From a virus (taxonomy: Duplodnaviria > Caudoviricetes), in the IMG/VR virus record IMGVR_UViG_3300042479_000799, positions 18,197-82,196 of that record: a DNA stretch of 64,000 nucleotides; one strand, 5' to 3'. Positions 1 through 64,000 of this stretch are shown one piece after another. Below the pieces are notes generated by a model. That model was not told the DNA's origin. It made no database searches and saw nothing but the letters and a program-made list of their open reading frames with translations. Numbering within the stretch: position 1 is the first letter of the stretch; each line of letters starts with the position of its first letter. The position numbers and the translations under genes were made by a program.

Positions 1-48
1 TTAGAGTATATAACTGAACAAATATTAAATAATTAGTAAATAAACTAT

Positions 49-750
49 TTAAGAATTCCTATGATGATTTATTCTAACACTATCTGTTGATATATTATCA
101 TATATTAATCCGTATTGTGATATATCTGGCATACATGTTATATTATAATTATAACATAACAATGAAAATATAGCTTGATCATGTCTATGATCAATAAATT
201 CATTGCAATTTGGAAAAAATACGTTTGGTAAATCCATAATTACGTTTTTTTGTTCTGCGTAATATAACCACTTTTTAACAAAATTTACACAGAAATCAGT
301 TTTTCTGAAAAAAATAAATGATGCTAATATTTGTTCATCATCTTTAAATTTATATACATCATTAATAGAATTTATTGCAAAAAAACAATCTCCTTTTATC
401 CATTTATTATTTTTATTATTTTTAAGTTGAAAAGCCAATATACCCTTGTTATCAATTTTTTCTAATAAATCATCTGCCGGTTTAATAAAATTAGCACCGG
501 AATCCATATAAACAAGATATTCTCCATAGTCTATTTCATTTAATTTTTTAAGAATTAAATATGGTTTCCATAACCAATATCCAACCCCTCTCGGACTATC
601 TATAATGATTTTATTTTTTTCAATAAAATCATTATCAATGTCATTTTTTGAATATGATTGACAATTAAATCCAAAATCTTTAGCGGAATTTAATGCTAAT
701 TGTTGACTTTCAAAATAAAACTTATCAGCGTAATTAATAAAATATTTCAT
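49..750 (-). CDS. Putative glycosyltransferase
   Basis: GYWLWKPY, YMDSG (DxG/DxD-like) and C-terminal DHRHDQAIFS motifs, recurrent in phage/giant-virus GT-A-like proteins. Confidence 0.6.
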   Translation of the reverse strand: MKYFINYADKFYFESQQLALNSAKDFGFNCQSYSKNDIDNDFIEKNKIIIDSPRGVGYWLWKPYLILKKLNEIDYGEYLVYMDSGANFIKPADDLLEKIDNKGILAFQLKNNKNNKWIKGDCFFAINSINDVYKFKDDEQILASFIFFRKTDFCVNFVKKWLYYAEQKNVIMDLPNVFFPNCNEFIDHRHDQAIFSLLCYNYNITCMPDISQYGLIYDNISTDSVRINHHRNS

Positions 751-782
751 ATAAACAAAAATAATATAATTAATTTATATAT

Positions 783-1451
783 ATGTATGATAATATGTTA
801 TTTGTTTTAATATCAACTACCCATAAAAATCAAGAAAGAATACTTTCAGTTAAAAATACATGGGCAAAACATATGGATCATTTATATTATTCAGATCATT
901 ATGATGCAGATAACAATATTATAAAAGTATCTGATGATGATTGTTATACCAGTAATGAGGAAAAAGGTATTAATATTTTAAATTCATTAAAAAATATAAA
1001 AAAGAATAATGAATATATTTTAGATTTATATAAATGGATGTATTTTGTTGATGATGATACTTTTGTTAATTACAAACTTGTATTTACAATGATTAAAGAT
1101 TTTGATGAAGATAATGTTTACGGTTATATTCTAAATAAAAATAATAACACAGATAATCCAATATTTAAACATAAAGATGTACCATCAGACTTTTCTTACA
1201 TAGCCGGCGGCACGGGATTTTTTATAAGCAGCAAAACTGTAAAACAAATTAATTTTAAAAATTTTAAATTTGGATATACTGATGTAAGTATGGGATTTAA
1301 TTTTAGAAATAATAACATTAAATTAGTAAATAAAGATAACTGTTGTCGTGATTATTCAAAATTAAATAATATAAATGATATGAGTCATTTATACTCATTT
1401 CATTATGTAACTACTTATGATAGTATGATATTTTTATATAATAATATCTAA
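783..1451 (+). CDS. Fringe-like/GT31 glycosyltransferase
   Basis: WMYFVDDDTFVN (DDD motif), GGTGFFIS, DVSMG, SFHYV follow the Fringe/galactosyl-T layout. Confidence 0.75.
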   Translation: MYDNMLFVLISTTHKNQERILSVKNTWAKHMDHLYYSDHYDADNNIIKVSDDDCYTSNEEKGINILNSLKNIKKNNEYILDLYKWMYFVDDDTFVNYKLVFTMIKDFDEDNVYGYILNKNNNTDNPIFKHKDVPSDFSYIAGGTGFFISSKTVKQINFKNFKFGYTDVSMGFNFRNNNIKLVNKDNCCRDYSKLNNINDMSHLYSFHYVTTYDSMIFLYNNI

Positions 1452-1508
1452 AATAGATTCTAGATTAAAATAATAAACATTAACTGTTGTTTTCTTATAT
1501 TTATAGTT

Positions 1509-2105
1509 ATGTCAAATACTATAAATGAAAATGATTTGGGAGATAGAATGTACACAGGACAATCCTTTGTACAAGGAGGATTAGGCGGTGCTTCTAGTTT
1601 GGGTACTTATAGTTCACCTGATGTATCCCAAAATCCTGGTTCATTCAAATATGCTCCGACTATAGCTGGTTCTGCAAGTGATATTAGTACACCTCCACCA
1701 GATGATTATGATAATAAATCAACATATGATCCAGGTCAATATCAAAAAGATATTCAAGATATCAAATACAAGGTAACACCAGATGAAGTTTTAGCTGGTT
1801 TACAATATGAATTGAAGAAAATGGTGTTTAAAAGAAAAGACTTGGCTAAAGAATTGGTGGTAAGAAATCTTAAAGAAGATAACAAATACTACAGTAAATT
1901 GCATATGTTAAATATAGATGATGATGACAAGTTACCCGCAAAACCATCATTTATGAGTCCAGAATCAAAATCACAACCATATAATTTAAAAGCTACACCA
2001 CAACAAGAAGTTGTAGATTATCGTACACCACAAGAAAAAGAAATTGCTAAAATCATTAGAGAAATGGCTCAAAAGAAATATGAAAAACGATTCCCAAAAG
2101 CCTAA
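1509..2105 (+). CDS. Late hypothetical protein with a degenerate DUF5661-like module
   Basis: GLQYE...LAKELVVRNLKEDNKYYSKL; TATTTATA at 1498-1505. Confidence 0.6.
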   Translation: MSNTINENDLGDRMYTGQSFVQGGLGGASSLGTYSSPDVSQNPGSFKYAPTIAGSASDISTPPPDDYDNKSTYDPGQYQKDIQDIKYKVTPDEVLAGLQYELKKMVFKRKDLAKELVVRNLKEDNKYYSKLHMLNIDDDDKLPAKPSFMSPESKSQPYNLKATPQQEVVDYRTPQEKEIAKIIREMAQKKYEKRFPKA

Positions 2106-2868
2106 AAAAGAACCAAATGATCCATTAATCGGTGATCCTAGAATGAAAGGTAGAAGATGGATGATTGACCCATATTGGGATGACGGTAAAACTTTCAACA
2201 AAATTGATAAAATGAAAAAACTTAACGAATTTGATAAATGGACAGATACTGACCACAATGATTGGGATGTATCATATAAAGAATTTTATGAGCATTTAAC
2301 CGAGGGTGTCGATTCACTTATTGGTGGCGTAGGTGATATCACTGCTCCTAGTAATGTAAACACCAAAGAATTGTCAATTGGTGTTCAAGTTGAAATGGAA
2401 CATACCAACGACGACAAAATTGCAACCGAAATTGCAATGGATCATTTAACAGAAGATCCTGAATATTATTCAAAATTGGTTGCTGCTGGTCTAGCTAACG
2501 AATTTAAATCATCAACAAATTCTGGAATAGGCGATCCAAACCAAAGTTTAAATGACAAATCAAGAATTGGAAACAATAGTGTTTCAAGCAATAACATGGG
2601 CGGAAATATAGGACGTACACCAAATGGACAAGTAGATGGTAGAAGAAGTTTACCAATAGTTGATAAAACTATTGAAATTGATATTGAAGAACCTACTTTA
2701 AACGAAGCAAAGAAAAAGAAAAAGAAAAAAGGTGCAAAACCTACTAATCCAGCATTATGGTCTTCTTGTAAATCATGGGCAAGAAGAACATTTGATGTAT
2801 ATCCCAGTGCTTATGCTAATGCTGCGGCAGCAAAACGATATAAATCTAAAGGTGGAGGATGGAGATAA
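2080..2868 (+). CDS. Modular head-associated protein (DUF5661-like module plus basic PTNPALW...YPSAYAN module)
   Basis: GVQVEMEHTNDDKIATEIAMDHLTEDPEYYSKL; basic C-terminal module after TLNE; start moved from TTG 2044 to ATG 2080. Confidence 0.65.
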   Translation: MKNDSQKPKKEPNDPLIGDPRMKGRRWMIDPYWDDGKTFNKIDKMKKLNEFDKWTDTDHNDWDVSYKEFYEHLTEGVDSLIGGVGDITAPSNVNTKELSIGVQVEMEHTNDDKIATEIAMDHLTEDPEYYSKLVAAGLANEFKSSTNSGIGDPNQSLNDKSRIGNNSVSSNNMGGNIGRTPNGQVDGRRSLPIVDKTIEIDIEEPTLNEAKKKKKKKGAKPTNPALWSSCKSWARRTFDVYPSAYANAAAAKRYKSKGGGWR

Positions 2869-2872
2869 TTTT

Positions 2873-4729
2873 ATGAGTGACTATACTACATACACTAATT
2901 ACGCAAAAAAAGCAATTGATGAATTGCAACAATTAGCCACTTTCAAGAAATCTTTAAAAGGTAAGAAATTAGCCGATAAAATTCGTGAAGCTGGATTGAA
3001 ACTAATCACCAAAAGCGGTGTTGATTCCATATTACACGGATTGGGTGAAAGTAATGGTTTCCAGAATCTTACCCCCGCACAAAAACAAACTGCTGAAAAA
3101 TTAGTATCATTAAAAGATACTGCGTTAACCCATAAATCATCTAGTATTCAAGGTGTACTTGATGAAAATGCTGAAATGGCTCAAAGTGATATTACTAAAA
3201 TTATTGATTATAGTGAAAAACTACAATCAATGTTTACTGTAAATGACAACTTGGAAGATTGGGTAAAAGCTAAGTTGAATCACGCTTGTGATTATGTAGC
3301 TACTGTAAGAGATTATCTTAAGTTTTATAATGAAGAAAAACAAAAGGGTACACAAAATATTGAAGAAAAGTGGTCAAATACATATAAAAAATCAATAGAT
3401 TGTAGTAACGCAAAAGGATTTAGTCAAAAAGCACATTGTGCAGCTCGTAGAAAAAGACAAGCTGGTGGAAAAACACAAAGTAAATCAGTCAAGGAATGTT
3501 ATAAAGAAGCAGTTCAAGAACTATTAAAAGAACAAAATAGTAGTATGGCAATGGGTGCGTTAAAACAACTTAATAGTGACGCAAAAGAATTACAAACAAT
3601 GTTGCAACCAACTACTCAATTAGAAGATTGGGTAAAGTCTAAATTGAATCTTGCAGGTGAATATCTTGATGATGTTTATCATCATTTGGATCATTTTGGT
3701 TCAAAAGGTAGACAATTTGATGAAAATTACTATACAGATAAAGACATAGAGAGACAAAAAAGGATGTTGAGATTTAGTTCTACAACACCCCCTGAAAAGA
3801 AATATTGGTTTACACCAAGTGGTACAGTAGCTGAAGCAGGTTTGAGTCATGAAGGATGGATTAAAAACAATGATCCATCTTTGGTAGGTGCAACTTTAGT
3901 TGATACATATGATAATGCAATAAGAAAAGGTTATATTAGAGCAGTTGTTATGTATGATGTCTTGTTTTTATCCAATATGTTAAACCATGACTTTTCTATG
4001 AATGGCAATTCAAACGATAATATTCCTATGGTAAAATCAATAGTATTAGATGCAATTAAAAATTTTGTAAAAGAAAAGAATATTAAATCAGTTGCAACTG
4101 GTAAGGGTAAACCTATTAAAGATTTAAGTCCAGATGAAGAAGATCAAATTACAGAAGATTGGAAGAAGAAATTAGCAACAGCTGCATTAGCCGCATCTAC
4201 TATGTTTGGTACACCAGATGTTCAAGCAAATCCTACATTAACTAGACCAGAAACAACTGCGGTTTCGCAGGTTAAACAACTATATACAGTTGAAGATGTT
4301 ATTGCTGCTACAATAGTAGACGAAGCTGGTGGAGAAAAGAATGCTTACGAAGGTATGCAAGCTGTTTTAAATGTAATTATGAATCGTGTTAATGGAGATG
4401 TTCGAAAAGCAGCGATGCAATGTTTAAAACCATATCAATTTAGTGGATGGAATAAGGTCAATAAAAAAGATTCAGATTCAATCAAGAAATATATTGATTC
4501 AAAAAAGAGTCATGCAAGATTTAAAATTGCACTTGATTTAGTTAATCAAGCAAAAAGTGGTTCTTTAAAAGATATTACAAGTGGTGCAAATCATTTTTTA
4601 AATGTACAGTTAACTAAACAACAACGATCCAGCGGTAAATTACCATCTTGGTATAATAAAGATAAAGTTGTTGCTGATATAGGTAGACACCAGTTTCTTA
4701 AATTACAAGAAATGCATGAACTTTCCTGA
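2873..4729 (+). CDS. Multi-module virion protein with C-terminal SleB/Hydrolase_2 cell-wall hydrolase
   Basis: IAATIVDEAGGE, AVLNVIMNRV, PYQFSGWN, GANHF, IGRHQF; two LEDWVKxKL modules; GGAG at 2861-2864 supports ATG 2873. Confidence 0.8.
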   Translation: MSDYTTYTNYAKKAIDELQQLATFKKSLKGKKLADKIREAGLKLITKSGVDSILHGLGESNGFQNLTPAQKQTAEKLVSLKDTALTHKSSSIQGVLDENAEMAQSDITKIIDYSEKLQSMFTVNDNLEDWVKAKLNHACDYVATVRDYLKFYNEEKQKGTQNIEEKWSNTYKKSIDCSNAKGFSQKAHCAARRKRQAGGKTQSKSVKECYKEAVQELLKEQNSSMAMGALKQLNSDAKELQTMLQPTTQLEDWVKSKLNLAGEYLDDVYHHLDHFGSKGRQFDENYYTDKDIERQKRMLRFSSTTPPEKKYWFTPSGTVAEAGLSHEGWIKNNDPSLVGATLVDTYDNAIRKGYIRAVVMYDVLFLSNMLNHDFSMNGNSNDNIPMVKSIVLDAIKNFVKEKNIKSVATGKGKPIKDLSPDEEDQITEDWKKKLATAALAASTMFGTPDVQANPTLTRPETTAVSQVKQLYTVEDVIAATIVDEAGGEKNAYEGMQAVLNVIMNRVNGDVRKAAMQCLKPYQFSGWNKVNKKDSDSIKKYIDSKKSHARFKIALDLVNQAKSGSLKDITSGANHFLNVQLTKQQRSSGKLPSWYNKDKVVADIGRHQFLKLQEMHELS

Positions 4730-4994
4730 AATTCCAACTTCATTAAACGATCCAATTTTTCAAAGTTTGGTTCGTAGAAAACAACAAGGTGAAGATACAA
4801 ATCTACCACCTATACAAGAATTTCCACAACAAGACATTAATGAATTGGAATCATTTTGTCGTAAGTATGGTATAATTGGGTTTAATTGTGGACGAATGCA
4901 TCCAAGAGCAGCATTAAGAATGCTTAAAATGAAAATGGGTGTTCCAAATGAAGAAAAACCCATTGTTGAAAACAGGTCGTTATTAAAAGGTTAA
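4716..4994 (+). CDS. Hypothetical protein
   Basis: 92-aa ORF overlapping the upstream stop; codon bias like its neighbours. Confidence 0.6.
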   Translation: MNFPEIPTSLNDPIFQSLVRRKQQGEDTNLPPIQEFPQQDINELESFCRKYGIIGFNCGRMHPRAALRMLKMKMGVPNEEKPIVENRSLLKG

Positions 4995-5854
4995 GTTATC
5001 CATCTAACAATAGGTGTTCTAACCCATACATCGTTAGTGTAGATATAAATAAAGTTATTGTCAAATCTTACTTCACCAGGCATTCCTGATGATGTATAAT
5101 TTGTAGGTGCAGATCCTGTATTATTCAGATTTAAATATACAAAAGAACCTGTGTCTGCTGTAATAGTATTATCTACATATACATTAGATGCAGTAATATA
5201 TCCACTTGCACTAATATTGCTTGCTGTAATACTTAATGCTATAATATCATTTGGATCTGATAACATTCTACCAACATACTGATATACAGTAGCATATATT
5301 CTATTAGATGGTACAGTAGTAGTTGTAAATTGTAATATACCGCTTTTATAATCAAATTGATATGACGCACTTGGACTTAATGGAGTGAATGTTATACCAT
5401 TAGCAGAAGTAAACAATGCAATATTATAACCTGGAGGATTACCGTTGTTATCTGCATCTGCACTTTGATTGACGATGTTTGAATCGCTTATATACTTTGG
5501 ACTTATGAAATTGGTTTGTTGTCCAACATCAATCAATTGACTTCCGATACCAGCAACACTGCCTGTTGGAGAAGTAAAGTACCAAACGGAACTACCAGTA
5601 ACAGTATTATTTGCGACTGTAAGAGGCCATTTATACCAATATTTTATTACACCAGATGTAACTGTAGTACCAGCAGTTGCACTTGATGAATAAGGAAGAC
5701 TTGCACTAGGTATTAGATTGGTTTGAGACCAAATTTCAGAAGAACCTATTTGGATTGTAGATGCAAATGCTTCTTGAGAATCGGTAAGATCGGTACTGGT
5801 GTATCGTCTTCCAACTAAAAGTCTTATTGCTTTTGTAAGAGTATCAAATGCCAT
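4991..5854 (-). CDS. Putative virion structural protein
   Basis: S/T/G/N-rich and beta-prone; ITASNISASG repeats shared with the adjacent gene. Confidence 0.55.
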   Translation of the reverse strand: MAFDTLTKAIRLLVGRRYTSTDLTDSQEAFASTIQIGSSEIWSQTNLIPSASLPYSSSATAGTTVTSGVIKYWYKWPLTVANNTVTGSSVWYFTSPTGSVAGIGSQLIDVGQQTNFISPKYISDSNIVNQSADADNNGNPPGYNIALFTSANGITFTPLSPSASYQFDYKSGILQFTTTTVPSNRIYATVYQYVGRMLSDPNDIIALSITASNISASGYITASNVYVDNTITADTGSFVYLNLNNTGSAPTNYTSSGMPGEVRFDNNFIYIYTNDVWVRTPIVRWIT

Positions 5855-5863
5855 ATAGTATAA

Positions 5864-8680
5864 TTATGCGAATTTTTCTATTTTCAAACTTGTTAATGGA
5901 GTTGGACTTCCATTATATCTTACTATAACATATAATTCATCTTTACTTGCGACTGTACTATCCAATGTCATACCGTCAACATTTCTTAATGGTATATTAA
6001 TTACACCACCACTGTTACTTGCACCACTACCATTATTACCGTATAAGTCTATATTTGCACTAAATGGATTTTTACCGTCTGTAGACAAATTGGAAGTGGA
6101 TATGTTTGAAGAAACAATGTTATTAGCTAAATTGGCAATATCATATATTCTGCATCTAGCATAAGTATTTGAATTACCGCTTTCAAATATCAATCCAATT
6201 GCAATACTATTTGCAGTAGTTTCATCCCATTTAACTAATGTAGTATTACCAGTAAGTGTGATTCTTAATGTATTTACAACAGCGGTTGTTTTAAAATATC
6301 TTACATAATATTTGTAAGTTGTACCATATGATGATGGATACCAATATCCATTTGCACCACCTTGATTCACTAAGAATCCCGGCTTAACTTGAAGACTGGA
6401 TGTTGGTAGATATGATGCACTATTGAAATAACTTCCACTTGAATTTAATAAATTGTCATTTAATACCATTCTGTATGATTCATCCAAGAATTGTTCTGTA
6501 TTTGGATTCGTACTGAATGTTAAAGAACCTGTTGTATATCCTTCGGGTCTTCCGTAGTATAATAAACTACCACTTGCGCTAGGAATTCCAAATGAACCAG
6601 CAGTATGAATAGTTGCTGTTTGACTTCCAAGTGTTGTTCCTGAACCAGCTCTATTGTATGTGGTATTATTAACAATAAATGTTGTTATTGTTGCTCCTGA
6701 TGACGCTGCTGTGGTTCCAGTACCAACTGCACTCATTGTTACACCGAATACAATTATATCTGATTCAAATGGATATGAACCAACAGTTCTTGTTGTTGTA
6801 TAATCTGAAGACTTTACAACATTTGCGGTTTGTATTGTTGGATTTGTAGTTAAAGTTGTTGTATTTGCAGTAGTTAAACCTAATGCGTTACTTGGAATTG
6901 TTGTTGTTGAAACTGTTCCATTATAATATAAAGGATTGAATGCATTACTTGCGGTAACAGTGTATATATAAGACGATCCACTTGTAATGTATGGTGCGCC
7001 GCTTAAACTTCTAGTTACAATGGATGATGCGGTGATTGTACTTCCTGGAGAACTGATTGTTTGAGTAAAATTACCGTCAACTAATGGAGTATAATATTGC
7101 GTTAAATTGCTGCCTGTAAAATAAGAATATGTTGAACTACCAGAATTTATTCCTACAAATCCAGATATAATATAAATACCAGAACTACTTACCGAAGACA
7201 AACTGATACTATTTGTTAAATTTGATCCTGTAAAATTATTAAAATATCCATCTTGATATATTGGTGGTATAACCGCCATATTTGCGGATGGAATTATTCT
7301 TAATGCGATTGGAGTTGCAATACTTAAAGTACCATTATCACTAGATTGACTTACTACAACATTGGTATTATTGGTATAGTTTACTGTTCCAACACTACTT
7401 GATGCAAATGTAAGTGTGAATGATCCGCTTAATCTTACGGTATTTAATGCGCCGTTATTTAATAAACCCAATCCAAATGCATTTGTTCCTAAACTGGAAC
7501 TTACTGTGGTAGATCCACCTACTGTACTTCCATACAATGCGTAATTTGCAGCATTTCTAAATGTATATCCACTAAAAATTGTTTGTCCGATTGTTGCCCA
7601 TCCAAGAGGTTGCAGATAGTTTACATATTGATTAGTCGAACCACTTGGTATTCGTCCATTAATTGTAATCGTCGATCCTACATTAGTATTTGTTGTTGAA
7701 ACACTACTTAAAATTTTTGTATTTGGAGCAGGAATAGGGAAACTCGCACTAAATGCTCCGGCTAAAAATCTTAGAGCATCTGATACATTGGTATCTGATG
7801 TCCAAGTTGAAAAATAAGAACCTGTCATAGAATTACCCCACGGATATGATGTACTTGGTATTCCAACATTTATATTTGATGATGATATTCTACCAGATAC
7901 GGAAATTGCACCGTCATATGTTAATGTATTTCCTATTTCTGATAGATTTGATGCGGTTAAATTACCAATCGCAGTTTCAACTTTTAAAAATGTATTTACT
8001 GGAAGTTGTTTTTCATTTCCAAAATCACTTACCGGACCTTGTAATATTAGTGCGCTGCTAGTTACGACAGGACTAGAACCAGTTTGATTGTTAGTCAATA
8101 ACCAGTAATTGTTTGCACTATCCCATAACAATGAACTGGTAACAGAAGTGTTACTACCACTGTCAGTTAAATCTAATCCAGCATATCTTTGACTAAAAGA
8201 ACCTGTACTCCAAGCATTTAATTGTATTCTATTATCACCAATTATTACTGTGCTTGAACTAATATTCACTACAGAACTGGTACCAAATACAGTTAAGTCT
8301 CCATATAATACGGTGATACCTTTTACAGACAATGTACCTAACTCTGTATTGCCACTTGCGCTTATATTACTTGATGTAACATTGGTTAAATTAGAATTTA
8401 ATGCGGTTAAATTATTAGTAATTATAGAACTACCTGATAAACTACCACTTAAACTTCCAATAAATACAGAAGAGCTTATTACTGATGCGGTAACATTAGT
8501 AAAATTTGCTGTGCTTGATGTAAGTGTCCCAATAGCAACACCTTCTAATGTAGATGTACCAATAACAGATCCTGTAGAATCTGTTCTTAATATGAGACTA
8601 TTACCGTTAACATATTTTTCTTGATATGCGGTATTAGTTACATTTCGCTGGTCAAACCTGATATCTTTAGCACTTGCCAT
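5864..8680 (-). CDS. Large putative virion structural (tail/fibre-like) protein
   Basis: 938 aa, very S/T/G/N-rich, few charged residues; TATTTATA 4 nt before ATG. Confidence 0.6.
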   Translation of the reverse strand: MASAKDIRFDQRNVTNTAYQEKYVNGNSLILRTDSTGSVIGTSTLEGVAIGTLTSSTANFTNVTASVISSSVFIGSLSGSLSGSSIITNNLTALNSNLTNVTSSNISASGNTELGTLSVKGITVLYGDLTVFGTSSVVNISSSTVIIGDNRIQLNAWSTGSFSQRYAGLDLTDSGSNTSVTSSLLWDSANNYWLLTNNQTGSSPVVTSSALILQGPVSDFGNEKQLPVNTFLKVETAIGNLTASNLSEIGNTLTYDGAISVSGRISSSNINVGIPSTSYPWGNSMTGSYFSTWTSDTNVSDALRFLAGAFSASFPIPAPNTKILSSVSTTNTNVGSTITINGRIPSGSTNQYVNYLQPLGWATIGQTIFSGYTFRNAANYALYGSTVGGSTTVSSSLGTNAFGLGLLNNGALNTVRLSGSFTLTFASSSVGTVNYTNNTNVVVSQSSDNGTLSIATPIALRIIPSANMAVIPPIYQDGYFNNFTGSNLTNSISLSSVSSSGIYIISGFVGINSGSSTYSYFTGSNLTQYYTPLVDGNFTQTISSPGSTITASSIVTRSLSGAPYITSGSSYIYTVTASNAFNPLYYNGTVSTTTIPSNALGLTTANTTTLTTNPTIQTANVVKSSDYTTTRTVGSYPFESDIIVFGVTMSAVGTGTTAASSGATITTFIVNNTTYNRAGSGTTLGSQTATIHTAGSFGIPSASGSLLYYGRPEGYTTGSLTFSTNPNTEQFLDESYRMVLNDNLLNSSGSYFNSASYLPTSSLQVKPGFLVNQGGANGYWYPSSYGTTYKYYVRYFKTTAVVNTLRITLTGNTTLVKWDETTANSIAIGLIFESGNSNTYARCRIYDIANLANNIVSSNISTSNLSTDGKNPFSANIDLYGNNGSGASNSGGVINIPLRNVDGMTLDSTVASKDELYVIVRYNGSPTPLTSLKIEKFA

Positions 8681-8733
8681 ATTTTATAAATATTGAATAT
8701 TTATACTTAATTACATTATATTTATAAAGGATT

Positions 8734-9111
8734 ATGTCATACCCAATTGAAAAGTTAGAAAATCAAATGCTTGACTTGATAGATGAAGTTTATGCAGATA
8801 GTGGATTGGGTAGATGGTTTGGCAAAGGTGGTGGAGGCAGTTCATCCGGCGGTGGTTGGGATAGATACAATAGTAGCGGTAAAAAAGCTGGTAAATGTGG
8901 TGATGCAAAAAAAGGAAGCAGTTATAGTGCTTGTTTAGGCAAAAAGTATGCTGATAGATTAAGATCTAAGGGTGGTAAAAAAGCTATTGCAAATTGGGTA
9001 AAAAGAAAAAAGTCTGCTCAAAATAAAGCTGGTAGAGGAGAAAAAGGCAGTGGTGGCAAAGGTAAAGCTCCTGTAAAAGTAAGTTATAAAGAAACATTAT
9101 CAAGAGATTAA
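8734..9111 (+). CDS. Small basic K/G-rich late protein (possible head/DNA-binding)
   Basis: LIDE then GLGRWF, paired Cys, high Lys/Gly; TATTTATA at 8719-8726. Confidence 0.55.
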   Translation: MSYPIEKLENQMLDLIDEVYADSGLGRWFGKGGGGSSSGGGWDRYNSSGKKAGKCGDAKKGSSYSACLGKKYADRLRSKGGKKAIANWVKRKKSAQNKAGRGEKGSGGKGKAPVKVSYKETLSRD

Positions 9112-9162
9112 TAATAACTTGATTTTCATTTATTATATCGTAATATATACACATATACAAAT

Positions 9163-9480
9163 ATGTATAAATGTATGAATAAATTTTATATTATAGATAC
9201 TACACAACGAAACGAACCTTTTATATTTGAAAATGTACAAGGTTTAATTACACATTTAGAAGGTACTGTTAAACGAAAGTTTGGACAAACCAGAGCCAAT
9301 TATATGCAAAATCTAATTGATTTGGGACATGGTTACGATGATCGTGAAGGTAGAACTTTTACAGAATCAATGCGAACAATATTTAATATTGGCATTGTTT
9401 CAAAAGGTGGTATATTGAAGAACTGTAACATCCATGATGTTGCACAGTATAGTAAATACCGAACTGAAATGGGTGATTAA
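9163..9480 (+). CDS. Hypothetical protein
   Basis: 105-aa ORF in an operon with the helicase. Confidence 0.6.
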   Translation: MYKCMNKFYIIDTTQRNEPFIFENVQGLITHLEGTVKRKFGQTRANYMQNLIDLGHGYDDREGRTFTESMRTIFNIGIVSKGGILKNCNIHDVAQYSKYRTEMGD

Positions 9481-9482
9481 AC

Positions 9483-11096
9483 ATGATTAATTTGGATGTA
9501 AAATGGAGTGACGTTTATGAAATTGAATCTAAAAGTGGAATACCACTATGGACACGACATTGGTTAATACCAATGAAGTGTCGTAATGAATTCTTTGTTT
9601 ATTGGAAGAGTAATAGTTTTAAGTTAAAAGAAAAAGGTTACGGTGTTAAAAAAATAGACAATGATTGGTTATTAACAGAAACACATACAACTGAAGATCA
9701 ATTTTCTAAAAAGAAAATAGTGAATACAGTTAAATCAGACGAACCACTTAAATCATATGAAGTTAAAACAACTGATGGTTTGCGTCCTTGGCAAGTTAAT
9801 GCGGTTTCAAAATTGTGTTCTGCCATTAAGAAATGGGGATGTGCAATTGATGGTAGTGACGTAGGCGTAGGCAAAACATATAATGCATGTGGTACTGCAA
9901 GAGAATTAGATATGGACATTGTTGTAGTATGTCCAAAAGCAGTAATGGAATCTTGGAAACGAGTAATTAAGAACCATTTTAAGTTGAATCATAGATTGAT
10001 AGGTGTTATTAATTATGAAATGTTGCGAATGGGTAAAAAAGACAGTATGATTGCATCTTATGTTAAGAGAAGAGATACTAGACGCAATGAATTTGTTTGG
10101 AATATTCCTAAATCTACATTAATCATTTGGGATGAAAGTCAAAAACTAAAGGGTGCAAATACAAAAAATAGTGAAACTTGTTTATCCGCATTAAAACAAG
10201 GTTACAAGATGTTATTTTGTAGTGCAACTAATGCAACTAATCCACTTGAGTTAAAGACAGTTGGTATGGCAATTAAGTTGTTTGAAAATAGTAAACAATA
10301 TTATACTTGGTTATATGCGCATGGTGTTTCCAAAGGTAGATTTGGATTACAATTTAATGACGACAAAGAAGTATTGAAAAAACTTCATGGAGATATATTT
10401 GTTAATAGAGGAGTAAGATTAACCAGAGATACAATTCCTAATTTTCCAGAAAGTCAAATTGATGCTGAATGTTATGATATGGAAGAAGATGCTCAAAATA
10501 AAATTAATAACATTTATTCAGAAATGGAAGATGAATTAGCTAAGTTACAAAAGAAGATAAAGAAAGAAAGTAAGGAAAACACTAGCGAATTGACTGCAAT
10601 TCTTAGGGCAAGACAAAAAATAGAATTAGTTAAGGTGCCATTATTCATTGAAATGGTTGAAGAAGCAATTGAAAATGGAATGAGTGTAGTAGTATTTTGT
10701 AATTTTACTGAAACTATTGATGCTTTATCAGAAAGATTAAATACTAAATGTATTGTTAACGGTGAAGCTAAGTATGCAAAAGCTAGACAACAAAATATTG
10801 ATGATTTTCAATCAGATAAAGAACGAATAATATTAGTTAATATTCAAGCTGGTGGTGCTGGATTAAGTTTACATGATTTGAATGGAAATCATCCACGTAT
10901 GTCATTGATTAGTCCTAGTTATTCTGCAGTATTAATGCGTCAAGCTACTGGACGAGTTTGGCGTGACAGTGCTAAAAGTAAAAGTATACAAAAGATTGTA
11001 TTTGTTGCAAAAACCGTAGAAGAAAAAGTTTGTGATAGTGTAAAGCTTAAACTTGAAAATATGGATTTACTAAATGATGGAGATTTAACAACATGA
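9483..11096 (+). CDS. Superfamily 2 (SNF2-like) helicase
   Basis: Walker A DVGVGKT, WDESQK, SAT motif III, QATGRVWR motif VI. Confidence 0.85.
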   Translation: MINLDVKWSDVYEIESKSGIPLWTRHWLIPMKCRNEFFVYWKSNSFKLKEKGYGVKKIDNDWLLTETHTTEDQFSKKKIVNTVKSDEPLKSYEVKTTDGLRPWQVNAVSKLCSAIKKWGCAIDGSDVGVGKTYNACGTARELDMDIVVVCPKAVMESWKRVIKNHFKLNHRLIGVINYEMLRMGKKDSMIASYVKRRDTRRNEFVWNIPKSTLIIWDESQKLKGANTKNSETCLSALKQGYKMLFCSATNATNPLELKTVGMAIKLFENSKQYYTWLYAHGVSKGRFGLQFNDDKEVLKKLHGDIFVNRGVRLTRDTIPNFPESQIDAECYDMEEDAQNKINNIYSEMEDELAKLQKKIKKESKENTSELTAILRARQKIELVKVPLFIEMVEEAIENGMSVVVFCNFTETIDALSERLNTKCIVNGEAKYAKARQQNIDDFQSDKERIILVNIQAGGAGLSLHDLNGNHPRMSLISPSYSAVLMRQATGRVWRDSAKSKSIQKIVFVAKTVEEKVCDSVKLKLENMDLLNDGDLTT

Positions 11097-11407
11097 AAAA
11101 AATTGTAGTAACCAGCCTAAATTGGAAAGAAATAGTTGAAGTAGACGATTCAATATTTGACGATTATAAAGTAGAAGCCTGTACACAAGCAATGGAAAGA
11201 GCAATTAATAATGGAAATTCTACCGTTACTGCGTTATTACAATGTTGGCTTGAACCAAAGAACAATAAGTCAAAGAAAACAGTATCAGTATACAATACAT
11301 ATAAGATATTGATTAACGCAGGATTTCATAGTAAAGCAGAAATCTTAAGATCTGTATTTTTATCAAGAACTAAAGTAGATTTGGCAGATGAGCCAATTAA
11401 AGGTTAA
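11093..11407 (+). CDS. Hypothetical protein
   Basis: ATGA-coupled to the helicase. Confidence 0.6.
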   Translation: MKKIVVTSLNWKEIVEVDDSIFDDYKVEACTQAMERAINNGNSTVTALLQCWLEPKNNKSKKTVSVYNTYKILINAGFHSKAEILRSVFLSRTKVDLADEPIKG

Positions 11408-11409
11408 TT

Positions 11410-12183
11410 ATGAACAATACCCCAGATATAAATGTTATCTTGGCCCAAATGGCTGAAATGCAAAAACAGTTAAATGATTTACAATCTCTTAAGAAAGATG
11501 TTAAAGAAATAAAAGAAATTAGTAGTATTGGTGAAGATGTTGCTAAAGAGGTTGCGGATGAAGTAAATCAATTAAAAGAAAATGGTGTTAGTATTCCACA
11601 TTTGGAAAAACAAGCACAATCGGTATTGTTTCCAAAAAGAACTGAAAAGGTTGGAATTGCAAGAATTTTGTTAGAATCTGAAATTAGGGAAGCAAGAGAA
11701 ACTAGTAGAAGTGCAAAAGAATGTTCTAAAAAATTAGGAGTAAGTTATACAACATATAAAAAATATGCTAAAATGTATGGTGTTCATGTTATTTGTGATC
11801 CTACTGTAAGAAAGACTAAAGATTTAAATAGTACAATTGATCCGAATAAAGGAAGATACCCATTAAGTAAGATATTGTCTGGTAAATGTCCTAATTTCCC
11901 TATTCATAGATTAAAAGATAAATTGATTAGGTCAGGCACAAAAAAAGCTGAATGTGAACAATGTGGATTTCACGAACGAAGAATTACTGACGGTAAGATT
12001 CCATTGTTGTTAAACTTTGAAGATGGTAATAAAACAAATCATAATATAGAAAACTTAAAGATTCTGTGTTACAACTGTACATTTTGTAGTGGTAGGGGAT
12101 ATATTAGACGTGGTACCATACATTTTAATATGGATCCTGATGTAATTCAAGGCGCAAAAAAACCAATAAGAGCTAGATTTTAA
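11410..12183 (+). CDS. HTH plus degenerate HNH-like zinc-finger protein
   Basis: KECSKKLGVSYTTYKKYA (HTH); CEQCG...LNFEDGNKTNHNIENLKILCYNC. Confidence 0.6.
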   Translation: MNNTPDINVILAQMAEMQKQLNDLQSLKKDVKEIKEISSIGEDVAKEVADEVNQLKENGVSIPHLEKQAQSVLFPKRTEKVGIARILLESEIREARETSRSAKECSKKLGVSYTTYKKYAKMYGVHVICDPTVRKTKDLNSTIDPNKGRYPLSKILSGKCPNFPIHRLKDKLIRSGTKKAECEQCGFHERRITDGKIPLLLNFEDGNKTNHNIENLKILCYNCTFCSGRGYIRRGTIHFNMDPDVIQGAKKPIRARF

Positions 12184-12220
12184 AATAAAGTTATTATATC
12201 TAACACGATATTTATACTTT

Positions 12221-12745
12221 ATGAAAACATTTAATCATTTAATTGCTAAACACGGTGTATTAATATCTTTTAGTATTGCGAAAAAGTTAAATAGTGATAA
12301 TATTAAAGCAATTACTGATGAAATTAACAAATTGGGTGGAGACAAGAAAACACGGAGTCAATTATTAGAAGAAGAAATCAAAAGAAATACTATGGATTCG
12401 TTGAAATTGACAGATGTACCTGGATTAATAATGACTAAAAGTGAAATCATCAGAGAAAAATTCATAGAAAATAGTTTTATGAAAGATGATAAAACGGTAA
12501 TTTCATTGATGATACTCGCAAATTTATTATCTAAGAAAATATTAGATAAAAAAGCACCAAAAGAACAAATGTGCTTCATTTTAATTTCTTTGATCAATTC
12601 GTTGGGATTGTCAGATACAGATTTCAAAAATTTTCATCAAAAACATAATCCAAATTTTATGGGTGATGACAATGATGATGATTTTGACGACTTCGATGAT
12701 GACGAAGAAGATATGGAAGACGATGACGAAGATGGGGAATTTTAA
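12221..12745 (+). CDS. Hypothetical protein with acidic C-terminal tail
   Basis: D/E run at C-terminus; TATTTATA at 12209-12216. Confidence 0.6.
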   Translation: MKTFNHLIAKHGVLISFSIAKKLNSDNIKAITDEINKLGGDKKTRSQLLEEEIKRNTMDSLKLTDVPGLIMTKSEIIREKFIENSFMKDDKTVISLMILANLLSKKILDKKAPKEQMCFILISLINSLGLSDTDFKNFHQKHNPNFMGDDNDDDFDDFDDDEEDMEDDDEDGEF

Positions 12746-13140
12746 TAAAAATATACTTTTAATTTATCGTATCCATCTACTATAGTTAGTCCTTTATAGT
12801 GCCATTTTTCTTTCTTGGATTTTTCTATTAATTCGGAATAACTAGTGTCATCTTTATTGATTTCTAAAACCGTACCAGAAACATCATTCTTTTGTATTTC
12901 TTTTTCTTTTGTTGTTGATATTAAATTTTGAATTAAGTTCTTAAACTTTTCACTTTTATTTATAAAAGCCAATATTTTATTCATAGCCATATCAACATTT
13001 TCTTTGGATACATTTTGTTTGATAGTTACACATGGTGAATATAAACCTGGGAAGTCTTTTACTATATTAACAAAATTATCTTTGTCATTTAATATATCCA
13101 ATATAATTTCTTTTGTAACCATATATTCATATATATACAT
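12742..13140 (-). CDS. Hypothetical protein
   Basis: 132-aa ORF filling the gap between + strand genes. Confidence 0.5.
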   Translation of the reverse strand: MYIYEYMVTKEIILDILNDKDNFVNIVKDFPGLYSPCVTIKQNVSKENVDMAMNKILAFINKSEKFKNLIQNLISTTKEKEIQKNDVSGTVLEINKDDTSYSELIEKSKKEKWHYKGLTIVDGYDKLKVYFY

Positions 13141-13166
13141 ATACTAACAATTATGTTATTTTTAAT

Positions 13167-14303
13167 ATGGTTTTTACTACAAAAGAAAATGAGGGTTCTA
13201 TGGATATATTAAACATTAATGACGCTAAGGTTTTAATTGGTACTAATAAAGTTGTATTTGTTACCGGTGTTACAGGTCAAGATGGTAGTCACATGGTTGA
13301 TCATCTTATCAAAACTACTGATTATTTAATTTTTGGTGGTGTCAGAAGATTGAGTATTAAAAATCATGAAAATATTGAACATTTGGATAATAATTCCAGA
13401 TTTCATTTGGTAAATTTTGATTTAAGTGACGCTCATAGTATCAATAAAATTGTAGAATCATTGAAGCCAGATTATTTCATTAATTTAGCTGCACAAACAT
13501 TCGTAGGTTCATCATGGGATTTTCCCACACAAACTTGGGAATGTAATACTACAGGTGTGATTCATATTCTAGAAGCAATTAGACAACACAAACCATCTTG
13601 TAGATTTTACAATGCAGGTAGCAGTGAAGAATTCGGTGATGTCGCATACATTCCACAAGATGAAAATCATCCCGCTAAACCTCGTAGTCCATATGGTGCT
13701 AGTAAATCTGCAGCTAGACAATTAGTAAAAGTATACAGAGAATCTTATCGTTTATATGCAATTCAAGGTTTATTATTCAATCATGAAGGTACTCGTAGAG
13801 GTGAAGAATTTGTAACTCGTAAAATTACAAAGGGTGTAGCTAGAATTAAGAAAGCTATAATTGAAGGTAAAAGTTTTGTACCAATTGAATTGGGTAATGT
13901 AAAAGCCAAAAGAGATTGGAGTGACGCAGAAGATTTCGTTAAAGGTATTTGGTTGATGTTAAACCAAAAAGCTCCAAATGAATATGTACTTTCCAGCAAT
14001 GAAACACATACCATTGCAGAATTTGTATGGTATGCTTTTAAATCTGCAGGTATTGAAGGTGCATGGCATGGACAATCCGAATCTTCAGAATTTAGTATTA
14101 GTACAAAAGATGCAATCAAATATGATCCAGTAGTTTCTGTCTTGGTTAAAATCAATCCTAAGTTCTACAGACCTGCTGAAGTAGACTTATTACTAGGTGA
14201 TAGCACCAAAGCCAGAAAAGAATTGGGATGGAAACCAGAAACTTCATTTGAACAACTGGTTGATAAGATGGTTAAAAATGACTTAAAACAAATTGGACTA
14301 TGA
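13167..14303 (+). CDS. gmd: GDP-mannose 4,6-dehydratase
   Basis: TGVTGQDGS, NLAAQTFV, AGSSEEFG, PRSPYGASK, LFNHE, FVTRKIT, RDWSDAED, FYRPAEVDLLLGD. Confidence 0.95.
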   Translation: MVFTTKENEGSMDILNINDAKVLIGTNKVVFVTGVTGQDGSHMVDHLIKTTDYLIFGGVRRLSIKNHENIEHLDNNSRFHLVNFDLSDAHSINKIVESLKPDYFINLAAQTFVGSSWDFPTQTWECNTTGVIHILEAIRQHKPSCRFYNAGSSEEFGDVAYIPQDENHPAKPRSPYGASKSAARQLVKVYRESYRLYAIQGLLFNHEGTRRGEEFVTRKITKGVARIKKAIIEGKSFVPIELGNVKAKRDWSDAEDFVKGIWLMLNQKAPNEYVLSSNETHTIAEFVWYAFKSAGIEGAWHGQSESSEFSISTKDAIKYDPVVSVLVKINPKFYRPAEVDLLLGDSTKARKELGWKPETSFEQLVDKMVKNDLKQIGL

Positions 14304-14701
14304 GTGACTCTTATACATTATATAATGAAACGGTAATGGATCATTTTATGAATCCAAGAAATATGGGTGATATAAAAGATGCAGATGCTATTGGTGAAGT
14401 AGGCGCCGCCGCATGTGGTGATATCATGAAAATCACTCTTAAAATTGATGATGTTACACAAACAGTAACTGATGCGAGATTTAAGACATTTGGGTGTGGT
14501 AGTGCAATAGCTGCTTCATCTATGGCTACAGAACTAATAAAAGGCAGAACTATAGAAGAACTTCAGAAAAATTTTAACAATGATGATATTGTTACTGCGT
14601 TGGGCGGCCTCCCCCCAGTGAAAATTCATTGTAGCGTTTTGGCCACCGAGGCACTTAATGCTGCATTGGAAGATTACAAAAAGAAAAAGAAAATTAAATA
14701 A
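14300..14701 (+). CDS. iscU: Fe-S cluster scaffold IscU/NifU-N
   Basis: DHFMNPRN, ACGD, FGCGSAIA, LPPVKIHCS: all ligands and the HscA-binding motif present. Confidence 0.95.
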   Translation: MSDSYTLYNETVMDHFMNPRNMGDIKDADAIGEVGAAACGDIMKITLKIDDVTQTVTDARFKTFGCGSAIAASSMATELIKGRTIEELQKNFNNDDIVTALGGLPPVKIHCSVLATEALNAALEDYKKKKKIK

Positions 14702-14870
14702 ATCTACTGTTCATAAATTGGATTAGATTGTTATAATACTTTTCTAATCCTTTTTTTGTAACTCTTTTTTTTGCGCTATTGATTTTATATGCGTTGATCA
14801 TGTCACTTGTAACTTCCAAGTCACTTTCTTCATTCAACAGTCGAATTTTATCAATTTTATTTTTACGCAT
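14694..14870 (-). CDS. Small hypothetical protein (58 aa, not in ORF track)
   Basis: Manually read MRKNKIDKIRLLNEE...SRFI*. Confidence 0.45.
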   Translation of the reverse strand: MRKNKIDKIRLLNEESDLEVTSDMINAYKINSAKKRVTKKGLEKYYNNLIQFMNSRFI

Positions 14871-14872
14871 AA

Positions 14873-14909
14873 AAAACTTCTGATGAATAACTATAACATC
14901 AGAAGTTTT
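14873..14909. terminator. Intrinsic terminator-like hairpin
   Basis: AAAACTTCTGATG / CATCAGAAGTTTT 13-bp inverted repeat. Confidence 0.7.
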
Positions 14910-14925
14910 CGTTATAACTTTTTTA

Positions 14926-15567
14926 TTAAATAGTCAAAAAATGTTTCCAAGTGTGATGTTTTGCTTCTCTAATAAAAGCAGAAATTGGCATTGGATTTGG
15001 TTCAATAGGATCTTTTCTTAATTTGATTCCAATTTCACTGTTAAGTTTATTACCTTTTTTACTATTCAATTCTTTTTCACATACAACCATATTAGTCCAA
15101 GTGTCACCTCCACCTTTACTACGAGGAATAACATGATCAATAGTAGATTGATCCTTTGATAACTTCTTACCAGTATATTGACAAATACCTTGATCTCTAT
15201 TCCAAATACCATCTTTGCTAGGTTTTCCTTTAAATGTCTTAATAGGCATCTTATTGAAATTTGTAGCAATGATGACGGTTGGAACCCTAATGCTTCTGGT
15301 AGGACTATTTATGAACAAATCCCACGGTCTAATAGACAACAACATCCATTCATCCCATGAAACTGGATTCATACTCTTTGCTTCATCAAAGATTGGTTGT
15401 CCATTATCATCCAATTCATATTCAATATCCAATGCTAATGTAGATGGTTTACCATAAGATTCAGAACCACAAAGATCCACAATAGCATCTTTGACGGTTT
15501 TAAATCCAACTGGCTGCCAGTTAGCATTAAGATTCAAACATATAAGTTTATTTGCAACATTATTCAT
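14926..15567 (-). CDS. HNH endonuclease (McrA-like)
   Basis: RDQGICQYTG, TIDHVIPRSKGG, WTNMV...NSKKGNK. Confidence 0.85.
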   Translation of the reverse strand: MNNVANKLICLNLNANWQPVGFKTVKDAIVDLCGSESYGKPSTLALDIEYELDDNGQPIFDEAKSMNPVSWDEWMLLSIRPWDLFINSPTRSIRVPTVIIATNFNKMPIKTFKGKPSKDGIWNRDQGICQYTGKKLSKDQSTIDHVIPRSKGGGDTWTNMVVCEKELNSKKGNKLNSEIGIKLRKDPIEPNPMPISAFIREAKHHTWKHFLTI

Positions 15568-15594
15568 AACTCACCTTGTAAAAATAAGTATAGT

Positions 15595-15927
15595 TTACTT
15601 TTTATAAAGGTCAAGAGAAATTTTTTCTTTTGGTTGTAGACTTTCATCTAACCTATCAATAACCATCTGTAAACTGCCAATTTCAAACCATTCATTTTTT
15701 TTACTTTTGGCAAAATGCTTCATTTGTTCGTGTATATCTTTTTCCGCACTATAACAGTCTGGATGTTCTATATAATACTCTATTTTGTAATTTCTTAATG
15801 GACTGCTTGTTTGATATGTACGCAGTCTTGATTTAATGTCTTCAGTTACCCCTATCTTATAATAAGATGGAAAGTTACTGTTACTAATTACATAAATATA
15901 ACCTGATTTTTGTCTTTTTTCACCCAT
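15595..15927 (-). CDS. GIY-YIG-like T5orf172/MUG113 domain protein
   Basis: GYIYVI...YKIGVT...RLRTYQT...EWF; start set at ATG 15927. Confidence 0.75.
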   Translation of the reverse strand: MGEKRQKSGYIYVISNSNFPSYYKIGVTEDIKSRLRTYQTSSPLRNYKIEYYIEHPDCYSAEKDIHEQMKHFAKSKKNEWFEIGSLQMVIDRLDESLQPKEKISLDLYKK

Positions 15928-15995
15928 TTGTCCAATAAATATAGACAAATTTTAATTTTCTTTTTATTTATTTTAAGTGGTACCCCCATCACCCT

Positions 15996-16190
15996 TTATT
16001 TTTCATCCACATACACATATTCATCACTGAACATACTATATAAATAATCATGATGTTTATCGTCTAATAAATATTCATTAATATCAATAATACGACGGTC
16101 ATCATCACAATGACACTGCATATGAATTTTATCACGTTTTATCTTTGTCGCTGTATTACAGTAATTGCAGGATATAATTATATCTTCCAT
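15996..16190 (-). CDS. Small zinc-ribbon hypothetical protein
   Basis: CNYC...CHC. Confidence 0.45.
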   Translation of the reverse strand: MEDIIISCNYCNTATKIKRDKIHMQCHCDDDRRIIDINEYLLDDKHHDYLYSMFSDEYVYVDEK

Positions 16191-16221
16191 ACTACATAAA
16201 ATATCACACTAAATGCAAAAG

Positions 16222-16251
16222 AAAAGGGGTGTAACTTAATTGTTACACCCC
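16222..16251. terminator. Terminator-like hairpin
   Basis: GGGGTGTAAC / GTTACACCCC with A tract. Confidence 0.65.
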
Positions 16252-16272
16252 ACACAATATTGTAACACTAGG

Positions 16273-17052
16273 TTACAGATCACTATAGTTCTTCAGTTCA
16301 ATCTTACCATTCGTGATAGTAATATACTGACTAAGATTACAATCAATACAAATGTTGTTCGCATCAACAATACTAGCAAATCCTTCTCTGTGATATTGTG
16401 CAGCTTTACCTGTTTCCCATTGATTAGTATGTCCAACAATTTGTCTCAAATCATCAATAGGTTGAAACTCATGATCAAAATCACACCATACAATACCACC
16501 TGCCTTCAAGTTACCGCCACGAGCATGACCAACACCATAAAACCAATGTAAGTCATTAATCTTTAATTTAGTTCTAGCATCATTATCGTTTTCATCCAGA
16601 TACTTGAAGATAACTTCATTTGTGGCACAAATTGGAGGTAAAAATCGTTTATCCAAACCAGCGTGGGTTAATAGAATATCATCTACAACAATAGACCAGT
16701 AGAACTTATCTTGTATATCTCCTCGGACTTTACCAATGACTTTATCTATAGAATCATACTTCCATTGTTCATAACCACTACACCAAGATGTAGGAGCATT
16801 AAACAGATAATGTAGATCATGATTGCCAAATAGAGTATAGTTCTTTGGATTGGGAAGAAATACATCCTTTAGATATTTGGCTGTAGCAATATAATTTGAA
16901 GTATCATCAAGTGTGAAACTATCAAACCAGTCACCCAAACAAATATTGATATCACCATCTTCTTTTTTGAAGATACGGTCTATCTTTTCATAATTGTTGT
17001 GAGGATCAGCCGCAATTACAATCTTTTGTTTATTGGAACTTAACTTTAACAT
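16273..17052 (-). CDS. Calcineurin-like metallophosphoesterase
   Basis: ADPHN, LGDWFD, GNHD, THAG, GHT motifs. Confidence 0.85.
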   Translation of the reverse strand: MLKLSSNKQKIVIAADPHNNYEKIDRIFKKEDGDINICLGDWFDSFTLDDTSNYIATAKYLKDVFLPNPKNYTLFGNHDLHYLFNAPTSWCSGYEQWKYDSIDKVIGKVRGDIQDKFYWSIVVDDILLTHAGLDKRFLPPICATNEVIFKYLDENDNDARTKLKINDLHWFYGVGHARGGNLKAGGIVWCDFDHEFQPIDDLRQIVGHTNQWETGKAAQYHREGFASIVDANNICIDCNLSQYITITNGKIELKNYSDL

Positions 17053-17076
17053 ACCTAAAGTATAACACGGTTTATT

Positions 17077-17322
17077 TCAGAAGTCAATCGATTTTGTTTT
17101 AACTTTTGTTAAAATCCACTTGATCATTTCTTTTTTTGTAGATGGAACACCGTATTTTTTAATATTAAAGTATTCCATCTCCAATTCGTATAGTCGTTGA
17201 GTAGTGTCCATTTTTTCAAACCATTTTGAATCTGCTGGAGAATCGTCTGTATATTTTTCCAACATTTCTAAACATTCTATTAGAAATTCACATTCAATTT
17301 TGGTAAGAATTATTTTTTTCAC
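17077..17322 (-). CDS. Hypothetical protein
   Basis: 81-aa ORF in a minus-strand run. Confidence 0.45.
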   Translation of the reverse strand: MKKIILTKIECEFLIECLEMLEKYTDDSPADSKWFEKMDTTQRLYELEMEYFNIKKYGVPSTKKEMIKWILTKVKTKSIDF

Positions 17323-17379
17323 TTTTCAGTGGATTTGGACTTCTTTTTATCTCCCCAATTGATTTTATCGTAATTGGAA

Positions 17380-17820
17380 TTATAGATTTTCTTGTTCACC
17401 TGTCTGGGTTTGTCCCCCTTGCCATTCTGATGTGATTGATTGCTCATAAAAATGTTGATATCCTTTTTCTACAGTGTTAAAAAATTCTCCTTTATTAAAC
17501 AAATCTTCTGATAAAATTGTATCACTCTTCATAAAATATGAATTTTGATGTGTAATCCAAAATCCTTCTTTAGAGTCATCCTTTTCATATCCGATGAATA
17601 CAACATTAAACAATTGTTCATCAATATAGGGGCTCAATTCAGGATGTCCTTCTGGAATTGAAAATATATCATTTTCCATCCATTTATCATTTTCACGAAT
17701 ACACATGCATAATTGAATTTCTTGAGATTCTCCAATTTTAGCTTTAAATGCAAATGCGTTTGGTTTTTCCATATTATTCTTCATATTTTTCAATACATTT
17801 GCCACAAAGTTGACCGGCAC
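17380..17820 (-). CDS. Hypothetical protein (true start probably about 17784)
   Basis: ORF; 5' part overlaps the upstream small ORF. Confidence 0.5.
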   Translation of the reverse strand: MPVNFVANVLKNMKNNMEKPNAFAFKAKIGESQEIQLCMCIRENDKWMENDIFSIPEGHPELSPYIDEQLFNVVFIGYEKDDSKEGFWITHQNSYFMKSDTILSEDLFNKGEFFNTVEKGYQHFYEQSITSEWQGGQTQTGEQENL

Positions 17821-17953
17821 CTTCTATATAATTAACTCTAAAGTCAATGTGTTTATCTTTGGGTTCATTTGTTTCTATTCCACAGACAATACATTCATCC
17901 ATTTGAATCACTTTAAAGTCACCGTTTTTTAAATTTTCAATATTATTATTCAT
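17774..17953 (-). CDS. Small CxxC...CxxC protein (59 aa, not in ORF track)
   Basis: Manually read ...ECIVCG...YIEGAGQLCGKC... Confidence 0.55.
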   Translation of the reverse strand: MNNNIENLKNGDFKVIQMDECIVCGIETNEPKDKHIDFRVNYIEGAGQLCGKCIEKYEE

Positions 17954-17957
17954 AATG

Positions 17958-18299
17958 TTATTTCCACAAAACTTGTAATGTTACGATTAACCCACACAAT
18001 CCGATTAAAGTCAATGTTTTAATACTTAACCGTTCATTAAAATAAATAGTGGTTAATATGGTGAACATAACAATTCCGATGCTGAATGTAAAAATTCTAT
18101 TGGGCCACATTTTACCCTCAAAATATTCCGTCAATATCTTTGTTGCATAAATTGATAACAATGTATTAGGTACACTCAACCATATTAACCACATTTCATA
18201 CTTCTTGTAGAAGTTGTTAATAAACTGACCATATAGCTGATGCCAGCCAATGACATATACTACTAATAGTATTGATACAGCCAAAAACAACTTTGTCAT
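17958..18299 (-). CDS. Small multi-pass membrane protein
   Basis: Four hydrophobic segments in 113 aa. Confidence 0.6.
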   Translation of the reverse strand: MTKLFLAVSILLVVYVIGWHQLYGQFINNFYKKYEMWLIWLSVPNTLLSIYATKILTEYFEGKMWPNRIFTFSIGIVMFTILTTIYFNERLSIKTLTLIGLCGLIVTLQVLWK

Positions 18300-18490
18300 T
18301 TTGCCCTCAAAATTGTATTAAATTTATTAACAACTTCTTTACAAACACGACTGCCTTTGCTTAACTCAGCATAAGTGTTGTCATATACATTAACTAAGTC
18401 ACCCTCTTCAATTTTAGAACCCTCTTTTAATTTAATATACTTTTTAAGTTCAGATTCTTTTACTTCCACTATGTTATCAGCGCTCTTCAT
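18296..18490 (-). CDS. Hypothetical protein
   Basis: Coupled small ORF. Confidence 0.5.
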   Translation of the reverse strand: MKSADNIVEVKESELKKYIKLKEGSKIEEGDLVNVYDNTYAELSKGSRVCKEVVNKFNTILRAK

Positions 18491-18867
18491 ACAGTTTTGT
18501 TATAGGACTCTATATAAGATTCTATGTTGGATTTTCCGATAGGATTCATACTATGAACTACATATGGAGGATGTTTAATTCCTTTATTCATACAATAATC
18601 CACAAGCCATTTTGCACAATCATAACCAGTTTTCTCTTGATATTTATCATAATCAATGCCTCTGTCGTTTAGTCCATCACCATAATGGCAGTCTGATAGA
18701 TCGTGATCATAACAAACAAACTTAGGAAGTCCACGAAGTGTAATTAAATCAACAAACTCTTGATAGTTTCTTACAAGTGAATAGTGTTGATCTTTTGGGA
18801 TATCAACCCAAGTGACATTCGTTGGAACACGGATGTCATCCAAAAATAAATTATAGTTGGTTATCAT
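18487..18867 (-). CDS. Cyclic-phosphate-processing receiver (cREC) domain protein
   Basis: LFLDDIR, DHDL, TGYDCAKWL, VHSMNPIG. Confidence 0.8.
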   Translation of the reverse strand: MITNYNLFLDDIRVPTNVTWVDIPKDQHYSLVRNYQEFVDLITLRGLPKFVCYDHDLSDCHYGDGLNDRGIDYDKYQEKTGYDCAKWLVDYCMNKGIKHPPYVVHSMNPIGKSNIESYIESYNKTV

Positions 18868-19057
18868 ATTTTTTAAGTGATTCTTTTAAATTTTTTAAAC
18901 TTGTTTCTGTACAAGTCCAGATTACATCTGCTTTGTGTTTTTTACGATACTTATTTGCTTCAGTTAGTGATGCGTCTTCACTGAGACATTCTCCTAAAGA
19001 ATCAACACATAAGTTGTCATTTTTATCTAAAATTAGAACGTAGTAATTTGTTTTCAT
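18851..19057 (-). CDS. Hypothetical protein
   Basis: Overlapping small ORF in an operon. Confidence 0.45.
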   Translation of the reverse strand: MKTNYYVLILDKNDNLCVDSLGECLSEDASLTEANKYRKKHKADVIWTCTETSLKNLKESLKKYDNQL

Positions 19058-19260
19058 TATTTAACCTTCCGTTCCAAGTATACCACAAACTTTTTCATTG
19101 GTCTACCACTTTCAAAGGTATCACCGATAAATTCTGCTTTGGTGACACGATATCCTTTTGTTCCATAATCATTCATTACATTTTCAAGTTCAGCATAATC
19201 AATGACTGTATGTATTTTTATAGTATATTTGTATTTCATTGTCGTGGAACTACCAAACAA
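19057..19260 (-). CDS. Hypothetical protein
   Basis: Small ORF abutting its neighbours. Confidence 0.45.
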   Translation of the reverse strand: MFGSSTTMKYKYTIKIHTVIDYAELENVMNDYGTKGYRVTKAEFIGDTFESGRPMKKFVVYLERKVK

Positions 19261-19375
19261 CTTAAGTTTGGCATTGTATAACCTTGTTTAATTAGCTCAC
19301 GGGTATCTTTGACGATTTTATCAAAGTAAGCCAACTTCATCTTGATTTCTTCTTGTTCTTTCTTTGTAAGCTTCT

Positions 19376-20239
19376 TCATACAGCTACTTCAAACTTTACA
19401 CTAGGTAGTGGTTCATAGTCAAGTAAAATCGTATCACTATATTGCCAATCATATATTGATTTAAAGTTATCAGTTTTTATGGTTGGTAATTTACCCGTTA
19501 CATTTCTATTTAACAATTCTTTAATACCATCTATATGATTTAGATAAATGTGTGCGTCTGCAAAAAATCCTACTAACATACCTTCTTTTAAATTAGATTC
19601 TTTTGCCAATAGATGTAAAAGCAAACCATAAGTGTTTAAATCATTACCCAACACAAAATCTACACTTCGCATATAATAAAACAAATTAAGTTTACCATCT
19701 GTAACATTTACTTGCCAAGCAAAATGACAAGGCGGTAAAGCCATATGTTCTAATGATAGAGGATTCCACGCACTACACAACATTCTTCTACTATTAGGAT
19801 TAGATTTAAGCGTATCAACTACATCTTTTAATTGATCTATATGTTCTCCACCCCACGGATATGTTACATCGTGAAAATCTCTCCATTGTTTTCCGTAGAT
19901 TTCTCCCAAGTCATCACATTCTTCCATTTTCTTCTTAGTATCATCATCAGTACCATATGCAACTTGTTGTGGATTACACCATTGATTCCAGTAGTTACAT
20001 CCTCGTTCTTTATACCATTGTTTGGATGTAATTCCCTTGATAAATCCTTCCAATTCTATTGCGGCTGATTTAAATGGAACTTTTCTAAGTGTAAGCAATG
20101 GATATCCATCAGACATATCGTGACGGATCATTACGCCTGGAAAAGAAATTGTTCCTGTTCCAGTTCTATCTTCTTTTTTATATCCTTTTGTTAGGATTAG
20201 TTCTAAATTTTCTTGAAATGTTTTATCTAAAAATGACAT
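19376..20239 (-). CDS. thyA: Thymidylate synthase
   Basis: DRTGTGT, YGKQWR, SRRMLCSAWNP, MALPPCH, RSVD, DAHIYLNH; no intron. Confidence 0.95.
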   Translation of the reverse strand: MSFLDKTFQENLELILTKGYKKEDRTGTGTISFPGVMIRHDMSDGYPLLTLRKVPFKSAAIELEGFIKGITSKQWYKERGCNYWNQWCNPQQVAYGTDDDTKKKMEECDDLGEIYGKQWRDFHDVTYPWGGEHIDQLKDVVDTLKSNPNSRRMLCSAWNPLSLEHMALPPCHFAWQVNVTDGKLNLFYYMRSVDFVLGNDLNTYGLLLHLLAKESNLKEGMLVGFFADAHIYLNHIDGIKELLNRNVTGKLPTIKTDNFKSIYDWQYSDTILLDYEPLPSVKFEVAV

Positions 20240-20240
20240 A

Positions 20241-20735
20241 TCATTTACTATACTTCACAACTTTGTGCCCGTCAAATTCTTTTACAACTTCTTGTTGGGT
20301 AAATAAATCCTCAAATGGTGGCATAAATGTATCACCGTCATAATTACCATTTACATGCGTTACATAAAATTCTGTAATGTATGGTAATAACTTAACATAA
20401 GTTTTAGCCCCCCCCGCAACAATTAAATATCCTTTTCTAAAACGACTATATGATTCAACATCTTCCATAGTAATCATTTGACCTGTCATAGCGTTATTGT
20501 TTACCATATATTGATTTGTAATATAAGCATCAATAGCATCTACTGGTTTGGTTAATATTAGACATTCACGATTTTTTAGCAGTGGTAATGTATCAAATGT
20601 ATTTTTTCCTACAATTAATGTTTTACCCATCGTAAACTCTTTAAAGTGTTTAAAGTCTTCCTTGATATTTGGCCATGGCAATCCACCGTTTTTGCCTATA
20701 ACCCTATTTTGTGCCATTGCAATAATTGCTTTCAT
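20241..20735 (-). CDS. folA: Dihydrofolate reductase
   Basis: IIAMAQNRVIG..GGLPWP..EDFKHFK, IVGKNTF, AGGAKTY, GDTFMP. Confidence 0.92.
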   Translation of the reverse strand: MKAIIAMAQNRVIGKNGGLPWPNIKEDFKHFKEFTMGKTLIVGKNTFDTLPLLKNRECLILTKPVDAIDAYITNQYMVNNNAMTGQMITMEDVESYSRFRKGYLIVAGGAKTYVKLLPYITEFYVTHVNGNYDGDTFMPPFEDLFTQQEVVKEFDGHKVVKYSK

Positions 20736-21472
20736 AAAATTGTAAATGTTTTGCTTTGTTGATAAAAATTGCCTTTATATCCCTTCCATCCATAATGCGT
20801 CAAGTTACAAGTGGTATCTACATATATTTTACCACCAATACTTTTATAAAGATTACAAAAACCATAATCTTCACTTTCATATTTCTTTGTAACTTCATTC
20901 ACCTTACACGGAAAGAAATCATAGAACTTATCCCCATATCCCATATACCCGTCAATGTCATTCTTATATGCTATATTAGGCACTTCGTTTGCAATTTGAC
21001 TGAAGACACGTTTCTTGAATAACATGAAGCCAGTAGCAGCATAATTGACTTCTTCTATCTGTTTGGTGTTTTTGTCTAATTTAATTTCAGTTGCAAAATC
21101 GGTACATAATTCTTCATAATTATTTAACAAATTTCTATCAGCTAAATTTTTTACTTTGGATGAATTAATATACTTCTTGGGATATAAACCTGAAACAACA
21201 TCTTTATCCGCCTTTAATAGTGAAAAGAAACTCTCGGGTTCAAAACTTATATCACTATCAATAAACATCATATAATCACAATCTGTACGGTTCAAAAAAT
21301 TAGAAGCAGCAGCATTTCTAGCTCTAGCAATCAAACTTTCAAAGTATATACAATCCAAACTAAATGATATACATCTGCGTTGACCTTCAAATACTAATTG
21401 CATCACACTAAACATAAAGTGTGATAGTACTGTATGATTATAACATATAACAGGTAAATAAACTTTGGTCAT
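20732..21472 (-). CDS. GT-A/family-2-like glycosyltransferase
   Basis: IARARN, MMFIDSD (DxD), ATGFML, SEDYGFC, GGKIYVD. Confidence 0.75.
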   Translation of the reverse strand: MTKVYLPVICYNHTVLSHFMFSVMQLVFEGQRRCISFSLDCIYFESLIARARNAAASNFLNRTDCDYMMFIDSDISFEPESFFSLLKADKDVVSGLYPKKYINSSKVKNLADRNLLNNYEELCTDFATEIKLDKNTKQIEEVNYAATGFMLFKKRVFSQIANEVPNIAYKNDIDGYMGYGDKFYDFFPCKVNEVTKKYESEDYGFCNLYKSIGGKIYVDTTCNLTHYGWKGYKGNFYQQSKTFTIL

Positions 21473-21476
21473 AACT

Positions 21477-21938
21477 TTATTCTGTATCAGATTCTTTCTT
21501 TTCTATAACTATATTAGTATTACCCTCGTAATTTACACTACCAATAACATTGATAATAAATGTGTTGGTAATAGTTCCTTCCAAATTACTTGTAACAATA
21601 TAACTCTCTTGTACACTTCCGTCAAGAAAAAACACAATCTTTGTGGCACTTGTTTCCAATATTTTTAAATCATTTGTTACAGCTTCCAATAAATAAAAGT
21701 CTTCAAATGAACTGTACATATTATAGTCTGGGTCAAATGTTAACTCAAACTGTTTTTGTTGAAATGCTGATTGATGCTTTAAATTAATTAAATAAGTCTT
21801 TAGATTTTCTCTAGCTTCAAAGTATCTACTATTACCCACCATACTATCATAGTTAATAACAACTGCGCCAATAATACCAAGCAATATGGTTATGGCTAAT
21901 ACTAATTCTATTAATGTAAATGCTTTATTGTTTTTCAC
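21477..21938 (-). CDS. Prepilin-type N-terminal cleavage/methylation protein (pilin/pseudopilin-like)
   Basis: MKNNKA|FTLIELVLAITILLGIIGAVV with Glu at +5. Confidence 0.8.
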   Translation of the reverse strand: MKNNKAFTLIELVLAITILLGIIGAVVINYDSMVGNSRYFEARENLKTYLINLKHQSAFQQKQFELTFDPDYNMYSSFEDFYLLEAVTNDLKILETSATKIVFFLDGSVQESYIVTSNLEGTITNTFIINVIGSVNYEGNTNIVIEKKESDTE

Positions 21939-22191
21939 GAATTAGTTTTAGTTTTTGTTGACGGGTCAATTGCTTGATTTGATACTCCCTCTTCATTGCT
22001 TCACTCTTACTATCAAAACATTCTGTATATACTAATTTAACAGGCAATCGTGTCTTAGTATATTTTGCGCCTAAAGATTTATTGTGGGCATCTACTCGTT
22101 TTTCAACATTATTAGAATACCCACAATAAAGTTCTCCACCCCTACATTCTACTATATAACAACAATGATTCTTATCAACCACGAATATCAA
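21925..22191 (-). CDS. Small GIY-YIG nuclease (UPF0213-like)
   Basis: YIVEC..LYCGYS...RVDAHN..GAKYTK.RLPV...AMKREYQIK. Confidence 0.85.
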   Translation of the reverse strand: MIFVVDKNHCCYIVECRGGELYCGYSNNVEKRVDAHNKSLGAKYTKTRLPVKLVYTECFDSKSEAMKREYQIKQLTRQQKLKLIREKQ

Positions 22192-22540
22192 GTTTTGCTT
22201 TAGGCCAAGCTGTTCCTAATCCAATATTACCATTAGAACAAATGGTTAAGTTACTTGGATTTGATGTAACTGGTTCTGGTTTTTTGAGTGGCGAATGAAT
22301 ATTGATTGAAATATTCTCACTATTATTAACTCTGACTGTAAAGTTATCACTATCTTTAAATGACATTACACAACTAGCACCACTACTATGTGTAAATACC
22401 AATTTGTCACAATATACAACTGTTTCTACAACTGGTGGTGGTACAATAGGTTCTGATGCTTTAACAGTTGAACCAGCAACAACACCTGCAATTCCTCCAA
22501 ATAGGGTGGAGAAAAACCCTTTACGATTTAGTTTTTCCAT
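22175..22540 (-). CDS. Exported protein with Tat-like signal
   Basis: NRKGFF + hydrophobic stretch + VKA; ends GNIGLGTAWPKAKLDIRG. Confidence 0.55.
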   Translation of the reverse strand: MEKLNRKGFFSTLFGGIAGVVAGSTVKASEPIVPPPVVETVVYCDKLVFTHSSGASCVMSFKDSDNFTVRVNNSENISINIHSPLKKPEPVTSNPSNLTICSNGNIGLGTAWPKAKLDIRG

Positions 22541-22577
22541 AACAATACTATATCATAGTATAGATACTAAATCAATA

Positions 22578-23168
22578 TTATAATTTGTTTATAGTTTGTG
22601 TTGTATTGTTAATATTTACAGATTTATTTAAATCAGTCAACTTTGTTGATGATATCCAAAGCATATCCATATCATCATTGATATCTGGAAAATAAACAGA
22701 TTGAGTTTTTCCCATAATCAGATTTTTTGATTTAATTTGAAATTTATACATTCTAAATTCATTGTCTTCCAAAAACTGCAATTCTTCTTGGTTATTATAC
22801 CATTTTGATGCTTGCATCAATGAATCAAATCCATATAAATGAAACTTTCCATTTTTTGTCATTGTTCCCATTCTAAGAATCATTTTTTCCCGTAAATCAA
22901 TATCTTCAAATGGACCAGGACGCCAAGCATTTGGCAATGTTGTCACCCATTTTAAGTTGAAATTGTTAATATTAAATTTTTTATATTCAACAATTTCTTT
23001 ACTTGTAAATTCTACAAATTTTTCATATGCACAGCCACTGAATGGGACTTTTTGAATGTTTAATAAAAATCGACTTTCATTAAAAAATGCATATGGTCCC
23101 ATAGGATATCTACCATTCCACGAATATTTTTTATGAGCAACTCTATAAAAATAAGTTTTATTGTTCAT
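22578..23168 (-). CDS. Hypothetical protein
   Basis: ORF; start moved to ATG 23168, clear of the upstream gene. Confidence 0.5.
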   Translation of the reverse strand: MNNKTYFYRVAHKKYSWNGRYPMGPYAFFNESRFLLNIQKVPFSGCAYEKFVEFTSKEIVEYKKFNINNFNLKWVTTLPNAWRPGPFEDIDLREKMILRMGTMTKNGKFHLYGFDSLMQASKWYNNQEELQFLEDNEFRMYKFQIKSKNLIMGKTQSVYFPDINDDMDMLWISSTKLTDLNKSVNINNTTQTINKL

Positions 23169-23172
23169 AAAT

Positions 23173-23706
23173 TCAAAGATTATTTCTGTAGAATGACATG
23201 ATAATTCCACTGGTAGTCCCAACATTGAGTGAACGAACACTTCCAAAAGCTGGGATTGTTATGACAGTTTCAGCATTATCAAGAATATAATCACTTAACC
23301 CACTCTTTTCTTCACCAAACACAAACATTGGTTTATCTACACCACAAAATACCCACGGATTAAAAATAGAAACAGTTTTATCACTATACTTGGGAATATT
23401 GTTTTCTACAGCGAGTAGTGTATAACCATTATCTTTGAGAGAACTAACAAATTCCACTTCAGTCTTGATATGCTTTAAATCAGTATAATGATGCGTACCA
23501 ACAGTACCACGACGATCCCATTGCTTGCTACCACCTACATAAAATGCTTCCTTAAAACCAAAGAAATTGGCGTTTCTAACAAGAGTAGACAAATTAAAAT
23601 CTCCATTTACATGCATCATTGCGACACCAGCTTCAATGGAAGTAGACTTACAATAAGATTTAATATCGTCTACAGTTGAACTCTTCAAGTGATCCAAAAC
23701 ATTCAT
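23173..23706 (-). CDS. SpoU/TrmH-family RNA 2'-O-methyltransferase
   Basis: NLSTLVRNA, VFGEEKSGLS, IPAFG.VRSLNV SPOUT motifs. Confidence 0.88.
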   Translation of the reverse strand: MNVLDHLKSSTVDDIKSYCKSTSIEAGVAMMHVNGDFNLSTLVRNANFFGFKEAFYVGGSKQWDRRGTVGTHHYTDLKHIKTEVEFVSSLKDNGYTLLAVENNIPKYSDKTVSIFNPWVFCGVDKPMFVFGEEKSGLSDYILDNAETVITIPAFGSVRSLNVGTTSGIIMSFYRNNL

Positions 23707-23715
23707 CGTGAAATT

Positions 23716-23743
23716 ACTATAACACGATTTAAGAAAAAGTCAA
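23716..23743 (-). promoter_or_regulatory. sigma70-like promoter
   Basis: TTGACT-N16-TATAGT upstream of the TrmH-like gene. Confidence 0.55.
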
Positions 23744-23988
23744 TTCTTTTTCTTAAAAGAATCTGACGACATTTTTGTAACTGTTTCGTATTGACCGGAT
23801 GGAGATACAACGGCAGATTTGGAATTTGCAAAGTCCTTTTCAGCTTCTTCAATTACAGATTTAATAAAATCAGTCAACAACCCACTCCAATTACTTCTTT
23901 CACTATCTTCTACAATAGCTAACTTTTTCCATCGTGGCATTTCATTGAATTTGCGTTGATATACTGTCTTATAGAATGATGCAGTCAT
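23740..23988 (-). CDS. Hypothetical protein
   Basis: Small ORF. Confidence 0.5.
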   Translation of the reverse strand: MTASFYKTVYQRKFNEMPRWKKLAIVEDSERSNWSGLLTDFIKSVIEEAEKDFANSKSAVVSPSGQYETVTKMSSDSFKKKN

Positions 23989-24000
23989 ATAATATAAATA

Positions 24001-24252
24001 TTAGAATGAAGTGCTCAAACGACTAGCATAACCCATATTACTACCTTTATTCATTCTTTTTGATACTTTTTTGTAATTTTCTACGGCCTTCTTTGAAGTG
24101 ACGACGATACTACCAGCGGTTTTATGACCAAAGTGCATATAACCATATTTTTTATTCTTTAACGCAGCCTTGTCACCGCAATTCAAACAGACTTTATAAC
24201 CCAACTCAAACCTTTCGGCATGAATTTCATTTCCGCATCCACAAGTAATCAT
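24001..24252 (-). CDS. Small CxC/CxxC hypothetical protein
   Basis: CGCG...CLNCG; follows a promoter. Confidence 0.55.
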   Translation of the reverse strand: MITCGCGNEIHAERFELGYKVCLNCGDKAALKNKKYGYMHFGHKTAGSIVVTSKKAVENYKKVSKRMNKGSNMGYASRLSTSF

Positions 24253-24261
24253 TGGATGACA

Positions 24262-24290
24262 AGACTACGCTAAAATTTTCTAAATGTCAA
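24262..24290 (-). promoter_or_regulatory. sigma70-like promoter
   Basis: TTGACA-N17-TAGTCT. Confidence 0.55.
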
Positions 24291-24294
24291 CTCT

Positions 24295-24486
24295 TTAGAA
24301 AGAAATTTCTACGTTGACGCAAGCACCTTCTCTATCGAAGACATAGACTTTATCCAATATAGCTGATTTAAGTACGTCTTTAATAAAATGTTCACGGTTA
24401 ATTGGATATGAAGATACAACATTATATTCTTCAAATACACGATTAACTTTATCGGATTCAATATTAAAACTTAGAAAGTTTGTCAT
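24295..24486 (-). CDS. Hypothetical protein
   Basis: Small ORF, start adjusted. Confidence 0.4.
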   Translation of the reverse strand: MTNFLSFNIESDKVNRVFEEYNVVSSYPINREHFIKDVLKSAILDKVYVFDREGACVNVEISF

Positions 24487-24487
24487 A

Positions 24488-24970
24488 TTAGTTTGTTGGT
24501 TCATCATACTGTTTTTCTAACCTTTGAATATGTTCTTCAAGTTGTTTAATATACATTTTCATATTGACGAATTGGTTTTTAACTTCAGACAATTCATCTT
24601 TATTTTTCAACGGATTACTTTTTTTCAATTCTTCTGTGGTAAGACATGATAGATGATCAACACCTGCGAGATACTCACAATCTACATTGTAGGTATTTTT
24701 CCCACAAATACAACATACCCACTTTTCTTTGTATTCTTCTTCAAAGATTTGTTTGATTCTATCAAGAGTTTCAATTACTTCTGCAGTTGAATCTGCATTA
24801 ATAATATCATATGCCCAATTTAAAGCATTATCTTCACGATCTTTCAATTCGGGATAAAGTTTAATTAGTTCTTTCTCAATTAGTTCAATATATGGATCTA
24901 CTTGTTCTGTTTGAATTCTACGCAATGCTTTTGCGTATGTAACTATGATGCTTTCGCTTATTTTGTTCAT
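24488..24970 (-). CDS. Hypothetical protein with CxxC motif and coiled tail
   Basis: 160-aa ORF. Confidence 0.55.
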   Translation of the reverse strand: MNKISESIIVTYAKALRRIQTEQVDPYIELIEKELIKLYPELKDREDNALNWAYDIINADSTAEVIETLDRIKQIFEEEYKEKWVCCICGKNTYNVDCEYLAGVDHLSCLTTEELKKSNPLKNKDELSEVKNQFVNMKMYIKQLEEHIQRLEKQYDEPTN

Positions 24971-25128
24971 ATTATTTTTATGTTAATAGTTTTAGTACTT
25001 CTCTTACTGTGAAATAAAATATAGACGGAATTAATACCGAAAAGAATATTGCAATTACCAATATAATTCCTATTGCAAATATACTACCAAATATTAATCC
25101 AATCGTCAAGTCTATAAGTTTATATAAT

Positions 25129-25401
25129 TTATTCATTTTTCAAAAATCTATTGTAAATCAATTTGCCTAAATTAGCAGCAAATTTACGTGCTTTCTTTTC
25201 TGGTAAATCATACAAATGTGCATGAAATACTTCTTCAATTAATACATTAAGTTGTCTACGTGTTAACAATGTTGGGTCTACAAGTATTGCAGGATTTTTG
25301 ATATCTGGATTGTCACACAAACCAGAAGCATTATATTTACCAGACGGTTTGTTATAATTGACTGTATATTCAATGCCTTCAAAATTTTTGAACTTCATCA
25401 T
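25129..25401 (-). CDS. Hypothetical protein (EExxH motif)
   Basis: LIEEVFHAH. Confidence 0.5.
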   Translation of the reverse strand: MMKFKNFEGIEYTVNYNKPSGKYNASGLCDNPDIKNPAILVDPTLLTRRQLNVLIEEVFHAHLYDLPEKKARKFAANLGKLIYNRFLKNE

Positions 25402-25583
25402 TCACCTTTCTTAAAACTATCTTTCATATCCAACAGTAAATTTTTAATATCACCAAGACTACGAGAACGGTCTTTATACAAAATTTCCGTCTTAACACGT
25501 TCTTCATCAATGAGTTTGATTAAATCATTGATTTTTTTCATGGTAATCGTAGGTTTTGTTCTTTCAAATTCACTTGGATTCAT
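25398..25583 (-). CDS. Hypothetical protein
   Basis: Coupled small ORF. Confidence 0.45.
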   Translation of the reverse strand: MNPSEFERTKPTITMKKINDLIKLIDEERVKTEILYKDRSRSLGDIKNLLLDMKDSFKKGE

Positions 25584-25824
25584 TTAGAAAATCCTTTAAT
25601 TGTTTTTGGTTTTCAGTATTTAAGATGATAAAATCAGACCAAGGTTTGCCATATCTTAGAATTTGCCAACACCATCTTAGTCTTTCTGACCAACACAGTG
25701 TTCTGCCATTGAGTCCTCGTTCAAATAAACTCAAAGATACTTCTTCTTCATCTTTGAATTTTTCTACAAGAAGTCCGTGTTCAAAACAATCACAAATTAG
25801 AAATATTGAATCTTGATCTTTCAT
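25570..25824 (-). CDS. Hypothetical protein
   Basis: Coupled small ORF, start adjusted. Confidence 0.5.
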   Translation of the reverse strand: MKDQDSIFLICDCFEHGLLVEKFKDEEEVSLSLFERGLNGRTLCWSERLRWCWQILRYGKPWSDFIILNTENQKQLKDFLNESK

Positions 25825-26405
25825 ATACTTAGTATACGTTCCAATTTCCAAACTTTAGCAATCAAAAAGGAACCAAATTTATATATCAATCTACAGATAA
25901 ATCTAATAATTTTATTGTATGGTTTGATGATTAATCTATAAAACATAGTGGATTCAACCACTTTTTGTTTTTTGAGTTCTTCCATATGTTGTTTATGGAG
26001 TTCTTTTCTTTTGGTGTTATCGTTTATTTCAAACTTAATTAATTTAATCTTGTCAATAACTCCGTCAATAAATACAACTTCAAATTCAACCCAATAGTCA
26101 TATACACCACCATCATTATTTTGATAATCATACATGCGGATGGTTTTGGTTGTTTTTACATGAGTCCACCAATGTTTGATTTCCTTTACAACGCCAAACT
26201 TTTCAGAAAACGTTTTACCATTTGGATCACCCTCAATGTGTTCTCGTTCGCATTCACGCAACCATAGTGTGCCATCTTCACGGATTTCATAAGAATCCAA
26301 TCCGCAATCTAAATCTTTGGTTTGAAATCCATTAGGAATATATCCCTTAGTATCTTCCGGAAACGGAAGTGGATACTTACATACTATGTCATCGAACATT
26401 CCCAT
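25821..26405 (-). CDS. Conserved-looking phage hypothetical protein
   Basis: MGMFD.I.C..PLP...FQTKDLDC N-terminus. Confidence 0.6.
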   Translation of the reverse strand: MGMFDDIVCKYPLPFPEDTKGYIPNGFQTKDLDCGLDSYEIREDGTLWLRECEREHIEGDPNGKTFSEKFGVVKEIKHWWTHVKTTKTIRMYDYQNNDGGVYDYWVEFEVVFIDGVIDKIKLIKFEINDNTKRKELHKQHMEELKKQKVVESTMFYRLIIKPYNKIIRFICRLIYKFGSFLIAKVWKLERILSI

Positions 26406-26408
26406 AAA

Positions 26409-26642
26409 TTAGTTTCCTTGATTTTTGTGTTCTTGAATATCGTAAAGAAAATTACGAAATAAAACGTAATCTTCAACGTCTACTTGTTTTTCACCATCAA
26501 GTTTCCAATTTTTAATATAATCTAAGATGGTATTAACATAATAACCTGGAATGGTTATTGTTTTACCATCAAACGACAGATCATCGTGTTGAATAATAAT
26601 TGGGTTAATTACTTTGTCTTTAATAGTTAGTTCTTTTTCCAT
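26409..26642 (-). CDS. Hypothetical protein
   Basis: Small ORF after a TTGACA-N17-TATAGT promoter. Confidence 0.5.
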   Translation of the reverse strand: MEKELTIKDKVINPIIIQHDDLSFDGKTITIPGYYVNTILDYIKNWKLDGEKQVDVEDYVLFRNFLYDIQEHKNQGN

Positions 26643-26722
26643 ATAATTTTATTTTTAATACTATACTAATATTTAGTTTGGTTGTCAACGGTTTTCTTTT
26701 TATATTTATTCATCGGTTAATT

Positions 26723-27109
26723 ATGATCCGAATCTATTCTAAAGATGCTTTAAAAGTCAATTTAGAGGATGAAAAAGCTTGTAGCAAACTTGTTACAAGT
26801 GGTTCAATCTATACACTTTATGTTGAATGTTGTGATATACGACATAAGGTAAAAAATAGAGTGTTTATCGTTAAAGATAACGGTAAATGTGTTGGTTGGG
26901 CAATAATTAAAGAACGTAAATCAGCAAGAAAGACAAATTTTAAGTTTGAATTTATGGTGTATATACGATGCAAATACAGAAGACAAGGAATTGGTACAAA
27001 GTTATATAAAAGAGCCAAGAAATTCTTTAAGCTTAAAGATAAAGAAATTAAAATTTACATGACCACCAATTATAACTCTAAATTCTTTGACAAAGTTAGG
27101 CCGGTTTAA
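26723..27109 (+). CDS. GNAT-family acetyltransferase
   Basis: VYIRCKYRRQGIGTKLY acetyl-CoA motif A; start set at ATG 26723. Confidence 0.7.
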   Translation: MIRIYSKDALKVNLEDEKACSKLVTSGSIYTLYVECCDIRHKVKNRVFIVKDNGKCVGWAIIKERKSARKTNFKFEFMVYIRCKYRRQGIGTKLYKRAKKFFKLKDKEIKIYMTTNYNSKFFDKVRPV

Positions 27110-27377
27110 CAAAGAATATCTTGTGCATACCTGTCATATAAAAGGTATTCAAATCCATATTCAATGATTTACATTCAAGTTCCCCTGGCCAAAAACCAGT
27201 CCATCTAGCAAATTGCTTATCATGGTTAGTACACTCACACCCTAACTTTTGACCACCACATTCACTACATCTTTCAATATCACACTTTTTCTTGTGTATT
27301 TTACCCGCAACAACTTTACAACTAAAACAATTGTCTAATTCTACTGTTTGACATATTGGAGTTTGTTTCTTTTTCAT
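27096..27377 (-). CDS. Cys-rich hypothetical protein
   Basis: CFSC..H.KKCDIERCSECGGQ.LGC.C...WTG.WPG. Confidence 0.6.
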   Translation of the reverse strand: MKKKQTPICQTVELDNCFSCKVVAGKIHKKKCDIERCSECGGQKLGCECTNHDKQFARWTGFWPGELECKSLNMDLNTFYMTGMHKIFFVKPA

Positions 27378-27380
27378 ATA

Positions 27381-27593
27381 TTAAGAACAATGTCCTTTTT
27401 TATTTTCTGCGGTAAAATTATTAAGATTATAATTGCTTGAACGTATATCACGTAGTCCATACATCTCTCTATACATACTATATACAATGACATCCAATTC
27501 TTTTACTGTCATAGGAATACTTTTTGTTTTGTCTACTTCTTGCATTTTTAAACAATATTTTTTGATAATAGAATCAATTTGTTCTTTCATCAA
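27381..27593 (-). CDS. Hypothetical protein
   Basis: Small ORF. Confidence 0.45.
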   Translation of the reverse strand: MMKEQIDSIIKKYCLKMQEVDKTKSIPMTVKELDVIVYSMYREMYGLRDIRSSNYNLNNFTAENKKGHCS

Positions 27594-27835
27594 TTTTTAG
27601 TAGTTTTAATAATATCACCGTCGGTAGTGTAATATGCTCTATAATAATTAGTGTAAATGATATACACATTATTAGTTGACTGTTCAATCATACTATAAGT
27701 AATATACCTATTATTAATGCTATGCACTGTACTACACTTGGGCAGTGTTTCCAATGCTCTATCATAACTATATCTTAGATACATTCCACTTGTACATCCA
27801 GTAAACAACAATGTTGCAATCAATAAACTTTTCAT
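27590..27835 (-). CDS. Small putative lipoprotein
   Basis: MKSLLIATLLFTGC lipobox. Confidence 0.55.
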   Translation of the reverse strand: MKSLLIATLLFTGCTSGMYLRYSYDRALETLPKCSTVHSINNRYITYSMIEQSTNNVYIIYTNYYRAYYTTDGDIIKTTKN

Positions 27836-28056
27836 TCTGTTAATTCTTTTTCTTCTACTGAATAATTATGACTGTCTTTGTACATATCACAATATTTCTG
27901 TGCGTTTTCTTTTTTTAAATATACCTTCTCAATTGCCAAATCATTGCCTCTATATGACATAATTAGATACACCTTGATCTTAGGTGGTTCTACTGTCATA
28001 GCAGTCAACAGAATTGCTGCAAGACTACCCAACATAATTTTATTAAAACGGCTCAT
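27832..28056 (-). CDS. Small exported/membrane-anchored protein
   Basis: N-terminal hydrophobic segment. Confidence 0.45.
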   Translation of the reverse strand: MSRFNKIMLGSLAAILLTAMTVEPPKIKVYLIMSYRGNDLAIEKVYLKKENAQKYCDMYKDSHNYSVEEKELTE

Positions 28057-28282
28057 ATTGATCTAATTTTGATTGGCATTTTTCCAATTTGCTTTTATAT
28101 TTTTGAATTGTAATATAGTCTTCATCACCATATTCATTCATCAATAACATTTGTACACCAAATCGTTCCACTTCATCACATAGATAACGAATATCTTCAC
28201 ACAACTTGGGATCGAGTGTAGTGTTACAATTGTTTTGTGTAAATTCTCGTAGTCTATTAACTACTTCTTTGTTAGTCTTCAT
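28043..28282 (-). CDS. Hypothetical protein
   Basis: Small ORF. Confidence 0.45.
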   Translation of the reverse strand: MKTNKEVVNRLREFTQNNCNTTLDPKLCEDIRYLCDEVERFGVQMLLMNEYGDEDYITIQKYKSKLEKCQSKLDQYEPF

Positions 28283-28499
28283 TTGTTGAATAAATTATTT
28301 TTTCTACTACAATACCTTTCTTAGATGACTTGGGACCATATAATGCTCCATATTGATTTCTGCTATTGATGTAAGTGATTAAATCTTTCTTGATAACTTC
28401 CGCATCAAGATCATCAAAATTTGCGGGTAGATTAACTTTTAAATAATATTTTGGTTTGCTCATAATTTTACCAGTGATGTATAATGTTTGCGATAACAA
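28272..28499 (-). CDS. Hypothetical protein (true start probably downstream)
   Basis: Small ORF. Confidence 0.4.
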   Translation of the reverse strand: MLSQTLYITGKIMSKPKYYLKVNLPANFDDLDAEVIKKDLITYINSRNQYGALYGPKSSKKGIVVEKIIYSTNED

Positions 28500-28665
28500 A
28501 AGCGCATGTAATAAAGTTTACCATAACAATGGTGAACCTCAAGATAAAACTAGCAAGAGCATAATTTACAGGCAATACAGGCACATCAGGCTTGCATTCA
28601 TCTGTAACACCTACACGGTGGTCAATTGTTCTGGCTAATGTCAAGAAAAATTTATTAGTCGTCAT
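28468..28665 (-). CDS. Small membrane protein
   Basis: C-terminal hydrophobic helix. Confidence 0.45.
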   Translation of the reverse strand: MTTNKFFLTLARTIDHRVGVTDECKPDVPVLPVNYALASFILRFTIVMVNFITCAFVIANIIHHW

Positions 28666-28746
28666 TTTCGTTAGTAAGAATAAAAAATCCGTTTATAATC
28701 AAAATTAATCCGACAATACACAATCCATAATATACTGTATCCACAT

Positions 28747-28935
28747 TCATATAATAAGAAATCGTACAATTTGCAGATCACCATACTCATTCTTTGTTTC
28801 AAGAATTACATCAGGATGTGGACGGTCACAGCTAAGATATACCTTAGCATTAGGAATATTCAATTCCTTAATCATTTTCTTTTCCACTGCGTTTTTAACC
28901 CAATCAATAATATCTTTTGTTTGTACATTAGCCAT
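28747..28935 (-). CDS. Hypothetical protein
   Basis: Small ORF. Confidence 0.45.
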   Translation of the reverse strand: MANVQTKDIIDWVKNAVEKKMIKELNIPNAKVYLSCDRPHPDVILETKNEYGDLQIVRFLII

Positions 28936-28939
28936 AATT

Positions 28940-29131
28940 TTAATTTCCCATCCAATTACTTACATTCTCAGGTCCATTTTGCGTATGAATACCCAAATAC
29001 TTTACCTTGGTTAAGTTCATCGGCACCTTGATACGTTTCCAATCCCATAATGATGGCAAATCACTGTCATCATCAGATTCCCATTCAATGTCTAGTATAA
29101 TTCTAGCACTTTTTGTTTTATTATCATTCAT
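28940..29131 (-). CDS. Hypothetical protein
   Basis: Start adjusted to overlap the ligase stop. Confidence 0.35.
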   Translation of the reverse strand: MNDNKTKSARIILDIEWESDDDSDLPSLWDWKRIKVPMNLTKVKYLGIHTQNGPENVSNWMGN

Positions 29132-30224
29132 AACTTTCACGGTCAATATTTGTGACGTAAGGAAACCTTGGAATTTCATCATCTGGTGTAAGATTAAAAT
29201 ACTTCACCGTAGCACTCTTTCCAATGTACTTGTCCTTATTCTTCAATAGTTCTTTTAGGTATTCCCTATTTCCTTTAATATTACTATGAAACTCAATATC
29301 CTTATGATTCTTGAATACCATATGTCCAGCCATACCACTCTTGTTGCCTAGACCTTCAACAATGTCAAGAATCTTGAATTCACTGTCTTTAAACTCTTTA
29401 CGCTTAAGAAGGTGTTTACTGCGTTTATTTTCATAAGGTCCATCAGTACGAACCATTTGACCTTCATAATCTTCATTAATGTACTTTTCATACAACTCAT
29501 TTAAATGTGTAATCGTGTCCACAAAGTGAGTCGGAACACGACGAACCACATTGTTATTAGTAAGATAAGTAGTAATGTCACTATTGCGGTCACTAAAAGT
29601 CTTCTGTACAATCCAGTCATATACCCAATATTGAATATTCTTTGCACTCTCAACCAAATCTTCTGGTGTAGGCTTAGTCTTCTTTACCAGACTACAAATA
29701 GCATTAAAATCATTGGCAAACTTATCAGCATACAATTCACCGTCAAGAATTGCATCAGGAAACTTATCAAAGAAAGGTTTCAATGCAACTAGTACATGCG
29801 GTGCTGAAACAATATGTTTACCATTACGGCTCCACATTCCATCCTTCTTTACAACACAACGAATGCCATCCAACTTTGGTTGACTATAAACAGGATACTT
29901 CAAATCATCCTTATAGTCATCATAGTTCTTTGCCAACATTGGTTCCGTAAAACCAATACCATCAATATCATTGATGTTTTCAAAGTAACCACTTTCCTTC
30001 TTTTTCTTCCAAGTAGCCTTTGCTTCTTTTGTGGCTTGATCTTCTGCGGAAGTAGCATTCTTCTTTCCGCTATTTTTAGCGTCACAAATAGTCCATTCAG
30101 TGATTTGAATTTTATCACTGTCAAGTTGACCGTAGTGAGTACGGTACTTGTTTCCTTCAGCTTCAATAATCCAAGTTTGGATAGCACCCGTATTTGTACG
30201 GGCAAACAACATAGGTAGTTTCAT
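29124..30224 (-). CDS. lig: ATP-dependent DNA ligase
   Basis: SQPKLDGIRC (motif I), LDGELY, EGQMVR, LLKRKEF, PRFP; N-terminal WGR-like domain. Confidence 0.92.
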   Translation of the reverse strand: MKLPMLFARTNTGAIQTWIIEAEGNKYRTHYGQLDSDKIQITEWTICDAKNSGKKNATSAEDQATKEAKATWKKKKESGYFENINDIDGIGFTEPMLAKNYDDYKDDLKYPVYSQPKLDGIRCVVKKDGMWSRNGKHIVSAPHVLVALKPFFDKFPDAILDGELYADKFANDFNAICSLVKKTKPTPEDLVESAKNIQYWVYDWIVQKTFSDRNSDITTYLTNNNVVRRVPTHFVDTITHLNELYEKYINEDYEGQMVRTDGPYENKRSKHLLKRKEFKDSEFKILDIVEGLGNKSGMAGHMVFKNHKDIEFHSNIKGNREYLKELLKNKDKYIGKSATVKYFNLTPDDEIPRFPYVTNIDRESYE

Positions 30225-30235
30225 ATCTTATAAAG

Positions 30236-30264
30236 AGATTATCATCGGATAGGTTCAAAGTCAA
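30236..30264 (-). promoter_or_regulatory. sigma70-like promoter
   Basis: TTGACT-N17-TAATCT upstream of the ligase. Confidence 0.6.
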
Positions 30265-30320
30265 GCATTTTTTACTTTCATATAAAATAAGAGATGTACT
30301 GTTACATACACCCCTTTTAG

Positions 30321-31337
30321 TTATTCTTTGCTTCCAAGAAGATATACATTACTAATAGCCTTGAAACTAAATTCTCGTTCAAGACCACGAACAACTACAC
30401 CCTCACGGTCAACATCCGCATTCAATACACTCTTACCCTCAGCATACTTCAACATATTATCAACCAAATTTTCATTGGGTAATACATATCCATACTTTTC
30501 AAGCACAGGTACCATAGGTACGTCAAACCTAAACAACAACCATTCCAGTTCATCGAAGAACATACGACGACCCTTATCAATATCATATCCAGTAAAGAAA
30601 AATAACTTGTGGTCAGTCAATTGATACAAATTACCATTGATATTTGAACCAATCAATTCTCCCTGAAGTGCAATGTTCTTGCCATACTTAGTCAACTTAT
30701 CCTTCAACTCAAGCATATTAGCCATACGCCATAAACTATTGTCATTGGTTTCAGTCAATTCCCAATTACGGCCACATACACCAAATACACCATTATTGAA
30801 GTAACAAGTAAAACTGGTACCATCTAACTTTTCAGTAACATACACTCGTTCTCCAAAAGGCACAAAACCAACATCAGTTTCAAAGTTCTGAATACGAATT
30901 TCATCAGTCTTTGGAATAAAACTAGGAAATGTACCCTTGATCTTTCCAGCCAATTGAGCAGGAATAGGTGGTTCATATTTTACAATATCAAGAGCTTCAG
31001 TCAAATCATCACCTTCCTTTGGATTAAGAATACCATCTGGAATTGGAGTCAATAGTCCTTGACTCAATTGTCCACGCAACTTAATGGTCTTAAGACGAAA
31101 TCCTTCAGATGATACCATACGCTTATAACTACTCTTGCGTAGAAATTCAAACTGAGGCCGAATAGGTAAGAAGCTGTCAATTTCATAGTAAACAGCCAAA
31201 TCACCCACATTAAATTCCCCCTTTTTCACAACAACCTTCCAACCCTTGACACTAGCCACAACAATGGCATCAGCACCAACAATAGGTTGAATGTCAACGA
31301 TTTTTACAACACTAGCCAATTTACGTTCAGTAGTCAT
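30321..31337 (-). CDS. RNA ligase, DRB0094 (Rnl5) family
   Basis: N-terminal RKLAS..I..I.PI.GAD OB fold, FIPKTDE, TEKLDGTS, LQGELIG, REGVVVR, FKAIS. Confidence 0.92.
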   Translation of the reverse strand: MTTERKLASVVKIVDIQPIVGADAIVVASVKGWKVVVKKGEFNVGDLAVYYEIDSFLPIRPQFEFLRKSSYKRMVSSEGFRLKTIKLRGQLSQGLLTPIPDGILNPKEGDDLTEALDIVKYEPPIPAQLAGKIKGTFPSFIPKTDEIRIQNFETDVGFVPFGERVYVTEKLDGTSFTCYFNNGVFGVCGRNWELTETNDNSLWRMANMLELKDKLTKYGKNIALQGELIGSNINGNLYQLTDHKLFFFTGYDIDKGRRMFFDELEWLLFRFDVPMVPVLEKYGYVLPNENLVDNMLKYAEGKSVLNADVDREGVVVRGLEREFSFKAISNVYLLGSKE

Positions 31338-31361
31338 ATTTACTTTTTCTATTACTCCTAA

Positions 31362-31390
31362 AGATTACCACAGACTTTAAACGAAGTCAA
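31362..31390 (-). promoter_or_regulatory. sigma70-like promoter (extended -10)
   Basis: TTGACT-N17-TAATCT preceded by GTGG. Confidence 0.6.
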
Positions 31391-31391
31391 C

Positions 31392-31419
31392 AAAAAATCC
31401 CATCTTTTTACGGATGGGA
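31392..31419. terminator. Terminator-like hairpin
   Basis: TCCCATC / GATGGGA with A tract. Confidence 0.6.
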
Positions 31420-31427
31420 CTGTAACG

Positions 31428-32102
31428 TTAATGATGTTTATCTTTGCTTACATGATTCTTGTTCATCATAATTTTCTGAATCTCTGGAAAAGACAACGGC
31501 TTACCATGACCATCCCAACCCACATCCAAAATTTTATTGTCTGGATTTTCCAACCGAGTGGTTGGATTGCTATAGTGACTATGTCCACTCAACTGACAAG
31601 CACCTTTTTGCATTTGATTCCAAATTTGGTGTGGGTAATGATGAATAACAATCATATGACCATTTACAATCAGTTCCTTATAATAACCCAGATAAGTTAG
31701 TTTACCAATTGTATATGGATACACTTCAATGCCATCATTAGGATTGTTACCACTGAATCTAACCAAATTCAAATGGCCAGCAACAGCATCTTCATAGTGT
31801 CTACGAATACAACTGTTGTGATTACCCCAAATATACAGAATGCTTTGACAATTGATTCTGTTGAGAATTACATCAAATTCAGGCGGAGTAATGTTTAGAC
31901 AAAAATCACCCAGATGAATTAGTGTATCTTGTGGACGTACTACTTCATTAATCTTTGCAATCAACGCATCATTGTGTTCATAACGATTCTTATATCCTCT
32001 AGTTTCATATATGAATTTTTGATCATGGTTAAAATGAGTATCACTGGTGAAATACACACGGTGACTATCATTATGTGTTAGTTTTAGTGGTCTTTCAAAC
32101 AT
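31428..32102 (-). CDS. Metallophosphoesterase (RNA end-healing type)
   Basis: TSDTHFNH, HLGDF, WGNH, HHYP, SGHSH, DVGWD. Confidence 0.85.
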   Translation of the reverse strand: MFERPLKLTHNDSHRVYFTSDTHFNHDQKFIYETRGYKNRYEHNDALIAKINEVVRPQDTLIHLGDFCLNITPPEFDVILNRINCQSILYIWGNHNSCIRRHYEDAVAGHLNLVRFSGNNPNDGIEVYPYTIGKLTYLGYYKELIVNGHMIVIHHYPHQIWNQMQKGACQLSGHSHYSNPTTRLENPDNKILDVGWDGHGKPLSFPEIQKIMMNKNHVSKDKHH

Positions 32103-32553
32103 AAATTATTACATCAATTCCTTCACTATATGAAGGTTCTTCAAACTTGTTCAACATTTTGTCAATGACAAAATCAGGTACAACTCTACCGCCTTGTTCT
32201 CCTCGTTTCTTATTTCTATCAATTAATCCTTGACGATCCATCTTGAACACAATAGCAACTACTTTTGCACCATATTTCTTTGCGGTGTTGATATAGTCAC
32301 TTCGTTCTTTACGGTTTACACTGGTTGCATCAACCAATACATTTTTACCATCTTTTAGAAGTTCGTCAACCTTTTTTTTGATGTGTCCAAAAACGATTGA
32401 TGTTACTGATTGGTCAGTCTCATCTTTGCCATATACAGCACGTAGTGAATCACTGCTTAGATATTCTATGTCTTTATCTTTAATAAAGTTCTTGACATAA
32501 GTGGACTTACCACTTCCAGGCAATCCAACCGTAATATAAAGTGTATTATTCAT
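32095..32553 (-). CDS. Polynucleotide kinase-like P-loop protein (AAA_33)
   Basis: GLPGSGKSTY, SSDSLR, VDATS, RNKKR. Confidence 0.85.
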   Translation of the reverse strand: MNNTLYITVGLPGSGKSTYVKNFIKDKDIEYLSSDSLRAVYGKDETDQSVTSIVFGHIKKKVDELLKDGKNVLVDATSVNRKERSDYINTAKKYGAKVVAIVFKMDRQGLIDRNKKRGEQGGRVVPDFVIDKMLNKFEEPSYSEGIDVIIYV

Positions 32554-32686
32554 ATGTACATCTTAATTCAACTTGTTATAAAGTCAAGAAAATTGTAAAG
32601 GAAAAGTAAAACTTGTTTATTTCATATAGGTAGTATAGTATGTATAGAATGTAATCTATGGTGGTTACTAAACGAAAGGAAAATAT

Positions 32687-33025
32687 ATGTATAAGTATCT
32701 ATTAGTGTTAGTCGCAGCATTTACCCTAAACGCTGAGCTTTTAGGCCCCCCAAATGCTCAACAAGGTAAACCTCCCGGTGAAGGCCGTCCATTCCGTCCC
32801 AAGTTGACGGAAGAACAAAAGAAGCAACGTAATGAATTGATTGCTAAATATGACGCAAACAAAGATGGTAAGATGGACAAGGAAGAACGTGCCAAAGTCA
32901 GTGATGCTGACCGTAAATTAATGAGAAGTTTTGGTCCTCCTCCTGGCGGTCCAAGAGGTCCAAAACATGATGGTCCTCCTCCAACTAAAGATGGTAATAG
33001 ACCAAGTAAACCAAAGAAAGATTAA
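32687..33025 (+). CDS. Secreted EF-hand protein
   Basis: Signal peptide MYKYLLVLVAAFTLNA; loop DANKDGKMDKEE; P/G-rich flanks. Confidence 0.75.
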   Translation: MYKYLLVLVAAFTLNAELLGPPNAQQGKPPGEGRPFRPKLTEEQKKQRNELIAKYDANKDGKMDKEERAKVSDADRKLMRSFGPPPGGPRGPKHDGPPPTKDGNRPSKPKKD

Positions 33026-33032
33026 ATCAAAT

Positions 33033-33059
33033 AACCTCACTTTTATAGTGGGGTTTTTT
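33033..33059. terminator. Terminator between convergent genes
   Basis: AACCTCACT / AGTGGGGTT followed by T tract. Confidence 0.7.
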
Positions 33060-33381
33060 ATTTCTTGCGTCTTTTTGGTTTTTGTGTGGGTGTTTTATTA
33101 CCACCTAATTTTTCTATAAAGTTTTCACTAATAATTTCCACTAACTTTAAACCTATGAATCCCGCAATGAATGCAATACCATTTTGATTTTTAATACTGG
33201 TAATATTCAATAATTCTACCAAGACTGGCGTTAAATAGTTAGCAGCTGCCATACCACCTATCAATGATAATACTACAGATTTTACATCTGTTTTATCTGA
33301 TTTTGTTGTCATTAAGATTGCGCCAAATAAACCACTGAATAAGAATCCTATTTGGATACCGAATTTTTGTAAGTATTCCAT
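33058..33381 (-). CDS. Holin-like small membrane protein
   Basis: Three hydrophobic helices and a very basic C-terminal tail (KPKRRKK). Confidence 0.55.
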   Translation of the reverse strand: MEYLQKFGIQIGFLFSGLFGAILMTTKSDKTDVKSVVLSLIGGMAAANYLTPVLVELLNITSIKNQNGIAFIAGFIGLKLVEIISENFIEKLGGNKTPTQKPKRRKK

Positions 33382-33384
33382 ATA

Positions 33385-34005
33385 TTATTTTTTTCTTTTG
33401 ATTCTTTTTCTTATTTTTGTAACGGGTTTATTTTCTTGTTTTATAAGATATACCATTCCTAATATTATGAAACAAAGTGTATATAGATATATGTTTAATT
33501 TAACTATTTCATCTTTGATAATCTTTTCAGAACTATCATTGATTAATGTTCTAAAATTTTGATTGTTTTCTATTATTCTTCTTTTGTAATCCAAATATTT
33601 ATCACTGAAAAATGCTTTATTATCCATCTTTTCAAATGCTGGATTTTCTACATCTTTAGCCAAGTCACTGCTTATGTCCAATCCTTTTCTAAATTCTTTT
33701 AGTTCATCTTGGGTTAATATCTTGCTCGTCAAGATTTCCTCGTTAAAGTATTTTTCCCGTTCTTTTAAGTGTTCATTAAATTGATTAAGAAACTTTTTAT
33801 CAGCGGTTGTTGTATATGCTACGCCTAGATAAGTTAACAAGTCAGTAGACTTTCGTAAATATAGTGTAATATCTCTACCAAATCTAAATCTGGTATAACT
33901 TTGTTCTATGTCTTTAAGACTGGAAATAGATAATAAGGTTATAACTGCTACGGGTAATAATACAAACCATAGGTAACTTTTAATTTTTATAATAACACTG
34001 TTCAT
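33385..34005 (-). CDS. Two-TM protein resembling a chemoreceptor/kinase extracytoplasmic sensor domain, no output domain
   Basis: TM - STDLLT..AY..T.DKKFL...GLDISSDL...FFSDKYLDYK - TM - short basic tail. Confidence 0.5.
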   Translation of the reverse strand: MNSVIIKIKSYLWFVLLPVAVITLLSISSLKDIEQSYTRFRFGRDITLYLRKSTDLLTYLGVAYTTTADKKFLNQFNEHLKEREKYFNEEILTSKILTQDELKEFRKGLDISSDLAKDVENPAFEKMDNKAFFSDKYLDYKRRIIENNQNFRTLINDSSEKIIKDEIVKLNIYLYTLCFIILGMVYLIKQENKPVTKIRKRIKRKK

Positions 34006-34046
34006 ATGTTATTATATAACTATTATAAAAAGATTAATATGATGTA

Positions 34047-34433
34047 TTATCTTTTAATCTTGAAATTGAAGTCTATTACTAAACCTTCGTTTATTGACCA
34101 CATTGTTAATTTTTCGTGTATATCTTGTAGATTTTCTCTTACTGTTTTTGACATTAAATCATCAATTATATCAATAATGGTGAATGTGGTTTCAATTTGT
34201 TTGTCTTTATTTGGCAATATAACCATTTTTAATTTTTTTTCAAATTGTATGTCATTGCCATAACTTTGTATCAAAATTCTATGTAATTCTAATATATAAG
34301 ATCTTAAATGATCAATATCACTACCAGTTACGGTTGAAACAATGGTTAAATCTTCATTCGGTCTAAATCCAGGTGCAAAATCTATTTCACATAAACATTC
34401 TTTTATCAATTGTTTTAATTCTGTTTTGGTCAT
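34047..34433 (-). CDS. Leader-bearing late hypothetical protein
   Basis: MTKTELKQLIKECLCE; TATTTATA 5 nt upstream. Confidence 0.6.
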   Translation of the reverse strand: MTKTELKQLIKECLCEIDFAPGFRPNEDLTIVSTVTGSDIDHLRSYILELHRILIQSYGNDIQFEKKLKMVILPNKDKQIETTFTIIDIIDDLMSKTVRENLQDIHEKLTMWSINEGLVIDFNFKIKR

Positions 34434-34454
34434 ATCAATATAAATATTGACTTG

Positions 34455-34487
34455 AAATAAAAAACCCCACTAAATTAATAGCGGGGT
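34455..34487. repeat. Terminator-hairpin direct repeat, copy 1
   Basis: AAATAAAAAACCCCACTAAATTAATAGCGGGGT; 32/33 identical to 35279-35311. Confidence 0.85.
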
Positions 34488-34509
34488 CTTTGATTAATAT
34501 TTTACTAGT

Positions 34510-35238
34510 TTATTGTTCAAAAAATCCTCTACCAAGCATTTTTTCGGCTTTTTCAATTGCTAATGTAAGTATTTTTACATCTTGTACATCTTTTTTATAA
34601 TCCGCATTTTTTAAACGATTTAGAAGTTCATCGTAATTACTACCAAGTTCTGCTTTTAATTTTTGTTTATTATCTGGAATAAGAGCAAGTAATAACAATC
34701 TTGCAATTTTTCTTTTATTATCTAATCTCTTGTATTTTTGCCATCCAATCGTTCCGAGAGTTTGTATCAAACTACTCACTGGTTTTTTGAGCTTTTCCAC
34801 TTCATTTCTTTCTTTCTGGTTTATATCACTTATGTCCGAATATTCTTTTTCTCGTTCTGTCCAGCTTTTATACGCTCCTGTATCAAATTTAGCGGAACTG
34901 CCCCTAACATCATATGGTTTAAAATTATCAGTTTTTTCCCAATTATTTTTACCTTGATACTTAATTTGATTCAAATATCTTACAAAATTATCTTCATCAG
35001 TACTAAGAGAATATCTAGCATAACCTGCTACAGTTTCTTTGAATTTATTACGTGCTTCTTCTTCGGGACTGACATATGGACCTAATTTATCTCTGGGGTC
35101 TGTTTTGTATCCATCACCATCTGAACGCATTTCACCACCTATGGTGGCTACGTCGTCCCATCGTTCATTTATATTTAAGTGTTTGTGAAGCAATTTAAGA
35201 TGCTTTTGAAATGTTTCGCTTAGTATGTCTTTGCTCAT
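34510..35238 (-). CDS. Leader-bearing late hypothetical protein
   Basis: MSKDILSE...LNINE; lies between the two repeats. Confidence 0.6.
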   Translation of the reverse strand: MSKDILSETFQKHLKLLHKHLNINERWDDVATIGGEMRSDGDGYKTDPRDKLGPYVSPEEEARNKFKETVAGYARYSLSTDEDNFVRYLNQIKYQGKNNWEKTDNFKPYDVRGSSAKFDTGAYKSWTEREKEYSDISDINQKERNEVEKLKKPVSSLIQTLGTIGWQKYKRLDNKRKIARLLLLALIPDNKQKLKAELGSNYDELLNRLKNADYKKDVQDVKILTLAIEKAEKMLGRGFFEQ

Positions 35239-35278
35239 AATTTAAAATTTCTTTGTATTAAATATAAATATATAGAAA

Positions 35279-35311
35279 AAATAAAAAACCCCACTAAATT
35301 AATAGTGGGGT
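35279..35311. repeat. Terminator-hairpin direct repeat, copy 2
   Basis: AAATAAAAAACCCCACTAAATTAATAGTGGGGT. Confidence 0.85.
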
Positions 35312-35327
35312 TAACTATTTTAAATAT

Positions 35328-35543
35328 TTACTTTTTACAAACGAATTCTTGATAAACTCGTTCTGCTCTAGCTAATGCATCACTAAGTGGAATATCACCA
35401 ATATATTCAAGTGGTTTTCCACTTTTTTCAGCGTTGTATTGAGCTATTTCTCTTTTATTATACCATTCATCTTTGGTTAGCTGAACCATTTCTCTTAGAA
35501 TTTCCCAACGCAATTCGTAGGGAGTTTTATTATTATCTGCCAT
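35328..35543 (-). CDS. Small phage hypothetical protein
   Basis: KTPYELRWEIL...; start adjusted to ATG 35543. Confidence 0.55.
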   Translation of the reverse strand: MADNNKTPYELRWEILREMVQLTKDEWYNKREIAQYNAEKSGKPLEYIGDIPLSDALARAERVYQEFVCKK

Positions 35544-35626
35544 ATTTTTCCTTTGTGTTTGTGTGTTATGATAGCCGTATTTGACTATCACTTATACATA
35601 TGTAAGAAAACCCCTACCAATTTATT

Positions 35627-36730
35627 TTAATTCTTTAGAACTTGAAATAGTAACTTCTTATATTCATCCTTACCAAATGACTTACCATCCAGTAACTTGA
35701 ATACAAAAGCAGCCCTGTTTGTTTCACCATATGATGATATAACCAATTGTGCTTGTTCCTTTCGTGAAGGCAATGAACGAAGTCTGTTATTAACAAAATT
35801 ATTCATACCATCCACAATCTTGTTGACTTCCTTCTTACCATCCACAATACGGCTAATCATTCCTTTAACCTGTTCTGCTAACTCAAAATCAAAAGTGGTA
35901 AAGATATAGTTATAGAAAGTCTGATAATCAGGCATACCCTGTTCTAGCCAGACATCCAATACTTTTTCAATGTTACTTAGTTCTGACTTCATATGATGTA
36001 GAGCAAGATACCAAGCACCCTTTACCTTGTGAAGCATTTGGTCATTCTTTGAATAAACAACCACACCTTCCTTACCTCTCCATTGATCAACATCCTTTAA
36101 CAGATCTTGAACACTAGAAAAAGTATAAGTAGCAGGACGCTTGAAGCCATACTTCTTGCTCCACATGTCAAGTTCTGATTGAGTAAACAGTGAATAATCA
36201 CTGTGGTTAACAATACCAACAATATACCAATCAGGCTCTTCACCATAATTGAGAACAATTTTGTTGATAGGGCTAACCCACTCAAACAACAAAGACACAT
36301 TCCAAGTTTCAGGTGTAGCCATACCCAATCTTTGAAGACTATCTTTGAAACGCTCCTTGAAAATTTCAAGTTCGTGACCATTAGCCATAGTAGAAGCATC
36401 AACAGTTCCACGGGTACGCAGAATATATTGACCATTATACTTGCTAACAATTAAAGTGCTACCGTCCAACTTTTCAACTACAGTAGTATTCTTTAGTGAT
36501 GTAGGAACAGGAAAGTGTTCGGGATTCTCCCCATAGTTGGTAAACTTTGGAAACGATGCACTAATAACTTCACCCGCATAATTCACAACCACACTACGCA
36601 TGTGCTTGTTGTCTTGTCGCCATTGCGTTCCGATGTGTTGTGGCTGAATCAAATGGACAATTTCACCGTTAAGTGAATGTTCATGCACCATAAATTGGGT
36701 GCGGTCAATTGAGGAAATATCAATCTTCAT
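35627..36730 (-). CDS. RNA ligase, T4 Rnl1-like
   Basis: RSVV...ISASFPKFTNYGE, EKLDGS, RTRG, FEWVSP.NKIV, EGVVV, KVKG.WY. Confidence 0.85.
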   Translation of the reverse strand: MKIDISSIDRTQFMVHEHSLNGEIVHLIQPQHIGTQWRQDNKHMRSVVVNYAGEVISASFPKFTNYGENPEHFPVPTSLKNTTVVEKLDGSTLIVSKYNGQYILRTRGTVDASTMANGHELEIFKERFKDSLQRLGMATPETWNVSLLFEWVSPINKIVLNYGEEPDWYIVGIVNHSDYSLFTQSELDMWSKKYGFKRPATYTFSSVQDLLKDVDQWRGKEGVVVYSKNDQMLHKVKGAWYLALHHMKSELSNIEKVLDVWLEQGMPDYQTFYNYIFTTFDFELAEQVKGMISRIVDGKKEVNKIVDGMNNFVNNRLRSLPSRKEQAQLVISSYGETNRAAFVFKLLDGKSFGKDEYKKLLFQVLKN

Positions 36731-36736
36731 ACAAAT

Positions 36737-36765
36737 ACCTTACCGCAGATTTTAAAGAAAGTCAA
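36737..36765 (-). promoter_or_regulatory. sigma70-like promoter
   Basis: TTGACT-N17-TAAGGT with GCGG extension. Confidence 0.55.
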
Positions 36766-37284
36766 TCATAGAAAGGTTACATTTTCAAATCCAACTATAT
36801 AACCACCATTTTTATCAATTTTATCACTGACAGTTACTTGATAAGTTTCTGGCTTAATTCCAGTAATGTAGTGATTCTCATACTTACGAATACCTTGTTT
36901 GACATTAACCTTCTTACCAACTACATCATCTGGAATGGTCAAGAAGTTCTCCTTAACCCATTGACTCAACATTTCTGTTTCAAGTGAACTCTTAACAAAA
37001 GTTACATCTTCCAGAATATGAACAAGTTCACTATCAGGCTCAATATACTTATATTCACTCAAATGTTGAGCAAGTGCAAATCCATCCAAGTCATATTCCT
37101 CAAGACATTCAATAATGTCATTTTCATATGTTGAACGATGTTCCGTAAAATAATCATCTTGATTCCACTTTTGGTAACTATCCACTAGACTTTTGAAACG
37201 AGGATTTTCACGGTTGATAGTTTTGGCATCAAACACAGGACGTTTTACTGCATCTTTTAGCTTCATATAGGTTTGTTCACTCAT
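36766..37284 (-). CDS. Hypothetical protein
   Basis: 172-aa ORF after a TTGACT-N16-TAATCT promoter (37291-37318). Confidence 0.6.
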   Translation of the reverse strand: MSEQTYMKLKDAVKRPVFDAKTINRENPRFKSLVDSYQKWNQDDYFTEHRSTYENDIIECLEEYDLDGFALAQHLSEYKYIEPDSELVHILEDVTFVKSSLETEMLSQWVKENFLTIPDDVVGKKVNVKQGIRKYENHYITGIKPETYQVTVSDKIDKNGGYIVGFENVTFL

Positions 37285-37333
37285 AAGTCTAGATTACCAC
37301 GAATTTAAAGAAAGTCAAGATACTTTTTTAGGT

Positions 37334-37471
37334 TCAAGTCAATCCCCAGATAACAGAGACCAGTACAAACCACCACCAGCTGAAGGTAGCTCCACTGAGC
37401 TTCTTATACAGAAGGTATCCCCAACACACGGCCATGATGGCATTGGAAGTAATAGTGAAAGTCAAGTTCAT
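37334..37471 (-). CDS. Small membrane peptide (45 aa, not in ORF track)
   Basis: Manually read MNLTFTITSNAIMAVCWGYLL...WWWFVLVSVIWGLT*. Confidence 0.45.
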   Translation of the reverse strand: MNLTFTITSNAIMAVCWGYLLYKKLSGATFSWWWFVLVSVIWGLT

Positions 37472-37475
37472 ATTT

Positions 37476-37676
37476 TTATTTAGTATTTTTCAATTTCCAG
37501 TCTGGAATTTGACCAGCAAACCAAAAAAAGTCTTCTTCAAAACTATAATGAAAAGTTTGATTAGTAGCATTGTTATATGCTTCAATTACGGTTCTGTCAT
37601 TCAATTGTCGCTGTTTACCCCTAAATTCCATATGAGGATATTTAGCTTTAATTTCATCTGGAACATGAATATTCAT
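37476..37676 (-). CDS. Hypothetical protein
   Basis: Small ORF. Confidence 0.5.
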   Translation of the reverse strand: MNIHVPDEIKAKYPHMEFRGKQRQLNDRTVIEAYNNATNQTFHYSFEEDFFWFAGQIPDWKLKNTK

Positions 37677-38007
37677 ATCACTTTTCGGAAATCCAATCGT
37701 GAAATCGTTGTGGTAAACATATATAAATTACTATAGTTGCCAACGATATTGTTACTGGAGATATATCTATCTTAAATAACTGATAAAGCAATATACTTGC
37801 AAACAACGATAGTGCTAAATTAACAATAAAAATACAAAATAATTTCATAAAAACAATGCTTGTATACTCTTTAACTTACGGTTCAATTCACTATTAATTT
37901 CTTCTAACTGTTCAACTTCTTGTCTTAGTTTAGCATTTTCTTTGTGTAATGTATGTATCTGATCCATCAAATCATTTAAGATATCTGCATTTGATTCATA
38001 TTCCATA

Positions 38008-38220
38008 TTATTCTACCTTTCCATATACTGTTTCAACATCTGTATAATAATTATCCAATCCATGTGGACGAATAGTGAACTTCCAAACCTTTTCACGGTC
38101 CTTGAAGTTATAACCACTGATATAACCAATGCCATGATTGGTATTTACCTTATCACCAAGATGATAAGGAAGTGGATTTTCCGCAAGAACCTTAGCAAAC
38201 AGTTCATTGTTATTAATCAT
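38008..38220 (-). CDS. Hypothetical protein
   Basis: Small ORF after a TTGACA-N17-TACATT promoter. Confidence 0.5.
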   Translation of the reverse strand: MINNNELFAKVLAENPLPYHLGDKVNTNHGIGYISGYNFKDREKVWKFTIRPHGLDNYYTDVETVYGKVE

Positions 38221-38244
38221 ATATACAATGTACCACGGGTTTTT

Positions 38245-38757
38245 TTAAATGTCAAATACTTTTCCGTTCAAAAATCCATTTAAATTTAGCTTACCGTCAA
38301 AAATTCTAAGTTTAAGATTTGACTCTTCCATCATTGTTTTAGACACTTTAGATAAATCTTGCCAATCCGAATGTTTCATTTCTGGCCACAACGAATGAAT
38401 TACAATTTCATGTATACCACTCTGTATGATAGATTTCATACAATTATTGCATGGTAATCCGTTTGTATAAAGTGTTGAACCCAATGTAGATATACCAAAT
38501 CTTGCAGCAGTTAATATACTATTGTGTTCTGCATGAACTACATATTTATATTTTGTTTCTCTGTTATTATACCGTTCATCTGAATCTAATACTCCAATAG
38601 GAAATCCATTATAACCTGTACTGATGACACGATTGTCTTTAACAATTACAGCTCCTATTTTACTAGATGGATCTTTACTTTTTGTAGCCGTCAAATAAAC
38701 CATTCGCATGAATAGTTCATCAAAACAAGGAGCTTTATAATTTTCAAAAGTATCCAT
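38245..38757 (-). CDS. dCMP deaminase
   Basis: SKDPSSKIGAVIV, TGYNG, VHAEHN, PCNNC; start set at ATG 38757. Confidence 0.92.
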   Translation of the reverse strand: MDTFENYKAPCFDELFMRMVYLTATKSKDPSSKIGAVIVKDNRVISTGYNGFPIGVLDSDERYNNRETKYKYVVHAEHNSILTAARFGISTLGSTLYTNGLPCNNCMKSIIQSGIHEIVIHSLWPEMKHSDWQDLSKVSKTMMEESNLKLRIFDGKLNLNGFLNGKVFDI

Positions 38758-38759
38758 GT

Positions 38760-39332
38760 TTAATCCCATAATTGAAAATAATATTCTGCAAATAGTTGCA
38801 TTCCTCTTTTGCGACGTTCTTCTAACTCAGCTGATTTTTCAAAGTATTCTTTCCAAGCTTGTTTTTCTTCTGGTGTTTTTTCTCTATTGATATTATCAAT
38901 ATATTTATTCATATCAATAATGTCATCTTTTATTCTAGGAATTGGATTGAATCTTTCATCATCATTCATATATTCAAATGTCCAGATAATTTCATCCAAT
39001 ATTTCATTCCATCGTTCAGGTGTAATATCAGCTGGATGTGTATTAACATTTATTTTTTTAAAATGTTTCAGTCTGGGTAAAATAAACTTTGTAAGTGTAC
39101 TCTCTAAACTCCAACATTCAGCATCACTTACACCATAACGAATACGTTGGTATGTATTAATACACCACCGTCTTAATTCAACACACCTATAATATACACG
39201 CCAACCATATGGCACAGTGTCAAACAACCAATCAAAAAATCTATTGGTACGATACCACTTTTCTTCAGATTCAATTGGTGTTTTTTCTGATCTCTCCAAC
39301 CGCATGTTAATTTCTTTGATAGGAACATTCAT
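38760..39332 (-). CDS. Conserved-looking phage hypothetical protein
   Basis: WSLESTL..FILPRL..F...W..ILDEII...G..LF.EY...LWD. Confidence 0.6.
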   Translation of the reverse strand: MNVPIKEINMRLERSEKTPIESEEKWYRTNRFFDWLFDTVPYGWRVYYRCVELRRWCINTYQRIRYGVSDAECWSLESTLTKFILPRLKHFKKINVNTHPADITPERWNEILDEIIWTFEYMNDDERFNPIPRIKDDIIDMNKYIDNINREKTPEEKQAWKEYFEKSAELEERRKRGMQLFAEYYFQLWD

Positions 39333-39423
39333 ATATTTAAACTATACCACAAGACATTAAATTGTCAAATTAAAAGAACTATTAAAGATTACATATGATA
39401 TTTATATATGTGAACTAAAGCCT

Positions 39424-39630
39424 ATGAAAAAACAAAAATCCAAAATTGTTGACGGAATCTTTTATGGAATTGAAGTTACAATTGAAGATGAAAAGTTGAT
39501 TAAAATTCATAATAGAAATGGCACTAAATTCAAGGATATCAAACCTCAAATTGATAAAATCGCACAATACTTAATTGACGAAGGTTATGTAAAAGATTTA
39601 GTGCCAATGGTAAAAGTAATAATGTATTAA
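39424..39630 (+). CDS. Hypothetical protein
   Basis: Small ORF with TATTTATA upstream. Confidence 0.5.
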   Translation: MKKQKSKIVDGIFYGIEVTIEDEKLIKIHNRNGTKFKDIKPQIDKIAQYLIDEGYVKDLVPMVKVIMY

Positions 39631-40032
39631 TTATTTCTTACCATCTTCCCAATCACGAAACAACATATTTCCTAGGAGATATGCTTGTTTTTCCGCTTTT
39701 CTTAATTCTGTATCATTTTGTGCATACTTAGCATCACCAGCTTCATTTTTTCCAATACCATACATATTGTTTTCATGTTGATACAAATGAACACATTCAT
39801 GTGCAAATGATCTAAGTATATCTTTTGGATGACGATTAAGAATGTATAAAGTAATACTTTTATCGGATGGATTGTAATAAGCAGTTTTACCCAAGATATT
39901 ATTGGAATTTTCAATGTCTTTCTTAAGAACAATCTTGGGTGTGGTTTGTAAATTCAATTTATTCTTTATTACCGCAAATAATTCGGGTAACAATACCATA
40001 AATTCTTTCTTTGTATCAGCATCCATATACAT
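39631..40032 (-). CDS. Zincin-like (HExxH) metallopeptidase-domain protein
   Basis: LRSFAHECVHLYQ...AEKQAY. Confidence 0.65.
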   Translation of the reverse strand: MYMDADTKKEFMVLLPELFAVIKNKLNLQTTPKIVLKKDIENSNNILGKTAYYNPSDKSITLYILNRHPKDILRSFAHECVHLYQHENNMYGIGKNEAGDAKYAQNDTELRKAEKQAYLLGNMLFRDWEDGKK

Positions 40033-40044
40033 AAATATAAATAA

Positions 40045-40078
40045 AAAACCCCACAGACATTAAAATCTGTAGGGTTTT
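40045..40078. terminator. Terminator hairpin related to the 34.4/35.3 kb repeats
   Basis: AAAACCCCACAGA...TCTGTAGGGTTTT. Confidence 0.65.
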
Positions 40079-40098
40079 TACCGAACTATAATTGTAAA

Positions 40099-40413
40099 TT
40101 AGGCAATTGTGGCAGGATCACTGTCACTAGCAGATTCCAAACGAGTGGATTGGGCATTTACCAAATCAGCAGCAGCTTGAATTGCTTCTTCACTTGGATG
40201 TGGAGTATTCAAAACTGTTACTGCAGTATCAGTTGCGGTTGTCAAACGATTCAATGCTTCTTGTAGATTAGTTAGTGCTGACATAATATTATTATACCTT
40301 TCAATTTGATTTTTATTACTATCTAAAACAGCTTTCAATAAAATACGATCATAACACTCATTATTATCACCTTTACCAAAAACTGATTTAAAAAACTTGT
40401 TTATCATATTCAT
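40099..40413 (-). CDS. Hypothetical protein
   Basis: 104-aa ORF. Confidence 0.45.
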   Translation of the reverse strand: MNMINKFFKSVFGKGDNNECYDRILLKAVLDSNKNQIERYNNIMSALTNLQEALNRLTTATDTAVTVLNTPHPSEEAIQAAADLVNAQSTRLESASDSDPATIA

Positions 40414-40422
40414 ATATATCGG

Positions 40423-40662
40423 TTATCCTTTCAAAACTTTATTACATCCATGTGACAAATAAAGAATTTCATCCAAACTCTCTTTTACCCTAATTGGATG
40501 CGTTGAATTATTCTTGGTAAAAATTAAACAGTGAACTACAGATTGTTCTACATTAATTACCATATCCAAATTAATCAACTGTGGATTATATTTTCTATTA
40601 TTCTGGTTCTCAATATCATCATGACCAGGATCCAATACCGATAGTTTTACAAAGTGTGCCAT
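40423..40662 (-). CDS. Hypothetical protein
   Basis: INLDMVINVE...VKESLDEI; follows a promoter. Confidence 0.55.
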   Translation of the reverse strand: MAHFVKLSVLDPGHDDIENQNNRKYNPQLINLDMVINVEQSVVHCLIFTKNNSTHPIRVKESLDEILYLSHGCNKVLKG

Positions 40663-40743
40663 ATATATTTTTATTTCTAGATAAATACTAACACGATTTG
40701 AACTTTTGTCAATATTTATATTTAAATTAAAATTTTATAAATT

Positions 40744-41619
40744 ATGAGCGCAACAATTAATTGGAGAGTGGGTACAATGGAATGTTATCCCACATACGAA
40801 CAAAACATCGATGTAGTATTCACAGTTCATTGGGACTGTCTAGGATCAGAAACCGTAAGCGGAAGTACTTACAACGGAAGAGTATATGGAGCAACAGGCG
40901 TAACATACCATTCCGGTTCTACATTTACACCATACAACCAACTATCACAAGATGTTGTTCTTGGGTGGGTTTGGGATTCAATTGGCACAGATCAAAAATC
41001 TAACTATGAAAATAGTGTTCAAACCCAAATCAATAACCAAATCAATCCTCCTGTAGTAATTTTACCTCTACCTTGGACTCCTCCTTCAATCGTACAACAA
41101 CCACAAAATGTATCAGTATTGTCCGGTTCATCCATAACATTTACTGTAGTAGCAAGTGGTCCATCCGATCTATCTTATCAATGGTCTAAAGATAGTTCCA
41201 ATATCACCAACGCAGTAAGTTCCAGTTACACTATTGAAAGTGTACAAGATAGTGATGTTGGTTCTTATACAGTTATCGTTTCCGGAAACAACGGACAAAC
41301 AGTTAATAGTAACCCAGCAACATTAACTATTATGTCTCCACCAACACCACCAACTCCAACACCTCCAATAATCACAGAACAACCTTCTAGTCAAACAGTA
41401 GTTGTAGGTGATGGTGCTGCATTTAATGTAAATGCCACAGGTGAATCACCATTCGCTTATCAATGGTTTAAAGATAATACAGAAATTGTAGGCGCAACAG
41501 GTAATACCCACATCATCCAAACATCCACTCTAACTGACGCAGGCGATTATAAAGCAACAGTAACTAATATATCAGGTACTACAACAAGCGATACCGCAAC
41601 ACTCACTGTAAATGAATAA
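40744..41619 (+). CDS. Virion-type protein with two Ig (I-set-like) domains
   Basis: Phage N-domain (VFTVHW...FTPYNQL...VLGWV) then PSIVQQPQ..YQWSKD..DVGSYTV and PIITEQPS..YQWFKD..DAGDYKA. Confidence 0.8.
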   Translation: MSATINWRVGTMECYPTYEQNIDVVFTVHWDCLGSETVSGSTYNGRVYGATGVTYHSGSTFTPYNQLSQDVVLGWVWDSIGTDQKSNYENSVQTQINNQINPPVVILPLPWTPPSIVQQPQNVSVLSGSSITFTVVASGPSDLSYQWSKDSSNITNAVSSSYTIESVQDSDVGSYTVIVSGNNGQTVNSNPATLTIMSPPTPPTPTPPIITEQPSSQTVVVGDGAAFNVNATGESPFAYQWFKDNTEIVGATGNTHIIQTSTLTDAGDYKATVTNISGTTTSDTATLTVNE

Positions 41620-41641
41620 TCAATAGTTATATATAAACAAT

Positions 41642-41673
41642 AAAACCCCGTCAAATTAATGACGGGGTTTTTT
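41642..41673. terminator. Bidirectional terminator between convergent genes
   Basis: AAAACCCCGTC-AAATTAAT-GACGGGGTTTT. Confidence 0.8.
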
Positions 41674-41679
41674 ATTAAG

Positions 41680-42048
41680 TTAAGGTTGATGTTTCCGCAT
41701 CATCGTAATATACCGTCCATAATCCATATAGTCCGGAAAAAATCTGTCAAATATATAAAGTTTTCCTCCTGCTTTTGATTGCGTCACAAAAAATGTAACA
41801 TGAACAGAATTTGATAACTGAATACCATATAACTTTCCATATCTTGTATTAAACTTAAACTCAAATACACTACTTGTACCAGTAGCCATCCAATTTCTAA
41901 CTATATCTCTTAAATGAGATATTTCATTACTGTGCCTAGTCTTAGCCTTCTCCTTCTCATTACGATAAGTATCAGTGCTCGTTATACGATCACCACCACC
42001 CTGATTAGCACCCTTATAAGTAAGAGTTTGTTTGCTTTCCGTAATCAT
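41680..42048 (-). CDS. Leader-bearing hypothetical protein
   Basis: MITE|SKQ...; ATGA-coupled to the upstream ORF. Confidence 0.55.
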   Translation of the reverse strand: MITESKQTLTYKGANQGGGDRITSTDTYRNEKEKAKTRHSNEISHLRDIVRNWMATGTSSVFEFKFNTRYGKLYGIQLSNSVHVTFFVTQSKAGGKLYIFDRFFPDYMDYGRYITMMRKHQP

Positions 42049-42200
42049 GCTATTTGATTCAAAATTTCTTCGTCAGAAATATCCGATTCTTCATACTGAG
42101 TCAATATAGCTTCATTCAACTCTGAACTAAGCTTCTTATGAAATTCATCAAACTGCTTCTGTTCATTTATCTCTTCCATTATATCCTTTAACTTAATCAT
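42045..42200 (-). CDS. 51-aa acidic leader-type peptide (not in ORF track)
   Basis: Manually read MIKLKDIMEEINEQKQFDE...LNE...; TATTTATA 3 nt upstream. Confidence 0.6.
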   Translation of the reverse strand: MIKLKDIMEEINEQKQFDEFHKKLSSELNEAILTQYEESDISDEEILNQIA

Positions 42201-42246
42201 GATTATAAATAGTATACAAATTTATATATACTCTTTTTTTTAAAAA

Positions 42247-42322
42247 TGGTGGGTCAAACCGGACTTGAACCGATAACCAAAGAATTATGAGTTCTACGCT
42301 CTAACCATTGAGCTATTGACCC
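42247..42322 (-). tRNA. trnI: tRNA-Ile2 (CAT, lysidine type), probable
   Basis: Canonical cloverleaf, loop CTCATAA, encoded CCA; resembles ileX-type tRNAs more than Met. Confidence 0.8.
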
Positions 42323-42338
42323 GTACTATTACTAAAAC

Positions 42339-42413
42339 TGGAGCGATATCTCGGACTTACACCGGCCTTGTGGACTGGAAGGCCCACCGTGCTCCTCATG
42401 ACACTAATATCGC
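42339..42413 (-). tRNA. Non-canonical tRNA-Gly-like (TCC, 8-nt anticodon loop)
   Basis: GCGATAT/ATATCGC acceptor, U73, CCA; loop CCTTCCAG; T-loop TGTAAGT. Confidence 0.65.
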
Positions 42414-42421
42414 ATTAAAAC

Positions 42422-42494
42422 TGGAGCGAATCCGAACTTTGCATTTCGCCTTTTAGTCTGGTAGACTAACGTGCCCTCTTTACACTTGATTCGC
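42422..42494 (-). tRNA. Non-canonical tRNA-Gly-like (ACC)
   Basis: GCGAATC/GATTCGC acceptor, U73, CCA; loop CTACCAG; T-arm CGAA-ATGCAAAG-TTCG. Confidence 0.65.
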
Positions 42495-42510
42495 ATTAAT
42501 TTCAAAAAAA

Positions 42511-42586
42511 TGGTAGGCGTGAGTGGATTCGAACCACCGCTTTACAGATTTTAAGTCTGTTGACTCTTCCGCTGGTCTACACGCCC
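42511..42586 (-). tRNA. trnL: tRNA-Leu (TAA), short variable loop
   Basis: ACAGA-CTTAAAA-TCTGT, GTTCGAATC T-arm, CCA; 76 nt. Confidence 0.85.
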
Positions 42587-42627
42587 ATTTAAATTACTTA
42601 CAAAGAACTATTACTTACTACTTATTC

Positions 42628-42655
42628 ATCTTACCACATCTTACTCACTTGTCAA
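42628..42655 (-). promoter_or_regulatory. sigma70-like promoter in the tRNA cluster
   Basis: TTGACA-N16-TAAGAT with TGTGG extension, followed by boxA-like GTTCTTT. Confidence 0.7.
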
Positions 42656-42672
42656 ACAAGTTTTTCAAAAAA

Positions 42673-42756
42673 TGGTGGCTATGGAGGGACTTGAACCCCC
42701 ACGGTTTAACCCGGTTGATTTTGAGTCAACTACGTCTGCCATTCCGTCACATAGCC
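42673..42756 (-). tRNA. trnL: tRNA-Leu (CAA)
   Basis: GTTGA-CTCAAAA-TCAAC, long variable arm, CCA. Confidence 0.92.
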
Positions 42757-42766
42757 GTTTTTAAAA

Positions 42767-42858
42767 TGGTAGCCTCATGCAGAATCGAACTGCCCAGAAC
42801 GCCAATCGAGCGATTATAGAGATTATAAGTCTCCCCATGCACCTTACATCTTGAGGCC
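42767..42858 (-). tRNA. tRNA-Ile (TAT)-like with long variable region
   Basis: GGAGA-CTTATAA-TCTCT, 23-nt variable region, TTCGATT T-loop, CCA; 92 nt. Confidence 0.7.
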
Positions 42859-42864
42859 ACTAAA

Positions 42865-42942
42865 TGGTAGCGGATGTGGGAGTCGAACCCACTATCTCAC
42901 TGGTTATGAGCCAGGAATGATTTTCCGTTTCACTCACCCGCA
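42865..42942 (-). tRNA. trnM: tRNA-Met (CAT), initiator-like copy A
   Basis: T1:T72 mismatch, CTCATAA loop, TTCGACT T-loop, CCA. Confidence 0.8.
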
Positions 42943-42966
42943 AATTGTTTTGTTAAAGAACTAAAA

Positions 42967-43038
42967 TGGTTGGAACGGTGGGTGCTGCCCCCACTTAAAC
43001 TGGCTTATGAAACCTGTTTCTTTGCTGAAAGCGCTCCA
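42967..43038 (-). tRNA. Aberrant CAT tRNA-like gene
   Basis: TGGAGCG/CGTTCCA acceptor, CCA, TTCATAA loop, shrunken D region, T-loop GGCAGCA. Confidence 0.55.
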
Positions 43039-43044
43039 ATTAAA

Positions 43045-43123
43045 TGGTAGCGGGTACAGGAGTCGAACCTGTTATCACTAACGTTATGAGCGTTGTATGG
43101 TAATTCCGTGCCACTCACCCGCA
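43045..43123 (-). tRNA. trnM: tRNA-Met (CAT), initiator-like copy B
   Basis: TGCGGGT/ACCCGCT with T1:T72 mismatch; paralogue of 42865-42942. Confidence 0.8.
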
Positions 43124-43149
43124 AATTGTTTATAAAGAACCGTAAAAAT

Positions 43150-43312
43150 TGTGTTGGGTGTAATTATTGAATACTTTGTCCACCCAACAAACAAAGTATA
43201 CCACTTGCTAACCCCGCAACCAAGAAGTTTTTTAAGAGAACTTCCAACTCTAGGGGTGTTATGGTTTAACGCCCTCCACCAGACCGTTTCTTTTAAGCAA
43301 CGGACAAACAAA
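43150..43312 (-). ncRNA. Candidate structured ncRNA (four hairpins plus 3' H-type pseudoknot)
   Basis: Stems read directly from the sequence; lies between tRNA genes with no plausible ORF. Confidence 0.5.
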
Positions 43313-43313
43313 G

Positions 43314-43389
43314 TGGTAGAGCCATGGAGAATCGAACTCCAATCTATTCCGTGAAAGGGAATTATCCTAAACCGTTAGACGATGACTCC
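43314..43389 (-). tRNA. trnE: tRNA-Glu (TTC)
   Basis: ATTCC-CTTTCAC-GGAAT, canonical arms, CCA. Confidence 0.9.
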
Positions 43390-43396
43390 GTTAAAA

Positions 43397-43473
43397 TGGT
43401 GGCCCCGGTGGGACTCGAACCCACGACCAAAAGCTTAAAAGGCTTCTGCTCTAACCAACTGAGCTACAAGGCC
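43397..43473 (-). tRNA. trnK: tRNA-Lys (TTT)
   Basis: GAAGC-CTTTTAA-GCTTT, canonical arms, CCA. Confidence 0.95.
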
Positions 43474-43512
43474 ATTAAAATTTGTTAAAGAACTATTACT
43501 TACTACTCTTTT

Positions 43513-43540
43513 ATCTTACCACGATTTCTTTCAATGTCAA
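43513..43540 (-). promoter_or_regulatory. sigma70-like promoter for tRNA-Lys/Glu
   Basis: TTGACA-N16-TAAGAT with GTGG; boxA-like GTTCTTTAACA at 43483-43493. Confidence 0.7.
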
Positions 43541-43550
43541 CTTAAGTTTT

Positions 43551-43650
43551 CATTCTTTCGTTGGTGACCCCCTTTGGTTAAAGGCCAAGGCAGTTCCGCC
43601 ATACGTAGATGTTCTAGAGGAGTGCCACTCCCACCGTGCTGAAAGAACGA
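43551..43650 (-). ncRNA. Candidate GC-rich structured small RNA
   Basis: 44/80 G+C over 43561-43640; several hairpins; own promoter at 43669-43696. Confidence 0.45.
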
Positions 43651-43759
43651 AATACTTATTACTTCTTTATCTTACCGCAAATTTTCAAAGAATCAACTTC
43701 TTTTTTAGAGAAGTTTGAACATATAAATATATACAAATATATGAATACATTCAAAAAGA

Positions 43760-43815
43760 TGGTGTCCCCACCAGAAATCATTTCTGGATGTTATCCACAT
43801 TTTAGCTACGATAAC
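43760..43815 (-). pseudogene. Decayed tRNA-Arg duplicate lacking the anticodon arm
   Basis: 21-bp identity (43751-43771 vs 45599-45619); D-arm remnant TAGCTAAAATG..CATCC. Confidence 0.65.
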
Positions 43816-43832
43816 ATTGTTAAAAACTATTG

Positions 43833-45557
43833 TCAATGAGAATGTTTACAATTATCATCCGTACATTCTTCTTCGGGAATTTCCTTATCATACTCATCTG
43901 TCACATCATCCGTTGCTGAATCCCAATGTTCTTCAGCATGACAATTTGTACATAACACTTTACATTTGTCCAATTCTTTTTTTATTCTATCATGTAGTTC
44001 TTGACCAGGTTGCCATCCACTCCATTCTGGCCAGCTAAAAAATAATTTAAATTGTTTATCTTTTGAATTCGGGTTAATGTGATGAAAATCATAAATTGAA
44101 ATAATACTCTTTGTAGAACATTTTTCACATCTATCTATTTTTTTATAATCAAGACACGCTTGTTTTTTATCTCTACGACGTTGACTCTGTTTGTGTTTCA
44201 AATCTGAAGAAAAATGGACTTTTCTATGACAATTTTTACATAATAATTCACATTTGTCCAATTCATTCTTTAATTGTTCTAAAGGTTTTCTTCTAAGATT
44301 GAACCAATTTTTGTCTTTTTGAGTTCTATCAACATGGTGAAAATCTAATGCGCCATTGGATTTATTATATCCACAATGGATACATTTTCCTCCTTTATAG
44401 TCAACCGCTTGTTGTTTATTTTTATTATAAATATTCTTATTCATGATAACTGCTTTTTCATGACAATCTTTACATCTCAGTTTATAAGTTCCGTCTGGAT
44501 TTTGCATCGCTGATTTATTACCACACACTCTACAGAGTCCAAGGTTCTTTTTACGATTTTTCCAAAGTCCAGCATGACCTCTTGAGATATCATAATGTTT
44601 CTGACATAAAACATTATTTAGCAGTGCCTTTTCTGCACAATTAAAATATATACACTGTCCTCTTTCTTTACGATTGTTTGCAATCCAAACGGATCGTTCT
44701 TTTTTATTGTTAAAATGCATATTTTTATATATGTTATAATCATCATCTGACATATTCTTAGGACGTTTTATTTGCATTTTAACTCCACCGTGTTTTTCAC
44801 AAAAACGTTGTGGTTTTTGTGTGTATGGATTAGGTAGGGTTTTATCTCCACATGTGGTACATTGTCCTCTGTCTAGTCTATATTTATAGAACCATTTTTG
44901 GCGTTCTACTGGACTAGTAAATGATAATGTTTTATAAATTTCAAAATCTTCGGATGACATTCCGTTTGGTATCGTAGTTCTAGAACGTGTAAGTATACGT
45001 TTTTGTATTTCTGGATTTTGAATAACGTTGTCAATTATATTTTTTACTGTAATATATGAAGTTTTGAAAGTTTTTAGAATATCCAATATTGAAACTCCAG
45101 ATGTATATAAATCAATAATTTCTTTTTCTTGTTCCGGTGTTATTTTTTTTTTGTCTCGTATAGTTACACCGTTTCTAACTAAAATAGTAATGATAGTCCC
45201 TGCACTCACATTGAATTGTTTTGCAATCTGTGCGGCATTTAAAGGATTTTTTGTGTCTGTGTAAAGAGATACTATTTCTTTTTCTTGTTCCAGTGTTAAT
45301 TTTTTTTTGTCTCGTATAGTTACACCGTTTCTAACTAAAATATTACTGATAGTCCCTGCACTCACATTGAATTGTTTTGCAATCTGTGCGGCATTCAAAG
45401 GATTGTTTTTATCCGTGTAAAGAGATACTATTTCTTTTTCTTGTTCCGGTGTTCCAAAGCGAGCTATTTCATTCAAAGACAATTCTTCCTTCAATAATTG
45501 AATGTGATTTATTTCATCTGCCGCAAAAAAATCTTTATATTTTATACAATCACACAT
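43833..45557 (-). CDS. HTH-repeat, Zn-finger, tandem double-HNH endonuclease
   Basis: 3x TPEQEKEI...AQIAKQFNVS HTH; CxxC motifs; two DFHH...ELDKC.LLC.NCH..H domains. Confidence 0.85.
   Translation of the reverse strand: MCDCIKYKDFFAADEINHIQLLKEELSLNEIARFGTPEQEKEIVSLYTDKNNPLNAAQIAKQFNVSAGTISNILVRNGVTIRDKKKLTLEQEKEIVSLYTDTKNPLNAAQIAKQFNVSAGTIITILVRNGVTIRDKKKITPEQEKEIIDLYTSGVSILDILKTFKTSYITVKNIIDNVIQNPEIQKRILTRSRTTIPNGMSSEDFEIYKTLSFTSPVERQKWFYKYRLDRGQCTTCGDKTLPNPYTQKPQRFCEKHGGVKMQIKRPKNMSDDDYNIYKNMHFNNKKERSVWIANNRKERGQCIYFNCAEKALLNNVLCQKHYDISRGHAGLWKNRKKNLGLCRVCGNKSAMQNPDGTYKLRCKDCHEKAVIMNKNIYNKNKQQAVDYKGGKCIHCGYNKSNGALDFHHVDRTQKDKNWFNLRRKPLEQLKNELDKCELLCKNCHRKVHFSSDLKHKQSQRRRDKKQACLDYKKIDRCEKCSTKSIISIYDFHHINPNSKDKQFKLFFSWPEWSGWQPGQELHDRIKKELDKCKVLCTNCHAEEHWDSATDDVTDEYDKEIPEEECTDDNCKHSH
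45120..45452 (-). repeat. Intragenic tandem repeat, 156-nt (52-aa) period
   Basis: Near-identical TTCTTTTTCTTGTTCCRGTGTT blocks at about 45121, 45276 and 45432. Confidence 0.85.
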
Positions 45558-45607
45558 AGTTTATATGGTTATAAATATGTATGGTTTTATAAATACGCTC
45601 AAAAAGA

Positions 45608-45683
45608 TGGTGTCCCCACTAGGAATCGAACCTAGATCATCCGCTTAGAAGGCGGATGCTCTAACCATTTGAGCTATAGGGAC
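45608..45683 (-). tRNA. trnR: tRNA-Arg (TCT)
   Basis: TCCGC-CTTCTAA-GCGGA, canonical arms, CCA. Confidence 0.95.
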
Positions 45684-45745
45684 ATTATGATTTAAAGAAC
45701 GATATCAACTTAACATTGAAGTTGAATTTAGTCAACACTTTTGTT

Positions 45746-45949
45746 TTAAAAAACTGGAGTGAATGACTTGTTTGGTACTTCAAGGAGAACGTCACCGTTA
45801 TCTAGTACCAGATTGACTTTATCTTCGCAGATGGTTTCAATTTTGTCAACATTAAAAACGTCATTGCGTTGTAGATATTTTGGCCAGACTTCTTGGAGTT
45901 TGGTTTTATCTATGTCTACATCAATATTTTTCAATATTTTGATTTTCAT
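45746..45949 (-). CDS. Hypothetical protein
   Basis: Small ORF after a TTGACA-N16-TATCAT promoter. Confidence 0.55.
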   Translation of the reverse strand: MKIKILKNIDVDIDKTKLQEVWPKYLQRNDVFNVDKIETICEDKVNLVLDNGDVLLEVPNKSFTPVF

Positions 45950-45984
45950 ATGTTTATGATAGTTTGACGGTTAATTTTGTCAAT

Positions 45985-46022
45985 AAAAAAGTCTGGGTAA
46001 GTTTTTATTTTACCCAGACTTA
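45985..46022. terminator. Terminator-like hairpin
   Basis: AAGTCTGGGTAA / TTACCCAGACTT. Confidence 0.7.
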
Positions 46023-46044
46023 GAAAGTTTTTATGTATTATTAC

Positions 46045-46407
46045 TTATTTTAGTGTGAGTAGGTATTTTAGTTTTTGTAATTCGCTTAACATTTCATCTC
46101 TTATGTTTAATAAGTTTGTATCTGTTTCTTTTAGACCTTTAGGCAATTCGGTAACTAAAAATGATATATATTCTTCAATAAATTTATCGGGATCTTTGTC
46201 TGTAATATTGTATAATTCCACTTTGAAACCGTCTTTGTTCATTATTCGGGAATATTGTCCCATAAATTCTTCAATAAAAGTATCAATTAAATCTGTGAAT
46301 TCATTATAAGCACCACCGAATGCTTGGTGTTGTGCATAACTATCTGTTTGAAAATGATATACTTTCAATTGGTTATGCAGAGTCAAGAATTTAGTTATTA
46401 AGTCCAT
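46045..46407 (-). CDS. Ferritin/Dps-like four-helix protein (DUF5856-like)
   Basis: QLKVYHFQT.SYAQH.AF...Y...IDTFIE...NIRDEML...LKYLLTL. Confidence 0.75.
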   Translation of the reverse strand: MDLITKFLTLHNQLKVYHFQTDSYAQHQAFGGAYNEFTDLIDTFIEEFMGQYSRIMNKDGFKVELYNITDKDPDKFIEEYISFLVTELPKGLKETDTNLLNIRDEMLSELQKLKYLLTLK

Positions 46408-46416
46408 ACGATATAA

Positions 46417-46923
46417 TTATCTGTGATATAAGATTTCTTTATTTTTTAATTCATCTTTTTTATTATTGTAATATACAGTAATAGAATTTATATGATTTGA
46501 CCGAAAAGTTTCTATATCTTTCAATTGTTCTTTAATTATTTCCATTTTCTTACTTTTAGCTTCCATTACCACTTTATATAAATCATCATCATCAATTTTA
46601 TCCAATTGTTTGGCGGCTATTTTTAATTTATCATTCAAATCCTTTTCAATTGTAATCAATGGATCAACAATAGAAACAATATTAGATAAATCATTTACTC
46701 TTTTAACATTGGTAACAAACCCCAAAGAAAATCCAACCGACAATACAATAAAAACAGCAGTCAAAACTGATATCCATTCTTTTCTTGTTAATTCAGGCAA
46801 TAAATTTGATTTGACTTGAATTGGTGTTTTAACTGGTGTAACAGGTATTGATTGTGGTGGTTTAATTGGTGTAGATGGTGTAACAGGTGCTGGTTGTGGT
46901 ATGCTTAAAGATACTTTTCCCAT
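46417..46923 (-). CDS. Membrane-anchored coiled-coil protein
   Basis: Pro-rich N-terminus, one TM, coiled C-terminus. Confidence 0.55.
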   Translation of the reverse strand: MGKVSLSIPQPAPVTPSTPIKPPQSIPVTPVKTPIQVKSNLLPELTRKEWISVLTAVFIVLSVGFSLGFVTNVKRVNDLSNIVSIVDPLITIEKDLNDKLKIAAKQLDKIDDDDLYKVVMEAKSKKMEIIKEQLKDIETFRSNHINSITVYYNNKKDELKNKEILYHR

Positions 46924-46945
46924 ATATCTTATATGTTTTTATAAA

Positions 46946-47176
46946 TTAGTATTTTGCAGTCCATCTTCTTGTTGCATTGGGATCAATTGGTTTCATTTGA
47001 TTGGCTTGATGTTGTTGTGCCAATTTATCAACCATTGCGTCAATTTTGGATTGTTGTTGTGCTTTTCTTTGTTCTGCAGCAATTTCGTTTGCTTCAATTT
47101 GTCCTGCGCTCATACCGGGATTATTTGACATAATACCGATTGGTTTTAAACTTATGATTCCGCCTATTTGTCTCAT
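46946..47176 (-). CDS. Hypothetical protein
   Basis: Q/A-rich small ORF; TATTTATA upstream. Confidence 0.5.
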   Translation of the reverse strand: MRQIGGIISLKPIGIMSNNPGMSAGQIEANEIAAEQRKAQQQSKIDAMVDKLAQQHQANQMKPIDPNATRRWTAKY

Positions 47177-47244
47177 ATGATATTCCTTTGTTATAAATAA
47201 ATAGGATTTATAATTGTTTTTACATTAAATTTAATATTATATAT

Positions 47245-47520
47245 TTGTATATGGAAGAACAGCCATTACAGGCAACGAGTGTTAAGAAGACATATAAAAT
47301 TGTAGCTACATTTGATTTGGATGTACCTGATGAAAACTATATGTTAGTTACGCATGAAAGAGAAGGATTGAGTAAAGATTTGATTGGATATACATTATCT
47401 TGTCAAAGATTGACTGTATATAGCAGTCAACATCCTAAGATAGGTAGATTTAGAAGAAAACCGGAGAATATTAAATGTGTATTTGAACGGTGTGATGAAA
47501 ATTTAGACTACATGATTTAG
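47245..47520 (+). CDS. Hypothetical protein
   Basis: 91-aa ORF. Confidence 0.45.
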   Translation: MYMEEQPLQATSVKKTYKIVATFDLDVPDENYMLVTHEREGLSKDLIGYTLSCQRLTVYSSQHPKIGRFRRKPENIKCVFERCDENLDYMI

Positions 47521-48279
47521 ATTATATTCTTTAACTATTCGGTCAATGTTATTTTCCACCATTACTATATAGTTACTGGAAGTATATTCATATAACGCAT
47601 AAAATTTAGTATTTAATAATGGTTTTACTAATTTATACCAAAATCCGGGTGTTTTACTTATTAAATCGTGTAATCCGGTATACATGTTAAGATTGTGATA
47701 TTTTTGAAATTCGTCAAATTCTTGATATAACTTATCTAATTTTTCTACATATTGTTTATCTCCCATTTGGCTTAACCAATCACCTAAAGCGACACAAGCA
47801 CCTATATGGTCTATTTCTAAATTTTCTACTTTTTTAAAGTAATCCGTCACCATTATTAAATTACAAATTCTACTCTTTTCTTCTTCTGTTAATATATCGT
47901 CAAAATTATTACTTATAAAGTGACACCCTCGTTCTACATGTGTATTAATATATTGAGCACCAGTTCCATTTTCATCTTCTTTTGTTTTTAAAAAACCAAT
48001 GTCATGATACATTGTAGCTACAACACCGCAAAAGAAATCCGATTCATTTTTTTCTATAATTTGTTTATCAACAATACCAGAATATACATCTAAGAATACT
48101 GTGGTACTTGTTAAAAAATGATATAAGTCGTGATATTTTGTTTCTAGTTTATGATATTCATCTGTCCCAAAATTACAAATGTCAACTAAGTAATTGTATA
48201 GTAGTATTAATCTTTCGTCTTCTTTATTGAATAGTTTTAAAGATGTATTTTTAATACTTCTGGGTGTTGCGAATCTCAT
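47503..48279 (-). CDS. HD-domain metal-dependent phosphohydrolase
   Basis: YHDLYH, MYHDIGF, HVERG, GDWLSQM. Confidence 0.8.
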   Translation of the reverse strand: MRFATPRSIKNTSLKLFNKEDERLILLYNYLVDICNFGTDEYHKLETKYHDLYHFLTSTTVFLDVYSGIVDKQIIEKNESDFFCGVVATMYHDIGFLKTKEDENGTGAQYINTHVERGCHFISNNFDDILTEEEKSRICNLIMVTDYFKKVENLEIDHIGACVALGDWLSQMGDKQYVEKLDKLYQEFDEFQKYHNLNMYTGLHDLISKTPGFWYKLVKPLLNTKFYALYEYTSSNYIVMVENNIDRIVKEYNLNHVV

Positions 48280-48290
48280 AGAGCATTACT

Positions 48291-48671
48291 TTAGTCTTTT
48301 GATTTAAATCTTGATAAATCTAAATTAGGTAATGGTTTTTCTATATTTAGACCAGCTAATCTTTCATTTTGAACAACTAATTTACTGCCGCCAACTACTT
48401 TTCCATCTACAACGTCGTAAATAAAGAAAACTGTTTTAGTTAATCCTAATCTAACAATTCTTCCCGGCTTTCCGTCAACATATACGACATCATCGGTTTT
48501 GTAATCTGACCCAGCGAATATAAAAAATGAAGCGGCTAACTTTTCAATACTAGATTTGAATATCAAAATAACCAAGCCAGCTAAGAACAACCAGACATAT
48601 TTGCCTGTCATATCTTGAGCGGTTGCTTCTAAAACATTTTGAGATATAGTGTGTATAGTATTTGTATCCAT
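48291..48671 (-). CDS. Small membrane protein with MscS-like beta domain
   Basis: TM then YKTDDVVYVDGKPGRIVRLGLTKTVF. Confidence 0.5.
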   Translation of the reverse strand: MDTNTIHTISQNVLEATAQDMTGKYVWLFLAGLVILIFKSSIEKLAASFFIFAGSDYKTDDVVYVDGKPGRIVRLGLTKTVFFIYDVVDGKVVGGSKLVVQNERLAGLNIEKPLPNLDLSRFKSKD

Positions 48672-48674
48672 AAA

Positions 48675-49631
48675 TTATTTAATCCACTTTTGTTCTTTTA
48701 GAATATCATCAATCAAATCTTTTTCGTGACTATCCATTTCATTATCAAATCTCTTCAATATTTCAGTTAAAACATAAGATTTTTTTGGTGATTCTTTTTG
48801 TTTTTCTTTAAGTTCTTGAATTACATCAACAATCTTAGTAAGTGGTGATTTGTATTCATCAACTTTGTCTTTTGATGTGAAATTGGCCAATTCAAATGCT
48901 TTTGGTGTTAATCCTTTAATTAAACTTAATATTCCGGAACCAATCATATTGAATATACTAAATGCTGCACCAGCAGCTGGATGTACACTTGCTAATATTC
49001 TTAATAAAGCAAATATTACAACAAATATGATAATTGCGGTTAAAGCACTAAAGAAAAACTTTTTAAGTCCCCAGAAAACCGCATTTAAACCAAACATACC
49101 ACCCATACTATCAATGGTTGCTTGTTTTTCATCAGAATCTTTGGCAACTTCTTTGGCTTTATCAGTCATTTGCCAAAGTTGGTCATCATATTGATTCTTT
49201 AATTCTTCTTTTTCTTTTTGTAATTTATCAATTACAGTATCTCTTTGACCCAATAATTCTCCACCCTTCTTTCTTTCTTCTTCTATAGATGAATTAAGTA
49301 AATCAATTGTAGCTTTGATTCTTTTGATTTCGTCCAAATGAGGTGAACCTACAATGCTAATAACTCTTTCATTTAGATTCTTTGCAGTTTCTACTTGAAT
49401 AGATGTATTTGTAACTTGTTGTAATGAATATTGAATACCTTGGGCTAATACTGCGGTTTGTATTTTTTTACCCTTATCATTTTTGACTAATTCATCAGAT
49501 GTAGTGTCTATTTTCTTTTCTTGTTTGGCAATTGCATCTTGTGCGACACTTACTTGTTTGCCAGGAATAACTGCGGTAGAACAACCTATTAATAAAAACG
49601 AAAATAGAATTGGGGATAGAAACTTCTTCAT
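48675..49631 (-). CDS. Lipoprotein with coiled coil and C-proximal TM segments
   Basis: MKKFLSPILFSFLLIGC lipobox; start set at ATG 49631 by TATTTATA. Confidence 0.65.
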   Translation of the reverse strand: MKKFLSPILFSFLLIGCSTAVIPGKQVSVAQDAIAKQEKKIDTTSDELVKNDKGKKIQTAVLAQGIQYSLQQVTNTSIQVETAKNLNERVISIVGSPHLDEIKRIKATIDLLNSSIEEERKKGGELLGQRDTVIDKLQKEKEELKNQYDDQLWQMTDKAKEVAKDSDEKQATIDSMGGMFGLNAVFWGLKKFFFSALTAIIIFVVIFALLRILASVHPAAGAAFSIFNMIGSGILSLIKGLTPKAFELANFTSKDKVDEYKSPLTKIVDVIQELKEKQKESPKKSYVLTEILKRFDNEMDSHEKDLIDDILKEQKWIK

Positions 49632-49680
49632 AGTAATTATAAATATACTTTTTATAATTAAAACGAGCACTTTTTATATC

Positions 49681-50202
49681 TTACAAATTGATATATAATT
49701 TCTTACCATCTTTACCACTATATTTAAATCTAGTAACAGGAACAGATAAACTTAATCCTTCTTTAATATGTGGAAATTTACCCTTTTGAACATATGCAAG
49801 TGTCATATGTGGTTTATAATCTGTATACTTATCTTCATTCTTATAACAATCGCATCTGCGTCTTATTTCAGATAGTATTTCATTTTTTTCCACATCAAAC
49901 TTAACCACATCATATTTTTCATTTTGAAATTGAGTCAATCCAGTTAGTTTAATGATAAATGGTTTGATGCCTTGTAGGATAGTGGCTAAATTGGCCCTTG
50001 TTAAGTCAGGAGAATATCCATACTTAGCTGTTATATGCGGTTCATCATCATAACCATAGGAATTGTCATTAGGATCTGTATAAAGAATTTGCGGTGGTAT
50101 TACTGTTTTACCAAATTTAATTATATGTGGTCCTCTGGTTGGTTCAACTATAGCCATCAAACAACCATATTCATTGTGTCTATTTTCTGTAATTAATTTC
50201 AT
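49681..50202 (-). CDS. 2H phosphoesterase, Acb1/T4 57B-like
   Basis: Two HxT motifs: EPHITAKYG and YKPHMTLAY. Confidence 0.75.
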   Translation of the reverse strand: MKLITENRHNEYGCLMAIVEPTRGPHIIKFGKTVIPPQILYTDPNDNSYGYDDEPHITAKYGYSPDLTRANLATILQGIKPFIIKLTGLTQFQNEKYDVVKFDVEKNEILSEIRRRCDCYKNEDKYTDYKPHMTLAYVQKGKFPHIKEGLSLSVPVTRFKYSGKDGKKLYINL

Positions 50203-50687
50203 TCAATTCCTTGATCTGTTAATAACTTTAGTTTAACCCCACTCAAATTCCATATACAACCACTTGCAATATCCCAACCATAATACCAGGTATATTGATA
50301 TCTAGCTTCAAATTGATAGGGATTAATTTCTATACCATCATACTTACTAGCAACCTTCTTCCAATCAATTGTTCCGGCATTAATTCCTCCAATTAAACTG
50401 GCTTGATATTCACGGTTAAATTGCATCAATTCCATATGCGTCTTTATTTGTAGTACATTAGTATTTCCAATATCAATGCTATAAATGTATTTACCAATCC
50501 ATTCTGGCGCCTCATTTCTACACCAATCAATCCATTCACTACCAAAACCATACCAAAATCCGGTTGGTTTAAGTTCATCTTTTTGTGTAAATGTTCTGGG
50601 TTCTAATTCAAATGGTTTTTTTGACATATGAATACGCATATCATCTGTCAATTCCAATTCATTTATTAATTGTGTTAGTTTAATCAT
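50199..50687 (-). CDS. Leader-bearing hypothetical protein
   Basis: MIKLTQLINE|; KPTGFWY...YDGIEI...GWDIASGCIW. Confidence 0.6.
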   Translation of the reverse strand: MIKLTQLINELELTDDMRIHMSKKPFELEPRTFTQKDELKPTGFWYGFGSEWIDWCRNEAPEWIGKYIYSIDIGNTNVLQIKTHMELMQFNREYQASLIGGINAGTIDWKKVASKYDGIEINPYQFEARYQYTWYYGWDIASGCIWNLSGVKLKLLTDQGIE

Positions 50688-50691
50688 AAAA

Positions 50692-51531
50692 TTACATTAC
50701 AAATATATCACCAGTATTTGCTCCCAATACATCATTAATAAAATATGGTATTGTATTTGCAATCATATCTAATTTTTCTTGTGCTTCAGATAAGTTTTGT
50801 GTACTTGCAATACTTTTACTACCATATGGACCATAACCAACCAAAATGTTTTTGGTTAGTGGTTTGAATGTAATTTTACCGTCTTTTAAATACTGTACAA
50901 ACAATTCATAGTAAAATTCATATGGTCTAAGATGTATTCTACCTTCTCTTGCACTACGCATTGTACCAATAGCATTAAACAATCTACCCTTAGCCAATTC
51001 ATGTGTTCTTATCTTTTTGTAATCATTATCATATGTTCTACTTACTTTTTGTTTACCATAAATAGCAAGTAATTCATCAAATTCATTATCTATCCATTTG
51101 GTATAGTCTTGAAATTGTGGTGTTCTATTCATTGCGTGTCCAACTCTATGAACAATTGTCCACGCAGTCATAGGAATTTTATCAGCAGCGGTATTGCTTA
51201 CAAAGAATACAGTGATGTTATCACTATTTATAGTTTTATCACCCAATTCTTCATGCGTCAATCCTAAACCTTCTGGAAATGGTTTAAAGATAAATTCATA
51301 AGGCACTTTACCTTTTTCACTAAATTGTCTTAAACCAGGCTTGTTAACAAAATAAAAATCAAAGTCAACTTCAGTGTTCTTCAACATATCCGTTACTTTT
51401 TGTACAGTTGTTGGATGACTTACTGCAACTCTGTCTCTAGTATCTTTGTATGAAGCACCCTTTTTAAAATCACCGATAGTTGTATAAGTACCTATAGGTG
51501 CTTCATTCAATAAGTCAATCAATTTAATCAT
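50692..51531 (-). CDS. Leader-bearing hypothetical protein
   Basis: MIKLIDLLNE|; AWTIVHRVGHA (zincin-like HRxxH). Confidence 0.6.
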   Translation of the reverse strand: MIKLIDLLNEAPIGTYTTIGDFKKGASYKDTRDRVAVSHPTTVQKVTDMLKNTEVDFDFYFVNKPGLRQFSEKGKVPYEFIFKPFPEGLGLTHEELGDKTINSDNITVFFVSNTAADKIPMTAWTIVHRVGHAMNRTPQFQDYTKWIDNEFDELLAIYGKQKVSRTYDNDYKKIRTHELAKGRLFNAIGTMRSAREGRIHLRPYEFYYELFVQYLKDGKITFKPLTKNILVGYGPYGSKSIASTQNLSEAQEKLDMIANTIPYFINDVLGANTGDIFVM

Positions 51532-52481
51532 ACTTCAACAATTCTTTTTGCAATATCCGCAATAGCTTTTTGTTGTTTAGGAAAGATTTCCATTGGAAAA
51601 ATCTTGTCTACCCATTCTCTAAATACAGATTTGTCTCTGAACTTTTCTGGTAATACGTTCAAATCATCAAAGTGATAATCATTGTTGTGTTTAATCATAC
51701 CAATATTTTCACCATCACTTTGTACCTTATATCCTTGTATCATTGCATTAGCAACAAAATCAATGCTAGCTGGTAGATACCTATCAGCTGGTTCTTTATT
51801 TGATTTACCCTTGATTTGGTGAATAGTCTTTTTATTGTCATCTGATTCAATGGTGACGTGTGAACGGTTCTTGTTATCCCAAAGTGAATAAATGTCTTTA
51901 TTTACATAAGCAGGTCCACCAACGCAATGTCCCATGAATTTACCTTCAACAACTTTTGATTCTGGTGATAACAACTTAACCCATTTCATTCCACCTAATT
52001 GTTTGATGTCTTTATAATCTTTACCTCGTACCAATTTTTTCTTTTCAATATCTTCTTTTTCATTATCATTTAAACCAGATTTCATATCCTCGTCCCATTC
52101 TTGGACTTTTTGTTTGATGGTTTTATATGATTCTCTATCAATCTTTCTCAAGTCATTTGGTTCAAGTGTAGCAAAGTAATCAACTGTATGACCAATTTCA
52201 TCTACAACATCTTCTGGTAAATCACCCGTAAAGTCCATAATGTCTGGTTTATTCATCCATTCTGGTTCACCGTCTTTGTATTCATGTTTCTTGATTGCGT
52301 TTTTCAAGTCAACATCATCTTCTTTGACGGCTTTGATATATTGTTTCAAGAACCAATTTCTTATTTTATTGGTTTCACTGCCTGCAAATTGTGGAATTTC
52401 TTTATCATCCAATACGGAATTGATGGATGTAATCAAGTCTGTGAAATTTGTTAAATTGGCTTCTGTTAGTAGTCGCTTCAT
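51528..52481 (-). CDS. PcfJ-like domain protein with leader
   Basis: MKRLLTE|; EGKFMGHCVGG...IYSLWD...HVTIE...QIKGKSN. Confidence 0.7.
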   Translation of the reverse strand: MKRLLTEANLTNFTDLITSINSVLDDKEIPQFAGSETNKIRNWFLKQYIKAVKEDDVDLKNAIKKHEYKDGEPEWMNKPDIMDFTGDLPEDVVDEIGHTVDYFATLEPNDLRKIDRESYKTIKQKVQEWDEDMKSGLNDNEKEDIEKKKLVRGKDYKDIKQLGGMKWVKLLSPESKVVEGKFMGHCVGGPAYVNKDIYSLWDNKNRSHVTIESDDNKKTIHQIKGKSNKEPADRYLPASIDFVANAMIQGYKVQSDGENIGMIKHNNDYHFDDLNVLPEKFRDKSVFREWVDKIFPMEIFPKQQKAIADIAKRIVEV

Positions 52482-52522
52482 ATGTTATAAATATTGTTGA
52501 AAATTTTATTATTGTTACTAAA

Positions 52523-53197
52523 TTACACTATGGTTACTTTACCCGTGTTACATACTTTTCTTACTTCTTGTTCAGTTAAATGATAGTCGTTCATAAAATT
52601 ATGAATCACAACAATGTCTGCTTGTTTTGGAAATCCTTTTAGTGATACAATAGGATTGTGTCCACAATTAAAAGTACCGCCAACTATTTCTGGTGCTCCT
52701 GTAAAATCTTCAAAATCATTGAAAGCTACATTCAATGCTCTACATCTAGTTGGTAATCCCACTAAAGACTTTATCCTACAATCTATTAAAGTATATATAC
52801 CCCTTTGATTTTGTGTAAGATGTTCCAATGATTTTAGTGAACCTGCCATTATTTTTATTTCTGAAATATTAGTTGGCATATGTTTTAAGCTGGTTAATCT
52901 AATATTACCTACACAAGTTAGTCTGGTAACATTAGGCGGACAACCTTCAAAATCAGGAAATTTACCACCAACTTTTAAAGTTGTTATGAAATTTTGTTTG
53001 ATACCCTTTAAACTAATTAGAGGATTACGCATTAAGTCTATATTTTCAGTTACAAGTTCAGGAAAATTATTTAATGTGGTTAAACCATTGCCTGATAATA
53101 TCAATGAACCATCAATATCAATACCATTTAATATTTCTGGTATTTCTTTCAAATAAAGCATGCTTAAATTTACATCTCCTTTTATATATTTTCCCAT
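52523..53197 (-). CDS. Leucine-rich-repeat protein, paralogue 4
   Basis: GDVNLSMLYLKEIP cap; approx. 22-aa LxSLxGxP repeats. Confidence 0.8.
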   Translation of the reverse strand: MGKYIKGDVNLSMLYLKEIPEILNGIDIDGSLILSGNGLTTLNNFPELVTENIDLMRNPLISLKGIKQNFITTLKVGGKFPDFEGCPPNVTRLTCVGNIRLTSLKHMPTNISEIKIMAGSLKSLEHLTQNQRGIYTLIDCRIKSLVGLPTRCRALNVAFNDFEDFTGAPEIVGGTFNCGHNPIVSLKGFPKQADIVVIHNFMNDYHLTEQEVRKVCNTGKVTIV

Positions 53198-53208
53198 ATT
53201 ATTAATTG

Positions 53209-53943
53209 TTAAATTTGTATATTTCTTGGGTCAGAAAGTCGTACTGCACCAGATATTCTGCATCTTTTGTGAAGTTCTCTTTCAAAGTAACTACGTTGCA
53301 TCATTAATTGATTGTTAAATATAGGTGAAAGTGTCATGATACAATCACCGTCAATTACTGTAGGAAATCCGTCTAAATCCTCTAAGTTATTGTATTTACA
53401 GCGAAAATTGCCAGTAATATGTGTAGGACATCCAATCAATGTTTTTAACTGATTACTATTGATATTTAAATGATGACACTTTGTTGGCATACCAAGCAAT
53501 GAAGTAATTTTATTATTTCCTAAATTTATAAGAACCCCTTGTTCTATACTGGGGAAATTATCTAAAGATGATAATGAACACTCTTGTATAATCAAATTGC
53601 CATTTGTATTAATTTTCTTTAAATTACCTTTTAAACTATTAAATTCATCCACATATGTTATAGTCAATGATGTTACTATTTCTGGACATCCTTCTAAGTT
53701 TTTAATATTTGTGATACTAACCTCAAGATAAGCTGCTTTTTTTTGTTTAATTCCAACTAAACTTCTAATTGGATTGTTACTTAAATAAATTGTATTACAA
53801 CTCAATGGAAAATTATTTAGATTTTTTATACTATTACCATCAATATTAAACCGTCCATCTTCAATTACCACATCATTTAATATTGACGGTATTTCTCTCA
53901 AATAAAGATTGTTTAAATTTACATCTCCAGTTATTTTTTTCAT
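53209..53943 (-). CDS. Leucine-rich-repeat protein, paralogue 3
   Basis: GDVNLNNLYLREIP cap; repeats; start probably ATG 53943. Confidence 0.8.
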   Translation of the reverse strand: MKKITGDVNLNNLYLREIPSILNDVVIEDGRFNIDGNSIKNLNNFPLSCNTIYLSNNPIRSLVGIKQKKAAYLEVSITNIKNLEGCPEIVTSLTITYVDEFNSLKGNLKKINTNGNLIIQECSLSSLDNFPSIEQGVLINLGNNKITSLLGMPTKCHHLNINSNQLKTLIGCPTHITGNFRCKYNNLEDLDGFPTVIDGDCIMTLSPIFNNQLMMQRSYFERELHKRCRISGAVRLSDPRNIQI

Positions 53944-53947
53944 ATAA

Positions 53948-54697
53948 TTATTCAATACTAATACCTCTACCTACACTACACATATCTTTTATAGTTGATA
54001 TAAGTATATCTCTATCATTTTTAGTATAATCAGGGAATATTCTTAACATATCATCCATAGACAAAAATAAAGTGCCTCCTATTATAGATGGCAATCCTTT
54101 CAATGATTGTAAGTTTTTTAATGCCATAGCATAAAAATTTCTGCCAACATTAGTTGGACCACCTTCAAATGATGTAATTGGATTTGAAGCACAATCATAA
54201 TTAGATTTTACAATATTAGGACCACCTCTTAATGAAGTAACATTGTTATTTGCAAAGAAAAATTCATAAAATTCAACAGATTCAAACCCATATCCACTTA
54301 AATTACTAATACTGTTGTTATTAAATGACAATGATTTATTATTATTTAATATTGATGATGGTAATCCGTTTAAAGAAGTAAGTCTGTTATCGTCCATAGT
54401 CAATCTTGGGCCAATTAATGTAGCTATACCATCTAAAGAAACAAGTTTATTACCACTACAGTTATAATTTCCTTGAACTTCTTCAGGTCCATACTTTAAT
54501 CCACTTCCCAATCCTAATAAATTATCATCACAAATAAAATTTCCTTTGACAAATGATGGTGCATTTTTCAAAGATCTTATCTTATTATTCTGAATGTCAT
54601 ATGCACCATGACAAGCATACATTGCAATATTATCAGGAATTTCTTTCAAATGTAGTCCTTCCAAATCTACATAATCATAAAGATGTTTTCTTTTCAT
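53948..54697 (-). CDS. Leucine-rich-repeat protein, paralogue 2
   Basis: VDLEGLHLKEIP cap; LxSLxGxPxxVxGxF repeats. Confidence 0.8.
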   Translation of the reverse strand: MKRKHLYDYVDLEGLHLKEIPDNIAMYACHGAYDIQNNKIRSLKNAPSFVKGNFICDDNLLGLGSGLKYGPEEVQGNYNCSGNKLVSLDGIATLIGPRLTMDDNRLTSLNGLPSSILNNNKSLSFNNNSISNLSGYGFESVEFYEFFFANNNVTSLRGGPNIVKSNYDCASNPITSFEGGPTNVGRNFYAMALKNLQSLKGLPSIIGGTLFLSMDDMLRIFPDYTKNDRDILISTIKDMCSVGRGISIE

Positions 54698-55458
54698 ACT
54701 CTACGATATCCTCCTTGATCATTTGGTTCATATTCTGGTTCATCCATTTCTATTTCTGGATTTTCTTCTACATCTTCTTTGGTTTTATAAATGTCACCTT
54801 GTATTTTACAAATTTTTCTTATTTCATCATATAAAGCATGAGCTTTTGATGTTCCCCCATCATTTTGTGGAAATAATATACTGCCCAACGGTGTATTACC
54901 TAAATACACATTACCAGTAACTTCTTTAGGAAATCCTTCCAATGAATTTATTTCAGTATCATGCAGATACAAATCACCACCAACATATTTTGGCCCACCT
55001 ATACAATTTGTAATAGATAACCATAACGCTTCAAAATCACCCTTAATATGTTCAGAACAACCATTTAATGTTTTAAGACCTGGATTATTATATATTGACA
55101 ATTTACCAAAAACTTTTGTGGGTAAACCAACTAAAGATGTAAGTTGATTACTAGATAAGTCAATATTTCCAGTATTAATAAGTGGTGTGCTAAAATTTGG
55201 TATTCCACTTAAATCTCTTAAACTACAATTATTTGCATTTAAACTCTTAACTTCTTTTGGTCCTCCTACAAGCGATTTTAAGTTTTTATTATACATACAT
55301 TTAAACATACCGACAACTTTTACCGGACTATTGTTTAAACTTTTTAAAACATTAAAAGAAACATCAAAGTCACCTTTAATATGAACACCATTAAGAATTT
55401 CTGGTATTTCTTTTAAATAAAGATTGCTTAAATTTACTGAACCATCAATATGCTTCAT
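54694..55458 (-). CDS. Leucine-rich-repeat protein, paralogue 1
   Basis: GSVNLSNLYLKEIP cap; TATTTATA 4 nt upstream. Confidence 0.8.
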   Translation of the reverse strand: MKHIDGSVNLSNLYLKEIPEILNGVHIKGDFDVSFNVLKSLNNSPVKVVGMFKCMYNKNLKSLVGGPKEVKSLNANNCSLRDLSGIPNFSTPLINTGNIDLSSNQLTSLVGLPTKVFGKLSIYNNPGLKTLNGCSEHIKGDFEALWLSITNCIGGPKYVGGDLYLHDTEINSLEGFPKEVTGNVYLGNTPLGSILFPQNDGGTSKAHALYDEIRKICKIQGDIYKTKEDVEENPEIEMDEPEYEPNDQGGYRRV

Positions 55459-55470
55459 GAAGTATAAATA

Positions 55471-55770
55471 TTATACTAATTGTCTTTCCATCAATGATTC
55501 GTACCATTTCCTACCATCAACACTTAATCTACCATCCCACTTCAAATAATGTAACCGTTGAAGTTCTTTAACCATTGCAGTTGCATAACCCCTTCTACGA
55601 CATTCATGATTTATATTAATAAATTCAATATAAACCGTTTCAAACTCTAATAACGGTTTATAATACTTACAATGTCCTAACGATTTTCCAAAATCATCTA
55701 ATATATTACAACTAAATATATCTCTTTGTTCTTCTGATTCATAACCTAGATATTGATGACTAAATTTCAT
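55471..55770 (-). CDS. GNAT-like acetyltransferase
   Basis: YIEFINI..ECRRRGYATAMV. Confidence 0.6.
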   Translation of the reverse strand: MKFSHQYLGYESEEQRDIFSCNILDDFGKSLGHCKYYKPLLEFETVYIEFININHECRRRGYATAMVKELQRLHYLKWDGRLSVDGRKWYESLMERQLV

Positions 55771-55784
55771 TCACTATTTTTAGT

Positions 55785-57110
55785 TTACATAAGCTCTTCA
55801 GCCTGTGTAATCAAATCATTCATGTAGATTTGTGCTTTTTGTCCACCTAAAAGTATTTCTTTTATCTTATAAATTTTTTCTTTATAAAACAATTTCTTTA
55901 TGAGTGGTAACAGTTCAATTTTATTTGTTGGAACCAAATTTCTCAATCTCTTTTCCAATGCTGGACCTGCCATGATTTGTTTGGTTTCATCATCCATTGT
56001 TTCAGTATCCAGTTCTTCTTGTGAAGCAAGATCCATACTGATATAATCACCAAATCCTTTAACTAATTCATGTACTAAATATGGAAATGTCATTGCTCTA
56101 ACTTTAATTGTATATTTGTCACCAGTTGGAATTACTTGTTCACTACCTACCGCAGCCATATTAACAATATCACGGGTGATTGGGAAGTCAGGTGTCAAAT
56201 AGTATCCAATTTGCGTAATTGCTGCTAATACACCATATTTCTTTGATAGGTTAGGACTCAATGCGTCTAACTCATCTGAAATAGTATTAAATAAGAATAG
56301 TTTGTTTACCGCATCACCTTGCGTCATATAGTTAGCAAGTGTTCTTCTTAACTTACCTTCAGTATCACCACCCAAATCTGTATTTAATTGTATATTAAGA
56401 TTTTCTGCAACAGTTAAACCGTTATCCATTTCTTCATCCATTTTATCTGCGGTAACTGATTTTGTTAAATCTGCATTGCCCAACTTGGCATCAATTATAA
56501 CATCTCCATCTTCTACATGTTGTTTAATTAATTTGTTTTCTGTCAAATCTAACACTAAATTTACAGCAATTTGTTCCAATTGTTGTTTCATTCCAGATTC
56601 TGCTCTTTTAATATCATTTAGAGCTTTAATTGCCAACATAACCATTGTTGGATAGTTAGGGAACTTAGCTTGAATTTCACTTACACTAATACCAAGATAG
56701 TAAGCTACTCTTTTTACATTTTGTTGATAACTTTCACTGGTAATAATTTCCAAGTATCTATCTGCTTCTGGTCCTAAGTCTGGTAGAATTTGTTCTACAT
56801 AATCTTTTTCGTTTTCAATTTTGGCTCTTTTGCTTGGGTCAATTAAATCTGGCATATCATCACCAGTATCAATCTTTTCTGTTAAACCCTTTCTTTGATT
56901 CAAGAATGCTTCTACATCATGACTCAATGCTTTTGGTCTTGGTGCAATACCAGGTCTGGTTGGTCTTAATGGATTGGGTCTTTTATCTGGCTTAGATGGT
57001 GTAGGTGGTTTTTCTGTTGGTCTAGTAGGTGGTTCAATGGTAGGAGCAGGTGATGCATCCATTACTTCTTCTACCAACCGCATAATTACATTCTTTAAGT
57101 TCTTATCCAT
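55785..57110 (-). CDS. Leader-bearing late protein with Pro-rich linker
   Basis: RLVEE| then a P-rich tract, LTE; helical core; TATTTATA 5 nt upstream. Confidence 0.6.
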   Translation of the reverse strand: MDKNLKNVIMRLVEEVMDASPAPTIEPPTRPTEKPPTPSKPDKRPNPLRPTRPGIAPRPKALSHDVEAFLNQRKGLTEKIDTGDDMPDLIDPSKRAKIENEKDYVEQILPDLGPEADRYLEIITSESYQQNVKRVAYYLGISVSEIQAKFPNYPTMVMLAIKALNDIKRAESGMKQQLEQIAVNLVLDLTENKLIKQHVEDGDVIIDAKLGNADLTKSVTADKMDEEMDNGLTVAENLNIQLNTDLGGDTEGKLRRTLANYMTQGDAVNKLFLFNTISDELDALSPNLSKKYGVLAAITQIGYYLTPDFPITRDIVNMAAVGSEQVIPTGDKYTIKVRAMTFPYLVHELVKGFGDYISMDLASQEELDTETMDDETKQIMAGPALEKRLRNLVPTNKIELLPLIKKLFYKEKIYKIKEILLGGQKAQIYMNDLITQAEELM

Positions 57111-57176
57111 ATCTGTATAAATATTATGAATATAATAAAAAACCCGCTTATTTCTAAACAGGTTTAAATTTAAACT

Positions 57177-57509
57177 TTATTGATTACCAAGTTCTTTTTG
57201 AATTTGTTTTCCTAATTCAGTTAATATAAACAGTGGTTCACCTTCATCATTATGTCCTGATACTTTAACAATACCATCTTTAAGCAATTGTTCCATTGAT
57301 TCTTTTACTTCTGCAAGTGCAATTTCACTATAAATCTCTTCTGCTTCTTCAAGCGAACATTCACAATCAGTCATAATAATATTAAGACATTCTTCTTTTT
57401 CTTCTCGCTTAATTTGTTGTTCAACTTCATTGGTGTCTAATTTAGAACAATGTTCAAGAAAACCGTCAATTGTTCCTGTGTATGATTCAGATGCGTTATT
57501 TTTGCTCAT
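57177..57509 (-). CDS. Acidic hypothetical protein
   Basis: 110-aa ORF after a TTGACT-N17-TAACCT promoter. Confidence 0.55.
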   Translation of the reverse strand: MSKNNASESYTGTIDGFLEHCSKLDTNEVEQQIKREEKEECLNIIMTDCECSLEEAEEIYSEIALAEVKESMEQLLKDGIVKVSGHNDEGEPLFILTELGKQIQKELGNQ

Positions 57510-58039
57510 ATTTAATTACCTGTAAAGGTTACCAGATAAAGTTACCGAAGTCAATCTAAAATTGTAAAATTATTCCTGCTCATCAGTCCATTGTGATTTT
57601 TTACCAGTGTCTTCTACAGAAAACTTAAATTTAGATTTTCCCTGCTTGATGCGCTTGTTGCGCTTATCAAAACTACTGTTGCGTTTATACTTGTCTTTGT
57701 AGCTCTTTCCCATATTCTATATTAATTATTAAAGTTAAAAATATTCAACCGCCTATTGCGCTTAATAACTAGTTTATTATAAAATCTTCCTGTTAATTTT
57801 AATTCAGAAAAGTTTAGAAATTAAACTCTGCAGGAATAATAGCTGGCTTAATAGCTTTGCTAGCATCATATGGAATAATTGAATCAGCGACTGTTTTAAT
57901 TGCATATAAATAACCATATTCGTTATGTGTTTCTTTGCGGTTTTTGATTTGTTTCTTTAGATTTTCAATCAATGTGTCTTTAGTGTTCTTCATACTTTTT
58001 TACCTTACCACAGGTTTTTCTAAAAGTCAACCTGAAATT

Positions 58040-59497
58040 TTAAAATTTGTAAAAATCTCTATATTTAATTGACATTTTCTTGGATTCATACAAATCTCTT
58101 CTGTATTTTTGTATCATGTCAACCATATCTTTTGCTCTAGGATTGATACTCAACACTTTAACCACATCTTGAATGTTTCTTGGTGTAAATTTATTGATTA
58201 TACCAGCAAATTCTGGTCCAAAAGATCGTTGTTGCATGTAATTAGGATTATACTTAGCATTATACATTTTTAATGATGTTAACAATATATCATTAAAATT
58301 TGTATCTTGTAATTGATTTGTTTGTCTTTTAATTACAGTATATGGATTACCATTATCTTGTGTTACAATCAAAGCACCTTTTATGATATCATCCATATTT
58401 GATACATCACTGTTTTTTAACACTTCTTTTGCTAAGTCAAGATAAACATTTTGGTCATATGTTGTATCACTAATTAAATTCTTTAAATTTCTACTTCTAA
58501 CATCAGGACGAAAATCATCATCATCTACTCCTTGATTAGATATACAAGCACTCCATAATTCACTTAAAAAATCATTCCAATTACCATCTTGAATTTCATC
58601 TGCAAATTGTCTTGACATTACATCACCAAATTCATCTTCATCCAAATCTGTATCTGCATCCAAATACTCAACCGTAGCATTATATAATTGTTGTAAAATA
58701 ATATCTTTACCGTCTTCTGCAAATCTATCAGATGCTAACTGATAATAATAATCCTGTTGTCTTTCAGGTGGATTGTCATCATTAAAATAATTCATCAAGT
58801 CATCAATTAAATCTTCTGGTAATTGATTTAAATAATTGATTTGTTGGTCACGGGATAATTTATCATCATTAGTATTCCATAAATTTACATGTGGTATTAA
58901 ATCTGTGATTTTATCCAGTTTATCAACACTCTTAGTACGCCAAAATTGTTCAGATGCATTACCAACAATTGCAACTTTGAATAAAAGATGGTCTGGTTTC
59001 TTAGTTCTATCTTTAATCATTACTATAGTGTTTGCATGATAATACTCTTTCCAGTATTTTTCATTGCTTGTACTTATACACCAACTGGTACCACCACCAA
59101 AATATCTACTTGCATCATGTGTTTGTGGTGAAACTACCAACCATCTTTTATTATCTTCAATTGTTGTAGTATTAGCTTTGATTTGAGCCATCTTACCCAT
59201 TTGTACTTCTTTACTTCTCTTTTGTAAGAAATCCAAAAATGTGCCGTAATCTTTAAAACTATACAAATCTGTTGAACTACCAACTTTATTATATATTTCC
59301 AGATTTTTAAACAAATCTACATCATTGATATCTGGTTCTGTCATTAAGATTTTACCAATCCACATCAAGTTCTTATGATTTTTACTAGTATCTCTATCAA
59401 CAATCTTTAGAATATAATCAATACTGAACCTTTTTCTCAATAAATTCTTGAAATCATCAACTCTGCTTTCAATCAAAATGTGTTCAAACAATGTCAT
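58040..59497 (-). CDS. Leader-bearing protein with YFGGGTSWC domain
   Basis: MTLFEHILIE|; ASRYFGGGTSWCIST; start moved to 59497 by TATTTATA at 59503-59510. Confidence 0.6.
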   Translation of the reverse strand: MTLFEHILIESRVDDFKNLLRKRFSIDYILKIVDRDTSKNHKNLMWIGKILMTEPDINDVDLFKNLEIYNKVGSSTDLYSFKDYGTFLDFLQKRSKEVQMGKMAQIKANTTTIEDNKRWLVVSPQTHDASRYFGGGTSWCISTSNEKYWKEYYHANTIVMIKDRTKKPDHLLFKVAIVGNASEQFWRTKSVDKLDKITDLIPHVNLWNTNDDKLSRDQQINYLNQLPEDLIDDLMNYFNDDNPPERQQDYYYQLASDRFAEDGKDIILQQLYNATVEYLDADTDLDEDEFGDVMSRQFADEIQDGNWNDFLSELWSACISNQGVDDDDFRPDVRSRNLKNLISDTTYDQNVYLDLAKEVLKNSDVSNMDDIIKGALIVTQDNGNPYTVIKRQTNQLQDTNFNDILLTSLKMYNAKYNPNYMQQRSFGPEFAGIINKFTPRNIQDVVKVLSINPRAKDMVDMIQKYRRDLYESKKMSIKYRDFYKF

Positions 59498-59516
59498 ATT
59501 GTTATAAATATAAGAA

Positions 59517-60941
59517 TTATTGGGTTCCTGATTGTTTTTTAGCTGCTGATTGTTTAGCAATATCCAATTTGCTTGGTAATTCAAATGATTTTTGTTTTAT
59601 AATATCAGCAGGTTCTTTTGGCATTGGTACTTTGGTTCTTGGTTCATTCATTTTAAACACTGTAAACTTAATTTTGCCTGATAATCTTGTAGCAACCATT
59701 CTTTCACCGTAAATACTATCTAAAATGACTTTATTTTTGCTCTTGGCTACACGGGGTAACAATAAGAAATAAGATATCCACTTCAATACTCTATCTGCAA
59801 TATCGGAACCCAAATATCTAAATTCAATAGTTTTATGTTCCGCAAATGCTGCAATGTTTGTACCATGATTACGGTCGAAATTACTCATTATCTCTTTTAC
59901 TTGTGCGTTAGTAAGAATAAAAGACTTAGGAACAGTTTCTTCTGCATCTGGTTGTCTACGCATATAATCATAAATTCTACCGAAAATAGCATTGCTCAAA
60001 CTTCTTCTAAACTTAGCATATGAACTAAAATCTCTATCCAAACTAACTTCAGATTGAATTGCTTTTTCATCAACCAATGTACTCATAGCCAATAAATCAA
60101 ATACATCAAAATCTCTGGGTACTCCTATATGAATATGCATTCCAGTCTTACCATGTGTTGGCTGGTTACTTATCCAATTTCCTACTTTGTTAATAATATC
60201 AAAATCATGTCCAGTTTGACTCATATGTCTACTTCTCATTTCAACATTGGGTCCATCTTCACCAACTGCCCATGTATCTTTATCTGCTTTATCATCTTTT
60301 CTTACATTTTCACCAAGACTTTCCAAGAAATCATAAGCATCTTCAATTCCTTGTTCAGCATCTATAATCTTATATTCATCTTCACCAATATAATCCGTCC
60401 AAGTACTGCTTCTTATTAATAAACTTATAAATTCATCCGCATAATCATCACGGTTTCTTCTATCCCAATATTTATAATCATTATCCACTTCATTTTTTGC
60501 ATCATCATATTTTTCATATGCTTGATTATATTCTTCTTCATTAGCATAATCACTTTCAACGGGTGCTGCGACATATTCTTCAAATGTATCTATACTCATT
60601 GGTCCATATTCCGAATTGAATTTATCAACGGTATCCAATGTTCCATGTCGTCTTACCCAATTCGCAACTTCACTGTTTCTTTGATTGTCTAACCATTCAT
60701 AATAACCATCTGTAAATCCACTATCCGTACCAAACATTTCTCTTAATTTAGCAGCAATTTCATCTCTTGAAAGTACATCATTTTCCGTCACTGGTTCAAA
60801 TTCAAACTCTACACCAAATGTATATTCAGCCATTTCATCATACTTAGCTCGTAATGATTGTTCAATGTCAGTTGCTTTATCAAATGGTACAGCTTCAAGC
60901 AATGTTTCTTTTATTAATGCTTTTAATTCTTTGACGGTCAT
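59517..60941 (-). CDS. Putative amidoligase (COOH-NH2 ligase fold) with leader
   Basis: TFGVEFEF, VEMRS, TGMHIHIG, TIEFRY; MTVKELKALIKETLLE| leader. Confidence 0.75.
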   Translation of the reverse strand: MTVKELKALIKETLLEAVPFDKATDIEQSLRAKYDEMAEYTFGVEFEFEPVTENDVLSRDEIAAKLREMFGTDSGFTDGYYEWLDNQRNSEVANWVRRHGTLDTVDKFNSEYGPMSIDTFEEYVAAPVESDYANEEEYNQAYEKYDDAKNEVDNDYKYWDRRNRDDYADEFISLLIRSSTWTDYIGEDEYKIIDAEQGIEDAYDFLESLGENVRKDDKADKDTWAVGEDGPNVEMRSRHMSQTGHDFDIINKVGNWISNQPTHGKTGMHIHIGVPRDFDVFDLLAMSTLVDEKAIQSEVSLDRDFSSYAKFRRSLSNAIFGRIYDYMRRQPDAEETVPKSFILTNAQVKEIMSNFDRNHGTNIAAFAEHKTIEFRYLGSDIADRVLKWISYFLLLPRVAKSKNKVILDSIYGERMVATRLSGKIKFTVFKMNEPRTKVPMPKEPADIIKQKSFELPSKLDIAKQSAAKKQSGTQ

Positions 60942-60995
60942 AGACTATAAATATAACAGTATATGCTAATGTATGCTATTTTTTGATTGATTGTA

Positions 60996-61208
60996 TTAGA
61001 TTAAATAAAACAACCCTTTTGAATTATAAACTACAATTCTAATCTTGGTGTCATTATCTTTAATGATACCAAGTTTATCTGAAATTTGAAATGGACCTGG
61101 ATGATTACTTGTACGAACACCCATGACTTTATCTTTTATTTTATATACATCCAAATCTGTATTAACAACACTTGCGTGATATTGTCTTCCCAAAGGTATC
61201 ATTTTCAT
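60996..61208 (-). CDS. Hypothetical protein
   Basis: ATGA-coupled to the cyclase gene. Confidence 0.5.
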   Translation of the reverse strand: MKMIPLGRQYHASVVNTDLDVYKIKDKVMGVRTSNHPGPFQISDKLGIIKDNDTKIRIVVYNSKGLFYLI

Positions 61209-62980
61209 AATGGTTTATTTGTTTTTGGTTCTGCTTTTGTTACTCTACTTGATGGAAATTCTTTGTTGCCAAAGTCACTGCCATGTAAACTATATAAGTG
61301 CATCACTACACCGTGTTTTACAACCACATCTCCTAAATCATTCACTAATACATATGCGGGTCTATCATATTTCAACATTACAGCTGAACTAACCAATAAA
61401 TGATTTGTTTCACCAGCATCCATTACTCTTTGAGCATAATTGATGCCGTCACCACTTATATTCAAATTACCATTGATATCCTCCATTGGAATTACAGGCC
61501 CACAATGTACACCCATTCTCATTTGTAAGTCGGGTCTATCCTTTACTGCCTTAGCTATAGCAACGGCACAATTCATTGCATCTTCCAAATAAGTGAAAAA
61601 TCCCATTACCATACCATCACCAGTAGGTAATATAATTAACTTCTCAAGAGCATTAGCAGTCTTATATTGCATTGTTGATTTAACTAATACACCCAAATCT
61701 TTACATGCTTTCTTTTGTTCATCCGTAGTCTTCTTACTATACGCAACAATGTCCATAAAGAATATATAACCTTCTTGTTCTACATCCAATTGCAATCTAC
61801 CTGATTTGACTTCTATATCAACTTGTTCAACTTTCTTGACAATTTGTTTAACGGGTTTAATGACTTCTACTTTCTTTTCTTCTTTCTTTTCTACAACTGG
61901 AATATCTTTAAGTTTCAAAAAGTCTTTCCAGTTAATCTTCTTTGCTGGTGCATCTTTCTTTTTTGGTTCTTTTGCAGTTTGTTCTGATTCTAGTTTTTTT
62001 ATTGCTTCTTCTTCACGATTACGCTTTTCAATGAATAACGCAATTTGTTTCTTAACTTCATCTGTAATATAAATGTTTACATCTTTACCGTTACCACCTG
62101 TGTCATGTTTCTTCTTTCTTAACGCACCTTTGGCTTGTAAATAACTTTGCATTTCTACATTACCTGTCTTGAATGCTATGTCTAACGGAGCAATTTCACC
62201 CTTAAAATCTGCACCATTAACATTTGCGCCCAAATGTACCAAAAACTCCGTCATATCAACATCGTTAGCATTAACAGCATAATGTAATGGCATCCAACCA
62301 TTCTTTTCATCTCTACCATTAATTTTACCATCTTTATCAAAAAATGATTGTACACCTTCAAAATCACCTGTTTCAGCACAAAAATGAATATTAACACCAC
62401 CGGAAGATTTAGCACCGTTTTTATTTAACAACTTAACAATTTCACCTCTATTAACATTGGATAACACATCTATTGGATTGTTTTTGCCTAAGAAATCTTT
62501 CTTGTTGACATCAGCACCTTTAACAATTAAATATTCAACCAAGTGTTTTTGTCCATAATTAACCGCATAGTGTAGTGCGGTCCAACCTTTACCAGCGTCA
62601 ACTTCATTGATATCTTGTTTTTTACTCAACATTTCTTCAATAGAAACAATATCACCATTCTTAGCAGCCAAATGAAAACTGCTACCACTACTATACTTCC
62701 CTCCTCGTTGTTGCAATAATTCTGAAATAGGTTTAAACCCCTTTTGTTCTGATATATCTAATGCGGTATTTTTGCTTGTCCAATCTTTTACATTTACATC
62801 CGCACCACGATTTAATAACAATTTGACTATTTCTATTTGATTTTCTTCTACCGCAACAACCAATGGTGGATTACCAGTGTCATCATCCCTTTGATTGACA
62901 TCCACTTTCTCTTTTTCTATACAATTGTAAACATTATCAAATAATCCTCGTCTTATATGTGTAAAAATATTGATTGCCAT
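61205..62980 (-). CDS. Ankyrin-repeat / class III nucleotide cyclase fusion
   Basis: About nine ankyrin repeats; FMDIVAYSK, PTGDG, RMGVHCGPV, GDGINYAQRV. Confidence 0.88.
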   Translation of the reverse strand: MAINIFTHIRRGLFDNVYNCIEKEKVDVNQRDDDTGNPPLVVAVEENQIEIVKLLLNRGADVNVKDWTSKNTALDISEQKGFKPISELLQQRGGKYSSGSSFHLAAKNGDIVSIEEMLSKKQDINEVDAGKGWTALHYAVNYGQKHLVEYLIVKGADVNKKDFLGKNNPIDVLSNVNRGEIVKLLNKNGAKSSGGVNIHFCAETGDFEGVQSFFDKDGKINGRDEKNGWMPLHYAVNANDVDMTEFLVHLGANVNGADFKGEIAPLDIAFKTGNVEMQSYLQAKGALRKKKHDTGGNGKDVNIYITDEVKKQIALFIEKRNREEEAIKKLESEQTAKEPKKKDAPAKKINWKDFLKLKDIPVVEKKEEKKVEVIKPVKQIVKKVEQVDIEVKSGRLQLDVEQEGYIFFMDIVAYSKKTTDEQKKACKDLGVLVKSTMQYKTANALEKLIILPTGDGMVMGFFTYLEDAMNCAVAIAKAVKDRPDLQMRMGVHCGPVIPMEDINGNLNISGDGINYAQRVMDAGETNHLLVSSAVMLKYDRPAYVLVNDLGDVVVKHGVVMHLYSLHGSDFGNKEFPSSRVTKAEPKTNKPL

Positions 62981-63108
62981 AATTTATTTTTTAAAATTGT
63001 TAACACTATTGACAATATAAGTTAATAACAATTAGGAAAAATAAAACAATATCAATTCGTCAATATAAATATAAAAAATAAAACAGGACTTATTATAAAT
63101 AATAAAAA

Positions 63109-63136
63109 ACCGCTTAGACTTTTAAATCTAAGCGGT
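63109..63136. terminator. Terminator-like hairpin
   Basis: ACCGCTTAGA / TCTAAGCGGT with A tract. Confidence 0.7.
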
Positions 63137-63166
63137 AAACAATAATGAATAATGAACGGAAACAAA

Positions 63167-63520
63167 TTAATCGATTTTACTCTTACCTGTCTTTAACATG
63201 AAATTAGCAGCTTGTTTGGCTAAGTTCAAATCCTTAGCAGATTGTGTATTGCCTCTCTTTTCCGCATCAGCGGCTCTTCTGGACAATTGAACCGCATCAA
63301 ATGCAGTCAACCTATCCTTTGGTGGTGCAACCTTGGCCAAATTCTTTTTAATTGGCTTCTTGACCAACTTCTTTACTGGAGCGGGTTTTGATGCAGCCTT
63401 TGGTTCTGGTGCCTTTGTTGCCTTTGGAGCTTCGGACTTCTTTTGTTTCTTTTCTTCCAAAGATTGTTGGATTTCACAAACACATTCTTTAATCAATGAT
63501 TTTAATTGTTGCTTAGTCAT
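63167..63520 (-). CDS. Leader-bearing basic K/A/P-rich protein
   Basis: MTKQQLKSLIKECVCEIQQSLEE|; TATTTATA 6 nt upstream. Confidence 0.6.
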   Translation of the reverse strand: MTKQQLKSLIKECVCEIQQSLEEKKQKKSEAPKATKAPEPKAASKPAPVKKLVKKPIKKNLAKVAPPKDRLTAFDAVQLSRRAADAEKRGNTQSAKDLNLAKQAANFMLKTGKSKID

Positions 63521-63604
63521 ATTACATATAAATATAACCAGGATAACTAACCAATTAATTTTTTATTATTTATTTATTAGGAGCCCCCTCCCCCCACTAA
63601 AACA

Positions 63605-63637
63605 AAAAACCCTCAATAAGGTTAATTATTGAGGGGT
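63605..63637. terminator. Terminator-like hairpin
   Basis: CCCTCAATAA / TTATTGAGGG with A tract. Confidence 0.7.
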
Positions 63638-63642
63638 GTAAC

Positions 63643-63831
63643 TTAGATTAGTCTGAATGTTTGATTACCTTTTCCTACTATCTTACCACTTTTATCTATT
63701 GTAGTATTTGATTTAGTGTAGTATGATCCTTTGTAATTGTTGTTACGATCACTAATTCGTGTTCCGTGACAAGTCTTATCAACAAAACCAACCACATTCA
63801 TTTTACCATCTTTAATTGTTTCTCGGCTCAT
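63643..63831 (-). CDS. Hypothetical protein
   Basis: Small basic ORF. Confidence 0.5.
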   Translation of the reverse strand: MSRETIKDGKMNVVGFVDKTCHGTRISDRNNNYKGSYYTKSNTTIDKSGKIVGKGNQTFRLI

Positions 63832-64000
63832 ATGTTTTAATTAAATTTATCCATTAACGGGTGATATTCTACTTTACGACGACTGTACCGTTTTTCAGTC
63901 GCTGAAATTGGTTCACAAACAAACATTTCATTGTTAAATTTAACCAATACACTGTTATAATGATATTCAAACAACATAACTTCAATAGCTGGTTTGATTT

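Follow-up and report, generated by a model that had tools for sequence, protein, structure and literature searches.

Two tandem tRNAGly-like RNAs are encoded within the tRNA array of a large freshwater phage (T4-like or jumbo-type, 31 % G+C), and they raise the question of whether they serve translation or supply glycine for something else. The two RNAs, called E1 and E2 here, are on the minus strand between tRNA-Leu(UAA) (42586-42511) and tRNA-Met (42322-42247) of the stretch of DNA that was analysed, which is 64 kb long and is referred to as the window (Table 1). The array runs in the order Lys-UUU, Glu-UUC, Met, Met, Ile-UAU-like, Leu-CAA, Leu-UAA, E1, E2, Met, and E1 and E2, lying inside it, are presumably co-transcribed and processed like tRNAs. 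The trailer 3' of E2, GUUUUAGU, resembles the spacer between the two RNAs, GUUUUAAU, which is kept in relatives that have both copies. There is no close relative of this phage in INPHARED, where its tRNAs alone were matched and a 938-aa protein was without a match.

Table 1. Positions in the window of E1, E2 and the array that contains them
Feature	Position	Strand	Length and details	Evidence
tRNA array	42247..43473	minus	encoded CCA throughout	ARAGORN, Rfam, cloverleaf scan
E1, tRNAGly-like RNA	42422..42494	minus	73 nt	sequence, RNAfold, covariance model R1
Spacer GUUUUAAU	42414..42421	minus	8 nt, from CCA of E1 to G1 of E2	
E2, tRNAGly-like RNA	42339..42413	minus	75 nt	sequence, RNAfold, covariance model R1

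E1 is parsed as GCGAATC AA GTGT AAAGAGG GCAC G TTAGT CTACCAG ACTAA AAGG CGAA-ATGCAAAG-TTCG GATTCGC T CCA and E2 as GCGATAT TA GTGT CATGAGGA GCAC G GTGGG CCTTCCAG TCCAC AAGG C-CGG-TGTAAGT-CCG-AG ATATCGC T CCA. RNAfold gives a cloverleaf for both, which for E1 is the minimum-free-energy fold. They have in common a perfect 7-bp acceptor stem that begins with GCG (GCGAATC/GATTCGC in E1, GCGATAT/ATATCGC in E2), U73, an encoded CCA, a GUGU/GCAC D stem and an AAGG variable region. The anticodon loop of E1, CUACCAG, has 7 nt with the anticodon ACC and keeps U33 and A37; that of E2, CCUUCCAG, has 8 nt with the core UUCCA. Position 8 of E1 is A8, and E2 has the D loop CAUGAGGA with C14 at position 14. 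In the 16-nt T arm of E1, four base pairs (CGAA/UUCG) close an 8-nt loop (AUGCAAAG), and the T-loop triplet is TGC. In E2 the loop UGUAAGU, with the triplet TGT, sits on three Watson-Crick pairs, and the junction of this 3-bp stem with the acceptor stem is disrupted by C.A and an extra G, or by G49.G65 and C50.A64 if the arm is read in a 5/7/5 frame. The structure is thus as a preliminary description of this DNA had given it, with the 7-bp GCG acceptors, U73, CCA, C35/C36, GTGT/GCAC and AAGG all present on the minus strand; the 8-nt loop that it had reported for one RNA is in E2 and the ACC anticodon of the other is in E1.

Standard tRNA finders miss both RNAs, which is a point in favour of their being decaying, functionless tRNA pseudogenes. 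ARAGORN called nine other tRNAs in the window and neither E1 nor E2. Rfam RF00005 (gathering score 29 bits), used in a 1.4-kb search, left both unlisted even at E<=10. Pseudogenes would be expected to lack conserved homologues, the outcome that the preliminary description had named against its own view.

Homologues were found on 24 IMG/VR phage contigs, 21 of them by a pattern of the shared core and three more by two looser patterns, once GC-rich chance matches had been dropped from the first pattern pass (L022-L027, L030, L031, L033 and L034). The 24 contigs yielded 18 distinct variants. Two types occur in slot 1, namely E1 (acceptor GCGGGUC, with the loop CUACCAG) and E2a (acceptor GCGGAAU, with CUACCAG or CUUCCAG as the loop). 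Approximately half of the contigs have a slot 2 as well, in which an E2b type with the acceptor GCGAUAU or GCGGUGU is found; its anticodon loop has 6 nt, as AUUCCA or AUUCCU, or else the 8 nt CCUUCCAG. One contig has a third type there instead. There are seven distinct orthologues of E1, with compensatory changes in the acceptor and anticodon stems, and 11 distinct E2-type variants on other contigs, with loops of 6, 7 or 8 nt and a T arm that never changes. R1, a covariance model trained on copies of the E2 type, scores members of the family at 49-102 bits (E1, 53.1; E2, 100.3) and canonical tRNAs at <=30 bits, and finds no copy in the window beyond E1 and E2. The E2 T-arm pattern had no match in 185,579 cellular species genomes.

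In a model-based alignment of the 18 distinct sequences, 98.5 % of cells pair and both sides change in 11 of the 19 pairs. The covariation score is 0.553, compared with 0.189 for shuffles (0 of 500 reach 0.553) and <=0.149 for slid partners. Pairing is complete (100 % of cells) in the 7-bp acceptor stem and the 4-bp D stem and reaches 94 % in the 5-bp anticodon stem. Acceptor pairs 1-3 are invariant and pairs 4-7 vary with perfect compensation. The covariation across related phages that the preliminary description had asked for is therefore present. With compensatory changes in all four helices and invariant identity nucleotides across the 18 variants on 24 contigs, the pseudogene explanation is hardly credible: covariation and compensated stems of this kind show selection on structure.

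The nucleotides that do not change are informative. All 18 variants keep G1-C72, C2-G71, G3-C70, U73, C35, C36 and CCA, and the U54-G55 start of the T loop is also invariant. The first six of these make up the identity set of bacterial GlyRS. The intact GlyRS identity claimed for the window's two RNAs thus holds for the family: no member of the set changes, even though acceptor pairs 4-7 and the anticodon stem co-vary. From this we are confident that E1 and E2 derive from tRNAGly, are conserved and retain the set of GlyRS identity nucleotides. As tRNAGly derivatives that are presumably expressed within the phage tRNA array, they would probably be cut out by the normal tRNA-processing enzymes, because they have a cloverleaf fold and an encoded CCA, and host glycyl-tRNA synthetase would probably load them with glycine, because every known bacterial GlyRS determinant is retained. 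The host enzyme is named here because there is no GlyRS gene in either of two relatives, the complete genome G001 (295,831 bp) and G002 (73 % complete), so that charging would fall to the host. The pattern is as expected if selection acts on charging by GlyRS and, at least for E2, does not act on triplet decoding.

Whether such a charged RNA reaches the ribosome depends on EF-Tu. The affinity of EF-Tu is governed by the pairs 49-65, 50-64 and 51-63, and glycine requires a tight tRNA body (PMC7826273). E1 has C-G, G-C and A-U at these three positions. The outer pairs are mismatched in E2, and the G49.G65 and C50.A64 mismatches (in the canonical frame) are fixed in 11 of 11 E2 variants. The length of the T loop is variable in the family, with a 13-nt loop in some copies. 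The T arms had been described as broken, and this is right in so far as the stems are short or disrupted; however, in a 5/7/5 frame TGTAAGT of E2 is a U54-G55 variant of an ordinary 7-nt loop.

The absence of TTC, on which the earlier interpretation also drew, is real in E1 (TGC) and in E2 (TGT) but is undiagnostic on its own, because many tRNAs of this phage lineage that look ordinary also have a G55 T loop. When the relatives' tRNA clusters were scanned for cloverleaves, N54-G55-C56 T loops turned up in tRNAs for Cys, Tyr, Asn, Thr, Pro, Ser, Asp, Ile, Lys and Phe, and one relative has the loop TGCAAGT in its tRNAs for Tyr, Thr and Ser. The D loops of these G55 tRNAs have AG in place of GG. 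Several of them are sole copies that both Rfam and ARAGORN accept as tRNAs, including those for Cys, Tyr and Asn. In the window, the array neighbours of E1 and E2 were scored with canonical TTC T loops, with the exception of the tRNA at 42967-43038, whose T loop GGCAGCA is of the G55 type. Tracked across these clusters, the G55 elbow is a trait of the lineage and no proof of a non-ribosomal role, and tRNAs with this elbow variant are widespread in these phages. On the sequence evidence, the traits that still set E1 and E2 apart are a short or disrupted T stem, A8 (E1), C14 (E2), the variation in loop length, ACC and the redundancy with canonical tRNAGly. The traits for delivery by EF-Tu and for triplet decoding would then be relaxed or lost, through A8 of E1, T stems of 3-4 bp and G55 in both RNAs, the disrupted outer T stem of E2, slot-2 loops of 6 or 8 nt and a position 34 that is apparently free to be A or U. 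There is no EF-Tu gene in G001 or G002. E1 and E2 are probably excluded from EF-Tu and the ribosome.

The main alternative is that E1 and E2 are working translation tRNAs with an unusual elbow, which supplement the host by reading GGU (E1, ACC) and GGA (E2, UCC core). In 40 ORFs of the window the glycine codons are GGU (57 %), GGA (33 %), GGC (7 %) and GGG (3 %). Because ACC and UCC match the phage's two main glycine codons, decoding has a real chance of being correct, and this match is the strongest argument for it. Other tRNAs of the array likewise match codons that the phage favours (UUA, UUG, AGA, AAA, GAA and AUA). ARAGORN found no canonical tRNAGly within the 64-kb window, both RNAs lie in the tRNA array with CCA encoded, and the G55 T loops with 'AG' D loops are common in apparently functional tRNAs of the relatives, sole copies included. 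E1 in addition has a 7-nt loop, U33, A37 and four Watson-Crick T-stem pairs beside the acceptor stem.

Several features are difficult to reconcile with decoding, however. The slot-2 loops are stably 6 or 8 nt long in eight distinct variants, the T stems have only 3-4 bp and E2 is mismatched at the very pairs that EF-Tu reads. E1 has A8, where U8 is near-universal. Position 34 can be A or U and varies even among close E2a copies, as it does among the DruA-linked tRNAs described below, whereas C35-C36 is always kept; such flips would not be neutral for decoding. Canonical tRNAGly(GCC) and tRNAGly(UCC), which have the same acceptor stem, are already present in G001 alongside E1. To our knowledge, ACC is essentially unused as a glycine anticodon in cells. 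On balance we consider decoding unlikely, and more likely for E1 than for E2. Editing of A34 by a TadA-like enzyme was also considered and rejected: the deaminase encoded at 38248-38769 of the window is dCMP/ComEB-like (76 bits) and matches TadA at only 27.6 bits. Besides this dCMP deaminase, the window encodes a SpoU methylase, ThyA, DHFR and two small GNATs.

The unusual loop lengths could also mean that the E2-type RNAs are recoding tRNAs, shifting the frame by +1 (8-nt loop) or -1 (6-nt loop) at GGA-containing sites of phage genes. An 8-nt anticodon loop is the classic form of a +1 frameshift suppressor, and in G001 a tRNA that is canonical in other respects also has such a loop (CUCU). 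Against this, no frameshifted gene was identified, the loop has 6, 7 or 8 nt among orthologues of otherwise similar phages and the defects of the T arm speak against efficient use on the ribosome. We regard recoding as very improbable.

Another way in which tRNA-like RNAs that are dispensable for translation might be of use is as decoys or sponges, offering their acceptor end and anticodon loop to host defence toxins that attack tRNAGly. tRNAGly is a favoured toxin target: the GNAT toxins AtaT2 and TacT acetylate Gly-tRNAGly, and the toxSAS FaRel2 reads G1-C72, C2-G71, G4-C69 and R5-Y68 (PMC11559606). All the FaRel2 determinants are found in most E1 orthologues (GCGGG...), but E1 (GCGAA) and E2 (GCGAT) of the window are without G4-C69 and G5-C68. 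The phage invests heavily in tRNA repair, with a T4 Rnl1-like ligase, a DraRnl-type ligase, a Pnkp-like kinase and a 2H phosphoesterase encoded in the window, which is a point in favour of decoys. A stoichiometric decoy is nevertheless a weak defence, because the toxins are catalytic, and toxins that read the acceptor stem alone need no conservation of C35/C36. No defence or toxin partner was identified, and the physical linkage of tRNAGly to DruA-like genes in other phages, which is described below, would be left unexplained. Decoys are therefore an improbable explanation.

If E1 and E2 are charged and kept from the ribosome, the question is which enzyme could use their glycine. Routing to a tRNA-dependent transferase had been proposed at the outset, and a search for such enzymes gave a mixed result. 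There is no member of the Fem family (PF02388) or of Acetyltransf_6 (PF13480) in G001 or G002. Two GNATs of the window had been mentioned in this context, and the one that was located is an ordinary small Acetyltransf_1 protein. The relatives, on the other hand, have candidate transferases in two Mom genes and a DruA-like gene with a predicted GNAT fold. Mom of phage Mu, a GNAT-fold enzyme, takes glycine from Gly-tRNAGly and places it on N6 of adenine in dsDNA, R111 and S124 being essential (PMC13219725). The two Mom genes are in G001 and score 169 and 145 bits with PF25680; PDB 8bv8 is a match for both, and both proteins keep the residues that align with R111 and S124 under an inferred numbering offset.

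DruA-like genes (PF14236) are present in G001, in G002 and in G013, a complete 216-kb genome of a separate lineage that also has Mom. They occur on six of the contigs that carry the RNAs, and three of these six have the E1 plus E2 (8-nt loop) type of the window. This co-occurrence is only weakly informative because such genes abound, IMG/VR having at least 497 relatives of the DruA-like gene. As modelled with AlphaFold (pLDDT 87.6), the DruA-like protein adopts a GNAT fold. Mom is nominally the structure that matches the model best (Z 9.7, rmsd 3.8 A over 179 residues), by a lead that is within the tie margin of ordinary GNATs (Z 8.9-8.0). Kinship of DruA and Mom at the sequence level was rejected, as profile-profile comparison with hhalign gave a probability of 0.2, and the comparison of folds, within the generic-GNAT tie margin, is the sole link between them.

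The window itself has no homologue of Mom (PF25680) or DruA (PF14236), which counts against a partnership of its RNAs with either enzyme. A further relative, G017, is collinear with 1.5-16.7 kb of the window at 71-86 % identity and has Mom and a DruA-like gene. If the window phage follows G017 and G001 (71-88 % nucleotide identity) in gene order, its DruA and Mom genes are expected approximately 44-50 kb upstream of the start of the window; walking along contigs beyond the window reached polB and the clamp loader, short of this predicted site. Also against the partnership, G002 has E2a and E2b and is without Mom in the 73 % of its genome that is available.

Physical linkage of a tRNA-Gly gene to a DruA-like gene is found elsewhere. 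In nine of 80 DruA-like loci, all from one subclade (47-50 % identity), a tRNA-Gly precedes the gene on the same strand at a distance of approximately 60 nt. Seven of the nine records (up to 78 kb) have no tRNA besides this one, and the other two have one further tRNA. The anticodon is UCC in eight cases and ACC in one. A8-A9-GUGU is common to these tRNAs and E1, and R1 gives the DruA-linked tRNAs 39-45 bits, compared with <=30 bits for canonical tRNAs. In other respects they are nearly canonical, with U73, a TTC T loop and RF00005 scores of 47-63 bits, and they have no encoded CCA. For a tRNAGly that travels with a DruA-like gene and tolerates A34, a role as a donor fits better than decoding. 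In G013 there is a solitary Gly-like RNA (loop CGUCCAG, T loop UGCGAUU, no encoded CCA) that lies 22 kb from a cluster of five tRNAs.

In the window's own lineage the RNAs sit away from both enzymes, which is a further point against their partnership: of 85 Mom loci none has an R1 hit within 1.5 kb, and the close DruA loci have none within 0.5 kb. Adjacency of E2 to a DruA gene in G002 was considered on account of a weakly DruA-like ORF of 241 aa, and was rejected as the ORF is missing from the other loci.

Starting from what is observed, namely the structure, conservation and identity nucleotides of the RNAs and the DruA-like and Mom genes of their relatives, we suggest that E1 and E2 form a private pool of Gly-tRNA-like donors that would not compete with translation. 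This is the most likely reading because the features for decoding and EF-Tu are relaxed while the GlyRS determinants are kept. The user of the pool may be a phage GNAT-fold, aminoacyl-tRNA-dependent transferase, either the DruA-like protein or Mom-type enzymes or both. As the sequence data stand, we put the chance that E1 and E2 are non-decoding glycine carriers for such a transferase at about even. The two RNAs of the window, with their 7-nt ACC loop and 8-nt UUCC loop, could each serve a separate enzyme. A broader and more tentative proposal, to which we give somewhat less than an even chance, is that large aquatic phages use non-decoding glycyl-carrier RNAs derived from tRNAGly to feed DruA and/or Mom enzymes, and that the DruA proteins are a new group of Gly-tRNA-dependent transferases. 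If so, DruA-family proteins would act on, for example, DNA or other macromolecules, and the phages in which the single tRNA gene, a tRNA-Gly, precedes a DruA-like gene would be explained. A conserved glycine carrier of this kind, encoded by a virus, would further point to a group of tRNA-like genes that are overlooked by standard annotation.

A literature search found no published description of a dedicated phage tRNAGly of this kind, and several known systems can be compared with it. Phage tRNAs of the T5 type escape tRNA-targeting defences by changes in sequence (PMC10264068). They resemble E1 and E2 as virus-encoded variants of tRNA that bear the mark of conflict with a host and have tRNA repair genes alongside. 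However, the T5 tRNAs remain normal decoders with substitutions in the anticodon loop, whereas E1 and E2 are altered in loop length and in the T arm.

Mu Mom is a phage GNAT-fold enzyme that uses charged tRNAGly, and it has two homologues with the equivalent Arg and Ser in G001 and one homologue in G017. This modification of DNA by a phage enzyme via Gly-tRNAGly was published in 2026, and the study used host isoacceptors and described no phage tRNA (PMC13219725). The window phage, in contrast, encodes its own tRNAGly-like RNAs, and Mom is neither adjacent to them nor in the window. DruA (PF14236) is known as DruA of Druantia. In another subclade of the family a tRNA-Gly is its neighbour, whereas in the lineage of the window the RNAs are remodelled, are part of an array and are distant from the DruA-like gene. 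A glycine donor for these proteins would open a way into the biochemistry of the DruA family, a family that also contributes to Druantia defence.

The closest comparison is with staphylococci, the only organisms in which dedicated non-ribosomal tRNAs have been documented so far, for cell-wall synthesis (PMC7826273). The non-proteogenic (NP) tRNAGly species NP1-NP3 of S. aureus and S. epidermidis are the glycine donors for FmhB, FemA and FemB (PMC7826273). Like E1 and E2, they are extra paralogues beside normal tRNAGly (as seen in G001), they keep the GlyRS identity and they have TGC or TGT for TTC; their T stem is unsuited to EF-Tu, as that of E2 with its mismatched outer pairs may also be, and neither group would have Psi55, because TGC or TGT stands in place of TTC. 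The likeness to the NP tRNAs in the preliminary description holds for this shared triplet, but the triplet is lineage-wide in the phages, where G55 is not specific to the glycine copies, and there is no Fem partner in G001 or G002. The NP tRNAs are also cellular and the phage RNAs viral, and only the latter have a shortened T arm, an anticodon loop that may be of 6 or 8 nt and the possibility of ACC. As the NP lineage is confined to staphylococci (PMC7826273), the likeness would be convergent. The logic of the proposed role is the same, in that a pool of glycine is spared from translation, and if the proposal is correct phages and staphylococci share a solution to the competition between translation and tRNA-dependent modification.

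At nine loci, a solitary tRNA-Gly gene precedes a DruA-like gene (PF14236; candidate users of Gly-tRNA-like RNAs), being placed approximately 60 nt upstream of it. The anticodon of these tRNAs is UCC in eight cases and ACC in L215. They have A8 and U73 without an encoded CCA, and each is usually the sole tRNA of its contig (contigs up to 78 kb). The 241 aa ORF of G002, a relative that is 73% complete, gives a DruA match of 24.6 bits, which is under the cut-off. This ORF is located within the tRNA array, where E2a and E2b (the slot-1 and slot-2 copies of the E2-type tRNAGly-like RNA) follow approximately 700 nt downstream of it, and there is no counterpart in the other loci carrying the tRNAGly-like elements.

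tRNAs that combine an N54-G55-C56 T loop with AG in place of GG in the D loop form a lineage-wide 'elbow variant' class. Their T loops include TGCAAGT, TGCGAGT, AGCGTAA, GGCAGTA, GGCGGAA and CGCAAGC. Positions 54 and 58 co-vary (U-A, A-U, G-G), and the identities in the class are Cys, Tyr, Asn, Thr, Pro, Ser, Asp, Ile, Lys and Phe. Several escape both ARAGORN and Rfam. The copy in the window has the T loop GGCAGCA and the anticodon CAU. The UAU tRNA of the window's array is kept in most related loci and is not called by Rfam at the gathering score, though ARAGORN calls it; its long variable arm is class II-like and atypical for Ile. The wcaG match in the same array has an E value of 5.5e-4; at 32.9 bits it stays below the gathering score, which is 42. 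In G001, ARAGORN reads the anticodon of the tRNA with the 8 nt loop as CUCU.

Coordinates of the features in the window and in related loci
Feature	Location	Strand	Remark
SpoU methylase	window 23176-23706		
RNA-repair kit	window 30324-36730 and 49684-50202	(-)	
tRNA, 92 nt, anticodon UAU (Ile AUA), long variable arm	window 42767-42858	(-)	ARAGORN
Elbow-variant tRNAs	window 42967-43038; many sites in L035 (G001:190000-203000)	(-) in window	
wcaG RNA motif (RF01761)	window 43209-43313	(-)	sub-threshold; between tRNA genes
Ankyrin-repeat/class III nucleotidyl cyclase fusion, 591 aa	window 61208-62980	(-)	
tmRNA, G001's own	L035:383-767	(-)	tag AEDNVISYNFTSRDAVALAA
tRNA, 8 nt anticodon loop, otherwise canonical	L035:11002-11077	(-)	G001 (complete relative)
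ORF, 241 aa	L134:1264-1989 = G002:59.7-60.4 kb	(-)	weak DruA match
Solitary tRNA-Gly upstream of DruA-like gene	~positions 360-445 of L207, L209, L210, L212-L215, L218, L224		

The RNA-repair kit in the window is complete: it combines two ligases, one a DraRnl-type RNA ligase (TIGR02306, 189 bits) and the other T4 Rnl1-like, with a Pnkp-like kinase and a phosphoesterase of the 2H/LigT type. The window also encodes a protein with a cREC_REC domain. Finally, the 591 aa protein carries about nine ankyrin repeats fused to its cyclase domain, a combination that is uncommon in phage.
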